NCBI GenBank assembly: GCA_963743305.1
Contig: CAVUPH010000037.1
Coordinates: 15,177-79,176 of the forward strand
Source: an uncultured delta proteobacterium
Lineage (GTDB): Bacteria; Desulfobacterota; RBG-13-43-22
DNA: 64,000 bases
Reading direction: 5' to 3'
A program made the position numbers and the translations under genes. Positions within the stretch are counted from its first letter, which is position 1, and every line of letters starts with the position of its first letter. Below are positions 1-64,000 of this stretch, one piece after another. The notes below the pieces were generated by a model. That model was not told the DNA's origin and made no database searches. It was given only the letters and a program-made list of their open reading frames with translations.

Positions 1-243
1 ACTTCGGCCCTGGATTCCGATTCGGAGGCCGAGGTTCAGCGGGCACTGGAAAACCTGATGACCGGGCGGACAACCCTGGTCATCGCCCATCGCTTTTCCA
101 CCATCCGCAAGGCCGATCGGATTATCGTCATCGCCGACGGCCGGATCGTGGAGCAGGGAAGACACGAGGAGCTGTGGCAATTGAATGGGGAATACCGGAG
201 GATCTATGAGATTCAGTTCCGGAACAAGGGCGACGAGGATTAA
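1..243 (+). CDS. msbA: ABC transporter ATP-binding/permease, C-terminal end (MsbA-like lipid A flippase); 5' truncated by window edge
   Basis: Frame 1 from base 1 reads TSALDSDSEAEVQRALENLMTGRTTLVIAHRFSTI (D-loop SALD, H-loop IAHR); lies in a lipid A locus. Confidence 0.7.
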   Translation, partial: TSALDSDSEAEVQRALENLMTGRTTLVIAHRFSTIRKADRIIVIADGRIVEQGRHEELWQLNGEYRRIYEIQFRNKGDED

Positions 244-246
244 CCG

Positions 247-1302
247 GTGGATTGGAGATGGCTGTCGGCCGGGGAGGGGGAAACGGCCTGGGATCAAGGG
301 CTGGAGCAGTTTGCGGAGGCCCCCTATTCCTTGCTCTATGGCTGGCGCCGGGTCTATGAGGAATCGCTGGGTCTCAAGACCCATTATCTCCTGGTCGAAG
401 ACCGGGGCCGGGTTCGAGGCCTCTGCCCTTTGGTCCTGATGAAGAGCCCCTGGATCGGCGGCGGCCGGCATCTCATTTCCCTGCCCTACCAGACCCGGGC
501 CGGTTTATGGACCCTCGACCCGGCGCTGCGGGAGGGGATGCTGGCGGCCGTCAACGCCCAAGCGGAGACCTTGAAGGCTGATACGGTGGAATTGCGGGAA
601 TTAGAGGCCCTCCAGGACCCCGAGATCCCGGCCAATCAAGAGCATCTGGAAATGATTCTGGAACTGCCGGGTGACTGGAAGGTCTTTGAAAAACAGGTCG
701 GCCCCCGGCTGCGCCAGGCCAGGAAAGCCCGAGAGTCGGGCCTGGTGGTGCGCCAGGGTGCGGGAAAAGACCTGATCGAGGATTTTTATCGGGTTTTTTC
801 AATCAGGATGCGGGAACTGTTTTTTCCGGTTTATCCGTTGAGGTTTTTTCAAAAGATCCTGCAGGTGTTTCCTGACCGCTGCCGGCTGCTTGTGGTCTAT
901 AAAGGGACGGTTCCGGTGGCCGGGATGCTTCTCTTCCGTTACCGGGCCAGTGTCAGCGCCCCTTATGTGGCCAGTTTGACGGCCCATCAAAACGAACATC
1001 CGAACCAGTTGTTGTACCAGACCGCCCTCCGGGACACCTGGGAGTCGGGGGCGTCCTATTTTAGTTTTTGCCGCAGCCAGTCGGGTTCGGGGACCTACCA
1101 ATTTAAACGCCAGTGGAAGGCCCAGCCCCGCCCCTTGCGCTACCTCTACCCTCGGGACAAAAACGGCGGGAGAGTCCACTCGATAGGGGAAGCCCGGCAG
1201 TCCCTCACTTACCACCTGGCGGCAACGTTCTGGCCTCGACTTCCTTTGTCCTGGACCCAATGGCTGGGGAGCCGCTTAATCCGCCGGTTGGTTATCGCCT
1301 GA
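247..1302 (+). CDS. FemAB-like GNAT protein (type associated with polysaccharide/PEP-CTERM loci)
   Basis: Motifs LISLPY, ELRE, PNQLLY and FSFCRSQSGSGTYQFKRQWKA resemble FemAB-related XrtA-system proteins. Confidence 0.8.
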   Translation: MDWRWLSAGEGETAWDQGLEQFAEAPYSLLYGWRRVYEESLGLKTHYLLVEDRGRVRGLCPLVLMKSPWIGGGRHLISLPYQTRAGLWTLDPALREGMLAAVNAQAETLKADTVELRELEALQDPEIPANQEHLEMILELPGDWKVFEKQVGPRLRQARKARESGLVVRQGAGKDLIEDFYRVFSIRMRELFFPVYPLRFFQKILQVFPDRCRLLVVYKGTVPVAGMLLFRYRASVSAPYVASLTAHQNEHPNQLLYQTALRDTWESGASYFSFCRSQSGSGTYQFKRQWKAQPRPLRYLYPRDKNGGRVHSIGEARQSLTYHLAATFWPRLPLSWTQWLGSRLIRRLVIA

Positions 1303-2015
1303 TGGAAAACCAGCGCTTGGCCAAGGTCCTCATTATTATCCCGGCCTATCAGGAGGAAGACAATATCTCCCGGGTGCTGGAAGACATCCGCGCCCACCTC
1401 CCCGAGCCGGATATTCTGGTCATCAATGACGGCTCCAGCGATCAGACCGCCGCCCGGGCCAGAGAGGCGGGGGTCAGAGTGATTGATCTGCCTTTCAACC
1501 TGGGGATTGGCGCGGCGGTGCAGACCGGGTTTCAATATGCCGCGGCCCACCACTACACCGCCGCTATCCAGATCGACGCGGATTATCAACATCCGGCCGA
1601 GGAGGCTCCCCGGCTCTTGAAAACCCTGGAAGATGAAAGAGCGGACCTGGTGATCGGTTCCCGTTTCATCACCCCGACCGGCTACCGCGGGTCCTGGATG
1701 CGCCGTCTGGGCAACCTGATTTTTCAGGGGGCCAACGCCTTGATCGTGGGTCAGCGGATCGTGGACAATACTTCCGGATTCCGGGCCTATTCGGAAAGGG
1801 CCATCGCGATCCTGGCCCAAAATTATCTGGGTGAATATCCGGAACCGGAATCGATCAGTTACCTGGATGCCAGCGGCTGCCGCCTGGTGGAGATACCGGT
1901 CAGGATGCGCACCCGTCCGGCCGGAGTTTCTTCCATCACCCCGATAAAAAGCGTTTATTACATGGTTCGGGTCTTGATCTCCATCCTTTCCTTCAAAAGA
2001 CGTCGGCGGAGGTAA
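1302..2015 (+). CDS. Glycosyltransferase family 2 (polyprenol-phosphate glycosyltransferase-like)
   Basis: ATG at 1302 overlaps the upstream TGA; IIPAYQEE, INDGSSDQT, QIDADYQH, GSRF, DNTSGFRAY motifs. Confidence 0.9.
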   Translation: MENQRLAKVLIIIPAYQEEDNISRVLEDIRAHLPEPDILVINDGSSDQTAARAREAGVRVIDLPFNLGIGAAVQTGFQYAAAHHYTAAIQIDADYQHPAEEAPRLLKTLEDERADLVIGSRFITPTGYRGSWMRRLGNLIFQGANALIVGQRIVDNTSGFRAYSERAIAILAQNYLGEYPEPESISYLDASGCRLVEIPVRMRTRPAGVSSITPIKSVYYMVRVLISILSFKRRRRR

Positions 2016-2018
2016 CCC

Positions 2019-2390
2019 ATGAATTTTGTTCTGTTGAAAATCAGCACCCTGCTGCTTTCCTTGTTTCTCTTCTTTTGGATTTTTTCCCTGATCCGGCGGA
2101 GAAGGCTGATGGAAGAATATTCTTTTTTGTGGATTATGATCGCCGGCGTGTTTTTAGGGTTGTCGTTTTTCCATCCCCTGATCGACCGGGTCGCCCATTG
2201 GCTGGGGATTGACTACGGCCCGACTGCGTTGTTCCTTTTCTTCAATGTCGTCACCATTTTTATTCTAATTCATTTTTCCATCCAGCTTTCGGACTTTAAG
2301 ACCAAAAAACGCATCCTGGCCCAGGAAGTGGCTCTGCTGAGGGACCGGGTGGACACGCTTTCCCGGCGGGATGGGGATCCGGACCTATAA
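2019..2390 (+). CDS. DUF2304-family small membrane protein
   Basis: 123 aa with three hydrophobic segments and a C-terminal LAQEVALL; typical partner gene of this GT2 class. Confidence 0.8.
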   Translation: MNFVLLKISTLLLSLFLFFWIFSLIRRRRLMEEYSFLWIMIAGVFLGLSFFHPLIDRVAHWLGIDYGPTALFLFFNVVTIFILIHFSIQLSDFKTKKRILAQEVALLRDRVDTLSRRDGDPDL

Positions 2391-2442
2391 TCGCAAAGTT
2401 ATATCTGTTCCGGATGGATGGCGGCAGGATTAACTAAAAAAA

Positions 2443-2615
2443 TGAACATCGAACATCGAACGTCCAGCATCGAATGAAAAACAAATATCCACTTCTGGTA
2501 TTTGAAAGCGGCTCAACGATCAATAGGATTCTGACCGAAAGCTTGATCAGACTCTCTACCAGATCAAGTCTGTTTCTTCATCTTTTTTCATTTAACCTTC
2601 GATGTTCGATGTTCA
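2443..2615. repeat. Heptamer-built inverted repeat (GAACATC units)
   Basis: tgaacatcgaacatcgaa (2443-2460) is the exact reverse complement of ttcgatgttcgatgttca (2598-2615). Confidence 0.85.
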
Positions 2616-2653
2616 ATGCTGCTAACATCCTGAACGGCATAAATTAGGCGGTA

Positions 2654-3520
2654 ATGAACCTCCTCACCTTTGACATCGAAGACTGGTATCATATCAACTA
2701 TCCGCGCACCGATTTTGAGCGCTTCGACCGGCAAGAGGACCAGCACTCGCTGGTGGATCGTCTTCAAGGGATTTTAGCGCTCTGCCGCAGGCACCAGGCC
2801 AGGGGGACCTTCTTTGTCCTGGGGCGCTTATTGGAGAAGCGCCCCAGGATCGGTGAACTGATCTTGGAGGCCGGACAGGAATTGGCCCTCCACGGGTATG
2901 AGCATCATCTCTTGCGGGATCGGGGACCCGAGGGGTTTCGCCGGGACCTGGAAGGCTCGCTCAAGGTTTTCCGGGACCTGACCGGAAAGCCGCCCTTAGG
3001 CTTCCGCGCCCCTTCCTGGTCCATCGGGCCGGACACCCTCTGGGCCCTGGAAATCCTCGAATCCTTTGGCCTGGCCTACGACGCTTCCATTTTCCCGATC
3101 AAGAATTTTTTATACGGTATTCCCACCGCCCCGTTGCGCCCTTTTTACCCCCGGGTCCAAGGCCGCTCCCTTAAACTCCTGGAGATCCCGGCATCGGTCT
3201 ATGCCTGGGGAACCCGGCGGGTCCCGTATTCGGGGGGACTTTATTTTAATCTCTGGCCCTGGGCGGTTATTCGTTTTTTTGCCCAGCGGGTCCTTCAGCA
3301 GGGCCGGTATAATTTGTTTTATTTCCACCCCTGGGATCTTTGGCCCCGGCCGAAGCGGTTGATCCGGGAATTAAGGGCCCGCTGGCTGCACCTGCACCTG
3401 GGAAATCCTCGGAAAAAATTTGAAACCTTGCTGAATCGGTTTCGGCTGCAATCCCTATCCGACGTATTACCGGCCCTGAAACAGGCGGCCGGGCCGGCGG
3501 ATCCGCTGGGAGGCGAATGA
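2654..3520 (+). CDS. Polysaccharide deacetylase (CE4, XrtA-system/DUF3473-like)
   Basis: LTFDIEDWYH, TFFVLG, LHGYEH, GFRAPSWS, YFHPWD motifs. Confidence 0.9.
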   Translation: MNLLTFDIEDWYHINYPRTDFERFDRQEDQHSLVDRLQGILALCRRHQARGTFFVLGRLLEKRPRIGELILEAGQELALHGYEHHLLRDRGPEGFRRDLEGSLKVFRDLTGKPPLGFRAPSWSIGPDTLWALEILESFGLAYDASIFPIKNFLYGIPTAPLRPFYPRVQGRSLKLLEIPASVYAWGTRRVPYSGGLYFNLWPWAVIRFFAQRVLQQGRYNLFYFHPWDLWPRPKRLIRELRARWLHLHLGNPRKKFETLLNRFRLQSLSDVLPALKQAAGPADPLGGE

Positions 3521-4986
3521 TTTCCAAAAACGATCGACCGTATCAATGGGGCTTTTACGCGCTGCTGGCCGGCCATCTGCTCCTTTGGCTGTCTCTGGGA
3601 ATGCTGCTGGACCTGCACCCGGATGAAGCCGACCACTGGGTCTGGTCGCGTTTCCTGTCCTGGGGCTACTACGAACATCCGCCCATGGTCGCTTGGGCGA
3701 TCCGGTTGTGCACCACCCTGCTAGGGAATAATCAATGGGCTCTGGAAATCGGGTCCCAGGTTCTGACCTTGTTGGTTTTTATCCTGATCTTTCAATTGGC
3801 CCGGAGGCAGTTCGGCGTTCGCGCGGCTTTTTTTAGCGTCCTGCTGCTGGAGGCGGCTCCCTTGTACGCCGTGGGCAGTATCATCTTTATCATCGATACG
3901 CCCCTGATGGTTTTTTACAGTTGGGCGGCCCTGGAGTTCTGGCGGGCTTGGGCCTCAAAGAGCAACGCGGCCTATTATCGGGCCGGAATCGCCTGGGGAC
4001 TGGCCCTCCTTTCCAAGTTCACCGCCGTCCTGTTTTTGGGAGCCGCCTTTTTGTTTTTGGTGTCTGCGCCGGAAAGACGAAAGGCCTTCCGCAATCCGCA
4101 CCTCTGGGCCGCCCTGGTTTTAGGGCTCCTTTTGTTTTCCCCCTTTCTCTACTGGAACTATCTGAACGGCTGGATTTCTCTGGGATCGCAGTTGGAAAAA
4201 GGCTTGACCGGGGGGAAGTTCGGAATTCAGGCCCTGGCTTTCGCGTTCGGGCAACCCCTGATTCTAGGACCGGTGTTGTTTTTCCTCCTGGCCGGGGCCT
4301 GGACCCGGACCTGCCGCGGGGGCGGCTGGCGGGATGACCCTTCGGCCTATCTGCTTTTTTTGACCGGGGTGCCGCTGCTGGTTTTCACCCTGGCGGCCTT
4401 TAAAGGAAAGTACACCGATCCCAGTTGGGGGAACGTCGCCTGGCTTTTCGGGGCGGTCCTTTTGGGAAAGAGCCTGGCGGAAAAGTGGCCCCGGATATCC
4501 AGGGTCCGAAAGTGGGTAGTGGGAGGGGCGGTGTTTTTGACCGGTTGGTTTCCGGTGATGCTGATCGCCGTCCATATCTTCTTCCCTTACCTGCCGGTCG
4601 CCGCCCACCAGGACCGGACCCTGGAAATGAGGGGTTGGAGGGAATTGGGGCAGGGTTTAGGGCGGGAATACGCCCGGGTCTTTCCGAATCAGGAAAAGGT
4701 GTTCGTGGTCGCCGACGATTACCAACTGGCCGGGGTCATTTCCTTTTACACGCCCCAGCATCCCTGGCCCTATTCTTTCGGCAAATCGGCGCGCAATATC
4801 TGGATTTCGCTGCCCGAGCTGAAAAATCAGGGGGCCCTGCTGGTCTGTTATCAGGATCATTGTCCCCAGGACCGGGAAAAAGCCCGGGTTCTTTTTTCAA
4901 AAATCGATAAACTCCGGGAGATCCAGATCTTCCGCAAAGAAGAAGTGGTCAAGACCTTCGAAGTTTATTATGTTGGAAACCGATGA
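3517..4986 (+). CDS. ArnT/PMT-like GT-C membrane glycosyltransferase (GT39/GT83)
   Basis: PDEADHWVWS...GYYEHPPMVAW, IDTP, LLSKFT motifs; many transmembrane segments. Confidence 0.85.
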   Translation: MISKNDRPYQWGFYALLAGHLLLWLSLGMLLDLHPDEADHWVWSRFLSWGYYEHPPMVAWAIRLCTTLLGNNQWALEIGSQVLTLLVFILIFQLARRQFGVRAAFFSVLLLEAAPLYAVGSIIFIIDTPLMVFYSWAALEFWRAWASKSNAAYYRAGIAWGLALLSKFTAVLFLGAAFLFLVSAPERRKAFRNPHLWAALVLGLLLFSPFLYWNYLNGWISLGSQLEKGLTGGKFGIQALAFAFGQPLILGPVLFFLLAGAWTRTCRGGGWRDDPSAYLLFLTGVPLLVFTLAAFKGKYTDPSWGNVAWLFGAVLLGKSLAEKWPRISRVRKWVVGGAVFLTGWFPVMLIAVHIFFPYLPVAAHQDRTLEMRGWRELGQGLGREYARVFPNQEKVFVVADDYQLAGVISFYTPQHPWPYSFGKSARNIWISLPELKNQGALLVCYQDHCPQDREKARVLFSKIDKLREIQIFRKEEVVKTFEVYYVGNR

Positions 4987-6149
4987 GAATCATCACCAAA
5001 TACATCCTCAAGGAAATTCTGACCCCTTTCGGGGTAACCTTGACCGTGTTCACCTTGATTTTTATTTTAGGGAACCTGATGCAGCTCATCGAGATGATCG
5101 TTCAAAAGGGGGTCGGAGTCTTCAATATCCTCCGCCTGCTGGGCTATACGCTTCCTTTTTTGATGGTCTATATTATACCCATGTCATTTTTTATCTCGAT
5201 CCTCTTAGGTTTTTTGCGCCTGGCCAGCGATAACGAGGTCACGGCCTTGAAGGGCTCGGGATTAAGTTTCTTTCAGCTTTTGCCGCCGGTTTTGATTTTG
5301 AGCCTCTCCGGAACTATCCTTACCGGGTTTGCGGCCATGGTTGCCCAGCCCTGGGGGGAGCACTCGCTGAAAAATCTACTGTTTCAGGTCGCCGTAGTGC
5401 AGGCCAAGGTCAGTTTGAAAGAACGGGTTTTTTATAACGAATTTAAAGAGCTGGTTTTTTATATTCAAAGGGTGCACGGGGACGGTTTATTGGAAGATGT
5501 CTTTATCTTTGACCAACGGGAAAAAGACCTTCCTCAGACGATTATCGCCAAACGGGGGTGGCTGATCCCTAATCCCAAAGAGCGTTCCTTGAACCTGCGA
5601 CTGGAAAACGGACATATTTATAACGTTTCTTTGAAATCCAAAAGCGCCCAGACTGTTTTCTTTAAGAGCTATGATCTATTCCTGCCTCTGGAGCAGATCG
5701 TCTCGGACCAGGAAAAGAGGGAAAAAAGCGAAACCGAAATGTATCTCCCGGAATTAAGAGAAAGAATCCGCATAACCTCGCCCACTGAAAAAAGGTATTA
5801 TAATTACCAGATCGAATATTACAAAAAGTTCAGCCTCCCTTTTGCCTGCCTGGTTTTGGGCATGATCGCCTTGCCCCTGGGCCTGCAGTCCAAGGTAGCC
5901 GGTCGTCCCTGGGCCATTATCCTGGGAGGAGCGGTCTTCTTCATTTACTATTTATTTTTATCCCTGGCCTTCAGCTTAGGGGAGCGGGGGGCGCTGCCGC
6001 CGGTTATCGGTCTGTGGTTGCCCAACATTATCGTTGGTCTTATCGGCATTTACCTCTTCCGCCTGGCCTATCTGGAAAAAGAGCTCACCTGGCTGATTCG
6101 CTTAAGACAGGCGGCGGCCTGGCTAATAAAAAAGGTAAGACGATCCTAA
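4983..6149 (+). CDS. lptF: LPS export ABC transporter permease LptF
   Basis: KYILKEIL, RLASDNEVTALKGSG, KKFSLPFACL, WLPNII motifs of the YjgP/YjgQ family. Confidence 0.85.
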   Translation: MRIITKYILKEILTPFGVTLTVFTLIFILGNLMQLIEMIVQKGVGVFNILRLLGYTLPFLMVYIIPMSFFISILLGFLRLASDNEVTALKGSGLSFFQLLPPVLILSLSGTILTGFAAMVAQPWGEHSLKNLLFQVAVVQAKVSLKERVFYNEFKELVFYIQRVHGDGLLEDVFIFDQREKDLPQTIIAKRGWLIPNPKERSLNLRLENGHIYNVSLKSKSAQTVFFKSYDLFLPLEQIVSDQEKREKSETEMYLPELRERIRITSPTEKRYYNYQIEYYKKFSLPFACLVLGMIALPLGLQSKVAGRPWAIILGGAVFFIYYLFLSLAFSLGERGALPPVIGLWLPNIIVGLIGIYLFRLAYLEKELTWLIRLRQAAAWLIKKVRRS

Positions 6150-7167
6150 CCGGCTGGTTCAAATTACTGTTAACCCCGCTGGGGGGCCTGGCCTCGGGAA
6201 TCTATGGACTGGGTGTGTTTTTACGCCTCTCCCTTTACCGAAGGGGACTGTTGCCGGTTCACCGATTGCCCCTGAGCGTCATCAGTATCGGGAACCTGGT
6301 CGTCGGGGGAACCGGCAAGACCCCCCATACGGCTTTAATTGCCGATCATTTCAGACGACAGGGAAGAAAGGTGGTCATCCTCAGCCGGGGGTACGGAGGA
6401 GATAAAAGCGCAAAAGGGGCGGTCATTTCCAGTCCGGAAGGAATAATCGGAACCCTTTCGGAGGGGGGAGAAGAGCCCTTCTGGCTGGCAGAACAATTGC
6501 CGGGGGTGGCCGTGGTGATCGGGAAAAACCGCTATCAGTCCGGCTTACTCTCTCGGGAACGCTGGGGAGTGGATCTGGCCATCTTGGACGATGGATTCCA
6601 GCACGTCGGTCTGGAGCGAAATGTCGATATACTACTCATTCCAGCCCACGAACCTTTTGGGACCGGGGGACTGCTCCCTCGGGGCACCCTCCGAGAACCC
6701 CGAAATCAGCTCAGCAGGGCCGATGTGGTCATCATCAGCCACACGGAAATGATCGCTGCCCGGGATCTGTCCGCCCTGGAAGGACAGATCAAAGCCCTCG
6801 ATCCCGGGATGCCCGTTTTTTTTTCCCGCCATGTTCCCCAAAGGCTCTGGAAATATCCGGAGGGTGAATCCCAACCCTTGTCCTGGTTAAAAGGAAAGCG
6901 GGTGCTGGCCTTTTGCGGGCTCGGTCAGCCGGAGTCCTTTCGCCACAGCTTGAAAAGCCTGGAGGTGGAATTGGTGGGCCTGAAGTCCTTTCAGGGATCA
7001 TCAGGTCTACCAGGAAAAAGACAAACGACCGTCTTCTGGAGGAGGCGGCCTCCTTAAAAGCGGAGGTGCTGCTGACCACCGAAAAGGATGCGCTGAAACT
7101 TGGGAACTGGCCTGACGGGCAGGCGGAGTTGCTGGTACTGGCCATTGGGGTAGAGATACCCGAATAA
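6014..7167 (+). CDS. lpxK: Tetraacyldisaccharide 4'-kinase (frameshift near 6990; start uncertain)
   Basis: VISIGNLVVGGTGKTP, ILSRGYGG, ILDDGFQH, LLPRGTLRE; the C-terminal LLTTEKDALKL lies in the shifted frame ending at 7167. Confidence 0.9.
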
Positions 7168-7236
7168 GAATTTCTGGGAAGTGTTGGAAAGCAAGATTTA
7201 ACCAAAAATTTGACTATTTTTGGTTGAAAATCTTCG

Positions 7237-7370
7237 AAATCCGAAATCCGAAACTCGAAACAAATCCAAATGACCAAATTTCGAAGAATTCGAAACGTTT
7301 TTGTTTTGGATCATTTGGATTTTGGACCTTCGTGCTTGTTTCGGAATTTCGTGCTTCGAATTTCGGATTT
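7237..7370. repeat. Heptamer-built imperfect inverted repeat (AAATCCG units)
   Basis: aaatccgaaatccgaaactcgaaa pairs with tttcgtgcttcgaatttcggattt; partial copies near 27500-27545 and 29408-29430. Confidence 0.75.
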
Positions 7371-7441
7371 AGAGATCATAACTTATTCATCAGAGTGTTA
7401 GGGATAAATCTTCCAGATAAAAAGGTATCAGATTCGTCCTC

Positions 7442-8536
7442 ATGGCCGATCCTTTTCGTAAAATTTTAATTCGCTCTACCAACTGGCTGGGAGATGCCTT
7501 ATTGACCACCCCGGCCATTCATAGTATAAAAACCCATTTTCCCGAGGCTGAATTAGCGGTCCTGGCTCGGCCGGGAGTGGCCCCGGTCTTTGAAACGAAT
7601 CCCGATGTCCGGCAGGTGATTATTTATGAAAATAAAGGCCGCCATCGAGGGATTCGTGGTAAGTGGCTCCTGGCGAAGGCCCTGAAACCGTTGAATTTTG
7701 AAGTCGTCGTGCATTTTCCCCATTCCTTTGAGTCGGCCTGGATTTCCTTCTTAAGCGGTATTCCGGTCCGGGTGGGGTATGCCACGGAAGGACGGGGACG
7801 GCTGTTGACCCAGACCAAACCCCTTCCTTTGAGATTCAATGACCAGCACCAGGTACTCTCCTTTATGCAGCTTCTGGAGGGCTTGGGGATTCGCGAAATT
7901 CCAGACCCGGAGAGACACCCCCTGCGGTTGAGGGTGGCTGAAAATTGGAAAGAGGAGGCCGGCCGGCGACTCGCCTCCTTTGGTGTCAGACCCGATGATC
8001 CGGTGATCGGTTTGGCTCCGGGCGCCCAGTACGGACCGGCCAAGTGTTGGCCGTTTTCGGCATATGAAAAATTGGCGGAACGAATCCAGCACCAAAGAGG
8101 CGCTCGGGTTATCCTCTTGGGTGCCGCCGGAGATGCGCTGGGCACTGCACCGGGCGGGAAGGAAATCCCCCAGGGGCCCTTTATTAATTTAATGGGCCAA
8201 ACTTCCCTGGGAGAAGCCCTGGCCCTGGTGGAGCGCTGCCAGGCGGTGGTCAGTAATGATTCCGGATTGATGCACGTGGCGGCGGCTTTGAACAGGCCCC
8301 TGGTGGCCCTGTTCGGTTCGACCAGCCCGGAAAGGACCGGGCCCTGGGGGAAGACCTCCCGGGTGATCCGGAAGCCGTTTCCCTGCAGTCCCTGTTTTCG
8401 AAAAGAATGCCGAGAGGCTCGCTTTTGCCTGGAAGCCATCGGCGTGGATGAGGTCTGGGAAGCCCTGAAAGACCTGACCCAAGACTCAATAGCCGGGGCG
8501 GGCACCGCGAAGCCTGAAAACAAGGCTTCTTCATAA
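7442..8536 (+). CDS. waaF: LPS heptosyltransferase II (GT9)
   Basis: ILIRSTNWLGDALL, APGAQYGPAKCWP, SNDSGLMHVAAA, LFGST motifs. Confidence 0.9.
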   Translation: MADPFRKILIRSTNWLGDALLTTPAIHSIKTHFPEAELAVLARPGVAPVFETNPDVRQVIIYENKGRHRGIRGKWLLAKALKPLNFEVVVHFPHSFESAWISFLSGIPVRVGYATEGRGRLLTQTKPLPLRFNDQHQVLSFMQLLEGLGIREIPDPERHPLRLRVAENWKEEAGRRLASFGVRPDDPVIGLAPGAQYGPAKCWPFSAYEKLAERIQHQRGARVILLGAAGDALGTAPGGKEIPQGPFINLMGQTSLGEALALVERCQAVVSNDSGLMHVAAALNRPLVALFGSTSPERTGPWGKTSRVIRKPFPCSPCFRKECREARFCLEAIGVDEVWEALKDLTQDSIAGAGTAKPENKASS

Positions 8537-8618
8537 GAGTTTGATTTTAAAATTAATATATTTATTACTTTTAATTATTGAAATAGCAAACTTAACGGAA
8601 GTCTATTTAAATACTAAG

Positions 8619-9725
8619 ATGAGCCTATTTAGGAGACTGCCCCTGCCTCCCCCTAAGGGCGAAATCAAACGCATCCTCCTGGTTCAGCCGAGCCGGATCG
8701 GGGATATTGTTTTCAGTTTGCCCACCCTGTCCGCTCTGCGCCGGACGTATCCTAGGGCCAGGATAACCTGGCTGGTAGATGACCGCTGCCGGGACCTGGT
8801 TGAAGGACACCCGGACCTGGATGAAGTGCTGGTGGCTCCCTTCAAGGCGATGGAGGAGGCCCTTAAAAAGAAAGCCTGGAAAGCGATGGGGCAAACCTTC
8901 AGCCGGTTAAAAAGGGAGCTGCGCTCCCGATCTTTTGACCTGTCCATCGATTTGCATGGTTTGGCCAAGTCGGCCCTGCTGGTGTGGATGGCCGGGGCCC
9001 GCTGGCGGATAGGTTCGGCCAATACCACCGGGATGAAAGAATTGTCCGGGTTTTTCTCTCGGGAGATTTCCCCCCGCCCCCATGATCGGCATACCGTGGA
9101 AAGAAACCTCTCAGTCATTGATTTTCTGGGAGGACCGACCCACGAGATCCAATTTCAATGGGCGATTTCCGAGACCGCCCAAAATCAGGTTCGCGAAATC
9201 CTGGTCTCGGCCGGCCGCCGGGAGCAGGAAAGGCTGGTGGTCATTCATCCGGGAGCCGGTTGGCTCTCCCGCCGTTGGCCGGCGGACCGCTTTGCCGAAT
9301 TGATCAATACCCTGGGATTGACCCCCGGCCTGCGGTTGGCCGTGATCGGGGGTGCCGCGGGCGGCAGCCAGGAGGGCCGTCTGTTCGAAGCGCTTTTTTC
9401 CCTGATCCGAGTGCCGGTGATTGATCTGGTTAATCGGCTGAGTCTCAAACAGTTGATCGCCCTGCTTAAGGAAACCGACCTTTTCATCGGCAACGAGGCC
9501 GGTCCCATGCACCTGGCCGCGGCCCTGGATCGGCCCGTGGTGGCCATTATCGGGCCGACCCGACCGGAGTTGACCGGACCTTTCGGCCACAAAGCCCGAA
9601 TCATCCGAAAACCGGTTTCCTGCAGTCCCTGCCGGGACCGGAATTGTTCGGAGTTAACCTGCATGAAAGCCATCGAGGTCAGGGATGTTCTGGAAACGGT
9701 CCGGTCAGTTGACGGGTTTCATTGA
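8619..9725 (+). CDS. Glycosyltransferase family 9 (WaaC-like heptosyltransferase)
   Basis: PSRIGDIVF, IDLHGLAKSA, HPGAGWLSRRWP, GNEAGPMHLA; ATG at 8619 preferred as start. Confidence 0.85.
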   Translation: MSLFRRLPLPPPKGEIKRILLVQPSRIGDIVFSLPTLSALRRTYPRARITWLVDDRCRDLVEGHPDLDEVLVAPFKAMEEALKKKAWKAMGQTFSRLKRELRSRSFDLSIDLHGLAKSALLVWMAGARWRIGSANTTGMKELSGFFSREISPRPHDRHTVERNLSVIDFLGGPTHEIQFQWAISETAQNQVREILVSAGRREQERLVVIHPGAGWLSRRWPADRFAELINTLGLTPGLRLAVIGGAAGGSQEGRLFEALFSLIRVPVIDLVNRLSLKQLIALLKETDLFIGNEAGPMHLAAALDRPVVAIIGPTRPELTGPFGHKARIIRKPVSCSPCRDRNCSELTCMKAIEVRDVLETVRSVDGFH

Positions 9726-10788
9726 CCCTCAAGGGGACCAACGGATCCTGTTGATCAAGTTGACCTCTCTGGGAGACGTGATCCATGCCTTGCCGGTGGC
9801 CTCTCGCCTGAAAACGAGTTTTCCCCGGATTAAGTTATATTGGGTGGTGGAGGACCGCTGCGCCCCGATTCTGGAAGCCCATCCCCTGTTGGAGGGGGTC
9901 GTGGTCTATCCCCGGAAAAAGATTCAAGCCCTTCTGGCCCGGAAGTCCTGGGGCGAGGCCTGGAGCGAGTTGGTTCGCTTGCGCCGGGCCTTAAGGGATC
10001 TGCGGATTGACCTGTCCATCGATCTGCAGGGGTTGGCCAAATCGGGGCTGATGGCCCTTCTGGCCGGGGCCCCCCGCCGATTGGGCTGCACCGGCTTGAA
10101 GGAATTCAGTTATTGGGTTTCCCGGCAGATCCCGGAAGGGGAGGGCTTACACGCCGTGGACCGCAATCTGAAAGTGGCTGAATTCCTGGGGTGCCCTCCG
10201 GGACCCCCGGATTTCCAACTGGGCCTTCGCTCGGAAGAGAGGACCTGGGCCGACCATTTTCTCCAGACCCAAGGGGTGAGGGAAGGCGAAAAAATCATCG
10301 GTCTGCAGGTGGGGGCCTCCCTGCCCCAAAAATGCTGGCCCCTTAATCAATGGGGCGCTCTACTGGAGCGCCTTTCCCTTTTGGAAGGGGTTCAGGTGGT
10401 TCTGCTGGGGGACGCGCAGGATCGGCAGCGGTTTCTGGGTCAAGTCCCGATTTCCGGCCGGGGAGTCATCGACGGCTTGGGCCGGCTCTCCCTGCGGCAC
10501 TTGGCGGCCGTGATGGAAAGATGCCGGCTAGTGGTGGGATCCGACACCGGACCCCTCCATCTGGCGGTGGCCTTGGGCCTGCCGGTGGTGGGGCTTTACG
10601 GACCCGACGACCCACGCTTTACCGGACCTTACGGGAAGGGCAACAGAATTCATTATAAAAAATTGGCGTGCAGCCCCTGTTATAAAAATCCTACTTGCCA
10701 GGGACGGTTCGACTGCTTGCGGGCCATCGAGGCCCCGGAAGTCTTTGAATCCCTCCGGGAACTTTTGGAGATCGGCGACCGTGTATAG
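9685..10788 (+). CDS. Glycosyltransferase family 9 (WaaC-like heptosyltransferase I); start uncertain
   Basis: IKLTSLGDVIHALP, IDLQGLAKSG, GSDTGPLHLA. Confidence 0.85.
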   Translation: MFWKRSGQLTGFIDPQGDQRILLIKLTSLGDVIHALPVASRLKTSFPRIKLYWVVEDRCAPILEAHPLLEGVVVYPRKKIQALLARKSWGEAWSELVRLRRALRDLRIDLSIDLQGLAKSGLMALLAGAPRRLGCTGLKEFSYWVSRQIPEGEGLHAVDRNLKVAEFLGCPPGPPDFQLGLRSEERTWADHFLQTQGVREGEKIIGLQVGASLPQKCWPLNQWGALLERLSLLEGVQVVLLGDAQDRQRFLGQVPISGRGVIDGLGRLSLRHLAAVMERCRLVVGSDTGPLHLAVALGLPVVGLYGPDDPRFTGPYGKGNRIHYKKLACSPCYKNPTCQGRFDCLRAIEAPEVFESLRELLEIGDRV

Positions 10789-11677
10789 ACTGCTTTATCT
10801 TTTGGTCATCCTGCTTTCCCTTATCCCCAGGAAGATCGGGTTGTTTTTGGGCGAAGGATTGGGGAGCGGATTATTTTACCTGTTAAAAAGAAGAAGGCAG
10901 ATCGCTTTTCAGAATGTTACGACGGCTTTTGGGGATCAAAAATCAGAAGCCGAGCGCTGGAACCTGGTGAAACAATGCTTCCAGGGAATCGGCCGACACT
11001 TTTTCGAGGCCGTGTATCTGTTCCGCTACAGTGCCGAGCGCGTCAAAAAATACGTCCGCTTCACGGGGATCGAACACTACCAGGCGGCCAAGGCCCAGGG
11101 GAAGGGGATCGCTTTTCTAACGGGCCATTTCGGGTGCTGGGAACTGATGCCGATCAGCTTCGGGTACTTTTTTGAGCCGACCTACGTGATCGTCAAGCCG
11201 CTGGATTTCGAACCGGCGGAAAAACTTTCCCGGGCACTGCGGGAGGTCAGCGGCAACCGAGTGGTATCCAAAGAGCGGTCCATGCGGGTCTTGATTAAAC
11301 TGCTAAGGGAGAAAAAAAACCTGGGCATCTTGATGGACCAGAACATCGACTGGAAGGACGGAGTCTTTGTCGATTTTTTTGGGCGACGGGCCTGCACCAA
11401 CAAGGGCCTGGCCTTGTTGGTCCTAAGCACGGGGGCTCCGGTGGTGCCGGGTTTCATGGTCTACGAGGGAAACGGGCACTATCGGTTGGAACTCCAACCC
11501 CCAGTGCCCTGGCTGGATTTCGGCGACCGGACCAAAAACATCGAGGAAAACACGGCCCAGTATAATCGGGTTATCGAGGCCATGGCCCGACGCTACCCGG
11601 ACCACTACTTCTGGGTCCACCAGCGTTGGAAGACCCGTCCCTATCAGCCCTGGCCGAGGGAGGAGGGGAAGCGCTGA
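10781..11677 (+). CDS. Lipid A late acyltransferase (LpxL/HtrB family)
   Basis: GHFGCWE, LMDQ, FVDFFG, PDHYFWVHQRWKTRP motifs; GTG start overlaps the upstream stop. Confidence 0.9.
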   Translation: MYRLLYLLVILLSLIPRKIGLFLGEGLGSGLFYLLKRRRQIAFQNVTTAFGDQKSEAERWNLVKQCFQGIGRHFFEAVYLFRYSAERVKKYVRFTGIEHYQAAKAQGKGIAFLTGHFGCWELMPISFGYFFEPTYVIVKPLDFEPAEKLSRALREVSGNRVVSKERSMRVLIKLLREKKNLGILMDQNIDWKDGVFVDFFGRRACTNKGLALLVLSTGAPVVPGFMVYEGNGHYRLELQPPVPWLDFGDRTKNIEENTAQYNRVIEAMARRYPDHYFWVHQRWKTRPYQPWPREEGKR

Positions 11678-11849
11678 GCGCCGGGCGTGGAGCGAAAAGA
11701 AGATGGGAGAGGGAAGAGGGAAGCGATAAGAAGAGAGAAGGGGGAAGAGAGAAGAGAGCAAAAGAGGAAAAGAACTGGGAAGAGTGCAGCGCAGCCGCCC
11801 TCTATCAATTGATTATTGATTATTCGTTTTGCCTTTATCAGAAACCGTG

Positions 11850-12999
11850 ATGGAAAAAGGGACAGATAAAAAATTTAGGATTCTCCATACCGAATGGTCG
11901 GAAGGCTGGGGCGGGCAGGAAATCCGCATCTTGCTGGAAATGAGGGAACATCGACGGCAAGGTCATCAGGTCCGGATCCTCTGCCCTCCCCGAACGAAAC
12001 TGGCGGAAGAGGCCGGGAAGATGGGGATCGAGGTCATTCCCCACAAGATTAGAACCGCCTGGGAGCCCGGGGCTGTCCTGCGGATAAAAAATCTGATTCG
12101 GGAATTAAAGATCGACGTGCTGCACACCCATAGTTCGGTGGACAGTTGGGCCGGGGGCCTGGCCGGGCGCTGGGCCAAAGTTCCGGTGTTGGTTCGCACC
12201 CGTCATATTTCGGTGCGGGTGAGACGGCCCTGGTTGAACCGGGTCTATTATTTGCCCGATGCCATCATTACTACGGGGGAGCATATCCGCCGGGAATTGC
12301 TCCAAACCCACAAGATCCCAACCGAACGGATCGTTTCCATCCCCACTGGGGCGGATACGGGCCGATTTCAAGCCCGGCCCCCGGACCTGGACTTAAAGAA
12401 GAGGATGGGGCTGCCGCATCGACAGCCCGGTCGTCACCCTGGTGGCCGTTTTGAGGGCCCAGAAACGCCATGAACTGGTGATCGCCGCCGCCGCCGAGCT
12501 GATCAAGGTTTTTCCCCAGGCCCGGTTTCTTTTTGTGGGGGACGGTCCCGGCCGTGATCGAGTGGAACAGGAAATAAGAAAAGCTCAACTGGAGGATCGA
12601 ATCCTCATGACCGGCTATCGAGAGGATATTCCGGAAATCCTGTCTTTTACCGATTTAGGAATTATTTCTTCGGTGGCGGAAGGGGTCCCCCAGTTTCTTT
12701 TCCAGATTATGGCCATGGGTAAACCGGTCATTGCCACCGCTGTGGGCGGGATCCCGGATATCATCACCTCCGGGGTAACCGGAATATTGATCCCGCCGGA
12801 AGACCCAGCGGCTCTGGTTAAGGCCATGGTTCAGGCGCTACGAGATCCGGAATCGGCCGGGCGCCTGGGCGAGGAAGGCCGCCGGCTGGTGGAACAGGAA
12901 TATACGGTGGAAAAAATGGCCGAAAAGGTTTATAGGGTTTATCAGCAGGTTTATGAGCGGAAACAAGGAAACTCACTGGAGATTCAGGACAATCGATAA
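11850..12999 (+). CDS. Glycosyltransferase family 4 (frameshift near 12415)
   Basis: ILHTEWSEGWGGQEIRIL and HTHSSVDSW in one frame; EGVPQ...MAMGKPVIATAVGGIPD in the next. Confidence 0.85.
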
Positions 13000-13087
13000 G
13001 AAATCCCTCCCAACCTCCCTTTCCAAAAGGGAGGAGTCATAAGGAAAAAGGGTTCCCCCCTTTGGAAAGGGGGGAGGGGGGATTTCT
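12999..13087. repeat. REP-like double-hairpin element
   Basis: agaaatccctccc...ggggggatttct outer inverted repeat enclosing ctccctttccaaaagggag and ccccctttggaaaggggg hairpins. Confidence 0.75.
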
Positions 13088-13104
13088 CGGAAGGAGTAAA
13101 ATAG

Positions 13105-14044
13105 ATGAGAATATTGATAACCGGGGCCGCCGGATTCATTGGCTCCCACCTGGCCGAGGCGCTGCTGGGCCTAGGGCATCAGGTAATCGGGATCGATAAC
13201 TTTTTGGATTATTATCCTCGCTGGATGAAGGAAAAGAATCTGGAAAAGGTTCGTACCCAATCGGAGTTTGAATTCATTGAAGCGGATCTCCTGGATACCG
13301 ATTTGGTCGGTCTGGTAAAGCCCCTGGAGGGTATCATTCATCTGGCCGCCCAGGCCGGGGTCCGAGCCAGTTGGGGAGAGAACTTCCGTACTTATTCAGA
13401 CAACAACATCCTGGCCACCCAACGATTATTGGAAGCCTGCCGGGGAGAAGGGATCAAGAAATTCATCTATGCTTCTTCGTCCTCGCTTTACGGAGATACG
13501 GATGACTTACCGATGCGGGAAGAGTCCATCCTGCGGCCGGTGTCCCCTTACGGGGTATCCAAGGCGGCGGGGGAATATCTGGCCTATCTGTATTATAGAA
13601 ACTTCGGACTGCCGACCGTTGCCCTGCGGTTTTTCACCGTCTATGGTCCCCGGCAGCGGCCCGACATGGCCTTCCATCGCTTTTTTAAGGCCGGGCTGGA
13701 GGGGAAACCGCTGGTGGTCTGGGGGGATGGGGAACAGTCCCGGGATTTTACCTTTATCGATGATATCGTCCAGGGCTGTCGGCGGGCGCTGGAGGCCGGA
13801 CGAGACGGGTCCGTCTACAACATCGGGGGAGGGAGCCGCCGGACCTTGAACGAGATTCTGGAAGCCATGCGCCGGATTACTGGAAACCCCCTGGAAGTAC
13901 AAGTACCAGCCGGTTCAAAAGGGGGACGTGCGCCATACCGGGGCCAGCCTGGAGAAAATCAAGAAGGATCTGGGCTACCAGCCCCAGGTTTCCATGATGG
14001 AAGGTCTGGAGCGGGAATGGGAGTGGATGCAAGCACTTTTATAA
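13105..14044 (+). CDS. NAD-dependent epimerase/dehydratase (UDP-glucuronate 4-epimerase-like); frameshift near 13900
   Basis: TGAAGFIG, HLAAQAGVR, YGVSK, RFFTVYGPRQRPDMAF; the shifted frame continues VQKGDVRHT...LGYQPQVS to TAA 14044. Confidence 0.9.
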
Positions 14045-14125
14045 AAAAGGTAATGTGATAGATTTATCCGTAACCAAACAACCCAAATAACCCAATCAAG
14101 GAAATGAACCAATACTGGAGGTGTT

Positions 14126-14299
14126 ATGGCGGTCAGTAAAGAACTGCTGGATATTTTAGCCTGCCCGAAATGCAAGGGCGATCTTCGCCTGAATGAGGCG
14201 GGGGACGGATTAATCTGTGAGGCCTGCAAACTGATCTACGAGATCAAGGACGACATCCCGATCATGCTCATCGAGGAGGCCAAGCCCTGCGAGGGCTGA
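14126..14299 (+). CDS. Trm112/YcaR family protein (57 aa, below the ORF track cutoff)
   Basis: GGAGG RBS; MAVSKELLDILACPKCKGDL...LICEACKLIYEIKDDIPIMLIEEA. Confidence 0.92.
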   Translation: MAVSKELLDILACPKCKGDLRLNEAGDGLICEACKLIYEIKDDIPIMLIEEAKPCEG

Positions 14300-14594
14300 A
14301 GCGGCCGGCCAACCCTTTCTTGCTGGCGCCGGCGGGCTCTGAGCGGGGTTGATTACCCGTTTTCGATTTTTTGGACTCCCCTAGATTTTTGTAACGGCCG
14401 GCATTTCTAACAAAAAGAATCGGGCCGCGGCAAACTGCCCTTTGAACTCGCTTCCACCTACTAATGTTCAACACTTTAAGGTTGGGGAAAAAGGATTACC
14501 AATTGAAAGTGAGTGGTTACATTCCAGGTTACCGGTGGGCTTTTGAGCCATCAGCGAGATAGCTCGTCCGGGGTTTCAGAAGCAAAGGATTTTT

Positions 14595-15455
14595 TTATTT
14601 TAAGACCATCGGCAGATACAAATAATAACTACGGTTGACATAATTGAAGATCACTCGTGAACCGCTGTCCGGGTCGGCAAATGTCCTGTTCAGTCCGGCC
14701 GCAAGGAAGCTCGCATCTTGTGATTGCCCGTAAACCCGGAGGACGTCGACCGTGACGTTCCGGCTATAGAGCATCTGGAACGAGGAGTTGGTGCCATAGA
14801 TGCGGGTGAGGGCGGTCAGCGCCCTGAAGTCTGCGCTGCCAAATGTATTGTCGAAGATGATTTTGCCGCCTTCGTTGGCCAGATTGTTTAAAACGCTGTC
14901 GGTGATGAGGCCGTTGTTTGTGATCTGGATATTCCCCAGGGTGCCGTTGGCGGTGAGGTTTAAAGTGGTGGGGGCGGAGATAGTTCCGTTGTTTAAAATG
15001 TAGGTTTTATTGTACTGGTCAAGAACGTTCAGGGTTCCGGAGAACTGGCCGTTGTTCTGGAGATTGGTCCAGGCCCCGTCAGTCTCGAAGTTGAGTGTAC
15101 CGTTGAACGTGCTGTTGCTCAGAAAATTAATAGTTCCCCAGCAGGCGTTAGTGACATTAAACCCTCCGCTTAGGTAATTGTCGGATTTGAAGTTGAATAT
15201 CCCCCCGCAATTATTAATGTTCCCGGAGCCGTGGATCCCAGCCGTATTTAAGAAATCAACCGTTAAACCCTCGCCAATGCGGATCGTGCCGCCGCCCCAG
15301 GTGACCGGCTGCGAAATAAGGAACTGCGTGTTCTCGGTAATCGTCAGTGTATCCCCCTGGCCAGGCAAGTCAGCGCCTGTCAGAGTGATTGCATGAGATG
15401 TCAGCGGAGACAGGACCAGAACCAGGACCAGGACGAATAGAAGTATCGGTTGCAT
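14595..15455 (-). CDS. Secreted Asn/Gly/Thr-rich protein (probable beta-helix) with C-terminal YLYLPMVLK tail
   Basis: AGGAGG RBS, signal peptide ending SHA, beta-rich repetitive sequence, terminal LYLPMVLK. Confidence 0.8.
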   Translation of the reverse strand: MQPILLFVLVLVLVLSPLTSHAITLTGADLPGQGDTLTITENTQFLISQPVTWGGGTIRIGEGLTVDFLNTAGIHGSGNINNCGGIFNFKSDNYLSGGFNVTNACWGTINFLSNSTFNGTLNFETDGAWTNLQNNGQFSGTLNVLDQYNKTYILNNGTISAPTTLNLTANGTLGNIQITNNGLITDSVLNNLANEGGKIIFDNTFGSADFRALTALTRIYGTNSSFQMLYSRNVTVDVLRVYGQSQDASFLAAGLNRTFADPDSGSRVIFNYVNRSYYLYLPMVLK

Positions 15456-15752
15456 GATTTGTTTCCTCCTTTAATAGGGGCCGCTGGGGCTTCGAAGCTT
15501 ACAAATGGATAGCAACGGCAAAAAATAACAAATTCTCTTAGATTGGGTGTGGTTTCTACTACTTACAATTTAACTCCCTGTGCGACATCTTTGAGTCGAG
15601 CAGTCCGGGTCTTCCGATCCTATTAGGTTGAGTTAAGTTGAGGTTTGTTTTCTCGGTTAGCCACCTGGTTTTCCGGCGGGTCCCAATAATTCACCAAACA
15701 TGCGTTTGTCCCGACCCCTCTCAGAGCCGGACTTGAAGATTAACTGCCGAAC

Positions 15753-15786
15753 AAAAAACCCCACCTTTCTTATGAAAAATGGGGTC
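15753..15786 (-). terminator. Intrinsic terminator-like hairpin in the leader of the secreted-protein gene
   Basis: Minus strand accccatttttc-ataa-gaaaggtggggt followed by a T run. Confidence 0.65.
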
Positions 15787-16174
15787 TAATATTTTTTCCA
15801 TTGACACTCCTTGGTTTAAGGCGGCCAAAAAGAAGAGTTTATCACGTAACTCAATAATGCCTACTCTTTCATGCCCATAAAGTCAATAAACTTCAATCGT
15901 CTATTCGTTGGTTAGCGATTATAATCTGCCACTTTTTTCAGAATAGAAATTTGAGGATTTCAGGAAGTACTCCGACCAGGCCAGGACTGGTAATCCCCAA
16001 CCACTCAGGCACCCCATCCCCGCCGGGCGTCATGTTCTCATGCAAGTCCATCTAATATCTATTGGGTCGCAAAGGAGCCGGAGATAGGGAAGGGTTTCCC
16101 GTCTGGAGACGAAACCATCTAGATCTGGAGATATAAGCATTGATTATTTATATAATTTTTTCTATTATGGACCT

Positions 16175-16906
16175 ATGCTTTCCGTAACCATTATCACTTT
16201 AAATGAGGAGCGAAACCTCCGGGATTGCCTGGAAAGCGTGCGGTTCGCCGATGAAATCATCGTGGTGGATTCGGGGAGCCGGGATTTGACCCGGGCCATT
16301 GCGAGAGAATACCAAGCTCAGGTTTTTCAGGAACCCTGGAAGGGTTTCGCCGGGCAAAAAAATAGCGCTCAGGAAAAGGCCAAAGGGCACTGGATCTTGA
16401 ATATCGATGCCGATGAACGGGTAACGGAAGGATTGCGATTGGAAATTCAAAAGGTCCTTAGGGAGGGCCCTCCGGCGGCCGGTTTTCGGATGCCGCGGAA
16501 GAACTTTTTTTGCGGGCAATGGGTCCGGCACGGCGGGTGGTATCCCAACTACCAGTTGCGGCTCTATAGAAAGGATGCCGGGAAATTCGCTTCCCGGGAG
16601 GTCCATGAACAGGTGGAGGTCAAAGGACCGGTGGAGAACCTAACCTCACCCCTGGAACATTATACCTACCAATCTATCTCGGATTATATCCAAAGAATGG
16701 ACCGCTATTCGGAGTTGTCCGCCCGTCAATATCTGAAGGAGGGCCGGCGGGTATCCTGGCCGGAAATTCTTTTCCGGTCCTGGTTCACCTTCATTCAGAT
16801 GTGGGTTCTGAAAAGGGGCTTCCTGGATGGGGCCAACGGGCTGATATTGGCCGCACTCTACAGTCAGTACACTTTTATTAAATATTCCAAGCTTAAAAAA
16901 CTATAA
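16175..16906 (+). CDS. Glycosyltransferase family 2 (KdtX/LgtF-like LPS core transferase)
   Basis: LSVTIITLNEE, VDSGSRD, LNIDADE, GWYPNYQLRLY, VHE, GFLDG. Confidence 0.9.
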   Translation: MLSVTIITLNEERNLRDCLESVRFADEIIVVDSGSRDLTRAIAREYQAQVFQEPWKGFAGQKNSAQEKAKGHWILNIDADERVTEGLRLEIQKVLREGPPAAGFRMPRKNFFCGQWVRHGGWYPNYQLRLYRKDAGKFASREVHEQVEVKGPVENLTSPLEHYTYQSISDYIQRMDRYSELSARQYLKEGRRVSWPEILFRSWFTFIQMWVLKRGFLDGANGLILAALYSQYTFIKYSKLKKL

Positions 16907-16921
16907 AGTAAAATATTCAAA

Positions 16922-18034
16922 ATGAATATTTTAATAATTAAATTAAGGCATTTAGGTGATGTACTCATCACTACTCCGGTTTTGTCGGCTTTAAGGGAGG
17001 CCTATCCCCAGGCTAAGATCAGTATGGTGGTCAATCCGGGAACCGAGGATATGGTCCGGGGTCATCCGGACCTGGCCGAGGTCATCACCCTTCCCCGGGC
17101 ACAGGACCCTAACTTTAGAAAAGAGCTGCCCTCTCAGTTAAAGTTTATTAAAGATCTTCGTAATAAACATTTTGATATTTCAATAGATTTTACTATTGGA
17201 GACCGGGGGGCGATCCTCTCATTCCTGTCGGGGGCGCCTAAGCGATTAGGGTTTTCTCCCAGAAGAGGGAAACAATGGTGGTGGAGGCTGGCGTATACCC
17301 AGACCTGGCCGCAACCTGAGCCCAACAAACCCATTGTCGAATCCCACCTGGAAATGCTGCGTCTTCTCGGCCTAAGGCCGAATAAGAAAAAGTTACAATT
17401 TGCCTGGTCCCCGGAGGATGAAGCCGGTCTGAAAACCGCCTTGTCCCGGCAGGGAGGGAACAACGAGAATCCTTATGTGGTGGTTCACCCCACCTCCCGC
17501 TGGATGTTCAAGACCTGGCGTTTGGACGGGTATGCCCGGGTCATCGACCACCTTGAGGAGGTTTGCGGCCTCAAGGTCATGGTCACCGGGGGTCCGGAGG
17601 ACAAGGAACTAGCGGCCATTCAAGCCATCCTCTCCCAGTGCCGGACGCACCCTCTGGATCTGTCCGGCCGGTTGACTTTGAAACAACTGGGGTGTTTGAT
17701 CGGCGGGGCACGGCTCTTTTTCGGAGTGGACAGCGCCCCCATGCATATGGCCGCGGCCGTGGAAACGCCGGTCCTGGCCCTCTTCGGTCCGTCCGGGGAT
17801 ATCATGTGGGGACCCTGGGGGAAAGGACACCGGGTGATCAAAAAGAATTGGCCCTGTCGGCCCTGCGGCCGGGATGGCTGTGAGGGCAGCAAGGTCAGCC
17901 GCTGTCTGGAGGAAATCACCGCCGAGGAGGCGATCTCCGGAATTGAATCTTTGCTGGGCAGGATTACTGTAAGGCCGATCAGGCACAAGGAAAACAAAAG
18001 AGGATTTCTGATCAGGAGACTGTTATTGATATGA
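16922..18034 (+). CDS. waaQ: LPS heptosyltransferase III-like (GT9)
   Basis: IIKLRHLGDVLITTP, HPTSRWMFKTW, GVDSAPMHMAAA, LFGPS are characteristic of RfaQ. Confidence 0.8.
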   Translation: MNILIIKLRHLGDVLITTPVLSALREAYPQAKISMVVNPGTEDMVRGHPDLAEVITLPRAQDPNFRKELPSQLKFIKDLRNKHFDISIDFTIGDRGAILSFLSGAPKRLGFSPRRGKQWWWRLAYTQTWPQPEPNKPIVESHLEMLRLLGLRPNKKKLQFAWSPEDEAGLKTALSRQGGNNENPYVVVHPTSRWMFKTWRLDGYARVIDHLEEVCGLKVMVTGGPEDKELAAIQAILSQCRTHPLDLSGRLTLKQLGCLIGGARLFFGVDSAPMHMAAAVETPVLALFGPSGDIMWGPWGKGHRVIKKNWPCRPCGRDGCEGSKVSRCLEEITAEEAISGIESLLGRITVRPIRHKENKRGFLIRRLLLI

Positions 18035-19182
18035 AGATCGCTTTGATTCGGCGCCGCTATTCGCCCCACGGCGGGGCTGAGAAGTATGTGGACCGACTGG
18101 CTCAAAAACTGCTGTCCCTGGGCCATGAAGTCCATCTGTTTAGCGCGGGATGGCCCCAGAGACCGGGTTTGGTTCTCCATCCCCTTCCCCTTTACCGCGG
18201 GCCCGGGCTGAGTAAGCTGTTCCTTTTTAACCGGAAGGTGGAAAAGGCCGTGGATCGGAAAGCCTTTGACGTGGTTCAGAGTTTTGAGAAAACCGCCTGT
18301 CAGGACATCTATCGGGCCGGGGAAGGCTGCCATCGGGAGTGGCTGAAGCAACGGGGGAAATACGAATCCTTTCCTGAAAGAATAGGGGCGGCCATCAACC
18401 CCTTTCACTGGCTGACTTTGGCCCTGGAAAGAAGGCTTTTTGAACGGAGTGACACTCGGTTTTTTATCGCCAATTCTCAGAGGGGTAGACAGGAGATCCT
18501 GACTCACTACCGGACGGCGCCGGAGAAAATCAAGGTCATTTACAATGCCGTGGAGCTATCTCCCGAATCGACCGCACCGGCAGTGACGGGTCGTCGGGTC
18601 GGCGAAGAGAAAATCCTCCTTTTTGTCGGTTCGGGATTCCGGCGCAAGGGGCTTCATTTTCTCATCAGGGCCCTACCAGACATTCTAAAGGAAGTCGAGG
18701 CCCGGCTGATCGTGGTCGGGGAGGGGAATCAGGGGAAGGCCGCGCGCCTGGCCGCCTCCCTGGGGGTTGGCCGCCAGATTTCTTTCATCGGACCGGTAAA
18801 GGACCCCGGTCCCTACTATCAAGGAGCAGATGTGTTTGTACTGCCGAGCCTCTACGAACCCTTCAGCAACGCCTGTCTGGAAGCGATGTCCCGGGGCTTG
18901 CCGGTGGTCACCACCGAAATGAACGGGGCCTCGGAAGCCCTCGTGTCCGGGGAAAATGGGGTGGTGGTTCGGGATCCGGCAGACTTGAAGGATTTGGCGC
19001 CGGCGGTTATTCGGGCCTTGAGGTTGAAACGAGAGGATCTCGATCCGATTCACCGGCGGATTCTGGCCCGGCATACCTGGGAGAAACACTTAGAGGAATT
19101 GTTGAAACTTTATATGCAAGTTATTGAAAAAAATAATTTAAACAAGATTACTTCTCTCTACTCCGGGAAGGACTCATCATGA
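18031..19182 (+). CDS. Glycosyltransferase family 4 (WaaG/WabG-like)
   Basis: RRRYSPHGGAE, DIYRAGEGCHREW, FVGSGFRRKG, YEPFSNACLEAM. Confidence 0.9.
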   Translation: MKIALIRRRYSPHGGAEKYVDRLAQKLLSLGHEVHLFSAGWPQRPGLVLHPLPLYRGPGLSKLFLFNRKVEKAVDRKAFDVVQSFEKTACQDIYRAGEGCHREWLKQRGKYESFPERIGAAINPFHWLTLALERRLFERSDTRFFIANSQRGRQEILTHYRTAPEKIKVIYNAVELSPESTAPAVTGRRVGEEKILLFVGSGFRRKGLHFLIRALPDILKEVEARLIVVGEGNQGKAARLAASLGVGRQISFIGPVKDPGPYYQGADVFVLPSLYEPFSNACLEAMSRGLPVVTTEMNGASEALVSGENGVVVRDPADLKDLAPAVIRALRLKREDLDPIHRRILARHTWEKHLEELLKLYMQVIEKNNLNKITSLYSGKDSS

Positions 19183-20021
19183 GATCCGTCCCGGTTTTCA
19201 TGTACCACCATATTAACCGCTACGCAGACGATCTGGTAACGCTTACCCCGGAAGGCTTCGAGAACCATCTTCGTTTTATTTCGGAAAAGGGGCTGCAAAC
19301 GATTTTTTTGGATGATCTCCTGAAATATCTTCGGGGAGGGAAGCCTATTGCTCGGCCTGCGGTAGCCCTGACTTTTGATGACGGCCATCTGGACAACTGG
19401 GTTTACGCCTTCCCCCTGCTGAAGAAATACGGAGTGAAGGCCACCATTTTTGTGGTTACTTCCTGGATGAGCGAAGGCGCCCCGCGAGCGCAATGGGATC
19501 CCGATGAAAGGCAGGAACAGGATTTGCCCCGGATCCCCAGCCACCGGGAGGCCAAGGAAATGGCCGCTGCCGGTGATTATGAGGGAGGGCTGCGCTGGGA
19601 AGAGGCGCGAAGGATGGAGGAATCGGGGCTGATCGACATCCAATCCCATACCCATCTCCACCAGGATTATTTTTTGGGAAACAACCAGAGCCTGCGGCTC
19701 GATCCCTTAAAAAAGGATTCGCTGGGCCCGGATCTGGAAAAATCGAAAAAGCTGATCGAGGCCCTTCTCCATAAGCCCTGCCGCTTTCTTTCCTGGCCTT
19801 GGGGAAAGTATGATTTCCAGGCCGTTGAACTGGCGAAGAGATTGGGCTTTGAGGCCTTGGCGACGACCGAGAAAGGGGTGAACTTCCCCGGTTCGGACGA
19901 ATGGACCATCAAACGGGTGGTGGCGGCCTCCGGGGAGCGGAAATGGTTTTCCCAGCGGGCTAAAATATATTCCCACCGCCGGATCGGTCAACTATACAGC
20001 CGGGTTCGGGGGATTTTGTGA
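19179..20021 (+). CDS. Polysaccharide deacetylase (CE4)
   Basis: VPVFMYHH, LTFDDG, QSHTHLH, WPWG. Confidence 0.9.
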   Translation: MRSVPVFMYHHINRYADDLVTLTPEGFENHLRFISEKGLQTIFLDDLLKYLRGGKPIARPAVALTFDDGHLDNWVYAFPLLKKYGVKATIFVVTSWMSEGAPRAQWDPDERQEQDLPRIPSHREAKEMAAAGDYEGGLRWEEARRMEESGLIDIQSHTHLHQDYFLGNNQSLRLDPLKKDSLGPDLEKSKKLIEALLHKPCRFLSWPWGKYDFQAVELAKRLGFEALATTEKGVNFPGSDEWTIKRVVAASGERKWFSQRAKIYSHRRIGQLYSRVRGIL

Positions 20022-20770
20022 AGGCGGCCGTACGGGTTCCGATCCTGTATTATCACCGCGTGGAGGATCATCTTCCCCCGGCCAAGGGGGTCTCCCCGCA
20101 GGCCTTCGCCGCCCAAATGGAGTACCTTCGTAAAAATACCTATCAAAGCATATCGTTCGAGCAGTTGGCCGATTATTTTATTAAGGGACGGCCTCTGCCT
20201 TCGCGGCCGGTGATCATTTCCTTTGACGACGGGTACCTGGATAATTTCACCCGGGCAGCTCCCATCCTGAAAAGAAACGGATTTCAGGCCACGATCTTCC
20301 TGGTCTCCGATTATATCGGCCAAAGGAGTGAGTGGGCCGGATGTGTGGGAGCGGATGTGGTCCCCCTCATGTCCAGAGAACAGCTCCTGATCTTGATCCA
20401 GGAGGGATTCGAACCGGGGGGCCATACCCGCCGCCATTCGGACTTGACCGCCATCCCTCCCGAAGAGGCCCGACAGGAACTGGAGGGGGGAAAGAAGGAC
20501 CTGGAAAACATGCTTCAGAGGCCGGTCCTGTCTTTTGCCTATCCCTTTGGGACTTTCAATCCGGGAGTAATCGAAGGGGTCCGGAAGGCCGGGTTCACCA
20601 CCGCGCGGACGGTCCATACCGACAACACCCACCGTCTGGAGGACCTGCTGACCCTGCGCTGTGTAAAATTGAACGGAGGGACTCCCTGGCTCAAATTTAA
20701 ATACTATCTAACCGCCCTGTATCACTGGGAGACCCGTTGGCATGAACGACGAAAATCACGCCGCGGATAA
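20018..20770 (+). CDS. Polysaccharide deacetylase (CE4)
   Basis: PILYYHRV, ISFDDGY, GHTRRH, FAYPFG. Confidence 0.9.
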   Translation: MKAAVRVPILYYHRVEDHLPPAKGVSPQAFAAQMEYLRKNTYQSISFEQLADYFIKGRPLPSRPVIISFDDGYLDNFTRAAPILKRNGFQATIFLVSDYIGQRSEWAGCVGADVVPLMSREQLLILIQEGFEPGGHTRRHSDLTAIPPEEARQELEGGKKDLENMLQRPVLSFAYPFGTFNPGVIEGVRKAGFTTARTVHTDNTHRLEDLLTLRCVKLNGGTPWLKFKYYLTALYHWETRWHERRKSRRG

Positions 20771-21914
20771 TCGGGTGAAGGTGCTTTATGTCTTCGCGGC
20801 CCTTCCGGTGGGCGGGGCCGAGGAAGTTTTGATCACCGAGGTGGAAGGTCTCGACAAAACCCGGTTTGCTCCTTTCGTCTGTGTCCTCTCGGAGAAAGGT
20901 CCCGTGGGGGAACAAATCGAAAACCGGGGATTTCCGGTGGTGGCCCTGCACCGCATGAAAAGCCATCGCTTTGATCCGCGGATCGTCCGGGACCTTTACC
21001 GGCTGATCAAAACTGAAAAGGCAGACGTGGTCCACACCCATCTCTATGACGGCAACAAATACGGCCGCCTGGCCGCCGGTCTAGCCCGGGTTCCCGCGAT
21101 CATCTCCCATTACCATAACGTCTACCCCCGCCGGAGAATCAAGTATCATCTGATTAATCGGGTGCTCGCGAATCTAAACGATCGAATCCTGGCGGTTTCC
21201 CAGGCGGTCAAGGAGAGCGTGGTCCGGTTCGACCGGATTTCGCCCGAGATGATCGAAGTACTGTACAACGGAATAGATCCCTTAAATTTTAGCGGGGAAT
21301 TTGAGGATTCAGGGGTGCGGCAGCGATTTGGAGTAAAGCCGGAGGATTTTCTGATCGGAGTCGTCGCTCGCCTGGAGGAGCAGAAGGGGCATATTTATCT
21401 GTTCAGGGCTTTGAGGCAGCTCATCCCGGATTTCCCGCAGATCAAAGTCCTGGTCGTCGGCGACGGAACCCTTCGCCCTGTCTTGGAAGCCAAGGTGTTG
21501 GAAATGGAACTGTCGGATAAGGTCTTATTTGTGGGAACCCGGAAAAATATCCCTGAAATTCTGGCCGCCCTGGATCTGTTTATCCTGCCCTCTCTCTGGG
21601 AGGGGTTCAGTCTGGCAATTCTGGAGGCCCTGGCCATGGGCACACCCGTAATTGCCTCGGCCGTAGGGGGAGCCCCTGAGGTGATTCGTTCCGGCCACAA
21701 CGGGCTGCTGATTCCTCCCGGGGAGGAGTCCGACCTGGTGACCGGGGTGAGGGAGGCTATCCTGGATCCGCGGAAATACAAGCAGATGGGTCGCCAGGGA
21801 AAGGAGACCGTCGACCGTAAATTTACCTTAGCCCGGCACCTGACTCGGCTGCAGGATATCTATCTGGAAGTCCTGGCTCAGAAGGGGCGGCGTTCCGTCG
21901 GGAGCCGGACATGA
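20742..21914 (+). CDS. Glycosyltransferase family 4
   Basis: GGAEE, VARLEEQKGH, PSLWEGFSLAILEALAMGTPVI. Confidence 0.9.
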   Translation: MNDENHAADNRVKVLYVFAALPVGGAEEVLITEVEGLDKTRFAPFVCVLSEKGPVGEQIENRGFPVVALHRMKSHRFDPRIVRDLYRLIKTEKADVVHTHLYDGNKYGRLAAGLARVPAIISHYHNVYPRRRIKYHLINRVLANLNDRILAVSQAVKESVVRFDRISPEMIEVLYNGIDPLNFSGEFEDSGVRQRFGVKPEDFLIGVVARLEEQKGHIYLFRALRQLIPDFPQIKVLVVGDGTLRPVLEAKVLEMELSDKVLFVGTRKNIPEILAALDLFILPSLWEGFSLAILEALAMGTPVIASAVGGAPEVIRSGHNGLLIPPGEESDLVTGVREAILDPRKYKQMGRQGKETVDRKFTLARHLTRLQDIYLEVLAQKGRRSVGSRT

Positions 21915-23090
21915 AAAAAGTGGCCCTGATCGGTCCCGAGCTTTACCCCATTCCGCCCATCCGGGGCGGGGCCGCCGAACTATGGATTGAAAAGACCTCC
22001 CGGGAGCTGAAAAAATACCGACCGGTGATCTTTTCCCCGGCCGATCCGGAACTTCCTTCTAAGGGAGCAAAACGGTGGGGTTGAATATATCCGGATTCCT
22101 TTGCGTCGATTCAAACGAACCCTTTACGGCTGGTTCAAGGCTTTCCCGAAGGACTACGAAAAACAAGTCGCCGCGTTCCTGAAAAAAATCGATCCGGACC
22201 TTATTCATATCCATAATCGTCCTTTGTTGGTCTCCTATTTCCGGGAGCGCTTTCCCCGGAAAAAAATCATTCTCCACATGCATAACCTCTATAATTACCT
22301 GGGAAAGCTGGAAAGACCCTCCGGCTCTTTCAACAACGAGGCGGATTTATTTCTGGGATGCAGCCGCTTCGTGGTCGCGGCCGAAATAAATCGCCTGGCC
22401 GTTGGAACGCCTGTCCAGGAGGTACTCTATAATGGGGTGGATACCCGTGACTTCCGGCCTCCTTGGCTGAACCCGGAGGATACCCGGAAGGCTCGGGAGC
22501 GTCTGGGATTGGCCGGGAAAAAAGTGGTGCTGTACACAGGGAAGATACGAGAATCCAAGGGGGTGGGGGTCCTGGCCCGCGCCATGAGGGAGGTCTTCCC
22601 TCAGGAGCCTGAGGCCGTCTGGGTCCTGGCCGGGGGGACCGGTTTCGGGTACCGGCGGGAGAATAAAAAAACAGACTTCTCGGAGCGCCTGCGAAAGGAA
22701 TTGGCTCCCTGGCAGGATCGGGTCCGGTTTCTGAGTTTCATTCGGCCCCAGGAGATGCCTTCCATTTATCTTTTGGGAGACGTCTTTGTCGCTCCTTCAC
22801 AGTTGGAGGAAGGTTTGGGCCTGGTTTTTCTGGAGGCCTCGGCGAGCGGCTTGCCCATAATCAGCACTCGCCAAGGCGGGATTCCGGAGGTGGTGGTTCA
22901 TGAAAAGACCGGTCTGCTGCTGGCCGGAAAAGAGGATGTTTCGGAATTGACCGAAAAAATCCTGGTCCTTTTGCGCGAGCCGAAGGTTAGACGACAACTG
23001 GGCGAGGAGGGAAGACGGCGTATGGAAGATCATTTTTCCTGGACCCGGATTGCCGAAGCGACGGAGAGGCTGTATGATTCCCTGGGGTAA
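21911..23090 (+). CDS. Glycosyltransferase family 4 (frameshift near 22060)
   Basis: ATG 21911 MKKVALIGPELYPIPPIRGGAAELW joins the frame with IHIHNRP, LHMHN, EEGLGLVFLEASASG. Confidence 0.85.
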
Positions 23091-23146
23091 ACCCGAGCCA
23101 AAAATATCTTAATCTTGGGTTCTGTTTTTTAATATTTAGTTACTAA

Positions 23147-23318
23147 CCCCCTGGTCGAGGCGGGCACTCTGAAGCGTGAAAATAACAGACCCTCAGTCAT
23201 TGCGAGCCGCGAAGTCCGAAGCAATCCCCCAAGCAGCTTACAAACCCTTGCCGAGCCAAGCGGGGGATTGCTTCGCTTCGCTCGCAATGACACCTGTGTT
23301 TGGGCTTATTTCCGTATT
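23147..23318 (+). repeat. Cassette element A copy 1 (GC-rich head + GAAGCRTGAAAAT...ATTTYCRTATT) containing a REP-like palindrome
   Basis: Ends shared with 23322-23423 and 27228-27403. Confidence 0.65.
23196..23291. repeat. REP-like palindrome GTCATTGCGAG...CTCGCAATGAC, copy 1
   Basis: 11-bp terminal inverted repeat plus inner gaagcaatcccc/ggggattgcttc stem. Confidence 0.9.
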
Positions 23319-23321
23319 AAA

Positions 23322-23423
23322 CCCCCTGGCCCAGGGGCCCCCACGAAGCATGAAAATGCTAAAGGGGAATGCCCAGGGAAGACCGCAGGTGAGACGAGTC
23401 GCAGCGCTTTAATTTTTCATATT
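23322..23423 (+). repeat. Cassette element A copy 2 (tandem, different cargo)
   Basis: ccccctggcccaggggcccccacgaagcatgaaaat...atttttcatatt. Confidence 0.65.
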
Positions 23424-23433
23424 AACCAAACCG

Positions 23434-24570
23434 ATGATCCATCATCTTCGAGACCAGATCCTCCAAATGCTGATGCAGCGTTGGGCCGGCAAAAGACCGG
23501 CCCAGCCTTTTGCTCTTTCGGACATGGAAGGGGTCCGGCGGATTTTGCTGATGACCACCACGGCCATCGGGGATACCCTTTTTTCCACGCCAGCCATTCG
23601 GGCCGTGAAGGAGACCTATCCCGAGAAGGAAGTGCATGTGCTCTGTCACCAGCGCAACGCCCTCCTGCTCAAAGAAAACCCCTATGTAGACCGGCTCTTC
23701 TTTTACCGAGGGAAGGCCAGAGGCCTGCTTTCCCTGGTCCGAAGCCTGCGGGAGCAGCAGTACGACCTGGTCATCATCCTCCATAGCAACGATCCGGAGG
23801 CCGTTCCCCTCGCCTGGGCCACCCGGGCCCCGTATCTTGTCGGCAGCGGGACCAGTCGATTTGCCCCTTTCCTTTCTCAAGGCATTGTTTGCCGAGATGA
23901 AAATCGACATGCCATCGAACAGCGACTGGATCTGGTTCGGGCGATCGGCGCCGAGACAGCCGACCGGAGAATGGATTTTTTTCTTCCCGCCGGATGGGAG
24001 CCGAAGGTCCGGAGGATGCTCAACGATTTTTGGGGCGGCGGGGTTCAGCCGGTCATCGGACTCCATCCCACCGGCTCCGGAAGGTACAAATGGTGGCCCG
24101 CCGATTATTTTGTTGACCTGGGGAACCGACTGTTCGACCGTTACGGCTGCCGGTTCGTCCTTTTTTCCTCCAAGTCGGAGGCGTCCGCCGCTCAGGCCAT
24201 CGCCTCCCGGATGAAAGCCCCGGTCCTGAACACGGAGGGCCGTTTTGATCTGGCGATCACCGGGGGCCTGATCCGAAGCTGTTCCCTCTTCATCGCCAAC
24301 GACAGCGGCCCTTTGCATATGGCCCTGGCTTTAAGGGTCCCGACGCTGGCCCTGATCGGTGCGGACAGTCCTCTGCGTATTGGCCCCTACCAGTCCGAGA
24401 ATTCGGTCAGCCTCTATAAAAAAGAGGAGGTCTGCGACCTGCCCCGCTGCCTGAATGAAAAGTGCCAGGACAACCGTTGTCTGAAACAGATTCGGCCCGA
24501 GGAAGTGCTCCGGGTGATTGGGGAGCAGTTTGAGGGGAATTTATTGAGCCAGGACAAGGGAACGTCTTAA
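23434..24570 (+). CDS. Glycosyltransferase family 9
   Basis: TTAIGDTLFSTP, NDSGPLHMALAL motifs. Confidence 0.88.
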   Translation: MIHHLRDQILQMLMQRWAGKRPAQPFALSDMEGVRRILLMTTTAIGDTLFSTPAIRAVKETYPEKEVHVLCHQRNALLLKENPYVDRLFFYRGKARGLLSLVRSLREQQYDLVIILHSNDPEAVPLAWATRAPYLVGSGTSRFAPFLSQGIVCRDENRHAIEQRLDLVRAIGAETADRRMDFFLPAGWEPKVRRMLNDFWGGGVQPVIGLHPTGSGRYKWWPADYFVDLGNRLFDRYGCRFVLFSSKSEASAAQAIASRMKAPVLNTEGRFDLAITGGLIRSCSLFIANDSGPLHMALALRVPTLALIGADSPLRIGPYQSENSVSLYKKEEVCDLPRCLNEKCQDNRCLKQIRPEEVLRVIGEQFEGNLLSQDKGTS

Positions 24571-24599
24571 GATCGTTTATCAAAATATCGAGTATGCTG

Positions 24600-24707
24600 G
24601 TCATTGCGAGGAGTCAGCTTAGGCGTGACGACGAAGCAATGCCCCCGGTTGGCTTACAACGTTCTCCCCGTTCGACCGGGGAATTGCTTCGCTTCGCTCG
24701 CAATGGC
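24600..24707. repeat. REP-like palindrome GTCATTGCGAG family, copy 2
   Basis: gtcattgcgag...gaagcaat...attgcttcgcttcgctcgcaatggc. Confidence 0.88.
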
Positions 24708-24815
24708 AGAGGCGTTCGCTTTTCAATTTAAACCAGTGGGGGGGCCTTATAAATCCCCCGCCATTAGGCGAAGGTGTGGAGGCTTTGGGCAGTAGAAGGC
24801 CGATGGGGTAAGTGC

Positions 24816-24844
24816 TTGACTCCGGGATTCCCTGGGGATAGTAT
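24816..24844 (+). promoter_or_regulatory. Putative sigma70 promoter for the heptose kinase operon
   Basis: TTGACT-N17-TAGTAT about 70 bp upstream of the coding region. Confidence 0.5.
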
Positions 24845-24913
24845 TCAAAACGAAAAAATAAAACCGGCCTGACCGGCTGGGGTTGAGGAGTCGATTTTTG
24901 AAGACTAAGTTGA

Positions 24914-25910
24914 ACTCAGAAAACCGATCCGCTGCTGAAGGCCCTGGAGGTCTTCCCCGACCGCCGTATCCTGGTGGTGGGGGATGTGATGATGGACCAG
25001 TTCATCTGGGGGGAGGTTTCCCGGATATCCCCGGAAGCTCCGGTCCCGGTGGTGAAGGTGAAGGAGGAAAGTTACCTGTTGGGCGGGGCGGCCAATGTGG
25101 TGAACAACCTTTTGGGCTTGGGTGCCCAGGTAATCCTGGCCGGGGTCATTGGACCGGACGGGATGGGAAAGCGCCTCCTCAGACAACTCAAGGGACGGGG
25201 AGTCAACACCGACAGTCTGATTATCGATGATTCCCGCCCTACGGCCGTAAAGACTCGGGTCATCGCCCATCAGCAGCAGGTGGTGCGAGTGGATAAAGAA
25301 AACAACCATCCTTTGGCCCCCCAAATCCAGGAGTTGTTGATCCGGGGAATCGAGCGGAACGCCGAGGGACTGGGCGGGATTATTGTTTCCGATTACGACA
25401 AAGGGGTCATTTCCCTGCGGTTGATGGCGGCCTTGAAAAGGATCAGCAAAAAGAGGGGCATCCCGCTGGCCGTCGATCCTAAGCCGCTGCACCTGGACTG
25501 GTACCGGGGCGTCACCCTGATTACCGCCCAATCATCTCGAAGCGGGTCTGGCCGCGGGCCGGAAGATTGAATCCGAGAGCGACCTGCGTTGGGTCGGGCA
25601 ATGGCTGTTAAAAAGGCTGCTCTGCGATTCCGTGTTGATCACCCGCGGCCGGGAGGGAATGGCCTTGTTTTCCCAAAACAGCAGGGTCACCCTGATACCC
25701 ACCGTGGCCCGCAAGGTCTTCGACGTTACCGGGGCCGGGGATACGGTGATCGCCACCCTGACGCTGGCCCTGGCCTCCGGGTTGAGTCTGATTCAATCCT
25801 GTCGGACCGCCAATGTGGCGGCCGGCCTGGTAGTGGCGGAAGTGGGCACCGCTGCCATTCAGGCGGCAGCTTTGAATAAAGCGTTGCTGGAAGCCGGAAC
25901 GGAAGAATAG
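24914..25910 (+). CDS. rfaE1: D-glycero-beta-D-manno-heptose-7-phosphate kinase (HldE/RfaE kinase domain); frameshift near 25530, start uncertain
   Basis: VVGDVMMDQFIWGEVSRISPEAPVPVV, GGAANV, SDYDKG, VDPK; the next frame gives PNHLEA...VFDVTGAGDTVIA. Confidence 0.9.
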
Positions 25911-25913
25911 CCA

Positions 25914-27263
25914 GTGAAAAAGGATTTCGTCTCTCCCGCCTTCCCCGCGAAAGCTCTCCTTCAGCGGGAGCGATGGCCAGCGCTCGCCGACCGGGGCCTG
26001 GTCCTTTCCTTAGCGCTCTTTCTCTTCGCTCTTCCCCTGGCGTCCATCACGGCGGTCCGGGAAATTCTTTTGGGGGCGGCCGCCTTTTTCTGGCTGGCGG
26101 CCATGGTGATTGGGCGGCGACTCTTGATTCCCCGGACCCCGCTGGACCTGCCCCTGCTCTGTTTGGTGGCGGTTTCATTCATTTCCCTGATCTGGGCCGT
26201 TGATCCGGCCTACAGTTTCAAGGAGATCAAAGGCGAACTGCTTAAGGGGTGCCTGGTCTTTTATCTGGCCGCCTATTCCGCCGGGAGGCTGGAACGACTT
26301 CCCGCAATCTGGCTTATCCTGGTCTGCGGGAATCTGTTGATGGTTGCCTATGGCCTCTGGGATTTCTGGCAGGCCGGAGGGCATTTAGCCGGTTATTATA
26401 TCCGGGCGGGTTCCCTGGATGCCGGCTATGGAGAATTCGGGACCTATCTGATCATCGTGTTTCCTTTCCTGCTGAACCTTGCCCTGGAGCGGCAATTCCT
26501 GTCAAAAAAGAACCTGGCAGGACTCCTGGCCCTGCTGGCCTTAAACCTGTTGGGAATTTACATTACCTTCGGACGGGCAATGTGGATGGCGGCGGCCGCG
26601 GAATTTTTTTTGATCGGCTGGATCGGGAACAGGAAAAAAATTCTACTGGGAGCCACGGCGAGCCTCCTGCTCTTTCTGGTCTTCATTCCCAGATCCGTAT
26701 GCCTTCACGGCGAAAGGCTTTCGTTCTCCGCTCCGGGGGTGAACACCGCCGTAGGCGGGACGGCCGGAGATCTCTTGGATATCTGGAAACTGGCTTTTCA
26801 TTATATTCAAGAGCGGCCTTTTCAAGGCATCGGTTTTGGCCGGAGTAGTTTCTCCGAGGCCTTTCCGGAATTTCGGGCTCAACATCAGCCGATGCTTTGG
26901 CACGCGCACAACACCCTGCTGGATTTCACCTTCCAAACGGGAATTCAGGGGCTCTTGGCGCTCCTTTGGGTTATGGGCGCGGCCGGGTTTCATTGCTTCC
27001 GCCGGAGAGGGCCGGGGATCGATCCCTGGGTCCGAAATTTTTCCCTGGCCACCGGGGTGATGGTGGTAGGCTTCCTGATTCGAAATTTTTTTGATGATTT
27101 TTTCGTGGACGATAACGCCCTGATGTTCTGGTTTCTCATCGGGACGGCCCTGGGGAGTTCAAAAATCCAAAGCTGGGAAACTTTTTCGCCGAGACCCGGT
27201 GGCCGCGAAGGCGCGATTTCAGATTCGCCCCGCCTCCCGGGGGCAGGTACCCACGAAGCATGA
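25914..27263 (+). CDS. O-antigen ligase family protein (WaaL-like)
   Basis: Multiple TM segments, TFGRAMW, PFQGIGFG, HAHNTLL...GIQGL motif. Confidence 0.85.
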   Translation: MKKDFVSPAFPAKALLQRERWPALADRGLVLSLALFLFALPLASITAVREILLGAAAFFWLAAMVIGRRLLIPRTPLDLPLLCLVAVSFISLIWAVDPAYSFKEIKGELLKGCLVFYLAAYSAGRLERLPAIWLILVCGNLLMVAYGLWDFWQAGGHLAGYYIRAGSLDAGYGEFGTYLIIVFPFLLNLALERQFLSKKNLAGLLALLALNLLGIYITFGRAMWMAAAAEFFLIGWIGNRKKILLGATASLLLFLVFIPRSVCLHGERLSFSAPGVNTAVGGTAGDLLDIWKLAFHYIQERPFQGIGFGRSSFSEAFPEFRAQHQPMLWHAHNTLLDFTFQTGIQGLLALLWVMGAAGFHCFRRRGPGIDPWVRNFSLATGVMVVGFLIRNFFDDFFVDDNALMFWFLIGTALGSSKIQSWETFSPRPGGREGAISDSPRLPGAGTHEA

Positions 27264-27443
27264 AAATAGCATATTCCCAGTCATTGCGAGGAGAGAAGCG
27301 ACGAAGCAATCCCCCAGGCAGCGTACAGCCCTTTCCAAGCCTGACCGGGGGATTGCTTCGCTCCGCTCGCAATGACATAGGTGTTTAACCTTATTTTCGT
27401 ATTGATCTACTATTATTTTGGCCACCCACATCAAAAGGGCGAA
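27175..27443 (+). mobile_element. Nested non-autonomous elements: element B arm interrupted by cassette A (27228-27403), which contains a REP palindrome
   Basis: 27175-27224 and about 27404-27443 match the reverse complement of contiguous 48007-48098. Confidence 0.65.
27280..27376. repeat. REP-like palindrome GTCATTGCGAG family, copy 3
   Basis: gtcattgcgag...gaagcaatcccc...ggggattgcttc...ctcgcaatgac. Confidence 0.9.
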
Positions 27444-27583
27444 GTAGCAATAATTGCCGTTGCCTTCAAGGGAGGTTTTTGTTATTTTGACATTGAAATT
27501 TTGAGATTTGGTCATTCAAGTCTGTTTCGAATTTCTGATTTTGAATCTACAAATAACGCCGGCGGGAGTGAAGGGGAGAGCGG

Positions 27584-28894
27584 ATGAATATCTGTGTTAT
27601 CGGGGTGGGTTACGTAGGATTGGTCACGGGGGCCTGCTTCGCCGAATTCGGGATTAAGGTGACTTGTGTGGACAACGACTCGGACAAGATCACCGGCCTG
27701 CAGCAGGGGAAAATACCCATCTATGAGCCGGGTCTGGAGGAACTGGTCTTAAAAAATGTCCGGGAAAAACGACTGCAGTTTACCGACAACCTGGAGGAGG
27801 GCGTTAAACATTCTCTGGTGGTCTTTATCGCCGTAGGCACGCCCTCCGACAAAAAAGGCCGAGCCGACCTGCGCTATGTGAAGGAGGTGGCGGAAGCCAT
27901 CGGCCGAACCATGGACGGCTATAAAATCATCGTCACCAAGAGCACGGTCCCGGTGGGCACCGGACAACTGATTTCCCGGATTGTTCGGCAACATCAAAAA
28001 AAGAAACAGGCTTTTGATATTGTCTCCAATCCCGAATTCTTGCGCGAAGGGTCGGCCATTGAGGATTTCATGCATCCCAATCGGGTAGTCATCGGGGCTC
28101 AGAGCGATCAGGCCGTGGCCATCATGAAAGACCTTTATTCCCCATTGTACCTCATCGAGACCCCCTTCGTTATTACCGGGGTGGAAACCGCCGAAATGAT
28201 TAAGTATGCCTCCAATGCCTTTTTAGCCACCAAAATCTCGTTCATCAACGAGATGGCCAATATCTGCGAACGAGTGGGGGCGGACGTGCACCAGGTGGCC
28301 AGGGGGATGGGGTTGGATCAACGGATCGGACCGAAATTTCTGCATCCGGGACCGGGATTCGGCGGATCCTGCTTTCCGAAGGACACCCAGGCCATAGTGC
28401 AACTGGCCCAGTCCCTGGACTATGAATTCGAGATCGTCAAGGCGGTCCTCAAGGTGAATCAACGACAGAAACAAATTATGGTGGACAAGATCGTCAAGGT
28501 GGCCGGCCCGCTGAAAGGAAAAACTCTGGGGGTCTTGGGCCTGACTTTTAAACCCAACACCGATGACATCCGGGAAGCCCCGGCGGTGGCCATCATAAAA
28601 AAATTGGGTGACTTAGGCGCCCGTATTCAAACCTATGATCCGGCCGGGATGCCCGAAGCCCGAAAGGTATTTAAGAAGGTTGAATTTAAGGAGGACCTCT
28701 ACGAGGCGGGACAGGGCGCCGACGCCCTGATCCTGATCACCGAATGGAACCAGTTCCGGAACATCGATTGGGGGCGGATGAAAAGTTTGTTGAAACGTCC
28801 GGTGGTCATCGACCTGCGGAATATATACGATCCGGTCAAGATGCACAAACAGGGGATAACCTATTACTCTGTAGGCCGACCTACCCTTGAGTAA
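27584..28894 (+). CDS. ugd: UDP-glucose 6-dehydrogenase
   Basis: GVGYVG, IAVGTP, KSTVPVG, NPEFLREG, GFGGSCFPKD, FKPNTDDIRE. Confidence 0.95.
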   Translation: MNICVIGVGYVGLVTGACFAEFGIKVTCVDNDSDKITGLQQGKIPIYEPGLEELVLKNVREKRLQFTDNLEEGVKHSLVVFIAVGTPSDKKGRADLRYVKEVAEAIGRTMDGYKIIVTKSTVPVGTGQLISRIVRQHQKKKQAFDIVSNPEFLREGSAIEDFMHPNRVVIGAQSDQAVAIMKDLYSPLYLIETPFVITGVETAEMIKYASNAFLATKISFINEMANICERVGADVHQVARGMGLDQRIGPKFLHPGPGFGGSCFPKDTQAIVQLAQSLDYEFEIVKAVLKVNQRQKQIMVDKIVKVAGPLKGKTLGVLGLTFKPNTDDIREAPAVAIIKKLGDLGARIQTYDPAGMPEARKVFKKVEFKEDLYEAGQGADALILITEWNQFRNIDWGRMKSLLKRPVVIDLRNIYDPVKMHKQGITYYSVGRPTLE

Positions 28895-29510
28895 ACCACA
28901 ACCACCGCTCCCGGGAAAATTGATTTTCGGCTTGATCTACCGGGGATCGACCCCGGCCCGGAGCTGCTGGGAGGAACTGGAACTGCTCTGGGGGCCCTGG
29001 GATTATATCTCGGCGGTCACGGCTTTCCACTTTACCGGTTATTATGAAAAGGAAATGGGGACTCCCTTGTTTCGACGCTGGGGATGCAGTCGACGCCTGG
29101 TTCCCCAGGACCAATTGGCGGCTATTAAGTTGAAAACCAATGAGCTGGAAACCCGCTGGGAGGTTGAAGGACAACGGCAAGTCAATGTGGATCCGGGAAT
29201 CCTTTCCGCGGAGCGGCTGGTCCTGGCCACCGGGAAAAACTATATTCATCGGATTTATCTGGGTTCCGGCGTTTATGGGGACTTAACCTTGATTTATTCC
29301 AAAGGGGCTTACCGGCCCTTGCCCTGGACTTATCCGGACTACCAGGTTCCGGAGACCATCGCCATGTTCAATATTCTCCGGAAACGGTACCAGATGCAGA
29401 TACAGATGCGAAATTCGAAATCCGAAATCGGAGATCGAAGGACTAAGACTGGGACCCCGCCTGCCGGCTGGGACAAGATCGGTTCACTTGATCTCCAAGG
29501 CAAGCGCTAG
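28887..29510 (+). CDS. DUF4416 family protein
   Basis: YYEKEMG, VNVDPG, LATGKNYIHRIYL, PWTYPDY. Confidence 0.85.
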   Translation: MSKPQPPLPGKLIFGLIYRGSTPARSCWEELELLWGPWDYISAVTAFHFTGYYEKEMGTPLFRRWGCSRRLVPQDQLAAIKLKTNELETRWEVEGQRQVNVDPGILSAERLVLATGKNYIHRIYLGSGVYGDLTLIYSKGAYRPLPWTYPDYQVPETIAMFNILRKRYQMQIQMRNSKSEIGDRRTKTGTPPAGWDKIGSLDLQGKR

Positions 29511-29627
29511 GGGGCGGTGATCAAATGCGACTCCGGTTTGGACGGCGGGGTCGTCCGCCCTTACAAAGGAGCTCTGCTGGATTTCCGAGATCCCAAACCT
29601 TTTATTTTTGTATTAAGGTAACCTATT

Positions 29628-30509
29628 ATGATGAAAAGCATGACCTCTTTCGCCCAGGAGACGACCAACACCAAAGACCAATCCTTGACCTTGGTGGTCC
29701 GGACCTACAACAGCCGCTACCTGGATATTAATCTGCGTCTGGCCGGACCTCTCAGCCCGCTGGAAGACCGGATAAAAAGCTATATTTCATCCCGTATTTC
29801 CCGGGGACGGGTGGAAGTGTCTGTGCAATATTCCGGATCGGGGAAAAATCGCAACGGGACCATGTCCATTAATATCCCGCTGGCCCGCAGCTATTGGGAT
29901 AAACTGAACGAGTTGAAGGCCTCCCTGGGGATTCCCGGGCCCTTAGATTTGAATATCCTGCTCGGCCTAAGGGATGTGCTGACCTATCAGGAGTTGCCTT
30001 CCTCCGAGGAATCGCTCTGGCAGCGTATTCATCGCCCGCTAAAGCAAGTCATGGACGGGGTGGATACCATGCGGTCCGCCGAGGGCCGGCATTTGAGCCA
30101 GGACTTGCTGTCGCGCATCAGGACCATTGAAAAGGCGGTCGGGATTATTTCCAAAAAGGTGCCCCAGGTGGTTCGGGCCTATCAGTTGCGATTGCAAAAA
30201 CGAGTCAACGAACTGGCCGGGGAAACCAAAGTGGATCCCCAGCGCCTGGCCCAGGAAGTGGCCATTCTGGCGGATCGATCCGATATTTCCGAGGAGTTGG
30301 TTCGGTTGGAAAGCCATCTCAAGCAATTGAAAATCCTGTTCCGGGAAACGCAGCCGGTGGGGCGAAAGCTGGAATTCCTGCTTCAGGAGATCAACCGCGA
30401 GATCAATACCATCGGGTCCAAAAGTATGGAGGGGTCCATCTCCCTGCAGGTGGTGGCCGTCAAAGCCGAATTGGAAAAAATGCGGGAACAGATTCAAAAC
30501 ATCGAGTGA
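29628..30509 (+). CDS. yicC: YicC/YloC family endoribonuclease
   Basis: MKSMTSF, DISEELVRL, GRKLEFLLQEINREINTIGSK, EKMREQIQNIE. Confidence 0.95.
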   Translation: MMKSMTSFAQETTNTKDQSLTLVVRTYNSRYLDINLRLAGPLSPLEDRIKSYISSRISRGRVEVSVQYSGSGKNRNGTMSINIPLARSYWDKLNELKASLGIPGPLDLNILLGLRDVLTYQELPSSEESLWQRIHRPLKQVMDGVDTMRSAEGRHLSQDLLSRIRTIEKAVGIISKKVPQVVRAYQLRLQKRVNELAGETKVDPQRLAQEVAILADRSDISEELVRLESHLKQLKILFRETQPVGRKLEFLLQEINREINTIGSKSMEGSISLQVVAVKAELEKMREQIQNIE

Positions 30510-30521
30510 TTGGAGCGACCT

Positions 30522-30839
30522 ATGGAATCGAAATTGTTGAATATCGGGGGTGGTAGTCTGGTGGTCACCGACCGGATCATTGCCATTGTCTCCCCCAATT
30601 CGTCTCCCATGAAGCGGCTGCGGGAGGAGGCCCGGGAGGGTAAGCGCTTGATCGATGCCACTCAGGGTCGAAAGACGCGTTCCATTATTGTCACCGACAG
30701 CAACCACGTGATCCTTTCCGCTATTCAGGCCGAGACCAACGCCCAGCGCTTTAATTCGGAGGGCGCTCAAAAATCCGATCTGAACCACAAAGAGGACGAT
30801 GGTCCCGCGATATTCCAAATAAGAGAAGAGGAAATTTGA
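30522..30839 (+). CDS. remA: DUF370/RemA family protein
   Basis: LLNIG...[16 protein letters not shown]...[27 protein letters not shown]. Confidence 0.9.
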
Positions 30840-31390
30840 TCATCCTCTCCGGCCCTTCGGGCGTGGGTAAGACCACGCTGCGGAGAAGGGTGCAGAAGAA
30901 AATCGATTCCCTGTCCTTTTCCATCTCCTGGACGACCCGGTCGCCGCGTCCGGGGGAAAAACCGGACCAGGATTATCATTTTGTCTCCCCCGAACAATTT
31001 AAAAAGCAGATCCGCCGGGAAGGTTTTTTGGAGTGGGCCCGGGTCCATAACGACTATTACGGGACACCCTCAAAACCGGTGCAGACCTGGCTGCGTCAGG
31101 GGCGGGACGTCCTGCTGGATATCGATGTCCAGGGGGCCGGGCAAGTGAAGGGGAAAATGCCGGAGGCGGTGAGCATCTTTATCCTGCCTCCCTCCCGGGA
31201 GGAGCTGAAAAGGAGGCTTTCCCAACGCCGGACCGAATCCCCCCAGGCCCTCCGCCTGCGTCTGCGCAACGCCGAAAAAGAGCTGGCCGACTGGCCCCGC
31301 TTCGATTACGCGGTGATCAATGCGGAACTCCCTGCCGCGCTCAAGGCCTTATCCGCCATCCTCCAGGCCCAACACTTTCGCGTTCGGTGA
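30836..31390 (+). CDS. gmk: Guanylate kinase
   Basis: [37 protein letters not shown]. Confidence 0.95.
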
Positions 31391-32172
31391 GTATGCCCGC
31401 CATCATCGAAGCCGCCAATACCGAATGGGTCTGGGGAAAACAGGCCGTTCGGGAACTGCTTCGCACCAACCCCCGGCAGGTGAAACAAGTCTGGCTGGCC
31501 CTTTCCTCCAAAGACCCGATTAACCGGGAGATCCAAGAACGCTGTCGCGAGGATAATATCCCCGTAGCCTATAAAGATCGAAAGGCCTGGGAAGAAACCT
31601 TTCGCGTGCCGGCCCATCAATCCGTGGCCGCTCAACTTAAATTCGCCTTCCGCTTTACTCCCTTGGAGGAATTGTTGAAGCGGATTAAGGCGGCGGAAGA
31701 CCCGGCACCGGTCATGGTGATGATCGACCATCTGCAGGATCCTCACAACCTGGGAGCGATCATCCGTACCGCTTACGGGGCCGGGGTCCGGGGAATCATC
31801 CTGCCTAAGGACCGGACCTGCCCAATCTCCGGGACGGTTCACAAAACCGCCGCCGGCGCGCTCGAATACTTGCCCCTGGTTCAGGTTACCAACCTGGTCC
31901 AAACGATCGAGGTCTTAAAAAGAGAGGGTTTCTGGTTTCTAAGCCTGGAGGCCCAAGGCGCACAGACTATTTATCAATTGGATCTGAGGGTGCCCTTGGT
32001 GGTGGTTATCGGCAGCGAAGGGAAAGGAGTCAGCCCCTTAATTTTGAAGAAGTCGGATTGGGTGGCTTCCATTCCCCTGGAAGGCAACCTGACATCCTTA
32101 AATGCCTCGGTGGCCTGCGCCGTAAGGCTTTTTGAGATCCGGCGACAAAGAATAATTTTAAACCGCAGGTAG
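31387..32172 (+). CDS. rlmB: 23S rRNA (Gm2251) 2'-O-methyltransferase, TrmH/SpoU family
   Basis: QDPHNLGAIIRT, KTAAGA, IGSEGKG, SLNASVA. Confidence 0.9.
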   Translation: MSMPAIIEAANTEWVWGKQAVRELLRTNPRQVKQVWLALSSKDPINREIQERCREDNIPVAYKDRKAWEETFRVPAHQSVAAQLKFAFRFTPLEELLKRIKAAEDPAPVMVMIDHLQDPHNLGAIIRTAYGAGVRGIILPKDRTCPISGTVHKTAAGALEYLPLVQVTNLVQTIEVLKREGFWFLSLEAQGAQTIYQLDLRVPLVVVIGSEGKGVSPLILKKSDWVASIPLEGNLTSLNASVACAVRLFEIRRQRIILNRR

Positions 32173-32438
32173 GATAACCCTGGGCGTTTGGCCCGCGATT
32201 TCCTTCCCGGTCCGGCGTTCGCGCCGGTCTCTGTAAGCGCCGTTCACCTCCTGCTCTTGAATATATCCTAAAAAAAATGTTGACAATTCTGATAGAGTAA
32301 TTTAAAGAAACAAACCATCATTATCTAATTATGATTTTCCCGTAAAATAGAATAAATCAGTTGTAAGTTGACTCCTTTCTCGACCGACCGGATTGAAAGT
32401 TCAATAAGGTGGAACGGAAGAAGACAATGATATCTGGG

Positions 32439-32475
32439 AACCCCGTTTCCCCCCCCAAGGGAATGGGGTTTTTTT
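32439..32475 (+). terminator. Intrinsic terminator-like hairpin about 120 bp upstream of the large secreted-protein gene
   Basis: aaccccgtttcc / gggaatggggtt stem followed by a T run. Confidence 0.75.
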
Positions 32476-32597
32476 ATTTGTTCTCCGGAAGCTGGAGGAC
32501 GTTATTAGGGCATTGATATAATTAAATAATAGTTTTATTGCCGGTAGTTAATCGCATGAAGTTGTTTCTCATTTTTGGCTGATTGTGGAGGTCTGAG

Positions 32598-35500
32598 ATG
32601 ATAATCAAGAAATGGGGTATTTTAGTATCGATTGCGGGTTTTGCCATTCTATCCATGACCGTCATCTCCCCCCCAATCTTTGCCGCTACACCGGTGACAA
32701 CCTGGGAGTATGATCAGATCAGGCCGGCAATAACCTATAACAGCAAAGTTAACGAATATCTGGCGGTTTGGGAAGATCACCATTGGGGAAACGGGAACGA
32801 TTGGGACATCTATGGCCAGCGGATCGGATCGGACGGGTTGCCTGTAGGAGGCAGGTTCGGGATTTCCTGGGATAATACCCAACATCGCCAGAACCCGACG
32901 GTCGCCGTCAATACCTCCAATGGCGAGTATTTGGTGGTTTGGGAGTATGAATACTCGCCCACCGACCACGATATTCTTGCGCGCCGATTAAGTAGTGACG
33001 GGACATTAATTGGGAACGAGTTTGTAATCGCTAACTTGACCAATAACGAAAGCTCTCCGGCCATCACCTTTAATCCTTTTTATAACGAATACTTAGTAGT
33101 CTGGAAACAATTCACCGGCTCCGAAGAGTTTTTTCAAGGAGATATCCTTGCCCAGCGTATAAATGCCGATGGAACGAAAAATGGAAGTTCATTCGTTATC
33201 ACTGATCAGGCATACGACGAAGGAGCCCCGGCCGTTGCCTATAATTCCGTTAACGCAGAATATTTGGTGGTTTGGGAAAGCCAGCCTTTGGACGACTACA
33301 ATATTACCGGGCAACGGGTTGCGAGCAACGGAGGCCTCTTGGGATCCGATATCCTCATCTCTAACTGGTCGTACAACCAGCGGAGGCCAAAAGCGGCCTA
33401 TAACAGCCAGGACAATCAATACCTGGTTGTTTGGGAGGACCACCATCTGGGAGGTGCCCCAGAAGGTGACATTTACGGTCAGTTGATTAATAACAATGGG
33501 TCCCTGCTTGGGAGTAATTTCCCCATTTCTTGGGACGGGACCAATTCCCGTTTGAACCCGTCCGTTGCCTATAGCAAAACCGGCAACGAATACCTGGTGG
33601 TCTGGGAATATGTTTACAGCGTCACCGACCATGACATCTATATCCGTCGGGTGAAAAAAGACGGGTCGCTGATCGAGAATGAGATTTCCTTCTCAGCATC
33701 AGGGAGTTACGAAGGTTACCCGGCACTAAGCTCAGATGGGGGCCTAAATTATTTGCTTGTTTGGGAGGATGGCCGGGATGCTGCATCCCAAGGAATAAAC
33801 CTATACAGCAGTCTGTATACGTTAACCGCCCTTTCGGGAACGGTCTACGTCGGCAATGTAGGCAATGAAACCATTCCTCTGGGAGGAGCAACCGTCCGAT
33901 TGTACTGTTCAAGTAATGCCAATGAGTTAGGAGTCCTCCTCGCCGATAATGTAACCAATTCTTCTGGTTATTACGCCCTTCCCGTTTCCGGGTCATGTAA
34001 TTATTATAATATTGTTGAGGTTGATTTGCCGGGATATAGCTCGGCCGGAGATACTTCTATTGATGGGACGGTGGTTGATGCCAATAGAATCAGATATTCT
34101 TCGCCCTTATCGGGGAAGACCCTCTCTTCTAATAAGTTCTGGGATCATCCACCCTCCACTACGACCTCCTGTTCTTCTTGTGACGATTGCACAGCCAAAC
34201 TGAATGGATCCTATGGGACTATTAACCTGGCCAATAATTTAACCGAAATTACCGGGTCCTGTATTGGTTTTAATGCCAGCAATGCCACCTTTGATTGTCA
34301 GGGACACACGATTAGTGGGACCGGAGGTGAACAAACTTACGGGATCAAATGGCTGGGGAAGACAAACAATACCATCAAGAATTGCACCATATCCTATTTT
34401 GAAACGGGGATCGATTTGCAGGGATCGACCTATGCGGCGTTAAACAATAACACCCTTCAACATAATACCTATAGTGGAATCTATCTAAATGAGTCCAATT
34501 CGAATACGATAACCAGCAATTCTTTCACTCGAAACGAAAACGGACTGGCGATCAACCTATCCGATTTAAATACCATAACGAGCAACACCCTATGCAAGCA
34601 GAAATCCAGGGATATTTACGGAGTAAATGAGACTACCGGGAATATTCAAACGAATAACAAGTGCGATTCGATTTATAACTGGAACGGGAATGATCAGATT
34701 ATTTCCTGCGATACGGTCTGTACGCCCAACGTCTCTACGACCTGCTCTTCCGCTACAACCTTACAAAATTCCTTGAACGGGGATTTCAACCACATAACCT
34801 TGACGAACGATATTTATGTATCTTCTGGTTTTCGTTTCCACGGCAATCATTTGACTTTGGACTGTAATGGTCACGTCTTAGGGGGATCCGGGACATCGTC
34901 CGGATTTATTATTGACAAGCAAATAGGTGTTGAAATCAAGAATTGCACGATAGCCAGTTTCGGCACCGGGATTGAATTAAGGTCGGCGTCTCAAAATTCA
35001 ATCCATAACAACCAAATCATCTACAATAATACTGGAATCAGTCTATCGAAAACCGATTTGGTATTAGAACCGACTACAAACTCTATTGCCAACAATTCAT
35101 TGAATGATAACACCAATATTGGCATCCTATTATCAGCCGGGAAAAATAATCTGATAAGTGCAAATACCATCAATAATATAGGGAATTACTCGATATGGGT
35201 AACGGGGGAAAGCTGTACCAACACCTTGGCGAATAATATCGGTCCCGGCGGGAAGAACGTCTTCTATTTAAACAATGTCGGATATGTAAATCCTCAATCC
35301 ATTCCCGTAGGGAATTACGGTGAAATTATTTTATGCAACGTACAAAACGCAATAATCGAAAACTTTGCTTTGAACAATGGAACAGCCAAGAATGACGGCA
35401 TATTATTAATAAATTCGAGCAATCTCGAATGTTCGGAATAATACCATTCAAAACACGAATGGAATTTCGCTAATCGGTTCGGATAATAATAAAATATATA

Positions 35501-38175
35501 ATAATTCCAACATTGCATTCAGCAAATCCAATGGAATTTATTTATCATTAAGCAAGAATAACCAGATTTATAGCAACACTATTCAGAACAATGATAATGG
35601 TGCGGCGGTTTATAATGACAATCAATCCAATTTTACCCAGCTTATTGATAATATTATAAAAACAAATAAAAATGGGATAACGGTTGACAACTCGGACAAC
35701 GTATCCATGAAAACCAACACCCTGGAGAGTAACGTAAATGACGGGATTTATATCCATGAATCGGATAATAGCCTATTGGAGGGGAATAAGGCCAATCTCA
35801 ACGGCTCGGGTATATGGTTGGCTCCCCACAGCAACAAGGCCGAATTAAAAAGCAACGTGGCGTGTTACAACAAGAATTCCGATTTCTATAATGAGAATTA
35901 TAATGAGAGACAACACCAACACCGGACAGTCCAATAAATGTATCAATTCCTGGAATTGGCAGGATTCGGATTTGTACATGGCTTCCGGGTGCAAAACCAA
36001 ATGTGTCGGCTGGTATCAATACCAATATGGCTACAATTTTAAAAATCCCTCAAAAGAATGGCTATCCTGGGATGAATTCATTGAAACGTTTGGGGTGGAA
36101 AGCATTTTTGCAACGGTCGATGTATGTATTGGTTTGGGTGGATGCATTCCATTTTTAGGTTGCCTCTGTGCGGGGTACGTTGCCCATATCCCAACCGGTA
36201 TCCCAGACCCGATTGCGTTAGGGGTAATGTTTCCGGTATACACGACAACGGCACGACCTGGGAGATGTACGGGAATGAGTAATACAAGTTTGCGGTTTTA
36301 TTATAATAATAAGAAGCCATCGGATTTTCTTCCTTCCGCAAAAAAGGTTTCCGATCTAAATTTAGAAGGACAAGTCGAATTTGATATCGACTCCTCGCAG
36401 GGTGCAATCATATCTAAGGAAATTGCAGAACCATATCTAAATTACCAGTACTTAATAGCTACGCAGGGAAAAACAACGCCAACAATGTATTGGCTCAAGT
36501 CAAACAAGGTCTCGAGAGCGGAAACCTCGGGAGTATTGTCATGTCAAACAGTGGGTCAGGTCATACCGTGGTGGCTACGGACGTTCGAGAAGATGGAAAT
36601 ATCGCCCGGATATACATATATGATAATAACCTTCCGCTTTATTCAAACCAGTTTTTGACCAATGAAGAAGATTATCCAAATATTATGATCCATAAAGACA
36701 CTAATACCTGGTCGTATGACGAGCATCCGGAATTTGATGTGATTTGGTATGCACCTTATTCACTTACCAATGGAAAACATACCCTGCCAAATTCCACAGA
36801 TCTAAATATCGGCGGTACTCTTTTCGATATTGTCACCAGTTGGGGTTCTGCAGATACTCAAGTAGAAGACGAGGCGGGCAATAAGTTAGGATGGAGGGAT
36901 GGACAATTCAAATTGGAAATACCCCGTGGAGCACCCATGCCCCTTATAGGAGGTTCAGGTTATTCGAATGTTCAAACTTTGTTTATACCTGCGAATCACT
37001 ATAAAGTGAATCTAACCGGAAAAGAAACAGGGACGTATAATTTTGCGTTGATGTTAAACAAGGCCTTTTTGCAATTAGAGGAAGTGCCGACCCAGTTGGC
37101 TACTCAGGATATATTGACTTTCAATCGCCCAAATGTGGAATTGCCACTCGGAACATATATTTTGGAGACATCGGACCTTAGTAAGACTTACTCCCTGACC
37201 TTAGGGGCTAAATTTAGTATATCCAATACGTTGCGGACCTATTCCATACGAAAGGCAACCATTAAGAAAGGCGCTAAAGCCTTATTTAGGATTAGTTCTG
37301 ATTTTAATTCAATCATTTTTACTAACCAGGGCCCTGACCCCGTGGTGTTCGATGTGGAATTTGGAAACACTATGGTTTCAAATAAGAACCAAATTGGCGA
37401 TACTATTCCCAAGGGAGGTCGTGCGAACTTAACCATCAATCCCTTTACCACACTGGTATTGACCCCTATAGACTGGCTTAATTTAAATCAAAACCAAATA
37501 AGACTAACTGAAGAAGAATGTGGAAATCAGATATGTGGAAATGGGGAAGATGCGAATAATTGTTCGGTGGACTGTCCAATAATTAATTCTCAAGGGCCCT
37601 ACGATAACATGCACATTACGGAATCGACCACACTAGCTACCGGCACTTACCCAATAAGTGATCCGGGAGGGGATGGAGTGCTGATTATTGAAAGGGATGG
37701 AGTAACCTTGGATTGTAACGGTGCCAAATTGCAGGGAAACGGAACCGGGACAGGTATTGTAAGCAACGGGAAAAGTAACGTCACTATTAAGAATTGTCTA
37801 ATTGAAAATTACGGAGTTGGAATTAAATTCGACAACAATTCAAAGATAAAAATCATAAATTCCGCAGTGACAGCTAACAAACAGTCAGGGATCCAAGCTA
37901 GTAGTTCCAGTAATTCGGAAATATCACAAAATTATCTGAATGACAATGGGAATGGAATGGAATTGATGGGATCAAACGACTCAAAAGTGACCCAAAATAT
38001 CATCTGCGGGAATTCAAATTTGGATATTAATTCATCCTCAAGCAGTAACAATGTGGGGACAGGTAATATTTGCAGGAATGTTAACGATTGGGAAGAACAG
38101 GGGGTAATGGGATGTACTTATGTGTGTGGGGAATTTAAGAATTTGATCTATCTTCCAATTATATTGAAGGATTAA
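32598..38175 (+). CDS. Large secreted multidomain protein (about 1860 aa): 7-repeat beta-propeller-like region, Ig-like domain, NosD/CASH parallel beta-helices, Cys-rich motifs, C-terminal IYLPIILKD; split by three frameshifts (near 35430, 35900, 36480)
   Basis: GGAGG RBS and signal peptide; seven YLxVW repeats; repeated TLDCNG/GIxLxxSxNNxIxxN; beta-helix sequence continues across the first break into the frame of ORF 35707-35937. Confidence 0.8.
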
Positions 38176-38224
38176 AATTTACTCATTGTTAGAGACAAAT
38201 TTTTGGAACAAGGGATGTAGGAAT

Positions 38225-39648
38225 TTAATGGCCCAATTGTGGTCTGTTGGTATCCTTCAAGAGTTCTTCCGGCGTCTTCAAAACAGAAAAAATTGCAAAA
38301 AGCAGAACGGGAAAGAGTTGCAGGAAGAGGCGGTCCAGTGTGGTATCCAGATAAAAGGTCAGATTTTGGGGGAAAAGGAGGAAGACCAGAAAAAAAACGG
38401 CGGTTTGCAGCGAGATCAAAATAAAGGGGAAAAGGTCCTTTTTTAAAGCTTGATCAGAAAGGCGCGCGAAGAAAGCGTATAGAATCAAAACCGGCAGTAG
38501 GGGAAAGGTCCATTGCCCAAAAAACAAAGCACTTTTGAAAAACCGAACCAGAATGGTCCCATATCGGCCAAGGTCGGTCAGATGGGCCGCCAATGGTTCC
38601 GGCCGGTTTAAGGCATAAAAACTATTGGCCGGGGCTAAAAGGAGTTTATGGTAAAGGATCAACACCAGGACTGGCGCCAACCCGATGAGGAAGAATAAAC
38701 AGGGTTTCCAGTGGATGCTTCCAGCGATGGGTTAGGGCCCCTACAAACAACAGGGAAAGAGGTATTAGGGCCGCCAAGACCTGCCCCTCGTTTTTAGTCC
38801 AGGCGGAGAAACCGATCAGTAGGCCGGCCAAAATAGAGGCGCCGTAGTTATTTGCAGGCCTGCGGTCGGATAAGGATAAAAGGGCAATTCCCGAAAGTAA
38901 GTAAAAGGCTAAAGGGATATCCGCATATTGGGAGGCCCCATGGATCAAGAAGAAAGGGGTCCCCAAAAGGAGTATCCCCGCCAGGTATCCCTGACTGCTG
39001 CTTTTTATCGGGCTTAAGGAAGAAACCAGTATCCCGGTAGTGCTGAGGGTGAATAGTAAGGCCAGAGCCGAGGGTACCCAAGGCGTTTCCTCTCCCAGGT
39101 AAAACCAGCCGCGCGCTATAGCTAAAGGCAACAGCAAGGGATAATCCGGATGAGACCAGCCCAGAAGAGGGCTAAAGCCATCCTGCCAGTTTTCGGCCCC
39201 TCTAAAAATGAAACGGGCCCGGTTATTCCAAATGGCCCAAGCATCCCAATTTCCATGGGGATACAAAATGGAGATTAGTATCAAGACCAAAGTTCCGCTG
39301 ATTAATAAAAGATAAAAACCAGAAGCGGTGATAGCGCTGAATCGAGAGGAAGACGGCTGGGAACCCCGCGGTTCAATATTTTTTGGACGCCTCTTTTTAT
39401 TGACTGCCGAGTGCATCACCAAGAATAAGCAGAGTAGTAATTCCAAGCAGTATATAGCTTTTATGAAACCGGCCAATCAGTAAAAGCCAAAGAAATAGGA
39501 GGGCGGAAGAAAACCCCCATCCCACCCCCAGGCCGAGGAAGAGGCGGAAGATTAAGGGATGTTTTTCCTCCGGACCGGAGAGCAACCGATCGACCAAGGC
39601 CGAACCCGTAAGGAAAGAAATCACTAGGGAAAAAAAGAAGGCCATCAA
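38225..39648 (-). CDS. Polytopic membrane protein, GT-C/PMT-like glycosyltransferase (split by two frameshifts)
   Basis: Fragments 39397-39648, 38646-39476 and 38225-38680 are all hydrophobic; WDAWAIW, HPDYPLLLP, YADIPL, WTKNEG motifs. Confidence 0.65.
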
Positions 39649-40049
39649 CGAGGGGCACGTTCCAGGAGTATCAGGCCGTTTTCAAAAACCCGGACGACTT
39701 GCATTCTATGTTGCGTTGCTATTTTTTCAAGGTTGGAAGGATCATAAAAGATCCCGATGGCCGGGGAAATCGCGGGATCTCTGGAGATCAAGAGGGGAGA
39801 GAGGGCGTACTGGGTTTGATAAAAATCAGCCACTTCCTTACGGTCGGAGACAAAACCGATTGTTCCGCGGGCGGGCAGATACGGTTTTAGCTTTCTCAGT
39901 TGATTCTCCCGAACGGATACCGGGTCGGTAAAGGCAGAAAAGCCTTCCCGGGGGAATAGTTTCTTTATCAGTTGAACCTGCGAGGATAACCCCAGGCCAA
40001 CCCAAAAGACCAAAAAAGCGGTCCACAACCAGAATTTTATCTTCACCAA
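39645..40049 (-). CDS. Hypothetical membrane-anchored protein
   Basis: 134 aa ORF with an N-terminal TM helix; stop overlaps the start of the GT-C gene. Confidence 0.7.
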   Translation of the reverse strand: MVKIKFWLWTAFLVFWVGLGLSSQVQLIKKLFPREGFSAFTDPVSVRENQLRKLKPYLPARGTIGFVSDRKEVADFYQTQYALSPLLISRDPAISPAIGIFYDPSNLEKIATQHRMQVVRVFENGLILLERAPR

Positions 40050-40212
40050 GAAATCCCTCGTAGGAAAGGGCGTTGCCCGGTTGATTGACCATCCCCGCTC
40101 TGGGAACCTGCCTGCCCTCCGGTACCGCTACGGTCGGCGATGGCCTTCTCACCTACCGGACAGCCTGCCCCGCCAGCGGTTGTAATCGCTCTTTCACCAA
40201 AGGACCAAAAAT

Positions 40213-40690
40213 CTATTTTCCGGCGTAAATCTTTTTCATCTCCAATTTTATTCGGTCAATGGGAACGCCCAGATCGTTGAGTAAAAAAGCGTGCATTGTT
40301 TGTGCATCGCAGACGTTGCAGTTGGCCGCATGGTCATCAAATTTACCAAGGGTCCCCTTTTTGAGAAAGCAATAAGAAAGGTTTTTGTGACCCATCTCTT
40401 CGCAAAAACAGTAGCAGTGAAAATTGGGCCAATAAACGTGTTTCCTTGACCGCGATCTTGTAAGACACCAGAACAGAATCATTGATGTAGACGAATTTTG
40501 GAAAATTATAGCTTTTCCAAGTTTCTCCGGGATATTTTTTGGCTACCAGGGGCATTGCCCTGGCTGTGAGTTCCTGGAGATTCATTTTGGCCAGGGCCTG
40601 TATTTCTTTTTCCTGATTGGATGACCAGACGAGATTATTCATAAAAAAAACCAGCAGCGCAACCAAGATGCTTTTCGCGAAAATTTTCAT
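40213..40690 (-). CDS. Exported PCYCGC-family-like metal-binding protein (variant HCYCFC); frameshift near 40422
   Basis: Removing one T joins LLAQF to HCYCFCEEMGHKNLSYCF...DHAANCNVC; N-terminal signal peptide. Confidence 0.75.
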
Positions 40691-40715
40691 GGTCGTTTCT
40701 CCTTCCCTCTATTGT

Positions 40716-41756
40716 TTACCAAGGAAACTTAAAAAGCCAATTTTTCACCCGGAACCAATGACCGACAACGATAGCCGCCGTTTGACTCAAAATAATAAAA
40801 GCGAAAACCAGGTTAAGGATCAGCCTTTCCTTAACAAACCATTTGCCGCCCGGTAGTATTGAGCGATCGAGTACCGGGCAGAGGACTAAGAACAGGCCGA
40901 TAAATAAAGGCACCACAATGCCGCCGACCAAGGCCGAATGACTTACCATTTCCTGGATACCCACCAGATACCAGGGTGCTTTGGCCGGGTTGGGCGGATG
41001 CAGAGGATCGGCCCTTCCCGACAGCGGAGCTTCGATGAAAAGCGCTAGGACGAGCAGAAGGGAAAGGGTCAGGAGGCCGACAGCCAATTCCGCTTTAAAG
41101 AGTATCGGCGAAGAGGCAATTTTCTCAGAATCCGGACCCTCGAAGGTAGCCAGCCCCCCGGCTTTCCGGATACGCCAAAGATGCAGCGCAACCAGGAACA
41201 CCCACAGGGAGGGCAGGAAGGCCACGTGCAGAGCAAAGGACCGGATTAGGGTATCGGGGCCTATTTCCTGACCACCCAGGAGAAACCTGCGGATGGAGGG
41301 GCCGGCGAAAGGGAAGTACGAGGCCAGATTAGAACCTACTTTGATTGCCCAAAAAGACGTCTGGTCCCAAGGAAGGAGGTACCCCGTATAATTGCTCGCC
41401 AAAGTCAGTGTCAAGAGGCCCAGCCCGTAGACCCAATTCAGATAACGCCCCTGATAGCTTCCGGTGAAATAAACCCTGGTCAGGTGCAGGAAACCCGCGA
41501 TCAACAGAACATTGGCAGCCAAGTAATGGAGGTTTCGCACCAACCCGCCATATCGCAGTGTAGTCATGATATGAATTATCCGGTCATAAGCCACCTCCTC
41601 GTAAGGAACGTAATAGAGCAGGAGTGTCACCCCGGTCAAAACAAGTAAAATAAGACAGGATAGGCAGATGACGCCCAGACCGAGGGTTGTGAGTGGTTGC
41701 AGGGTCTTCACCTGGATTAGCGGTGGATGGAGGTGTTTCAGAAAATTTATTTTCAT
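40716..41756 (-). CDS. Cytochrome b (b/b6 plus subunit IV-like region) of a Rieske/cytochrome b complex
   Basis: Four heme His (RNLH, FLH, ALHV, ALHL), TGYLLPWDQ, and APWY at the PEWY position. Confidence 0.92.
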   Translation of the reverse strand: MKINFLKHLHPPLIQVKTLQPLTTLGLGVICLSCLILLVLTGVTLLLYYVPYEEVAYDRIIHIMTTLRYGGLVRNLHYLAANVLLIAGFLHLTRVYFTGSYQGRYLNWVYGLGLLTLTLASNYTGYLLPWDQTSFWAIKVGSNLASYFPFAGPSIRRFLLGGQEIGPDTLIRSFALHVAFLPSLWVFLVALHLWRIRKAGGLATFEGPDSEKIASSPILFKAELAVGLLTLSLLLVLALFIEAPLSGRADPLHPPNPAKAPWYLVGIQEMVSHSALVGGIVVPLFIGLFLVLCPVLDRSILPGGKWFVKERLILNLVFAFIILSQTAAIVVGHWFRVKNWLFKFPW

Positions 41757-41771
41757 GCTTTACTTCAGGTC

Positions 41772-42252
41772 CTATCCCTTACGATCAGGGACTGGTTCTC
41801 TTAGCGCCAACCAGCTCGGCTTCGTCAATTTTTCTCCGATATGCACCCATAGTCTGCCACCTCGCTCCATTACTTCGTGCCAAGGAAGCGGATCAGTGGC
41901 CGGACCTGAATAGACTTGGCCCAGCGGGACCGAATTCGCTGCCATGGCAGGGACAAAAAAAACCCTGGTCGACCACATTGAGAAGACAGCCCAAATGGGT
42001 GCATTCCAAGCTGATGGCCCCGATCCTCCGGGAAGACCGGATGACGACTATCTTGTGCTCGGGGAAAGGGGTCAGTGTACCGGGTGCAAACCGGTCCAGG
42101 GAAGAAATTTGGACCCAACTACCGGAAGAAAACCGGGAGGCTGCCGTCCAGACGTTGCCGAAGATCCAGGCAAAGGCCGTTCCTACAGCCCCCAAGCCGC
42201 CAATCACCAGCCATCTGAATAGAAATTCCCGCCGGCTAACGCGTTTCGTCAT
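41772..42252 (-). CDS. Rieske 2Fe-2S protein, Tat-exported (frameshift near 41927)
   Basis: SRREFL Tat motif, CTHLGC and CPCHGS boxes; the next frame gives GQVYSGPATDPL. Confidence 0.92.
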
Positions 42253-43897
42253 CGGCTCCTCGCTCTCCGGAAAATTTTCGGACCAGACCAACCAGGCCCC
42301 AGATTGATTCCGGTCGGAGATTGTCGGCAAAGGGCCGCATGGCGGTCCCTGGAATCCCGTAAGTTATGGCGGTTGCAATTCGTTCATCGGGGAAAGACCT
42401 GAAGTAGGGAACATTGGTGAGGTCTCTCGGTCTGGGCAGATATTTCAGGTAGGCGGGTCCCTTTCCCTTCCCTTGATAACCGTGGCAGAGGGAGCATTTT
42501 TTCCTAAAGGTGGAGAGGGTCTCTTCAGAAGACGGTAAGGTCCTAGGTCTGGGCGGAGGAGTATTCATCATCTTAACCGTCCTTTCTGTTTTGATGAATA
42601 CCTGAAAGAGAAGGTCTACCAGGGAATTGATGGTTTCTTGCCCCAACAACTCCCCATAGGGCGGCATCGAGGTGCCTGGAATCCCCTTGGTTAGGCTTCC
42701 CGTGATTCTTGAATCGGGGATAGCCTTGAAAAACAACGCGTTGTGACGGAAGGCCCGGGGAAAGGTCGCCACGTTCGGCTCGATGATCCCAAACCCATCG
42801 CCCTGGGCGGCGTGGCACCGTTGGCAGAGCATCATGTACGCATTTCTGGGAGTCCCCTGGTGAAAGTGGGCCCTTTGCTTCTGTTGAAGGAGGGAAAGAA
42901 GTCCGTCTTCTTCTCCCGTGCCCATGGGGATTCTCGGCATAATGGCGCCAGGGATTTCGATTCCCGGCCGATGCAGGAAATTCCTGATATAATCCCTTGG
43001 CCTCATAAAGGCCATATAAGAAAGGTCCGGTCCAATCTGGCCGTCGGATTCCCCGAACTTGTGGCAGGCCAGACATTTCTTTTCCTTGAGCAGCTCCATT
43101 CCCATTGGGACCCGTTGGGTGAGCCCTATTCTCTCCAGCCGTTCCTGCTCCCGTTCCCTTGATAGGCGGATCATCGGCGTTTCATAGTACGGCTCTTTCA
43201 CCCGACTCTTCAGAAAATAGGAGAGGGCGTTCACTTCTTCAGGAGAAAGTCCGAATTTCGGCATGATCGAGTTCTCAAGGATTGTCCTGGGATTCCCGAT
43301 AGCCATTTTAATTTGTTTCAACCCCAGGTACGAGCCGACCTCGCTTAGATCCGGGCCATAGCTGGAACCTTTCTCCCCGCTTCTCGTGTGGCAGGTATCA
43401 CAGGCGGTTTCGGAAAACAACCGGCTCCCTTGCCAGGCTTTTTCCGCTCCCCGGAGTGGTTTCAATTCATGGCATTGGTAACAACTGGCCTGCAGGTCTT
43501 CCCCGGCCAGGACCTTTCGCGCTTCATTCCCTGTTCGGCCATGGGATATCTTGAGATCGGCAGCCATTCCTTCACCTAAATGGCAGGCCGTGCATCCCAG
43601 GTCAGACATGGAATGGGGAGCGATGTTCGGATGGTCGCGCCCGGGCAGAGAATGATCGATCCGCACGGCGGCCCTCCCCTCGGGGTGACACGTCCGGCAG
43701 TGTTCTTGTTTCGGTGTTCCGCCAAGGTTGACGGTTATGTTGGCGATGTGGTGGGAGCCAGTCCTTCCATAGCGATAGTAACGACCCGACTGCTCTTCCC
43801 ACCCCTGATAGCTCCAAAAAACGAGCAGACCCAGGGTTAGAACCAAGGCGGTCAGGAGAAAGACATCGATCAACAACGCTACACGTCTCTTTGGCAT
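42236..43897 (-). CDS. Membrane-anchored multiheme cytochrome c (7 CxxCH)
   Basis: CRTCH, CTACH, CYQCH, CDTCH, CLACH, CQRCH, CSLCH; N-terminal TM helix. Confidence 0.93.
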   Translation of the reverse strand: MPKRRVALLIDVFLLTALVLTLGLLVFWSYQGWEEQSGRYYRYGRTGSHHIANITVNLGGTPKQEHCRTCHPEGRAAVRIDHSLPGRDHPNIAPHSMSDLGCTACHLGEGMAADLKISHGRTGNEARKVLAGEDLQASCYQCHELKPLRGAEKAWQGSRLFSETACDTCHTRSGEKGSSYGPDLSEVGSYLGLKQIKMAIGNPRTILENSIMPKFGLSPEEVNALSYFLKSRVKEPYYETPMIRLSREREQERLERIGLTQRVPMGMELLKEKKCLACHKFGESDGQIGPDLSYMAFMRPRDYIRNFLHRPGIEIPGAIMPRIPMGTGEEDGLLSLLQQKQRAHFHQGTPRNAYMMLCQRCHAAQGDGFGIIEPNVATFPRAFRHNALFFKAIPDSRITGSLTKGIPGTSMPPYGELLGQETINSLVDLLFQVFIKTERTVKMMNTPPPRPRTLPSSEETLSTFRKKCSLCHGYQGKGKGPAYLKYLPRPRDLTNVPYFRSFPDERIATAITYGIPGTAMRPFADNLRPESIWGLVGLVRKFSGERGADDETR

Positions 43898-43961
43898 CTG
43901 TCTCAGTTGATCCGAGAGGGTACGCTCAATGATCGCTCAGAAACATAACCCTTCGCTCTTC

Positions 43962-44375
43962 CTATTTCCGCTCGGTCGGATAGTTTGCCTGATCCCACTC
44001 ATTCCACCCGCCTTTGAGGACGGATACCTTCTTAAATCCCCGCTTGATAAGTTCCTGTGCCACCCGGGCACTGGTCGCCTCATCTTGTCAGGCTCAGTAA
44101 AGGACAATGGTTTTTGCCTTGGAATACTTTTTGGCCCAGGATTTCACAGCGCCAGGATCTTCCCGAACCGCCCCTTTGATTTGCTTCAAACTCATTTTCC
44201 GGTCCCATAAAGTCCGGACATCAATAACCACCACCTCCGGTTTCCCCAGCATGGCTTTGAGTTCCTCTTTGCTGATTCGGGGAATCTCCGAGGAAATGGC
44301 CGTAAATACCCAGATCCCCAAGAGTATAAAGACCATTGCCATACCGGCTATTGCTTTCCTTACCATTTTTTCCAC
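43962..44375 (-). CDS. Exported rhodanese-domain selenoprotein with two selenocysteines (active site Y-U-A-U); alternative ATG at 44366
   Basis: After TIVLY: TGA(44094-44096) GCC TGA(44088-44090), then in-frame QDEATSARVAQELIKRGFKKVSVLKGGWNEWDQANYPTERK and TAG, which completes the rhodanese fold. Confidence 0.85.
44057..44071 (-). promoter_or_regulatory. Putative bacterial SECIS hairpin
   Basis: Minus strand GTGCC-CGGGT-GGCAC, starting 16 nt after the second UGA and 22 nt after the first; G at the second loop position. Confidence 0.6.
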
Positions 44376-44572
44376 ACTCCTTTCTTGATCGCATAGGGAC
44401 CCTCCGGCAACTTGAGCATTAAGTGCCTGGGTTCCTTCTAATAATATTGCTTCCTTGATCCCTTCCTTATATATTTTAAGATTATATTAGTATTAAGACA
44501 AGTCCCTAAATGGCCGGAATCCATCCTCCCCTGGTCCCTATCAAAATGCATTCTCCATTTTTTGGTATATCC

Positions 44573-45100
44573 TTAGCGTACGGGCCCAACCTTTGTTGGC
44601 TTGGCTCTTTTTTTCCGCTTGGGAGGGAGGCTCACTTCCTGCGATAAAATAAGACGCGGGAGAGTTCCATCGACGCCCAGAATCGAAACCAAACGTTTGA
44701 GTCCTCTATTAATTTCTTTCAGGCCGCTTAGCGGTGTTTTCTCCAACCCAACTACCAGTAAGCCTTGGGCCACTTCCGGAGCGGCTGCGACCAGATCTTT
44801 TCCTTTGGGGGTCAATTCTACCCAGACAATTCGGCGGTCTTCCTTGGACCGGGTCTTTTCTATCAGACCATGAGACTCGAGCCGGGTGAGGATTCCGACT
44901 ACGGTTGCCGGGTGAAGGTACATCCGGCGGGCTAATTCGGAAACCATCACCGGAGCGGCTTCGGCCAGGACCTTAATGGCCCAGAGCTGGGGACTGGTAA
45001 GACCGGTAGTATGCTCGACCTTTTTGGAATATTCATGAATGACCTGAAAGACTCTTCTTAAATTATCAATGGTATCAGCTATTAATTTTGATTGGTCCAT
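44573..45100 (-). CDS. MarR family transcriptional regulator
   Basis: GLTSPQLWAI, ELARRMYLHPATVVGILTRLE, EDRR...LTPKG. Confidence 0.92.
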   Translation of the reverse strand: MDQSKLIADTIDNLRRVFQVIHEYSKKVEHTTGLTSPQLWAIKVLAEAAPVMVSELARRMYLHPATVVGILTRLESHGLIEKTRSKEDRRIVWVELTPKGKDLVAAAPEVAQGLLVVGLEKTPLSGLKEINRGLKRLVSILGVDGTLPRLILSQEVSLPPKRKKRAKPTKVGPVR

Positions 45101-45126
45101 TTTTTCATCTTAAGAAGTAAAAAAAA

Positions 45127-45176
45127 TTGACATTTTTAAATAGGTTCATAATAATTAATTTGTGTACCAATAAATT
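45127..45176 (+). promoter_or_regulatory. Putative sigma70 promoter with adjacent imperfect palindrome (possible MarR operator)
   Basis: TTGACA-N17-AATAAT (45127-45155) followed by aatttgtgtaccaataaatt in the marR/CLC divergent gap. Confidence 0.45.
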
Positions 45177-45316
45177 GAATAAAAATCAACCCTTTCTTTC
45201 ATTCCACCCGGATATATCGGATAAAAGGGCCTAATATTATTATTTAAAAATATTGCGCTTCTTTATCGAGAAGGTATCCGGGTGTTCCGGTATTTAGGGA
45301 AAGCACCATTCCCAAG

Positions 45317-46708
45317 ATGACATTAGATATTAAAAGAAATCACGACCGGATTAAGATAAAAATAACCGAAGAATCGGTTATTTTTATCAGTATATTGAAA
45401 TGGTTTATCCTGTCCACGGCCATCGGGGCGATCGTTGGTCTTGCCACCGCCTTCTTTTTAAAGGTCTTGGAATGGACAACCATTTGGACCCATACCTTGC
45501 CTTATTATTTTCTTTTCCTGCCGATCGCCTTTTTTTTAAGTGCCTTAATGATTAAATATCTGGCTCCGGGGGCCGAGGGGCACGGGACCGAAAAGGTTAT
45601 CGAAGCCGTTCATAAACAATCCGGAAGAATTAAACCGATGGTCGTTCCCATAAAACTGTTGGCCACGGTCATCACCATAGCCTTCGGGGGATCGGCTGGA
45701 AAAGAAGGCCCTTGTGCGCAGATAGGCGCGGGCCTGGCCTCTATCTTTGCCTCTCTGTTTCGTTTTGATGATTTTGACCGGAAAAAGCTGGTCATCTGCG
45801 GGATCAGCGCCGGTTTCGCCAGTGTCTTCGGGACCCCTATAGCTGGGGCCATTTTCGGGGTTGAGGTACTTATGGTAGGTAGTGTCCTTTATGAAGTTCT
45901 CTTCCCTTGTTTTATAGCCGGCGTCACCTCATATCAGGTTTCATCGGCCATCGGGATTACCTACTATTATCATCCCATGCATTTGATCTCGGTTTTTAAG
46001 GAATTATTTTTCATCAAGGTTGCCTTGGCCGGTATTTTTTTCGGGATCGTTTCCTTTCTTTTAGTTGAATTACTGAAGTTGGGTAAAAAAATGGCGGATC
46101 GCCTGCCGATCTGGCCTCCTCTTAAGGGGATAATTGGGGGTCTTCTTTTGGTCGGTCTGACCTTGGCAATTTCAGACCACTATTTGGGGCTGGGATTGTC
46201 CACCATTGAGGCCTCCCTTCAAGGCCTCAAGATGGTCTGGTCTGCCTTCCTCTTGAAAATTATTTTTACCAGTTTAACCCTTAATTTTGGAGGTAGCGGA
46301 GGAATCGTTACTCCCATCTTTTTCATTGGGGTGACCTCCGGAAGTTTTTTTGCCCAAATCTGGGGCTTGGATATAGCCACTTTTTCAGCCATCGGGATGG
46401 TGGCTCTGTTAGCCGGGGCGGCCAATACACCTATCGCCGCCAGCATCATGGCCGTGGAACTTTTTGGTCCCCAAATCGCCCCCTATGCGTCCGTGGCCTG
46501 CGTCATCAGCTACCTGATGACCGGACACCGCAGCGTTTATCCCTCTCAAATTTTGTCGGTTACCAAATCACCTTCTTTTGAGTTAGAGATCGGCGACGAT
46601 ATAGATAGCACCCATGTCCACTATAAACCAAGAAAGAAAAGCCTGATCGGGGCTTGTCTGCTGGTCTTTGAATCCCTAAAAAGCGGCATAAAGCGGAAAA
46701 AGCGATAG
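45317..46708 (+). CDS. CLC family chloride/anion channel-transporter
   Basis: GGSAGKEGPCAQIG, FGTPIAGAIF, GGIVTPIF, AANTPIAA. Confidence 0.92.
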   Translation: MTLDIKRNHDRIKIKITEESVIFISILKWFILSTAIGAIVGLATAFFLKVLEWTTIWTHTLPYYFLFLPIAFFLSALMIKYLAPGAEGHGTEKVIEAVHKQSGRIKPMVVPIKLLATVITIAFGGSAGKEGPCAQIGAGLASIFASLFRFDDFDRKKLVICGISAGFASVFGTPIAGAIFGVEVLMVGSVLYEVLFPCFIAGVTSYQVSSAIGITYYYHPMHLISVFKELFFIKVALAGIFFGIVSFLLVELLKLGKKMADRLPIWPPLKGIIGGLLLVGLTLAISDHYLGLGLSTIEASLQGLKMVWSAFLLKIIFTSLTLNFGGSGGIVTPIFFIGVTSGSFFAQIWGLDIATFSAIGMVALLAGAANTPIAASIMAVELFGPQIAPYASVACVISYLMTGHRSVYPSQILSVTKSPSFELEIGDDIDSTHVHYKPRKKSLIGACLLVFESLKSGIKRKKR

Positions 46709-46745
46709 CACCGGGAAATTTTAATCAAGTGAAAGGAAACAGGTT

Positions 46746-46916
46746 ATGAAGTCTTTGGAGGTGGTCTTCAAGATTTTTCTCTGTATGTTTACGGTATTTT
46801 TATTCAAAAGAGTTGCCCTGGCCGGTTATGGAGATTTTGGGGGTTGGGGAATGGTACCGGGAATGATGCTTCCCGGCTGGGGAGGACGGAAAGGCTATGG
46901 GTGTGGACGCAACTGA
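46746..46916 (+). CDS. Small Gly-rich putative secreted peptide or gene remnant (56 aa)
   Basis: MKSLEVVFKIFLCMFTVFLFKRVALAGYGDFGGWGMVPGMM...; signal-peptide-like ALA. Confidence 0.35.
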   Translation: MKSLEVVFKIFLCMFTVFLFKRVALAGYGDFGGWGMVPGMMLPGWGGRKGYGCGRN

Positions 46917-46981
46917 TCAAGTTCCTGGAACCTAACAAGAGCTATATCTTTCAGTCCAGAAAAGAATGAAGAAAAAGAGCA

Positions 46982-47995
46982 GTGGGAAGAAAAGGGAAAA
47001 CCTTTAAGATAAGCCTGGTGCTTGGGGTGATCCTTATCATCAGTCTGCTCCATTACCTAACTCAACGACAGGAAAGATATTATCATCTCTTTTATCGAGA
47101 ACTCTATTTCCTTCCCGTGATCCTGGCCGGAATTTGGTTCGGTCTGCGAGGTTCAGTCCTTACTTCGTTGTGCATAACTGCATTATATCTCCCGGTAGTA
47201 TTCAATGAATGGCAGGGGTTTTCAGTAAACGATTTCAGTCGAATATTGGAAATTCTTCTTTTAAATATTATTTCCATTATTTTAGGATTTCTTTCGGACA
47301 GGGAGAAGACAGTTCTGAAAACCTTGCAGGAGGCTGAAACTCTGGCGGCCCTGGGAGGCGCCATTTCCAGTATCGTCCATGACATGAAAATACCGCTGGT
47401 AGCCATCGGGGGCTATGCCCGATCCATGAAGCGGAAACTTAAGGAAGAGGACCCCAATCATGAAAAATTGGATACCATTGTCAAGGAGACCCACAGGCTG
47501 GAAGAGTTGACCCAAGACATATTGGCTTATGCCCGGCCGATTCCTTCGAATCAAGGTCCCGGTGATTTAAATAAAATGGTCATAGAATGTTGCCGGATCG
47601 CCAATGAAATGGCCGAACAAAGAGGGGTGAACATAGAAATTCATCCGTCTCCATCGCTTCCAACCATAAATTTTGACCCGGCAGCCATGGAAAGGGCTTT
47701 CTTAAACCTGATTAGTAATGCCGTCCAAGCCTCTCCCGAAGGGGGGGTGGTGATGGTCGGGACTATTATGGAAGGGAGAGAGGCAGTCATCACCATAGCC
47801 GATGACGGTCCGGGAATCCCTCTTGAGATCAGGGAAGAAATATTTTCTCCTTTCTTTACCACTAAAAAGGAGGGAACGGGCCTGGGCCTACCCATTGTTT
47901 TGAAGATCGTCAAAGCCCACAGTGGAAGAATTACGTTAACTGGCAACGGTGAAAAAGGGATGGTATTTAAGGTTTCCTTACCTGCGGGGAAATAA
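46982..47995 (+). CDS. Membrane sensor histidine kinase
   Basis: H-box VHDMKIPL, N-box NLISNAVQA, G1 DDGPGI, F/G2 FSPFFTTKKEGTGLGL. Confidence 0.93.
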   Translation: MGRKGKTFKISLVLGVILIISLLHYLTQRQERYYHLFYRELYFLPVILAGIWFGLRGSVLTSLCITALYLPVVFNEWQGFSVNDFSRILEILLLNIISIILGFLSDREKTVLKTLQEAETLAALGGAISSIVHDMKIPLVAIGGYARSMKRKLKEEDPNHEKLDTIVKETHRLEELTQDILAYARPIPSNQGPGDLNKMVIECCRIANEMAEQRGVNIEIHPSPSLPTINFDPAAMERAFLNLISNAVQASPEGGVVMVGTIMEGREAVITIADDGPGIPLEIREEIFSPFFTTKKEGTGLGLPIVLKIVKAHSGRITLTGNGEKGMVFKVSLPAGK

Positions 47996-48006
47996 AATAA
48001 CGGTTG

Positions 48007-48315
48007 TTCGCCCTTTTCGGTGGGTGGCCACAATATATGGTCTATTAGTCTGAAATCGGATCTCCGTGGCCTCCGGGTCTCGGCGAAAGGGTTTTCCCTA
48101 TTGCTTTTTAGGTTCTAACCCGGCCCCCAGGTTTCCAAATTTTCCAGGAGGCAGGGCCGGCCTCGGAGGTGTCAACAGACTCTGAGTGTGGGCCTGCTTT
48201 AAATAAAATTAGTAACTTAGGCCCGGATTCGAAGTCCGGAGCACCTGTGGAAAGCCCTTTCGCCGAGACCCGGAGGCCATACCAGATATAAGGGGTACCC
48301 ACCCAAAAGGGCGAA
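48007..48315. mobile_element. Element B: about 310 bp MITE-like nested inverted repeat
   Basis: 48067-48097 vs 48249-48279 is a 30/31 inverted match; 48007-48029 vs 48294-48315 is a second outer inverted repeat. Confidence 0.75.
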
Positions 48316-48649
48316 GCGTCAAAATAACTTTTGACCATGCGCTGCCGGAGTTACTACGGATGGGGTGGAATGGAGGCTCATTCCCCGGAAAAGGGAGAAC
48401 AATTTCAAGCCGGCTAAAGAACGACCGACTTTGCCCCCAAAAAGGGAAAATGAATCTCAATTTACATGTCTTTTTGTGAAAAAATACAGTGAATTCGTTA
48501 TTTATCTTTGGTCCATTTTCAACAAGAATATGCTTATGAAAGCATGAAGATCATGGTTTTTTTTCAAAAGACTTTAAGCTGTTATGATCAAATCCTATTC
48601 CACTGAATATTTTATGAACTTTTTACAGGGCGATCAGAAAGAAAATGTC

Positions 48650-48928
48650 ATGCCGACGACCTTAAAATCCAAGAGTATAGATGAATTACTGGCGGAGGCC
48701 GATGAACTTGTCCAGAAATATAATTCCGAATTCCTCGAAGACCTGAAAGGGGAGCTTCGCCTCCAGTTTGAAAAACATGCTCAAAAATTGCAGGAAATCA
48801 AGTCTGAAATTCAGGCCAAGACCGAGGAGAAAGGAACAGTAGAATCTTTTTCCACGGCCGAGGGAATGCACCAGGCCGTCCTGGATATTGTCAAGGCCAT
48901 GAAGGACCCGGCCGGATATTTTTCCTGA
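48650..48928 (+). CDS. Hypothetical coiled-coil protein (ORF could extend to ATG 48584)
   Basis: Charged helical sequence at the head of the co-oriented carbohydrate cluster. Confidence 0.65.
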   Translation: MPTTLKSKSIDELLAEADELVQKYNSEFLEDLKGELRLQFEKHAQKLQEIKSEIQAKTEEKGTVESFSTAEGMHQAVLDIVKAMKDPAGYFS

Positions 48929-48948
48929 TTTTCGTCAGAATCGATCGG

Positions 48949-49656
48949 ATGACCTCAGCCGACGAAGTTGTATTCTTGTTTGACGTGGATAACACCCTGC
49001 TCGACAACGACTGCGTGCAGGATGATCTCAGGAGCCATCTTGAGCGCGGGTTCGGGGTTGAGATCCGAGATCGGTACTGGGCCATATTGGAAGCGTTACG
49101 CTCCGAACTTGGCTACACGGACTACCTGGGCGCTTTACAGCGCTATCGGCTCGAGGACCTGGGCGATCCGCGGCTGCTGCGGATGTCTTCATTCCTCGTT
49201 GATTATCCGTTTGCCGACCGGCTCTATCCGGGGGCACTCGATGCGCTTAAATACGCTCGCATCTGGGGAAAGACGGTCATTCTGTCCGATGGAGACGTGG
49301 TCTTTCAGCCTCGCAAAGTGGAGAGATCGGGCCTCTGGGCTGCGGTCGAAGGCCGCGTGCTCATCTACATTCACAAAGAGCAGATGCTGGCTGACGTGGA
49401 GCGGCACTACCCGGCCGGGCACTATGTGATGATAGACGACAAGCTGCGTATCCTCACGGTGATGAAAAAGATCTGGAGGGATAAGCTCACCACGGTATTT
49501 CCGCGCCAGGGACATTACGCGCTTGATTCCAAAACCATCGCCTCCTATCCGACGGCTGACCTCACCATCGAGCGTATCGGCGATCTGCTCAACTATGATT
49601 TACCCGCCTTACTCGGCGACACAGAAGCCGACAGCGCACACCAGGAGGTACCATGA
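48949..49656 (+). CDS. HAD-superfamily hydrolase
   Basis: FDVDNTL motif I, LSDG motif II, IDDK motif IV. Confidence 0.9.
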   Translation: MTSADEVVFLFDVDNTLLDNDCVQDDLRSHLERGFGVEIRDRYWAILEALRSELGYTDYLGALQRYRLEDLGDPRLLRMSSFLVDYPFADRLYPGALDALKYARIWGKTVILSDGDVVFQPRKVERSGLWAAVEGRVLIYIHKEQMLADVERHYPAGHYVMIDDKLRILTVMKKIWRDKLTTVFPRQGHYALDSKTIASYPTADLTIERIGDLLNYDLPALLGDTEADSAHQEVP

Positions 49657-50756
49657 AAGCGACCCAACGACTGCACGATCTCGGGCAGAGCCTTTGGCTC
49701 GACAATATTACCCGTGGGCTCCTGACCAAAGGGACCCTCCATCATTATATCACCGAACTTTCGGTGACGGGGCTCACCTCGAACCCCACGATCTTCGATC
49801 AGGCCATCAAAAATAATGACTTCTACGATGAGACCATCCGCCAAAAGATACGGGAGGGGAAGTCGGGAGAAGCGTTATTCTTCGATCTGGCCCTGGAGGA
49901 TCTGGCCCAGGCGGCGGATCTCTTTCGGCCGATCTACGAGGCAACCGACGGGGTCGACGGTTGGGTCTCCTTGGAGGTTTCACCGCTTCTCGCCTACGAT
50001 ACGGCGGGCAGCATCCAAGAGGCGGCTGAGCTGCACGGCCGAGCGAAACGACCTAACCTCTTCATCAAGATTCCGGGCACTCCGGAAGGACTTCCGGCCA
50101 TCGAGGAGACGATCTTTCAAGGAGTGCCGGTGAATGTCACCCTCTTGTTCTCCCGAGAGCAGTATCTCGCCGCGTCCGCCGCCTACCTGCGAGGGATCGA
50201 GCGGCGGATCGAAGCCGGTCTCGGCCCGAAAGTCGGCTCCGTGGCCTCCCTCTTCATCAGTCGTTGGGACAAAGCGGTTATGGGAAAAGTTCCGGCGGAA
50301 CTTCAGAACCGTCTCGGTCCGGCGATCGCCGGAAGGACCTACCGGGCCTACCAAGATCTGCTGACCTCGTCCCGGTGGCGGAAACTTGCCCAAGCCGGAG
50401 CGCAGCCGCAGCGCCTCCTGTGGGCCAGCACCGGCACGAAAGATCCTCAGGCTTCCGATGTCCTTTACATTGAGGCGCTCGCGGCCCCAAGGACCATCAA
50501 CACGATGCCGGAGGAGACGTTGCTCGCCTTCGCCGATCACGGCCAAGTGAATGACGTGTTGCCGGTTGACGGCGGCCAGGCCGAAGAAATACTCGCCCGA
50601 TTCGCCAAGGTGGGTGTGGACCAGGCGGCTCTGGCTGCTCAACTCCAGAGGGAGGGGACCCAATCGTTCGTCAAGTCCTGGAACGAGCTGATAGATTCCA
50701 TCGCGTCCAAGAGCAGCGCGCTCGGAAAGCCGACTCAACCGGGAGGGAAACGATGA
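49653..50756 (+). CDS. tal: Transaldolase
   Basis: [40 protein letters not shown]. Confidence 0.96.
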
Positions 50757-52411
50757 TGACCACGAACGCCACCTCGAAACCACGGTCACTGACGGAGAAG
50801 TTGGCCTGGAAGGCCCTGGGAGAGCATTACCAGCGCCTTCGCCAAGTGCATCTGCGGTCGCTTTTCGCCGATGATCCCCGGCGCGGCGAGCGCCTGGCCG
50901 CAGAAGGTGCCGGCCTTTACCTGGACTACTCGAAGAATCGCATTACCGCTGAGACGATCGGACTGCTCCTGAATCTGGCCGTGGAGTGCGGATTGCGTCA
51001 GCACCTCGAAGCCATGTTCCAGGGCCGGAAGATCAATATTACGGAGGATCGGGCCGTTCTCCACATTGCCTTGCGGGCGCCTAAGGGCGAGCGGATTCTC
51101 GTTGACGGAGTCGATGTCGTGTCCGAGGTGTACGCCGTACTCGATAGGATGGCTGCCTTCTCAGACCAGGTTCGCAACGGCCAGTGGCAGGGATACAGCG
51201 GAAAGCGCATCCGCAACGTCATCAACATCGGCATCGGTGGGTCCGATCTGGGCCCGGTCATGGCCTACGAGGCGCTAAAACACTACAGTAACCGTGACCT
51301 GGCCTTCCGCTTCGTCTCGAACGCGGACAGCACCGACTTCGAAGAGGCCACCCGTGATCTGGATCCCGGAGAAACGCTTTTTATTATCGCTTCGAAGACT
51401 TTCCTGACCCTCGAAACGATGACCAACGCCCACACCGCCCGTACCTGGGCGCTGAAAGCGCTGCACCAGGAAGAGGCTGTGGCCAGGCATTTCGTGGCGG
51501 TTTCGACGAACGTTGAAGCGGTAGCGAAGTTCGGCATCGATCCCGCGAACATGTTCGGATTCTGGGACTGGGTCGGCGGGCGCTACTCGATGGACTCGGC
51601 CATCGGTCTTTCGACCATGATGGCCATCGGCCCCGAAAATTTTCGGGCCCTGCTCGCCGGCTTTCGCTCGATGGACGAGCACTTCCGTACCGCTCCCTTG
51701 GAGAAGAACCTGCCCGTGATCCTGGGGTTGCTCTCGATCTGGTATAACAACTTCTTTGGCACGCAGACGGTGGCCGTCCTGCCCTACGCCCACTATCTCA
51801 AACGCTTCCCGGCCTATCTCCAGCAGTTGGTCATGGAGAGCAACGGCAAGCACGTCACGGTGGACGGCGCGGTCGTCAACTATCAAACCGGACCCATCTA
51901 TTGGGGCGAGCCAGGCACCAACGGCCAGCACTCCTTCTACCAGCTCATCCACCAGGGAACCAGACTGACCCCTTGCGATTTCATCGGTTTCTGCCGGACG
52001 TTAAACCCGCTCGACCATCATCACGACCTGCTGATGGCTAATCTCTTTGCTCAGACGGAAGCGCTGGCCTTTGGTAAGACCGGGGAGGAGCTCAAGGCCG
52101 AGGGAACACCGGACTGGCTGGTGCCGCACCGTATCTGCGAAGGCAATCGTCCGACGAACACTATTCTGGCGGAGCGGCTGACACCGGAGACGCTCGGCCA
52201 GTTGGTCGCGCTTTATGAACACGCGGTCTTCACTCAAGGGGTGATCTGGCACATCGATTCGTTTGACCAGTGGGGAGTCGAGCTCGGTAAGGTCCTGGCG
52301 AAGCGCATTCTTCCCGAGCTGGAAGGCGGCGGAGAACCGAAACTTCAGCATGACAGTTCGACCAATGCCCTCATCCGACGCTACCGTGGGTTCAATGGAG
52401 GCCAAGCATGA
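50753..52411 (+). CDS. pgi: Glucose-6-phosphate isomerase
   Basis: [41 protein letters not shown]. Confidence 0.97.
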
Positions 52412-54075
52412 AAAAGAGCCCTCTGGCCGGAAAGCCGGCTGAACCGGCCATGCTGGTTAACGTGCCCAAACTGATTACGGCCTATTATACCGACGTACCC
52501 GATCCTTCGGTGCCGGAGCAACGGGTGGCCTTCGGCACCTCGGGGCATCGCGGCTCGGCCTTTCAGAAAGCTTTCAACGAACGGCATATTCTCGCCATCA
52601 GTCAGGCCATCTGCCAGTATCGCGGGCAGCAGAAGATCGATGGACCGCTGTTTCTTGGTATGGACACGCATGCCCTTTCCGTGCCAGCCCTGGCCAGCGC
52701 CCTGGAGGTGCTGGCGGCCAACGGGGTGGAAGTCCTGATTGCCGGAAAAGAAGAATATACGCCAACCCCGGTCATATCCCATGCCATTCTCACCTATAAC
52801 CACGGTCGCCGGACCGGTTTGGCCGACGGGATTGTAATTACCCCTTCGCATAATCCGCCCCATGATGGCGGCTTCAAGTACAACCCGCCCAACGGCGGAC
52901 CGGCGGAACGCGCCGTCACCGACTGGATCGAAGCGAAGTCCAACGCCTTTCTTGAGAGCCGCCTGGTGGGTGTGAAGCGAATTTCTTTCGACAACGCCCT
53001 GCGCGCCCCCTCTACGCACCGTCACGACTACCTTAATGCCTACGTTAGCGACCTTGGCCAGGTAATCGACCTGAACGCCATTCGCGACGCGAAGATCAGT
53101 CTGGGGGTGGATCCGCTCGGCGGCGCCGGGGTTCATTACTGGGCGCCTATCGCCGAACGTTACGGGTTGAACCTCACAGTCGTCAACGAGGCCGTCGACC
53201 CGACTTTCCGTTTTATGACGGTGGATTGGGACGGCCAGATCCGCATGGACCCATCCTCGCCTGACGCCATGCAGCGGTTAATCGGTCTGAAGGATCGCTT
53301 CGAAATCGCCTTCGCCTGCGATACCGATCACGACCGGCACGGGATTGTCACCCGGAGCGCAGGACTGCTGCCGCCCAACCACTACCTGGCGGCCGCCATC
53401 TTCTACCTCTTCCAACACCGACCGAAATGGCCCACAAAAGCGGCGGTCGGCAAGACGGTGGTGAGCAGCCGGATGATCGATCTCGTCGCCGCGAAACTGG
53501 GGCGGAAGCTCTATGAGGTGCCGGTGGGCTTCAAGTGGTTCGTGGAGGGTCTGCTCGACGGCTCGCTGGGTTTCGGCGGGGAAGAGAGCGCGGGCGCTTC
53601 GTTCGTCCGTCGGGATGGCCACGTCTGGACGACGGACAAAGACGGGATCGTTCCGGCTTTGCTCGCGGCGGAGATCACGGCAAGACTGGGCCGCGACCCC
53701 GGCGAAGTCTACCGCGAACTCACCCGCGAGTTCGGTGAACCGGTTTACGAACGAGTGGAGGCCCCGGCCACTCCGGAGCAAAAAGAACTATTGGGGAAAC
53801 TCTCACCCGAGCAGGTTAAGCTCACCGAACTGGGGGGCGAAAAGATCCAGGCTGTCCTCATCCGGGCGCCGGGCAACGGCGCATCCCTCGGGGGGTTGAA
53901 GGTAATAGCGGAAAGCGCCTGGTTCGCGGCCCGTCCGTCAGGGACGGAAGACATCTACAAGATCTACGCGGAGAGCTTCCGGGGAGCGGATCATCTGCGC
54001 CGTATCCTCGATGAAGCGCAGACCATCGTTAATGATGCTCTGGCGGTCCCTGCAGCGCCCGGGGATTCCGGGTAA
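52408..54075 (+). CDS. pgm: Phosphoglucomutase
   Basis: [32 protein letters not shown]. Confidence 0.97.
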
Positions 54076-54096
54076 GATAAATTTGAAGGAGAAACC

Positions 54097-56646
54097 ATGA
54101 GCAAACAACCACCGGTCAGTAAGCCGATCTACAGTCTTTTACCTACGGATGTCGAAGGATTCGATTCCCTGGCGGAGCTGGCTTTAGATATGCGCTGGTC
54201 GTGGAATCATGCGACCGACGACGTCTGGCGCCAGCTGGATCCCGCGCTTTGGGAGTTCACTCAAAACCCTTGGGTCGTCCTCCAGACGGTCTCGAGGGAC
54301 AAGCTCCGGCGCGTGTCAGCCGATCCCGCCTTCCGCAAAAGGGTCGATGCGCTCGTGCGAGCCAGGCGTCGGGCGGCGAAAGCCCCGGCCTGGTTTCAGC
54401 AAGATCATCCCCAGTCACCCCTGACCCGGGTGGCCTATTTCAGTATGGAATTCATGTTGAGCGAAGCCCTGCCCATCTACTCCGGGGGGCTCGGCAATGT
54501 GGCCGGCGATCAACTCAAAGCGGCCAGCGATCTGGGCGTGCCGGTAGTCGGCGTGGGGCTGCTTTACCAACAAGGCTATTTTAGGCAGGTGCTCGATAAG
54601 GGCGGAGCGCAACAGGCCCTTTTTCCCTACAACGATCCCGGGCAATTGCCCATCACGCCCTTGCGACAGTCGAACGGGGAGTGGTTGCGGCTGGAGCTCG
54701 ACCTGCCCGGTTATCCGGTCTGGTTGCGCGCCTGGCAGGTCCAGGTCGGCCGAGTGTCGCTTTACCTGCTGGACAGCAACGACCTGGGGAACCTCCCGGC
54801 TCACCGAGGCATTACCAGCGAGCTCTACGGGGGCGGGCCGGAATTACGTCTTAATCAAGAGTTGGTACTCGGGATCGGCGGCTGGCGGCTGCTCCAGGCG
54901 CTCGGGATAAAACCTGAAGTCTGCCACCTGAATGAAGGGCACGCGGCCCTCGCCGTGTTGGAACGGGCCCGAACCTTCATGGAAGAGACCGGACAACCCT
55001 TCGAAGTCGCACTGAGCGCCACCCGATCGGGGAATCTTTTTACCACGCATACACCGGTGGCCGTCGGATTTGATCGTTTCGGTCCGGCCCTCATCGAACA
55101 ATACCTCGGCGGGTATGCTCAGAACCAACTCGGCATTTCACTTCACGATTTGCTGGCCCTGGGGCGCGCCAACCCGAACGACTCTGCTGAAGCCTTTAAT
55201 ATGGCCTACCTGGCTGTGCGAGGAAGCGGAGCGGTTAACGGGGTGAGCCGCTTGCACGGGAAGGTGAGCCGACGGATTTTTACGCCTCTTTTTCCGCGCT
55301 GGCCGAAAGAGGAAGTGCCCATCGGACATGTTACCAACGGAGTCCACATGCCGAGCTGGGACTCGGCTGAATCGGACGATCTGTGGACCAAAGCCTGCGG
55401 AAAAGGTCGCTGGCTGGGGACGGTTGAAACCTTGGAACGGGACATTTGCCGCGTTTCAGACACCAGGCTCTGGCAACTTCGCAGCGTCGCCAGCAAATCT
55501 CTTGTGGAATACGCCCGCGAACGATTGTCCCGGCAACTGGTCGCCTCAGGCGCGTCGCCCCAGGCGGTTGACGACGCCAAGCACCTGTTTGATCCCAACG
55601 CGTTGACGCTGGGCTTTGCGCGTCGTTTCGCGACCTACAAGAGGCCCAACCTGCTGCTCCACGACCCGGAGCGACTGCTTCGCCTGTTAACCAATCGGGA
55701 GCGGCCGGTGCAACTCATCCTGGCCGGCAAGGCCCATCCGGCGGACCAGGCGGGGCAGACCTTGATTCAGGAATGGATCCATTTCATTCGGCGCCCCGAG
55801 GCCCGTTCCCAGGTGATTTTCCTCAGCGACTACGATATGCTTTTGACCGAGCACCTGGTGCAGGGGGTGGACGTCTGGATCAACACGCCACGGCGACCCT
55901 GGGAGGCCTGCGGAACGAGCGGCATGAAGGTGCTGGTCAATGGAGGCATTAATCTCTCGGAATTGGACGGCTGGTGGGCGGAAGCTTTTACGCCTGAAGT
56001 GGGGTGGGCGCTGGGGGACGGTCAGGAACATGGCGACGATCCGGCCTGGGACGGCGCCGAAGCCCAGGCGCTCTACGACTTGCTCGAACGTAAGGTGATC
56101 CCCGAGTTTTATACCCGCGACAAGAAGGGAATCCCAACTGACTGGGTGGCCCGCATGCGTGAAAGCATGGCGCAATTGACTCCGCAGTTTTCCGCGAACC
56201 GCACCGTGCGAGAATACACCGAAAAACACTACATCCCCGCGGCTGAGGCCTACCACCGGCGTGTTGCTGATAAAGGCGCAGTGGGCAGGCAAGTGGTCGA
56301 TTGGCAGCGTGCTATGGAACAACACTGGTCCAATCTGCATTTTGGCGAGATGAAGGTAGCGACCGACGGGGAGAATCACGTCTTCGAGGTTCAGGTTTAC
56401 CTCAGCGGTCTTGACCCGAATACTGTGCGCGTAGAACTTTACGCCGACGGAGGGAACGGCGGAGAGCCGGTCCGGCAGGAGATGACGCGCGGTCAGAAAC
56501 TACCGGACGCAAATGGCTCCGTCTATCGCTATAGCGCGCAGGTGCCCGCAACACGTCCGCTGACGGACTATACAGTGCGAATGATACCGTACCATCCCAG
56601 TGCGAAGGTTCCGCTCGAAGCTTCCCGAATCCTATGGCAACGGTGA
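54097..56646 (+). CDS. glgP: Alpha-glucan (glycogen) phosphorylase
   Basis: YFSMEF, YSGGLG, HLNEGH, ARRFATYKR, EACGTSGMK. Confidence 0.96.
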   Translation: MSKQPPVSKPIYSLLPTDVEGFDSLAELALDMRWSWNHATDDVWRQLDPALWEFTQNPWVVLQTVSRDKLRRVSADPAFRKRVDALVRARRRAAKAPAWFQQDHPQSPLTRVAYFSMEFMLSEALPIYSGGLGNVAGDQLKAASDLGVPVVGVGLLYQQGYFRQVLDKGGAQQALFPYNDPGQLPITPLRQSNGEWLRLELDLPGYPVWLRAWQVQVGRVSLYLLDSNDLGNLPAHRGITSELYGGGPELRLNQELVLGIGGWRLLQALGIKPEVCHLNEGHAALAVLERARTFMEETGQPFEVALSATRSGNLFTTHTPVAVGFDRFGPALIEQYLGGYAQNQLGISLHDLLALGRANPNDSAEAFNMAYLAVRGSGAVNGVSRLHGKVSRRIFTPLFPRWPKEEVPIGHVTNGVHMPSWDSAESDDLWTKACGKGRWLGTVETLERDICRVSDTRLWQLRSVASKSLVEYARERLSRQLVASGASPQAVDDAKHLFDPNALTLGFARRFATYKRPNLLLHDPERLLRLLTNRERPVQLILAGKAHPADQAGQTLIQEWIHFIRRPEARSQVIFLSDYDMLLTEHLVQGVDVWINTPRRPWEACGTSGMKVLVNGGINLSELDGWWAEAFTPEVGWALGDGQEHGDDPAWDGAEAQALYDLLERKVIPEFYTRDKKGIPTDWVARMRESMAQLTPQFSANRTVREYTEKHYIPAAEAYHRRVADKGAVGRQVVDWQRAMEQHWSNLHFGEMKVATDGENHVFEVQVYLSGLDPNTVRVELYADGGNGGEPVRQEMTRGQKLPDANGSVYRYSAQVPATRPLTDYTVRMIPYHPSAKVPLEASRILWQR

Positions 56647-56751
56647 ATCGATTTTGAATATCTTTAGAAAGGAGGTAGTCAACGAGGTTATAGCAATCCG
56701 ACCCGAGTCGTATCATAACTATTAAAATCACAAATCTAAGGAGGATTTACC

Positions 56752-57267
56752 ATGACAAAGGGAAATGTAGGTATTGCTGTATTTAGTACCCATGTTGAAG
56801 CCGAAACTGCTGTGAAGGAATTGCAGAAATCGGGTTTCGATATGAAAAAACTGTCCATCGTGGGGAAAGACTATCACACGGAGGATCAGGTTATCGGCTA
56901 CTACCATACGGGAGACCGCATGATGTACTGGGGTAAACTGGGCGCTTTTTGGGGCGGTCTGTGGGGTATTTTATTCGGCGCCGCCTTCTTCTTGATTCCC
57001 GGAATTGGTCCGCTGGTGGTCGCCGGTCCACTCGTCGCCTCAATCGTTGGGGGACTGGAGGGAGCTGTGGCCGTCGGAGGATTAACGGCCCTTGGCGCAG
57101 GGCTTTACAGCCTGGGTATTCCGAAGGACAGCGTTATCAATTATGAAAAATCCATCAAGTCCGACAAGTTTTTGATAGTGGTTCATGGCTCGGGGGATGA
57201 GCTGGCCAGGGCCAAGGACATCCTCAAAAGTGCCGGCCACGAGGTGAACGTTCATTCTCAAAGTTAG
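56752..57267 (+). CDS. General stress protein-like membrane protein (YflT/DUF1269-like)
   Basis: AVKELQKSGFDMKKLSIVG followed by a glycine-zipper region IPGIGPLVVAGP. Confidence 0.8.
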   Translation: MTKGNVGIAVFSTHVEAETAVKELQKSGFDMKKLSIVGKDYHTEDQVIGYYHTGDRMMYWGKLGAFWGGLWGILFGAAFFLIPGIGPLVVAGPLVASIVGGLEGAVAVGGLTALGAGLYSLGIPKDSVINYEKSIKSDKFLIVVHGSGDELARAKDILKSAGHEVNVHSQS

Positions 57268-57349
57268 AAATGACCGGCCTGGTGGTCTGGCTGCTGAGGG
57301 GAAGGCGCCACAATATGGCCTTGTAACAACAGACCATTCATTTAATCTA

Positions 57350-57390
57350 TGGCCGGAGCTGTCCAACCTATGGAGAAAAAGCTCCGGCCA
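57350..57390. terminator. Stem-loop (terminator or mRNA-stabilising)
   Basis: tggccggagct / agctccggcca 11-bp stem; no clear T tract. Confidence 0.4.
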
Positions 57391-57440
57391 ACCCGAAAAA
57401 CGGTTCCTATTCAGGGGACCAACTCACGGGGGTAATCGAA

Positions 57441-58364
57441 ATGAGAAAAAGCAGCTCTTTTGCAGCATTGATCTTCATCGTAATTCTTGGTCTTGGCCTG
57501 GGATTGGCATTTGCCATGTTTAGACTTACGGCTAACCTGGAAAGCGCCTGGATTGGATTCGCTGCCTTTCTTATCGCCCTCATTGTTTCTCTCGCCATTA
57601 AAATTGCGGATCAGTGGGAAAGGGTGGTGATATTACGGTTAGGCAAGTTTCGCTCCCTCAAGGGACCGGGATTGTTTTTTATTATCCCGGTCATCGATTC
57701 GATACCTTACTGGATTGACACCCGCGTGATTACCGCTTCTTTCAAGGCCGAAAAAACCCTTACCAAAGATACGGTGCCGGTGGATGTCGATGCCGTGTTA
57801 TTTTGGAAAGTTTTGGACACCAAGAAGGCAGCCCTGGATGTAGCCGACTATAAAAGCGCCATAAGTTGGGCCTCCCAAACGGCTCTACGTGATGTCATTG
57901 GCAAGACCATGCTTTCGGACATGCTGGAAGGCAGGGAAAAGATCAGTAAGGAACTGCAGAAGATCATTGACGAGCGGACCGAACCATGGGGCATTAATGT
58001 GATTTCGGTGGAAGTCAAGGATGTACTGATTCCCTCGGCCTTGGAGGATGCGATGTCAATGCAGGCTCAAGCGGAAAGAGAACGCCAGGCCCGGGTGATT
58101 CTGGGAGATTCGGAGCGACAGGTGGCGGAGAAGTTCGGAGAAGCGGCCAAGACTTATACCAACAATCCTATCGCCCTTCATTTGAGGGCTATGAACATGC
58201 TTTATGAAGGTTTGAAGCAGAACGCCACGATCGTCATTGTACCCAGTACAGCCGTGGAAACCATGCAACTGGGGAGTATTGCCGGGGTGACCGCCCTGAC
58301 TATGGGATTGGGCCAGGAGCGCGCCAACAAAGAGAAGGAAAACGAGATCAGAAAACAAGAATGA
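57441..58364 (+). CDS. SPFH/stomatin (slipin) family protein
   Basis: QWERVVILRLG, LTKDTVPVDVDAV, QTALRDVIG, QAQAERERQA. Confidence 0.93.
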   Translation: MRKSSSFAALIFIVILGLGLGLAFAMFRLTANLESAWIGFAAFLIALIVSLAIKIADQWERVVILRLGKFRSLKGPGLFFIIPVIDSIPYWIDTRVITASFKAEKTLTKDTVPVDVDAVLFWKVLDTKKAALDVADYKSAISWASQTALRDVIGKTMLSDMLEGREKISKELQKIIDERTEPWGINVISVEVKDVLIPSALEDAMSMQAQAERERQARVILGDSERQVAEKFGEAAKTYTNNPIALHLRAMNMLYEGLKQNATIVIVPSTAVETMQLGSIAGVTALTMGLGQERANKEKENEIRKQE

Positions 58365-58397
58365 CTTCAATGAACGATAGGGGTTGTCGAGGCTCGA

Positions 58398-58443
58398 AAT
58401 CATTTGGCCGCATCCGGCGACCCTCGGAGGCGGCCAAATGATT
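58398..58443. terminator. Strong intergenic stem-loop
   Basis: aatcatttggccgc / gcggccaaatgatt 14-bp stem. Confidence 0.45.
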
Positions 58444-58484
58444 ACGTCTACCGCTAAAAAAAGAACTAAAAGGAGGAAGACAAA

Positions 58485-59423
58485 ATGAGAAGGGCTCTGC
58501 TAATCATTCTTTTGGCTATGGTCGGTCTATTTCTTGGGACGAATGGCTTCACTCAAGAGAAAAAAGGGCCGGGGGTCGGAGGACCAGCTAACAAAACGGT
58601 CGAAGGTCAGCAAATCAACGCCTTTATGGTGGAGAAAATCATAGGCTCCAAGGTGATTAATCTGAAAGGGGAGACGTTGGGAAAGATTGAGAATTTAGTC
58701 GTTGATATCGATACGGGAAGGATTGTGTACGCCGTCCTTGGATCCGGTGGTTTTTTGGACATCGGGGAAAAGCTCTTTCCCGTCCCTTGGAAATCTCTGG
58801 CCGCGCTTCCATCAGAAGGCCTGTTCTTCCTCAATCAATCGAAAGAACAAATGAAAAAGGCACCTGCTTTTGACAAGAAAGATTTGCCAAACATGGGGGA
58901 TAGGCGTTGGGGGGCCAACGTTTTCAAGTACTATGGTGCCCCCCCCGGTTATGCACAAAAAAGGGGGCCACTCGGTGATGATTATAGTGATTATGATTAT
59001 TATGATTATTATGATTCCAGTTACCCGATCTCTCCTGGTTTAGGGATAAAACCTGTCTCACCGAGAGAAGACCCCTACAAAAAAATCTTTGACTCTAAGA
59101 CCATTAAGACTATCTCCGGAAAAGTGATAAAAATAGACCAGGTTCCCGAATTTGGATTTGGGTTTCAAATGCAATTGACTGTTTTTATAGCAAAAAATGA
59201 GATACTGATCGTTTACCTGGGTCCCGCCTACTACCTTATAGGTCCTTGGCAAGCCAAACATATTAAATTAGGCGATGACGTCACCGTGAGCGGCTCACAG
59301 GTCACACTTAGTGGGGAGCCCTTCATGATTGCCACAACTGTCACGCGAGGAAATGAAGTCTTGCGATTGAGAGACAAGGATGGGATTCCAGAATGGATTG
59401 GATGGAAAAAAACGAGTGATTGA
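58485..59423 (+). CDS. Exported PRC-barrel domain protein with C-terminal OB-fold-like domain
   Basis: Signal peptide; IGSKVINLKGETLGKIENL...GRIVYAVL...GGFLDIGEK...VPW; C-terminal VYLGP...GDDVTVSGS...LRLRD. Confidence 0.8.
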   Translation: MRRALLIILLAMVGLFLGTNGFTQEKKGPGVGGPANKTVEGQQINAFMVEKIIGSKVINLKGETLGKIENLVVDIDTGRIVYAVLGSGGFLDIGEKLFPVPWKSLAALPSEGLFFLNQSKEQMKKAPAFDKKDLPNMGDRRWGANVFKYYGAPPGYAQKRGPLGDDYSDYDYYDYYDSSYPISPGLGIKPVSPREDPYKKIFDSKTIKTISGKVIKIDQVPEFGFGFQMQLTVFIAKNEILIVYLGPAYYLIGPWQAKHIKLGDDVTVSGSQVTLSGEPFMIATTVTRGNEVLRLRDKDGIPEWIGWKKTSD

Positions 59424-59459
59424 TCGTTACCAAGTCCGATTGGAATCCGCTCGAATCGT

Positions 59460-59804
59460 ATGGCAACGATGATGAAAACGCCCCAACGCGAGTTACACGA
59501 TTACATTTCGGAGATCTCCGAACGTGCTGACGTTCGGTCGGGCTCTCCTCTGCCTGTGGGAACCCAGGAAAGGGGAGGAGGAGTTAATTTCGCCCTTTTC
59601 AGCCGACACGCCAGCCGCGTTCGATTGGAGTTGTTCGACCACCCCGAAGATGCCGTACCCGCCCGGGTAATCGATGAGGGAAACGAACCGGGGCCGACGC
59701 TTTGTTTCCGCGGGATGGATAACGCAATCTACTACACGCTGGCGGGCGACAAACGCTACTACAAGGACTACACGGGCACCGGCAACACCATCAACGCTAA
59801 CCAT
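59460..59804 (+). pseudogene. glgX: Glycogen debranching enzyme remnant with an internal deletion and lost C-terminal part
   Basis: [20 protein letters not shown] is joined directly to [20 protein letters not shown]...YTGTGNT, normally far apart. Confidence 0.85.
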
Positions 59805-60670
59805 TGTTCGTGGAACACCACAGCGCCGATGTCTGGGCTCATCCCGGGCTTTTCAAACTGGACGCCGGTGGAAACCCCACCGTGGTCGCAGGAGTTCCTC
59901 CCGACTATTTCTCCAAAACAGGACAATTGTGGGGTGCCCCCGTGTATCGCTGGGAGGCGCTTCAAGAGCAGAACTACACCTGGTGGATCGAACGCCTGCG
60001 GAAGGCTTTTGGACGGTTCGATGTCAATCGGCTGGATCATTTTATCGGCTTTGTCCGCACCTATGAAGTGCCTGCTAAAGCCAAGACGGCCTTGAACGGG
60101 CGGTACCAACCTGGCGGAGGCGTTTCATTTTTCGAGGCCGTCCGTGAAGCCCTGGGGATATTGCCTTTGATCGCGGATGATCTCGGTGCCACAACACCCG
60201 AAGTGGTGGCCTTACTGGATCGATTTCAGATCCCGGGCACACGGGTGCTCCAATTCGAGTTCGGCTCAAATCTTGAAACCAATTCAGCTCTACCGGAACA
60301 GCATCCCGTGAAGTCAGTGGTCTACACCGGAACTCATGATAACGACACGACCGCAGGCTGGTATCGGAAGTTGCCAAGCACGCAACGCAAAGCCTTGCAA
60401 AAACACCTGGGAGCAAACAACCGGGAGGTTACCTGGGCCATGATCCGTGAGGCGTTGGCCTCGCAGGCCGACACCGCCATCGTTCCAGCGCAAGACCTCC
60501 TGGAGCTGGGGTCGGAGTCGCGAATGAATTTTCCCGGAATAGCGAAAGGAAACTGGCGATGGCGCCTGAAAGATGGGGCGCTGACCCAGGAGCTCGCGCA
60601 ACGGCTGCGAAACATAACCATGACGTCTGGGCGTCTGAGGAGTGGTGAGTCCCCGGGGACAGGAAAATGA
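59801..60670 (+). pseudogene. malQ: 4-alpha-glucanotransferase, C-terminal half only
   Basis: [46 protein letters not shown]; N-terminal half missing. Confidence 0.85.
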
Positions 60671-60682
60671 CCCGACGGCATC

Positions 60683-61915
60683 ATGAAACCAACTAACCCA
60701 CGCATCCTGACGATCAATGGCGGCTCTTCAAGCATCAAGTTCTCGCTGTTCGAGGCCAGAGACTCGCTCCAACGGATTCTGGAGGGCCAAATTACGCGAA
60801 TTGGACTGTCGGAGTCCACCTTTCAGGTGAAAGGCATGAACCAGGCGGACAACTTTTCGCGTCTGGTGACGGCGCCGGACCACGCGACGGCCGTGGGCCT
60901 TCTGATGGATTATATCGAGGAACGCAGCGGGCGTGATGCCTTGACCGCGGTGGGGCATCGCGTGGTGCATGGCGGGCCAAAGTATAGCCAGCCGCAACGA
61001 ATCAACGCGGAAATGGTGGAGGAGCTACACCGGCTCAGTCCATTCGATCCTGAGCATCTGCCGGAGGAGATCCTGTTGACCGAGGCCTTTCAGCGCCGAT
61101 TTCCCGACCTGCCCCAAGTGGCGTGTTTCGACACGGCTTTTCACCATGACCTGCCGCGCGTGGCCCGGTTGTTGCCGATCCCGCGCCGCTATGAAGCGCA
61201 AGGGGTGCGGCGGTATGGATTTCATGGGTTGTCGTATGCCTTTCTCATGGGGGAACTGGCCCGTCTGGCCGGAACGGAAGCGGCCCAAGGCCGGGTCATC
61301 CTCGCCCACCTCGGTAATGGCGCGAGCCTGGCGGCGGTGTCCGGTGGGAAGAGCATCGACACCAGCATGTCCTTCACGCCCGCAGCGGGTCTGGTGATGA
61401 GCACCCGCTCCGGTGATTTGGACCCGGGACTGGTGTCGTTCATGGCGCGACGCGAACAGATGACGGCGAACCAATTTGACCGGATGGTTAATCACGAATC
61501 GGGGCTGCTCGGAGTTTCGGAGACCAGCTCGGACCTGCGAGACTTGCTCGACCGAGAAACGCTTGACGTCCGAGCGGCGGAAGCGGTCGCGTTGTTTTGT
61601 TATCAGGCAAAAAAGTGGATCGGTGCGTTCGCGGCGGCGCTGGGCGGACTGGACACGCTCGTCTTCGCCGGAGGCATCGGCGAAAACGCGCCACTCATCC
61701 GCGCGCGCATCTGCGAGGGACTGGGCTTCCTCGGCATCGAACTGAATGAGACGCGCAATGCGGAGGGGGCGGGCGTAATTTCCAGGGAAGCCAGCCGGGC
61801 TACGGTTCGGGTCATTCGCACGGACGAAGAACTGATGATTGCGCGCTCGGTGTGCCGCGTTTTGGGACTTGGCCTGAACATTGAAAAAGAGAATTCCGAA
61901 CAGGCGACGAAATAG
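60683..61915 (+). CDS. ackA: Acetate/propionate kinase
   Basis: INGGSSSIKF, GHRVVHGG, FDTAFH, RYGFHGLS, HLGNGAS, GGIGEN, TDEE. Confidence 0.96.
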   Translation: MKPTNPRILTINGGSSSIKFSLFEARDSLQRILEGQITRIGLSESTFQVKGMNQADNFSRLVTAPDHATAVGLLMDYIEERSGRDALTAVGHRVVHGGPKYSQPQRINAEMVEELHRLSPFDPEHLPEEILLTEAFQRRFPDLPQVACFDTAFHHDLPRVARLLPIPRRYEAQGVRRYGFHGLSYAFLMGELARLAGTEAAQGRVILAHLGNGASLAAVSGGKSIDTSMSFTPAAGLVMSTRSGDLDPGLVSFMARREQMTANQFDRMVNHESGLLGVSETSSDLRDLLDRETLDVRAAEAVALFCYQAKKWIGAFAAALGGLDTLVFAGGIGENAPLIRARICEGLGFLGIELNETRNAEGAGVISREASRATVRVIRTDEELMIARSVCRVLGLGLNIEKENSEQATK

Positions 61916-61998
61916 ATCTCTGGGCTGGATCCGTTTCCGGGAGGCGGTGTCCCCAGAGCGAAGAAAATCGAAAAGAAAAGAATGAAAGGAGTACGGTT

Positions 61999-62796
61999 AT
62001 GCTAATCAAAGCCAAAACACTAAAGGGTTACAAATTGAAGAGTCTTGATGGGGAAATAGGGAAGGTCAATGAATTCTACTTCGATGACCATCACTGGACC
62101 ATTCGCTATCTGGTCGCAGACACGGGGATGAGCTGGCTCTTGGACAAGCAGGTGCTGATTTCCCCTTATGCGCTGGTTGCCGTGGAAAAAGAAGAGCAAC
62201 GCATCGTCATCAATTTAACCAAAAAGCAGATTGAGGACAGCCCCTCCTTAGACAGTGACAAACCCGTTTCGCGACAATTCGAGGAGGCCTACTACGGGTA
62301 TTATGGATGGCCGATGTATTGGAGCGGCCCAAACATGTGGGGGTCCTATCCCTACATTGTGCGGGACCCTGAAAAATGGAGAAAATCCACCCAGGGGGAA
62401 AAATCGTGGGATCCCCATTTGCGGAGCACTCAAGCTGTGAGTGGCCATTACGTCCAAGCCGTAGATGGCGAGATCGGCCACGTCGAGGATTTTATCATCG
62501 ATGACGATACCTGGGCGATCCGTTATCTGATCATCGATACCCGGAACTGGTGGCCGGGAAAAAAGGTCCTGGTTTCACCGCAGTGGATCGAGCGCATTAG
62601 TTGGCAGGATTCGAAAGTCTTCATCAATCTTAGCCGCGAGATCATCAAGCAGTCACCGGAATACACGGAGGGGTCTCTGCTGACCCGGGATTATGAGACC
62701 GATCTGCATCGACATTACAATCGACAAGGATACTGGGTCGATGAACCGGCTGCCGTTAAAAAGGAACCTGATCGTGAAAACCAAAAAGGGATCTGA
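61999..62796 (+). CDS. Tandem PRC-barrel domain protein
   Basis: Two repeats of DGEIGxVxxFxxDDxxWxIRYLxxDTxxW...VLxSP. Confidence 0.88.
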
Positions 62797-62809
62797 AAGG
62801 AGCGTTGTT

Positions 62810-64000
62810 ATGAAGGTGGAAAGTGGGGTTCAGGGGAACATCGCCGTGGAAACGGAGAAGAGGAAAAAAACGGATAAGCCGTTATCGCCCGATCTGCTGC
62901 GAAAGATGAACGCCTACTGGCGCGCCGCCAACTATCTGTCGGTCGGCCAGATTTATCTCTACGACAATCCGCTGCTGAAGCAGCCGCTGAAACTGTCGCA
63001 CGTGAAGCCGCTGGTGGTCGGACACTGGGGCACGACGCCGGGCCAGAATTTCATCTATGTGCATTTGAACCGGGTCATCAAAAAGTATGATCTTAATATG
63101 TTCTATATTGCCGGTCCCGGTCACGGCGGGCCGGCGCTGGTGGGCAATACGTATCTCGAAGGCACCTACAGTGAGATTTATCCGAACGTCACCCAGGACG
63201 AAGCCGGGCTGAAAAAGCTGTTCACGCAATTCTCGTTTCCCGGCGGGATTTCCAGCCACGTTGCGCCGACGACGCCGGGCTCGATTCACGAAGGCGGCGA
63301 GCTGGGGTACTCGCTCAGTCATGCCTTCGGGGCTGCCTTCGACAATCCCGATCTGATCGTCGCCTGCGTCGTCGGCGACGGCGAAGCGGAAACGGGTCCC
63401 TTGGCGACCGCCTGGCAGTCCAACAAGTTCCTCAACCCGATTACCGACGGGGCCGTGCTGCCGATCCTGCACCTCAATGGCTACAAGATCAGCAACCCGA
63501 CCGTGCTGGCCCGCATCAAGTCTGAGGAGTTGGAGCAATTCCTGCGAGGCTGCGGCTGGACGCCCTACTTTGTGGAAGGCGATGAGCCGGAAAAGATGCA
63601 TCAACGCATGGCCGCCATCTTGGACAAGGCCATCGAGGAGATCCGGCACATCCAAGGCAAGGCGCGGGACAAAAACGACACCACCCGGCCGCGCTGGCCC
63701 ATGGTCGTCCTTGAGGTCACCCAAGGGCTGGACGGGACCGAAAGTCGTCGATGGCCTGCAAATCGAAGGCACCTTTCGAGCCCACCAGGTGCCGATCCTG
63801 GTGGATTCCGAGCATCCCGATCATCTCCAGCAGCTCGAGAGCTGGATGAAGAGCTACAAGGCGGGAGGAATTATTCGATAAAAATGGCCGACTCAGGCCG
63901 GGGCTGTCCGCGCTGGCTCCGGAAGGCAACCGGCGGATGGCACCAATCCCCATGCCAACGGCGGCCTTCTGCTGCGCGACCTGCGAATGCCGGACTTCCA
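62810..64000 (+). CDS. xfp: Phosphoketolase (XFP), 3' truncated by window edge; frameshifts near 63715 and later
   Basis: AGGAG RBS and ATG 62810; [54 protein letters not shown]; absent from the ORF track because the frame runs off the end. Confidence 0.95.

Follow-up and report, generated by a model that had tools for sequence, protein, structure and literature searches.

The 64-kb stretch of DNA analysed here (the window) carries a real, compact operon which encodes an unusual membrane electron-transfer complex. Six genes, specifying a MarR-family regulator, a rhodanese, a heptaheme cytochrome c, a Rieske protein, a cytochrome b and a PCYCGC-like protein, succeed one another on the minus strand (Table 1), confirming the compact arrangement with marR upstream that had been proposed in a preliminary description of this DNA. 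All six genes named there are present, although that description made no mention of the frameshift found in each of the Rieske and PCYCGC-like genes. From the rhodanese gene to the PCYCGC-like gene the spacings are 64, -17 (an overlap), 15 and 25 nt, and a gap of 197 nt separates marR from the rhodanese gene. The marR gene is found at the equivalent position, with 82-90% identity, in the related genome G199 and at loci L072, L078 and L102, while the divergent ClC gene is a conserved neighbour in the clade of the window only, being equivalently placed in G199, L072 and L078 (88-91% identity) and represented at L102 just by a distant ClC gene (32%).

Table 1. Features of the operon and its upstream flank (window coordinates).
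Feature	Position	Strand	Description
PCYCGC-like protein	40213..40690	-	Exported, Cys-rich; CYCFC..MGH..C..D.H..CNVC; Pfam PCYCGC 30.6 bits (C-terminal piece)
Cytochrome b	40716..41756	-	346 aa; b6-like N-part fused to subunit-IV-like C-part; Pfam Cytochrome_B 129.6 bits
Rieske 2Fe-2S protein	41772..42252	-	Pfam Rieske; twin-arginine signal SRREFL; CTHLGC...CPCHGS
Heptaheme cytochrome c	42236..43897	-	553 aa, membrane-anchored; 7 CxxCH; Pfam Cytochrome_CBB3, Cytochrom_C, C7
Rhodanese	43962..44375	-	137 aa, single-domain, exported, periplasmic; NCBIfam NF041203 rhodanese_LYCAU; Pfam Rhodanese 57 bits
SECIS-type hairpin CCAGUGCC-CGGGU-GGCACAGG	44054..44074	-	Covariation; 13 nt past second UGA, 19 nt past first
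Two in-frame TGA codons, GCC between	44088..44096 (44094-44096 and 44088-44090)	-	Sequence reading
MarR-family regulator (marR)	44573..45100	-	175 aa, without cysteine; Pfam MarR 54.9 bits; upstream of operon
ClC-type channel/exchanger	45317..46708	+	Pfam/NCBIfam ClC; divergent from marR

The rhodanese scores 168.6 bits against the NF041203 model (cut-off 115; 154.5 bits in a six-frame search), and resembles approximately 50 aligned members of this family in fold, signal peptide and SECIS hairpin. Its active site reads L-Y-U-A-U-Q-D-E-A-T-S, both cysteine positions of the LYCAU motif being selenocysteine; position five of the motif is thus Sec, with a SECIS element on its 3′ side, and position three is additionally Sec in the window. 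Relatives carry the pattern TGA-TCC-TGA (G384) or TGY-GCC-TGA (G199, L072, L078 and L102), and the Y-U-x-U form was encountered in 16 genomes of a 401-genome sample of the phylum. All 250 cells of the hairpin's 5-bp core stem, taken over 50 family members, are paired, with double changes at two of the pairs (UA to CG in six members, CG to UA in two), and its covariation score was reached by none of 500 shuffles; folding of the single sequence by itself gave no significance (z -0.74). Selenocysteine use in the rhodanese is credible, as the genome of the window encodes SelB and tRNA-Sec and a conserved hairpin lies 3′ of the TGA codons, and the di-selenocysteine rhodanese noticed earlier is real. 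The family is an instance of bacterial rhodaneses whose two active-site residues may both be selenocysteine, with one SECIS element serving both. Five genomes encode a fusion of a LYCAU-type rhodanese, behind a signal peptide, with an octaheme cytochrome c, and these natural fusions make a redox link between heme and rhodanese plausible.

The cytochrome c comprises an N-terminal transmembrane helix followed by three c7/c3-like hemes and four class-I cytochrome c domains. Twelve of the CxxCH cysteines (14 in all) do not vary across 28 orthologues, and the other two, C142 and C468, are conserved at 90% or above, while Met212, Met320, Met411 and Met520 are invariant, suggesting His/Met ligation in the class-I domains. 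No further conserved cysteine was detected in these 28 orthologues, nor does the window cytochrome gene contain an in-frame TGA. The gene lies directly upstream of the Rieske/cytochrome b pair and overlaps the start of the Rieske gene by 17 nt, in agreement with the earlier statement that a seven-heme cytochrome sits at the place of cytochrome c1. Both cluster-binding boxes of the Rieske protein are present in the window and invariant in 27 orthologues, the frameshift falling right behind the second box, where the intact orthologues (147-167 aa) read CPCHGSEFGPxGEVYSGPA. In the translated cytochrome b the histidine pairs for hemes bL and bH are found in HYLAANVLLIAGFLH and HVAFLPSLWVFLVALH, and the Qo motif (A/V)(K/R)APWY was present in 31 of 31 sequences, including that of the window. 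The preliminary description had noted APWY in place of PEWY; the motif was confirmed but it is no oddity, as APWY is counted among the six major Qo motifs and marks a named cytochrome b clade (Kao and Hunte 2014, PMC4122944), to which the window cytochrome b is provisionally assigned by its motif. This clade was described as uncharacterised in 2014, when it was proposed that such complexes run in reverse, from a high-potential chain to menaquinone, and an APWY complex of Geobacter metallireducens was reported to cluster with p-cresol methylhydroxylase (PMC4122944). In the accessible parts of the literature searched, no APWY complex was found that combines a heptaheme cytochrome c, a PCYCGC-like protein and a copper context. 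The genome of the window harbours three cytochrome b loci.

The PCYCGC-like protein passes the 25-bit cut-off of PF13798, the score of the C-terminal window piece being followed by 35.9-54.3 bits for intact orthologues, which are 156-186 aa in length and share six cysteines, two histidines and one aspartate without exception. It falls below the 90-bit cut-off of NF041379, the CYCXC family (seleno)protein (37.2 bits for the window, 48.4 bits for the G384 orthologue). Two loci (L080 and L105) have TGA at the first cysteine of CNIC with a hairpin behind it, and about 17 of the 47 PF13798 matches in the phylum contain an in-frame TGA, both of which speak for a redox role of the protein. System II cytochrome c biogenesis strings are represented among the surroundings of the paralogues by RnfB-like FeS-PCYCGC-TPR-ResB (five loci) and DegP-PCYCGC-TPR-redoxin (three loci), and one paralogue adjoins a DsbD_TM/CcdA gene. 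The PCYCGC-like protein may serve in maturation instead of providing a site for a substrate, since cytochrome c biogenesis clusters are the chief setting of its paralogues (8 of the 20 fetched). The published treatment of the PCYCGC family assigns no function to it in its accessible part, and the present data tie this uncharacterised family to selenocysteine and to cytochrome c biogenesis.

The Rieske gene is split over two frames by one additional base in a CCC run at approximately 41926-41929, and the PCYCGC-like gene by one additional base in a TTTT run at approximately 40418-40425. Every orthologue of the two genes that was examined is in a single frame, and short-read contigs of relatives with approximately 85-92% identity have one base fewer at both sites (at 41929 in X2 and X5; at 40418 and 40424 in X2 and at 40425 in X5), while those contigs of a further relative, X4, that reach the frameshift sites stop there and do not bridge them. 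Assembly indel errors are the likelier cause of both frameshifts, as at least three other genes of the window are split or truncated, namely a GT4 gene (11829-12999), a PMT_2-type gene (38225-39648) and malQ (59804-60670). It is rather unlikely that this particular copy of the operon is decaying, with real frameshifts and no Rieske or PCYCGC-like protein being made: such decay would agree with the presence of a 1-base insertion at two sites where every orthologue has none, with the loss of flanking copper genes in the genus-level lineage of the window, and with the lack of both a full-length cytochrome orthologue and a PF13798 match in the two remaining sampled members of the genus (G169 and G312), but the insertions are both situated inside homopolymer runs within a 64-kb window with those further broken genes, CusA and P-type ATPase genes are multiply fragmented at several related MAG loci in a pattern of indel-prone assembly, and the remainder of the two frames is unbroken and shows 79-88% identity to intact orthologues.

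Full-length orthologues of the cytochrome were found in eight other genomes of the phylum sample, and a scan of 185,579 species genomes yielded 35 loci, all of them labelled Desulfobacterota bar one probably mis-binned MAG. A Rieske gene follows the cytochrome gene at 32 of the 35 loci and a cytochrome b gene is present at 30, and at 27 of these 30 a PCYCGC gene adjoins the triad, so that the association of PCYCGC with the triad asserted in the preliminary description is upheld by the neighbourhood survey. Judged by gene content and protein sequence, cytochrome c-Rieske-cytochrome b-PCYCGC is a Desulfobacterota-specific alternative Rieske/cytochrome b complex of four conserved parts. The corresponding association of the rhodanese did not withstand the survey: the LYCAU rhodanese adjoins the triad at four of 35 loci, in addition to the window and G199, all within a single family-level clade (f1), and was found beside the module in no other lineage of the 35-locus survey. 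The occurrence of marR with the module is likewise confined to this clade, and no constant neighbour of LYCAU rhodaneses was found away from the module. Two-domain rhodaneses are situated near the module at three loci (L081, L091 and L106); this recurrence of some rhodanese, together with the LYCAU type in f1, was counted against the copper reading discussed below.

Genes of copper type were identified within the fetched flanks at 20 of the 35 loci, and comprise CusCBA-type RND pumps, a copper P-type ATPase, a multicopper oxidase with CopB, HMA proteins and YtkA-like proteins. The pumps were placed in the CusA/CzcA family, an assignment which does not itself give copper specificity, while the P-type ATPase near the module is of the copper type (TIGR01511, 599 bits versus 397) and the multicopper oxidase with CopB flanks the module at two loci. 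In the f37 family the genes form a co-directional string, OEP-CusB-CusA-(SLT)-YtkA-like-cytochrome c-Rieske-cytochrome b-PCYCGC, and at five Desulfuromonadales loci a Cus operon is divergent from the module at a distance of approximately 0.45-0.55 kb. In the cultured bacterium Geothermobacter hydrogeniphilus HR-1 two Cus systems enclose the module, and the locus also encodes a small cytochrome c, an HMA protein and a redoxin of TlpA/ResA type. The YtkA-like proteins have Met/His-rich motifs, and YtkA/CtaK has been implicated in CuA assembly (PMC13344008). Within the rhodanese-bearing clade, YtkA and/or Cus and CopA flank the module in three of five genomes, and around the window operon no copper gene was found within 12 kb on either side. 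Copper-type genes were also absent from the fetched flanks of the other 15 loci, most of which are short-flanked, and L097 has none in flanks of 9 and 7 kb. Genes of sox, dsr, psr or sqr type were not recurrent among the neighbour clusters; what recurs beside the module is genes for copper efflux and resistance, and not genes of sulfur or selenium pathways.

Our tentative reading, which we hold at somewhat short of even confidence, is that the module constitutes a quinone-linked periplasmic redox system that serves under copper stress and bears, in one clade, a front end for sulfur/selenium; copper (chalcophile metal) stress appears its most likely job, as most lineages place the module beside, or in one string with, copper genes. 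Through the complex, the menaquinone pool would be linked with a thiol/selenol or metal site in the periplasm. Electrons could come from Cu(I) or a Cu-thiolate, or the task may instead be to maintain the proper state of thiols in the periplasm and in apocytochromes. Flow may be reversed, from the hemes to the quinone, as has been proposed for APWY complexes (PMC4122944). In the clade of the window the exported C/U-x-U rhodanese stands where a YtkA-like gene is directly upstream elsewhere, and this MarR-controlled rhodanese would add a front end for the handling of sulfane sulfur, selenium or a soft metal, exchanging electrons with the cytochrome. A consideration against the copper reading is that menaquinone reduction by Cu(I) is presumably uphill and would need the pmf. 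A stronger version, which we regard as unlikely, would make the module an O2-independent periplasmic copper oxidoreductase and the strict anaerobes' counterpart of multicopper oxidases, in which a YtkA-like chaperone would hand over Cu(I), or in the window's clade the di-selenol rhodanese would hold it, Cu(I) would be oxidised at the Cys/Sec-rich PCYCGC-like protein, and the electrons would pass via the heptaheme cytochrome and the Rieske protein to menaquinone by an APWY-type Q cycle running in reverse and driven by the pmf. We know of no settled account of periplasmic Cu(I) handling in strict anaerobes that lack O2-dependent multicopper oxidases, and a four-gene module recurring beside copper pumps offers a handle on both this process and the function of the APWY clade.

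The preliminary description had instead envisaged a quinol-linked periplasmic sulfur/selenium redox module, a compact and porin-less analogue of the Geobacter ext cluster, in which sulfane sulfur, polysulfide or selenium species carried on the C/U-x-U rhodanese would be reduced or oxidised via the heptaheme cytochrome. The operon, the di-Sec rhodanese and the link between PCYCGC and the triad survive from this inference, which is partly supported; the link of the rhodanese to the triad does not, and we consider the proposal doubtful. It draws on the position of the di-Sec rhodanese as first gene of the window operon, on the rhodanese-octaheme cytochrome fusions and the two-domain rhodaneses already described, on Porin_O_P-like genes at two loci, on ExtP and ExtQ being the nearest NCBIfam models of the cytochrome b, and on ExtKL/MccSep being a Sec- and heme-dependent polysulfide reductase (PMC13510729); however, the LYCAU rhodanese adjoins the module in a single family-level clade and elsewhere keeps no constant company, sulfur oxidoreductase genes of the types named above do not recur, the Ext cut-offs are missed with a likeness to ExtP that is generic, and the cytochrome has neither Sec nor extra cysteine. 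A general respiratory role, as one of several menaquinol:cytochrome c oxidoreductases feeding a periplasmic cytochrome pool with the PCYCGC-like protein as a dedicated thiol-redox maturation factor for the seven-heme subunit, also seems unlikely. The three cytochrome b loci of the genome, the PCYCGC paralogues in System II strings, one of them by DsbD_TM/CcdA, and the report that cytochrome c assembly is a key periplasmic copper target (PMC4600104) would suit it, and the copper genes would then point to a back-up chain that tolerates copper, or to hitch-hiking in an island, and not to a copper substrate. Nevertheless, all seven CxxCH sites are standard and would not be expected to require a special lyase, the module is too rare for a housekeeping complex, occurring in 9 of the 401 sampled genomes including that of the window, and the copper linkage survives several different gene orders, which argues for selection and not for hitch-hiking.

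Among known systems, the PF13798/NF041379 families share with the module a Cys-rich exported domain, a CYCxC motif and, in some members, a downstream CxxC changed to UxxC, but the window motif reads CYCFC instead of PCYCGC, and the subfamily described here is fixed beside a Rieske/cytochrome b complex, whereas other subfamilies occur in cytochrome c biogenesis clusters. The window rhodanese differs from NF041203 in having Sec also at the first active-site cysteine (L-Y-U-A-U). With APWY-clade complexes the module has in common the Qo motif, a deltaproteobacterial host and multiple cytochrome b copies per genome. The Geobacter extHIJKLMNOPQS cluster, correctly portrayed in the preliminary description for Geobacter sulfurreducens, encodes the rhodanese ExtH, multiheme cytochromes, the Rieske protein ExtO and the cytochrome b ExtP, as well as ExtI, which is weakly similar to phosphate-selective porins (PMC5877670). 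The cluster is now tied to polysulfide reduction, and this link of the closest characterised cluster was counted against the copper reading (PMC13510729). Both are deltaproteobacterial clusters that unite a selenoprotein with a rhodanese-like protein, a Rieske protein, a b6-type cytochrome b and multiheme cytochromes c, in the parallel order cytochrome-Rieske-cytochrome b-small exported protein, and ExtP and ExtQ are the top-scoring NCBIfam models for the window cytochrome b. In the comparison with Ext family HMMs that had been suggested earlier, the window proteins missed the cut-offs (ExtP 213.1/290, ExtQ 72.6/150 and ExtS 34.2/100 bits), and the likeness to ExtP is generic, as all three cytochrome b genes of the genome score alike at 214-245 bits, the other two at 225-245 and so likewise below the cut-off. 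The window cytochrome b is fused and not split, the operon is without the porin ExtI, ExtM, ExtN and a Sec-cytochrome (neither ExtI nor ExtKL/MccSep was found between 38 and 48 kb of the window), its 137-aa LYCAU-type rhodanese contrasts with the 49-kDa lipoprotein ExtH, and it is the rhodanese and certain PCYCGC orthologues that contain Sec, with none in a cytochrome. A PCYCGC-like gene closes the operon here where the cytochrome ExtS does so there, and copper genes are neighbours of the module. Periplasmic redox proteins of copper stress, such as the multicopper oxidases CueO/PcoA, CopG, CopI and ScsABCD, are exported, are encoded beside copper efflux genes, and either alter the redox state of copper or mend copper-damaged thiols. 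The module bears no sequence relation to these proteins, and its predicted electron route would lead through hemes, a Rieske centre and the quinone pool, with no need of O2.

The operon is real and compact, with six minus-strand genes between positions 40213 and 45100 of the window and intergenic gaps, from the rhodanese to the PCYCGC-like gene, of 64, -17, 15 and 25 nt. This bears out the closely spaced, co-oriented genes behind marR reported in the preliminary description, and the arrangement fits a putative single transcription unit. A scan of the window for consensus promoters and terminators performed much as shuffled sequence did (5 versus 4.5 and 11 versus 7.6) and is therefore silent on the operon limits, while among public sequencing runs the best matches to the locus contain no more than 0.10 of the words sampled, none of those listed being RNA. 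The window contains no Rfam match at the gathering threshold and no tRNA according to ARAGORN. On the opposite strand, immediately downstream of the operon, two large exported parallel beta-helix repeat proteins with weak NosD-like matches are encoded (32583-38175).

Genes of the operon, and other window genes found split or truncated (window coordinates)
Feature	Position	Strand	Characteristics
marR	44573-45100	minus	Pfam MarR 54.9 bits; translation without cysteine
Rhodanese	43962-44375	minus	137 aa; Pfam Rhodanese 57 bits
Cytochrome c	42236-43897	minus	553 aa; N-terminal hydrophobic helix and seven CxxCH
Rieske	41772-42252	minus	N-terminus MTKRVSRREFL; CTHLGC and CPCHGS present
Cytochrome b	40716-41756	minus	346 aa; Pfam Cytochrome_B 129.6 bits
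PCYCGC-like gene	40213-40690	minus	
GT4 glycosyltransferase	11829-12999		N- and C-domains in two separate overlapping ORFs
PMT_2-type glycosyltransferase	38225-39648		in three pieces
malQ	59460-60670		only profile positions 203-464 of 465; first ~200 missing

Two of these genes carry frameshifts that were overlooked in the preliminary gene list. The Rieske frame stops 12 codons past CPCHGSEF, with the conserved continuation (LGQVYSGPATDPLPWHEV...) in a different frame, and the PCYCGC-like gene is likewise broken between its N-terminal part and CYCFCEEMGH..., each break falling within a homopolymer, CCC (41926-41928) and TTTT (40420-40423), respectively. The orthologues of either gene occupy a single frame, the consensus of 27 Rieske orthologues being CPCHGSEFGPxGEVYSGPA. 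The break sites were compared with contigs built from short reads of relatives, which are approximately 85-92% identical to the window and not of its strain: one base is absent at 41929 in contig sets X2 (depth 7.07 of 7.07) and X5 (4.26 of 4.26), at 40418 and 40424 in X2, and at 40425 in X5, while the contigs of set X4 touch the break sites with their ends only. As these contigs derive from relatives, they establish the intact state as the norm and do not show the sequence of the window to be wrong. The split or truncated condition of two glycosyltransferase genes and malQ elsewhere in the window suggests an indel-prone assembly, and CusA or P-type ATPase genes lie in three or four pieces in several related MAG loci; owing to this fragmentation we consider assembly indels to be very probably the cause of both frameshifts, and it is improbable that they are real and that this copy of the operon has decayed.

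The heptaheme cytochrome c, Rieske, cytochrome b and PCYCGC-like genes form a conserved four-gene module which, as far as searched, is restricted to Desulfobacterota. In a sample of 401 genomes of this phylum some cytochrome match was present in 60, mostly to single cytochrome domains, and full-length orthologues (45-79% identity) were present in 8 of the 400 genomes other than the window's own; in all eight the cytochrome gene is followed by those for Rieske, cytochrome b and PCYCGC, the rhodanese being found in two (G384 and G199, both of the window's family). A pattern scan of one genome from each of 185,579 species picked out 44 candidate stretches, with 35 loci confirmed, whose sources are labelled as delta-proteobacterial and Thermodesulfobacteriota MAGs, Desulfuromonadales, Geopsychrobacter, Geothermobacter hydrogeniphilus HR-1, a Syntrophus-like MAG, Desulfobulbaceae and Desulfatiglandales. 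One locus labelled as a 'Pedobacter' MAG (L106) has cytochrome and PCYCGC ORFs that appear almost identical to those of the Desulfuromonadales locus L096, and was probably mis-binned. Rieske follows the cytochrome in 32 of the 35 loci and cytochrome b comes next in 30, the remaining loci reaching a contig edge or being a partial duplicate. PCYCGC adjoins the module in 27 of the 30 loci with cytochrome b (upstream in L080, divergent in L105); of the three misses, one contig ends 95 bp past cytochrome b (L082), a second retains only 98 bp upstream (L091), and in L097 the gene was not found with the query used, which is a true miss.

On account of these neighbourhood counts, the pairing of both accessory genes with the triad, as envisaged in the preliminary description, holds for PCYCGC, whereas the rhodanese is a feature of one clade (4 of 35 loci). 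An LYCAU-type rhodanese together with marR accompanies the module in L072, L078 and L102, and in L073, the locus of G384, the rhodanese was found with marR undetected; the four loci represent three genomes, L078 and L102 being adjacent stretches of one public contig. The cytochromes of the rhodanese-bearing loci, like that of G199, are 70-80% identical to that of the window, and we take all of these to represent a single family-level clade. The L078/L102 contig also carries, approximately 20 kb from the full operon, a second, partial marR-rhodanese-cytochrome set whose cytochrome spans residues 1-271 only (70% identity). The module is undescribed in the literature searched, a survey of Desulfuromonadia cytochromes included; its proteins may be listed in supplementary tables to PMC4122944 and PMC11492766.

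The rhodanese belongs to a known selenoprotein family, of which it is a di-selenocysteine member, and has a covarying SECIS. Readthrough of TGA codons at 44094-44096 and 44088-44090 is required for an open frame and gives ...TIVLY-U-A-U-QDEATSARVA, and the genome encodes SelB (76.5 bits) and one tRNA-Sec. The family was already known, as the protein scores 168.6 bits (cut-off 115) against NCBIfam NF041203 (rhodanese_LYCAU, 'rhodanese-related (seleno)protein'), a model matched above cut-off in 73 genomes of the phylum sample, mostly with one TGA; two TGAs occur in 16 genomes, the window's included, all 16 with the motif Y-U-x-U. In the clade of the window the motif is U-S-U in G384 and C-A-U in G199, L072, L078 and L102. 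In every member, represented by 50 distinct sequences, a hairpin (CCAGUGCC-N5-GGCAC) is located approximately 13 nt past the second UGA. Pairing holds in 250 of 250 cells of its 5-bp core stem, with double changes from UA to CG in six sequences and from CG to UA in two that pass through synonymous Ser and Ala codons; the covariation score was reached by none of 500 shuffles, slid registers pair in just 23-47% of cells, and the two outer pairs are weak (19/50 and 37/50). The support is the comparative count alone, a single-sequence fold of the SECIS region being no better than shuffles. Two UGA codons 6 nt apart thus appear to be served by one predicted SECIS, and such spacing is tolerated by bacterial SECIS elements. 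Two more such rhodanese genes, each with a single TGA, are present in the window's genome, one above the LYCAU cut-off (G000:C6:223730-224092) and the other a weaker relative (G000:C15:7744-8061).

The functional coupling of rhodanese and cytochrome proposed in the preliminary description gains support from fusion ORFs of approximately 546-557 aa in five genomes (G150, G045, G297 and G083, loci L111-L114, and G260, locus L119), in which a signal peptide, a Y-U-A-U rhodanese domain and an octaheme cytochrome c (8 CxxCH, Pfam Multi-haem_cyto) follow one another with no stop between. The fusion is a natural rhodanese-multiheme protein with two selenocysteines, and this joining of domains argues that rhodaneses of this type may exchange electrons or substrate with hemes. 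The other LYCAU rhodaneses have no constant neighbour over 43 loci, DUF547, amidase and multiheme cytochrome genes each occurring in four.

Among 28 orthologues of the heptaheme cytochrome 12 of the 14 CxxCH cysteines are invariant, C142 and C468 are at least 90% conserved, and no further conserved cysteine is present; Met212, Met320, Met411 and Met520, one set across four class-I domains, are invariant. We infer three c7-like hemes followed by four His/Met hemes that would be of higher potential. The whole-protein SoxX score of the cytochrome (71 bits against 61), in which no single stretch passes, is given no weight as evidence. The cytochrome b motif (A/V)(K/R)APWY is present in 31 of 31 sequences. 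That APWY replaces PEWY had been read correctly and is not new, since the portions of Kao and Hunte consulted (PMC4122944) list APWY among six major Qo patterns and describe its clade, which includes delta-Proteobacteria and of which, according to those portions, no member had been characterised at the time; they also cite the suggestion that the complex of Geobacter metallireducens runs its Q cycle in reverse to reduce menaquinone. Another cytochrome b lies beside an approximately 660 aa multiheme cytochrome frame in G000:C34:70460-72292 and L073:10765-13859; this frame is 24-29% identical to the heptaheme protein and represents, in the same genomes, a second, different pairing of cytochrome b with a multiheme cytochrome.

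The PCYCGC-like protein has, over 22 orthologues, a signal peptide and invariant C-Y-C-F-C, M-G-H, C, D-x-H and C-N-x-C motifs. UxxC forms of this partner exist: in L080 (1558) and L105 a TGA replaces the first Cys of CNIC, the frame goes on in conserved sequence, and a SECIS-like hairpin (GAAGCCA-UGGU-UGGCUUC) follows. Because of this TGA the CxxC is probably a redox or soft-metal site at which selenocysteine is advantageous. PF13798 matches occur in 41 of the 401 genomes, approximately 17 of 47 matches having an in-frame TGA. A profile search against PDB sequences returned no related structure (best E 1.2), a homologue search returned 121 clusters named 'hypothetical' or PCYCGC and none with a functional name, apart from one 'Elf1' label that is probably spurious, and the protein Atlas has no entry for the L072 PCYCGC sequence and gave only PCYCGC/CYCXC clusters and no structure for homologue P0004. 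Paralogue context was taken from the 20 best PF13798 matches outside the loci already collected, with 41 of 68 flanking ORFs annotated and shorter ones left out. Five of these loci (L128, L131, L134, L135 and L143) have the string RnfB-like FeS-PCYCGC-TPR(CcmH-like)-ResB and three (L132, L136 and L142) DegP-PCYCGC-TPR-AhpC/TSA-redoxin, both representing cytochrome c biogenesis (System II); in L125 PCYCGC lies beside a DsbD_TM/CcdA gene, in L127 it precedes OEP-CusB-CusA, L138 is a second module copy (in G203), and nine have no clear theme. As far as 20 loci go, such strings tie the PCYCGC superfamily to cytochrome c maturation in this phylum, which weakens the claim that the PCYCGC of the module carries sulfur or selenium.

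The module is recurrently linked to copper efflux genes. When all ORFs of the 35 loci, the window and G199 were clustered, the only families recurring beyond the four core genes were a CusB-type adaptor (14 loci), an RND pump assigned to the CusA/CzcA family only (12), an outer-membrane factor (11), a histidine kinase (6), and ClC, marR, P-type ATPase and YtkA-like proteins (5 each). By tblastn and added queries, at least one copper-type gene is present in the fetched flanks of 20 of the 35 loci, a raw count over related genomes that are not independent of one another. The P-type ATPase matches the copper-translocating model TIGR01511 (599 bits, cut-off 397), has YHS and HMBD domains, and is convergent, co-directional or upstream depending on the locus. 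A multicopper oxidase and CopB lie directly upstream in L098, both are also matched in L088, and HMA proteins occur in L074, L077 and L100. Loci of family f37 carry the co-directional string OEP-CusB-CusA-(SLT)-YtkA-like-cytochrome-Rieske-cytochrome b-PCYCGC, their YtkA-like protein having Met/His-rich stretches (e.g. QHQHGGMSMPGMPGM); the part of PMC13344008 consulted implicates YtkA/CtaK in the assembly of CuA in Bacillus subtilis. In five Desulfuromonadales loci a Cus operon is divergent, approximately 0.45-0.55 kb from the cytochrome start, and in Geothermobacter the module is flanked by two Cus systems. Other neighbours are two-domain rhodaneses (L081, L091 and L106), Porin_O_P-like genes (L089 and L094) and a MerA-like flavoprotein fused to a VTT domain (L087 and L106).

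Between one Cus operon and the module of Geothermobacter hydrogeniphilus HR-1 (L100:3320-8457) lie genes for a TlpA/ResA-like redoxin, a small class-I cytochrome c, a MacB-type ABC pair, an FtrD-like membrane Fe-S protein and an HMA-SurA_N protein, which together make up a broader periplasmic island for metal and thiol stress. Two candidate conserved neighbours of Geothermobacter-type loci were discarded: 'unk533' is taken for an antisense artefact, as real HMA and FtrD-like genes underlie it on the opposite strand, and 'unk168' was dropped solely because its sequence resembles a non-coding frame.

We tentatively favour, at somewhat short of even chances, a redox role of the module under copper stress, to which the window's clade would have added a sulfur/selenium front end. 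Against copper stand the assignment of the RND pumps to the CusA/CzcA family only and the absence of any copper gene within 12 kb in the window and within flanks of 9 and 7 kb in L097; the other copper-negative loci have short flanks. A primary sulfur/selenium role, closest to the redox system originally proposed, is rather unlikely: the operon was confirmed and a coupling of rhodanese to heme gained support, whereas conservation of the rhodanese and agreement with the Ext models did not. Slightly less probable again is a respiratory complex of general function that has a maturation factor of its own, in favour of which is the putative link of the PCYCGC superfamily to cytochrome c maturation. 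Under the favoured copper-stress role, as under the others, the substrate, the direction of electron flow and the part played by PCYCGC, be it subunit, substrate site or maturation factor, are matters on which we infer.

The Geobacter ext cluster, with which the locus had been compared, has the make-up stated for it, extHIJKLMNOPQS, in the part of Jahan et al. consulted (PMC5877670). In contrast to ext, the locus has no porin and no selenocysteine-containing cytochrome, and the window's proteins score below the cut-off of every Ext family model, the three cytochrome b loci of its genome reaching 214-245 bits against the 290 of ExtP. ExtKL, renamed MccSep, is according to the consulted sections of a 2026 study (PMC13510729) a five-heme selenoprotein and polysulfide reductase required for S0 respiration, its selenocysteine being the nucleophile by a Cys-ligated heme; it may serve as a good working analogy for a selenocysteine rhodanese acting with a cytochrome.

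Follow-up and report, generated by a model that had tools for sequence, protein, structure and literature searches.

The gene at positions 43962–44366 of the minus strand in the stretch of DNA analyzed here (64,000 nucleotides, referred to below as the window) is interrupted in its reading frame by two closely spaced TGA codons. This raises the question of whether it encodes a fragment that ends at the first of them, or a complete rhodanese in which both are translated. A preliminary description of the locus favored the second reading, proposing an exported rhodanese with a rare U-x-U motif, in which two selenocysteine (Sec) residues are decoded through one shared SECIS element. The recurrence of U-x-U in homologues, the existence of downstream cytochrome fusions, and purifying selection after the TGAs argue that both codons are translated, and the gene is probably a double-Sec member of the NF041203 rhodanese family decoded through a single hairpin.

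The reading frame and the encoded rhodanese

The coding sequence comprises 134 codons followed by a TAG stop, and its frame (44366 to 43962, minus strand) is broken solely by TGA at 44096–44094 (codon 91) and at 44090–44088 (codon 93), which together give the motif Y-U-A-U. The minus strand at the site reads TAC TGA GCC TGA CAA GAT GAG GCG ACC AGT GCC CGG GTG GCA C, and past the second TGA there are 41 open codons up to the TAG, with the coding sequence ending at 43962. The first UGA is aligned to the conserved Cys of the NF041203 family, a position that is Sec in the U-x-U forms, and the second occupies the usual Sec position of the family, that of its C-x-U motif. The start codon is likely the ATG at 44366 and not the GTG at 44375, because a GGAG (44380–44377) precedes the ATG by 10 nt and the orthologues begin at that Met.

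The read-through product matches the Pfam Rhodanese profile PF00581 with 57 bits (gathering score 22.2; E 2.8e-15) over profile positions 2–101 of 102, the domain covering 43989–44270 on the minus strand (residues 36–129 of the 137-aa reading). The C-terminal third of this domain is encoded 3′ of the TGAs, so that it is complete solely when both are read, and the near-complete span of the profile places the read-through frame beyond chance. In these respects, namely the sequence, the TGA positions, the further open codons, and the completion of the rhodanese fold, the preliminary description is borne out by our reading of the strand and by Pfam. The product also reaches 168.7 bits against the NCBIfam model NF041203 (rhodanese_LYCAU; cut-off 115), aligning to profile positions 4–126 of 126; of the L-Y-C-A-U motif it carries UGA at +2 (44090–44088), and its Cys position is likewise UGA, as in 15 other homologues. 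The gene resembles the C-x-U type of the family in size, hydrophobic N-terminal leader, Sec at +2, hairpin, and HMM score, but differs from it in that the Cys of L-Y-C-A-U is also UGA. A model of the chromate-resistance rhodanese ChrE gave a weak match only (40 bits; cut-off 120).

A putative signal peptide or signal anchor is encoded at 44289–44366 (minus strand), in which about 20 hydrophobic residues come after a basic MVRK, in agreement with the signal- or anchor-like N-terminus noted earlier. The N-termini of homologues are short and hydrophobic, have small residues at their end, and stand directly before a conserved PR(I/M)(S/T)KEELK. We infer that the rhodanese would be exported to the periplasm, because of this hydrophobic N-terminus and because the fused forms described below precede domains of c-type cytochromes, whose maturation takes place in the periplasm. 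In the homologue alignment the active-site loop has an acidic character; its Glu is invariant, and no Arg stands at the canonical loop position. It had been suggested that the IVLYC segment carries the catalytic Cys of rhodaneses; the first position is indeed C or U in all homologues seen, but the PDB alignments conflict over it, that with 6mxv being shifted by one residue and that with YnjE placing the first position there, so that the alignments do not settle which UGA position would match the canonical catalytic Cys.

The expectation that standard pipelines would truncate such a gene was correct: in the protein collection the window gene is stored as P0002, a 90-aa fragment ending in TIVLY. 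Among the best 120 database homologues, 101 are truncated calls, with 28 stopping exactly before site 1 (the first UGA position) and 4 being called W-x-W. These site-1-ended or W-x-W calls account for 22 of the 23 top-ranked matches, P0002 included, and the first form truncated at site 2 appears at rank 22, with 71% identity. Genes of the NF041203 family are thus systematically cut at the first or the second UGA.

A single hairpin and the selenocysteine machinery

A SECIS-like hairpin lies 3′ of the two UGAs at 44054–44074 (minus strand). Its core is a 5-bp GUGCC/GGCAC stem (44071–44067 / 44061–44057), which encloses a 5-nt loop, CGGGU (44066–44062), and is flanked by two weaker outer pairs; it begins 16 nt past the second TGA and 22 nt past the first, these distances agreeing with the preliminary description. 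When the 71-nt stretch was folded against shuffled sequences, its stability was in modest excess (z −1.89; 8 of 200 shuffles were equally stable), and it is the covariation among homologues that gives the hairpin evidence its weight. In the alignment of 60 Sec-containing family members used for this purpose, one pair (alignment positions 27–39) is UA in 42 members and CG in 16, another (30–36) has CG in 56 members and UA in 4, and the G at loop position 32 is invariant. The covariation score was attained by none of 500 shuffles and controls with slid positions scored lower; the compensatory changes are located at synonymous third positions. Every one of the 17 U-x-U rows, which represent 16 distinct places, forms all five pairs, as do 42 of the 44 C-x-U rows but none of the four C-x-C rows, so that the hairpin is retained in 59 of 61 Sec forms. 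An Rfam scan of 43900–44400 with E up to 10 found no SECIS family, its only two matches being snoRNA-like and attributable to chance. These data support the single conserved hairpin as the sole candidate SECIS for both UGAs, as had been proposed.

The bacterial SECIS model allows 16–37 nt between the UGA and the loop, and in Escherichia coli the hairpin lies 11 nt from the UGA. In selD of the source genome, a 5-bp stem carries a loop, CGGGC, nearly identical to that of the rhodanese gene, and this hairpin also begins 11 nt past the UGA. PMC1088965 describes bacterial SECIS elements in general as stem-loops located directly 3′ of the UGA, with a G in their small apical loop. The first UGA of the window gene stands 22 nt from its hairpin, compared with 11 nt in selD, and the efficiency of SelB at that distance is an assumption.

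The source genome is a metagenome-assembled genome (MAG) of an uncultured deltaproteobacterium in 43 contigs, 90% complete and with 5.7% contamination. It contains tRNA-Sec (selC), selB (363 bits), and a Sec-type selD; this selD gene carries a frameshift, possibly an indel error. The fourth gene of the set, selA, was absent from the 90%-complete assembly by TIGR00474, PF03841, and tblastn with the SelA of a relative, and is present in 12 of 12 relatives searched; its absence is most likely an assembly gap, given the completeness of the assembly. A reassigned genetic code was considered and rejected: TGA is a normal stop in this genome, terminating 23 of the 52 long frames within the window.

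We infer that the residue inserted at both UGAs is Sec, and the sequence of events may have been as follows. The Cys codon two positions before the Sec codon of the family would have been turned into UGA by one nucleotide change, giving Y-U-A-U; SelB and tRNA-Sec would insert Sec at both UGAs; the signal would be the conserved 5-bp hairpin with its G-containing pentaloop, already used by the family for the second UGA; and a UGA lying six nucleotides further upstream would remain within reach of the same SECIS.

Recurrence of the U-x-U form and alternative readings of the UGAs

Of 401 genomes sampled from the phylum, 93 contain a homologue; the matches number 136 in all, of which 16 contain two TGAs, 103 one, 12 none, and 5 a TGA plus a TAA. 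The two-TGA matches are without exception Y-U-x-U (16 of 16) and are distributed over 16 genomes, belonging to 10 family codes. At site 1, 48 of the 64 distinct family members have C and 16 have U, while at site 2 U is found in 60 and C in 4, and no U-x-C form was seen in these 64 rows. The expectation of Cys or Sec at both positions holds for site 1, which is C or U in every homologue examined, but not throughout for site 2, which is C, S, Q, or L among database proteins that were read through by their callers (non-Sec homologues). The source genome of the window also harbors two C-x-U paralogues. Some members of the family look decayed, TAA stops being present in two of the loci (L044 and L066).

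The nearest relative, on metagenome contig L093, has 84% amino acid identity to the window protein and the identical YUAUQDE, with TGA at site 1. Over the 41 codons 3′ of the UGAs, the two genes differ by 9 synonymous and 3 non-synonymous changes (dN/dS 0.07), which at this level shows the sequence after the UGAs to be under purifying selection. In five of the 16 two-TGA homologues (L075, L076, L077, L079, and L080), the U-x-U rhodanese is fused in frame upstream of a multihaem cytochrome, whose domain (PF13447; about 400 aa, 8 CxxCH) is made only via read-through of both UGAs. A literature search for rhodanese-octahaem fusions, which was not exhaustive, found no paper. Four of the five fusions form one clade with 100* support in the tree. 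The tree samples are biased, every two-TGA match being included and the others limited to the best 30; in the wider tree, enriched in this way for two-TGA forms, the starred branches require at least 4 changes (parsimony 12), with many forks unresolved. Within the closest orthologue group, a test for independent U-x-U origins did not reject a single clade (p-AU 0.25). Those orthologues nearest to the window gene that derive from genomes have a C-x-U motif, the site 1 codon being TGC or TGT. The U-x-U state is inherited, because all of the closest relatives in the databases, down to 77% identity, either end at site 1 or carry W-x-W.

These observations bear on three alternative readings of the UGAs. 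The most serious is that the first UGA is a true stop or is poorly read, the gene being a recent pseudogene or yielding mostly a 90-aa fragment after a TGY-to-TGA nonsense mutation, as might be argued from the C-x-U orthologues, whose codon at this site is one nucleotide change away, the 22-nt distance to the hairpin, and the decayed-looking members with TAA. We regard this as improbable, because YUAUQDE is common to a relative at 84% identity, selection has acted past the UGAs, the calls ending at site 1 or reading W-x-W extend to 77% identity, the fusions require read-through for a 400-aa cytochrome domain, and the five hairpin pairs are formed in every U-x-U row. It is very improbable that the UGAs, or one of them, are read as a standard amino acid, whether by near-cognate insertion of Trp or Cys or through a reassigned code: some gene callers do produce W-x-W or C-x-W homologues and DNA alone cannot reveal the inserted residue, but TGA ends long frames of the window and, in several homologues, the rhodanese gene itself, while the UGAs occupy positions where homologues have Cys, a covarying hairpin lies 3′ of them, and tRNA-Sec, selB, and selD are present in the genome. 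An assembly or sequencing error at the first TGA, which the fragmented and partly contaminated MAG and the possible indel in selD might bring to mind, is extremely improbable. A 174-nt contig from the independent sequencing run X1 (which may be the source sample) is identical over 44020–44193, both TGAs included, contigs of runs X2 and X9, 93–97% identical, cross the site without a difference at 44088–44096 among those listed, and the TGA state is common to L093 and to many ENA, JGI, Logan, and NCBI proteins. The sampled words of the window reached a fraction of at most 0.12 in any sequencing run, and no RNA runs were among the sequencing runs listed as sharing them. Translation of both UGAs, as had been proposed, is thus supported by the recurrent U-x-U, the obligatory fusions, and the purifying selection.

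The window gene is not new in kind, because Zhang and Gladyshev had already described a U-x-U form of a rhodanese-related sulfurtransferase in 2007 from the Olavius algarvensis symbiont metagenome, where the excerpted text describes it as the evolution of a second Sec and as one new protein form (PMC1976440). The two share, on the evidence of that excerpt, the family name, a deltaproteobacterial setting, and U-x-U, an identity of subfamily being suggested by name and motif only; unlike the single form described there, U-x-U is found here in 16 of 401 genomes, is inherited in several clades, and is fused to cytochromes. The motif was therefore rightly recognized at the outset but is not very rare in the family (16 of 136 homologues in the phylum sample), and has been known since 2007. 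Two of the papers searched use the term "UxU motif", and of these only that article concerns bacteria. The rhodanese LYCAU family is listed in the consulted parts of the reviews PMC13188914 and PMC9312934, and the table of prokaryotic selenoproteins in a 2026 review assigns the rhodanese a single Sec within a CxU motif, U-x-U being missing from that table and the term "UxU" from the paper. The review table also contains TsoB (NF045694, UxxxxU), a rhodanese/DsbD fusion-like double selenoprotein with two Sec; as listed there, TsoB is likewise a bacterial rhodanese-domain selenoprotein with two Sec, but motif and architecture differ, and the window protein scores 28.8 bits against the cut-off of 805.

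The operon and a possible role in chalcogen respiration

The gene for a membrane-anchored c-type cytochrome (42236–43897, minus strand; 553 aa, 7 CxxCH; Pfam Cytochrome_CBB3 and Cytochrom_C) begins 64 nt downstream of the rhodanese gene, with no terminator-like site found between the two, and contains a SoxX-like domain (TIGR04485, 71.1 bits; cut-off 61). On the same strand follow genes for a Rieske [2Fe-2S] protein (41893–42330; PF00355) and a cytochrome b (40716–41756; Pfam Cytochrome_B). The latter resembles ExtP plus ExtQ, with 213 bits for NF040969 (ExtP; cut-off 290) and 72.6 for NF040970 (ExtQ; cut-off 150), both below cut-off, as is the ExtS model (34.2 versus 100). A MarR-family regulator gene lies directly upstream of the rhodanese (44573–45100, minus strand; Pfam MarR), a position kept in the orthologous loci L022, L023, L025, L040, L041, and L082–L084. 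The AT-rich spacer between them contains a weakly supported promoter-like site at 44473–44501 (minus strand; 9 of 12 in a consensus scan), sites of this kind being no more numerous in the region than expected by chance. L082, L084, L085, and L025 have the same gene order: MarR, rhodanese, cytochrome c, Rieske, cytochrome b. A family-wide association with multihaem cytochromes was considered and rejected, as a gene with at least two CxxCH occurs within the flanks of 18 of 83 family rows, some of them duplicate places; the association is limited to the orthologue group and the fused forms.

The operon suggests a periplasmic sulfur or chalcogen redox chemistry, for which two known systems offer a comparison. 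Sud of Wolinella succinogenes is a periplasmic single-domain rhodanese-like carrier of polysulfide sulfur, thought to pass sulfane sulfur to a respiratory reductase. Its structure (PDB 1qxn, deposited as "sulfide dehydrogenase") is a weak match to the window protein (E 0.0083), and with this marginal similarity Sud differs in having a Cys active site without Sec and another loop. In Geobacter sulfurreducens, the extHIJKLMNOPQS cluster is described, in the text seen of PMC5877670, as encoding a rhodanese-like protein, c-type cytochromes, a Rieske protein, and a cytochrome b together with the selenoprotein MccSep (ExtKL), which according to the available part of PMC13510729 is a polysulfide reductase essential in sulfur respiration. 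As far as these accounts describe the ext cluster, both systems bring a rhodanese, a c-type cytochrome, a Rieske protein, cytochrome b, and a selenoprotein together in one periplasm-facing cluster, but ExtH is a 49-kDa protein, compared with about 14 kDa for the window rhodanese, and the selenoprotein is the rhodanese here and the cytochrome (MccSep) in Geobacter. Neither a gene for the porin ExtI nor one for MccSep was found among the operon genes scanned, and by its ExtP, ExtQ, and ExtS scores below cut-off the module of the window is a relative of the Geobacter Ext Rieske-cytochrome b module and not a member of it.

It is conceivable, although we would put it at somewhat under an even chance, that the Sec/Sec pair binds or activates a sulfane-sulfur (polysulfide-type) or selenium substrate and exchanges it with the adjacent c-type cytochrome. 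The substrate would be held on the pair as an Se-S or Se-Se adduct, and the cytochrome would be linked to the quinone pool through the Rieske and cytochrome b proteins of the same operon. An alternative is that the protein handles selenium or a metal and not sulfur, either in the reduction or delivery of selenite or tellurite, or in metal binding by C/U-x-U-P-x-E. The acidic loop with its invariant Glu and no Arg at the canonical position would fit such a role, as would the weak match to ChrE, the naming of the nearest NCBIfam cytochrome b models for a selenite/tellurite reduction operon, and the finding that MccSep also supports selenite-dependent methyl viologen oxidation (available part of PMC13510729). 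We consider this alternative unlikely, given the SoxX-like domain in the neighboring cytochrome and the need for MccSep of the ext cluster, as a polysulfide reductase, in sulfur respiration (same part of PMC13510729).

Returning to the Sec/Sec chemistry, a broader and more speculative extension, which we judge rather doubtful as a whole, is that the C-x-U and U-x-U rhodaneses are the substrate subunit of an undescribed periplasmic respiratory module of Desulfobacterota and that one SECIS routinely serves two UGAs. In such a module, a selenolate or diselenide rhodanese would capture sulfane sulfur or another chalcogen and hand it to a multihaem cytochrome, which would be either a neighboring protein wired to the quinones via Rieske and cytochrome b proteins or a fused domain, forming a rhodanese-octahaem selenoenzyme.

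If one SECIS does routinely serve UGAs that lie 16 and 22 nt away, the working distance of SelB would extend beyond the classical 11-nt spacing. The C-x-C, C-x-U, and U-x-U forms at one active site constitute a natural series with repeated switching between Cys and Sec, which could be used to probe the benefit of a second selenium as well as the decoding of two close UGAs by one SECIS. Together with the operon, the cytochrome fusions point to periplasmic respiration of sulfur or selenium, a field recently opened by the work on MccSep, in which these rhodaneses may take part.

Reading frame and predicted decoding of the two UGA codons

The minus strand reads TAC TGA GCC TGA CAA GAT GAG GCG ACC AGT GCC CGG GTG GCA C, with UGA1 at 44096-44094 and UGA2 at 44090-44088, and the frame stays open for 41 codons beyond UGA2 before a TAG ends the coding sequence at 43962, which agrees with the two in-frame TGAs and 41 open codons of the preliminary description. 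GTG 44375, the start listed by an ORF finder, is less likely; the probable start is ATG 44366, which has a GGAG 10 nt ahead of it and is the Met at which orthologues also begin. The read-through product of 134 aa matches the Pfam Rhodanese profile (profile positions 2-101/102, E 2.8e-15) and scores 168.7 bits, over a cut-off of 115, on NCBIfam NF041203 ("rhodanese_LYCAU, rhodanese-related (seleno)protein"). As had been anticipated of standard pipelines, the recorded product is truncated, a 90-aa fragment (P0002).

Prediction from the DNA makes it quite likely that both UGAs are decoded as selenocysteine (Sec), and the double-Sec interpretation offered earlier draws support from the recurrence of Y-U-x-U, from fusions that need read-through, and from a covarying hairpin. 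The genetic code is standard, since TGA terminates 23 of the 52 long frames in the window. The search for sel genes proposed in the preliminary description succeeded in part: the genome, a 43-contig assembly that is 90% complete, holds tRNA-Sec, selB (363 bits) and a Sec-type selD (motif G-U-A-S-K; C26:75850-76774, minus strand), but selA was not found in it by two HMMs or by tblastn with a relative's SelA. In 12/12 relatives searched selA is present, and we read its absence here as a probable assembly gap. The selD gene is split over two reading frames near its middle, which may be a true frameshift or an assembly indel error.

Among sequencing runs, none of which contains most of the examined stretch, X1 yielded a 174-nt contig identical to the window over 44020-44193 and may be the source sample, and contigs from X2 and X9, 93-97% identical, cover both UGAs; no difference at 44088-44096 is among those listed for these contigs.

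Recurrence and inheritance of the U-x-U form

The U-x-U form of this family is already known from an earlier published description (Zhang and Gladyshev 2007, PMC1976440), and the window gene is a further instance. The relevant passages of two reviews (PMC9312934, PMC13188914) give the NF041203 family as a C-x-U rhodanese, and the corresponding entry of a 2026 catalogue lists it solely as C-x-U, with one Sec. With the read-through protein as query (E <= 1e-12), a homologue was present in 93 of 401 genomes of the phylum, giving 136 matches, whose stops, tallied by hand from the results table, comprised two internal TGAs in 16, one in 103, none in 12, and a TGA plus a TAA in 5. Each of the 16 two-TGA matches was inspected and all are Y-U-x-U at the same position, spread over 16 genomes and 10 family codes. 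The 64 distinct family rows, 44 C-x-U, 16 U-x-U and 4 C-x-C with no U-x-C among them, were sampled as every two-TGA hit plus the best-scoring others, so that their proportions are biased and 16/136 is the fair frequency. On the tree of these rows U-x-U requires 12 changes by parsimony, or at least 4 if well-supported branches alone are trusted, and repeated Cys/Sec switching is likely, though the closest orthologue group is compatible with a single clade of three U-x-U genes (not rejected, p-AU 0.25). Two loci, one from the same genus (L044, in G002) and one from G222 (L066), carry an extra TAA within the rhodanese domain, which probably reflects either decay of the gene copy or a sequencing error. 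At another locus (L074, G335:C6:400-3300) a C-x-U gene adjoins a U-x-U gene that is its mutual closest relative on the tree (support 97), an arrangement that suggests tandem duplication with a subsequent Cys/Sec switch. The window's own genome has two further NF041203-type genes, both C-x-U, one with motif FYCAUP (C6:223715-224092) and one with LYCSUP (C15:7747-8064), the latter rhodanese being the C-terminal domain, behind a membrane domain, of a product of about 325 aa; this fused form has relatives that alternate between C-x-U and C-x-C.

The nearest relative, on metagenome contig L093, encodes a protein 84% identical to the window's with the same YUAUQDE, and the two genes are sisters (99/97) in a DNA tree that excludes the motif codons; dN/dS between them is 0.27 over the 90 codons before the UGAs and 0.07 over the 41 codons after (9 synonymous, 3 non-synonymous changes). 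Among the best 120 hits in a large protein collection, 28 end exactly ahead of site 1 (the UGA1 position) and 73 end past Y-C-x, the others being called W-x-W (4), C-x-W (5), C-x-C (2), C-x-S (3), C-x-Q (1), C-x-L (1) or otherwise (3). Judged by the end position in protein records, from which we infer the state of truncated calls, 22 of the 23 top-ranked hits would be of the U-x-U type (identities 77-100%, P0002 included); the first protein truncated at site 2, the UGA2 position, is P0022 at rank 22, with 71% identity. The U-x-U label is strongly clustered on the database-protein tree, requiring 9 changes where shuffled labels average 28.

In five U-x-U genes (L075, L076, L077, L079 and L080, the last being the same place as L059) the open frame carries on into a domain of about 400 aa, a multihaem cytochrome with eight CxxCH motifs (PF13447, a relative of the HAO family) and a weak hydrazine-dehydrogenase-like match (69 bits; cut-off 900). 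The rhodanese motif lies near nt 1710-1830 in the first four, and the fusion frames extend past the fetched loci. The cytochrome domain can be produced only if both UGAs are read, and four of the five genes form one fully supported clade, hence the U-x-U state is inherited. A limited literature search found no description of such rhodanese-cytochrome fusions.

A single hairpin as candidate SECIS element

The hairpin GUGCC-CGGGU-GGCAC begins 16 nt past UGA2 and 22 nt past UGA1, the distances measured earlier. Compared with shuffled sequences, the 71-nt stretch taken alone has only a modest folding advantage (z -1.89). A gap-free alignment of sixty Sec-containing members, spanning 63 nt from the first C/U codon, shows the five core pairs preserved in nearly every case and loop G32 invariant; pair 27-39 is found as U-A in 42 members and as C-G in 16, pair 30-36 as C-G in 56 and as U-A in 4, and both switches fall at synonymous third positions. 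The observed covariation was reached by 0/500 shuffles, and slid controls were far lower. All five pairs form in 17/17 U-x-U and 42/44 C-x-U rows, and two to four of them in the C-x-C rows (n=4); the two outer pairs show little conservation. In the selD gene of this genome, a stem of 5 bp capped by a CGGGC loop starts 11 nt after the UGA. As the rhodanese gene has no second hairpin and C-x-U and U-x-U genes do not differ in length, UGA1, if decoded by SelB, uses the same hairpin, and conservation suggests that both distances are workable.

Catalytic site, operon and proposed function

Site 1, which had been assumed to be the catalytic Cys position, is occupied by C or U throughout the homologues (an invariant column of the protein alignment), and site 2 is not strictly Cys/Sec, since five non-Sec proteins that retain Cys at site 1 (P0076, P0077, P0079, P0086 and P0089) have Ser, Gln or Leu there. 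These residues favour site 1 as the canonical nucleophile; loop length, however, makes site 2 the better match to the canonical C-X4-R-S spacing, and PDB alignments conflict on which position is the catalytic one.

Export to the periplasm is suggested by the basic-hydrophobic N-terminus, long enough for a signal anchor, and by the family's fusions to c-type cytochrome domains. Directly ahead of the gene lies a MarR-family gene, and behind it, the first at 64 nt and with no terminator-like site between, follow genes for a cytochrome c, a Rieske protein and a cytochrome b. The membrane-anchored cytochrome c (42236-43897, minus strand; 553 aa, 7 CxxCH motifs) has an N-terminal anchor and cbb3-type cytochrome c domains, and its SoxX-like domain exceeds the curated threshold (TIGR04485, 71.1 vs 61). 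The cytochrome b (40716-41756, minus strand) resembles, with scores below cut-off, ExtP over residues 4-202 and ExtQ over residues 213-345, and looks like a fusion of parts that are separate genes in Geobacter. Two open minus-strand frames downstream of the cytochrome b gene, of 115 aa (40343-40690) and 134 aa (39645-40049), match nothing in Pfam or NCBIfam. Behind the rhodanese, L082 and L084 (both C-x-U) and L085 (U-x-U) keep the order cytochrome c, Rieske, cytochrome b, and a cytochrome c also follows in the shorter locus L025; the MarR gene was seen at L082, L084 and L025 but not at L085. A divergent ClC-type chloride channel gene (45317-46708, plus strand) lies upstream of the MarR gene, an arrangement that L082 and L084 share.

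The ext cluster of Geobacter sulfurreducens likewise encodes cytochromes, one of them a cytochrome b, alongside a Rieske protein and a rhodanese-like protein (PMC5877670), and MccSep, the selenoprotein of that cluster, acts as a polysulfide reductase required for sulfur respiration (PMC13510729). By analogy, and as a tentative proposal that we place somewhat short of even, the Sec pair would capture sulfane sulfur or a related chalcogen substrate in the periplasm and then exchange it with the partner cytochrome. A cytochrome lies near the rhodanese in 18/83 family rows, some of them duplicates, so the link is not family-wide. What is added here to the known U-x-U form is its frequency among homologues (16/136), its inheritance inside clades, covariation backing for a single shared hairpin, and the U-x-U rhodanese-cytochrome fusions together with a conserved Rieske/cytochrome b operon.
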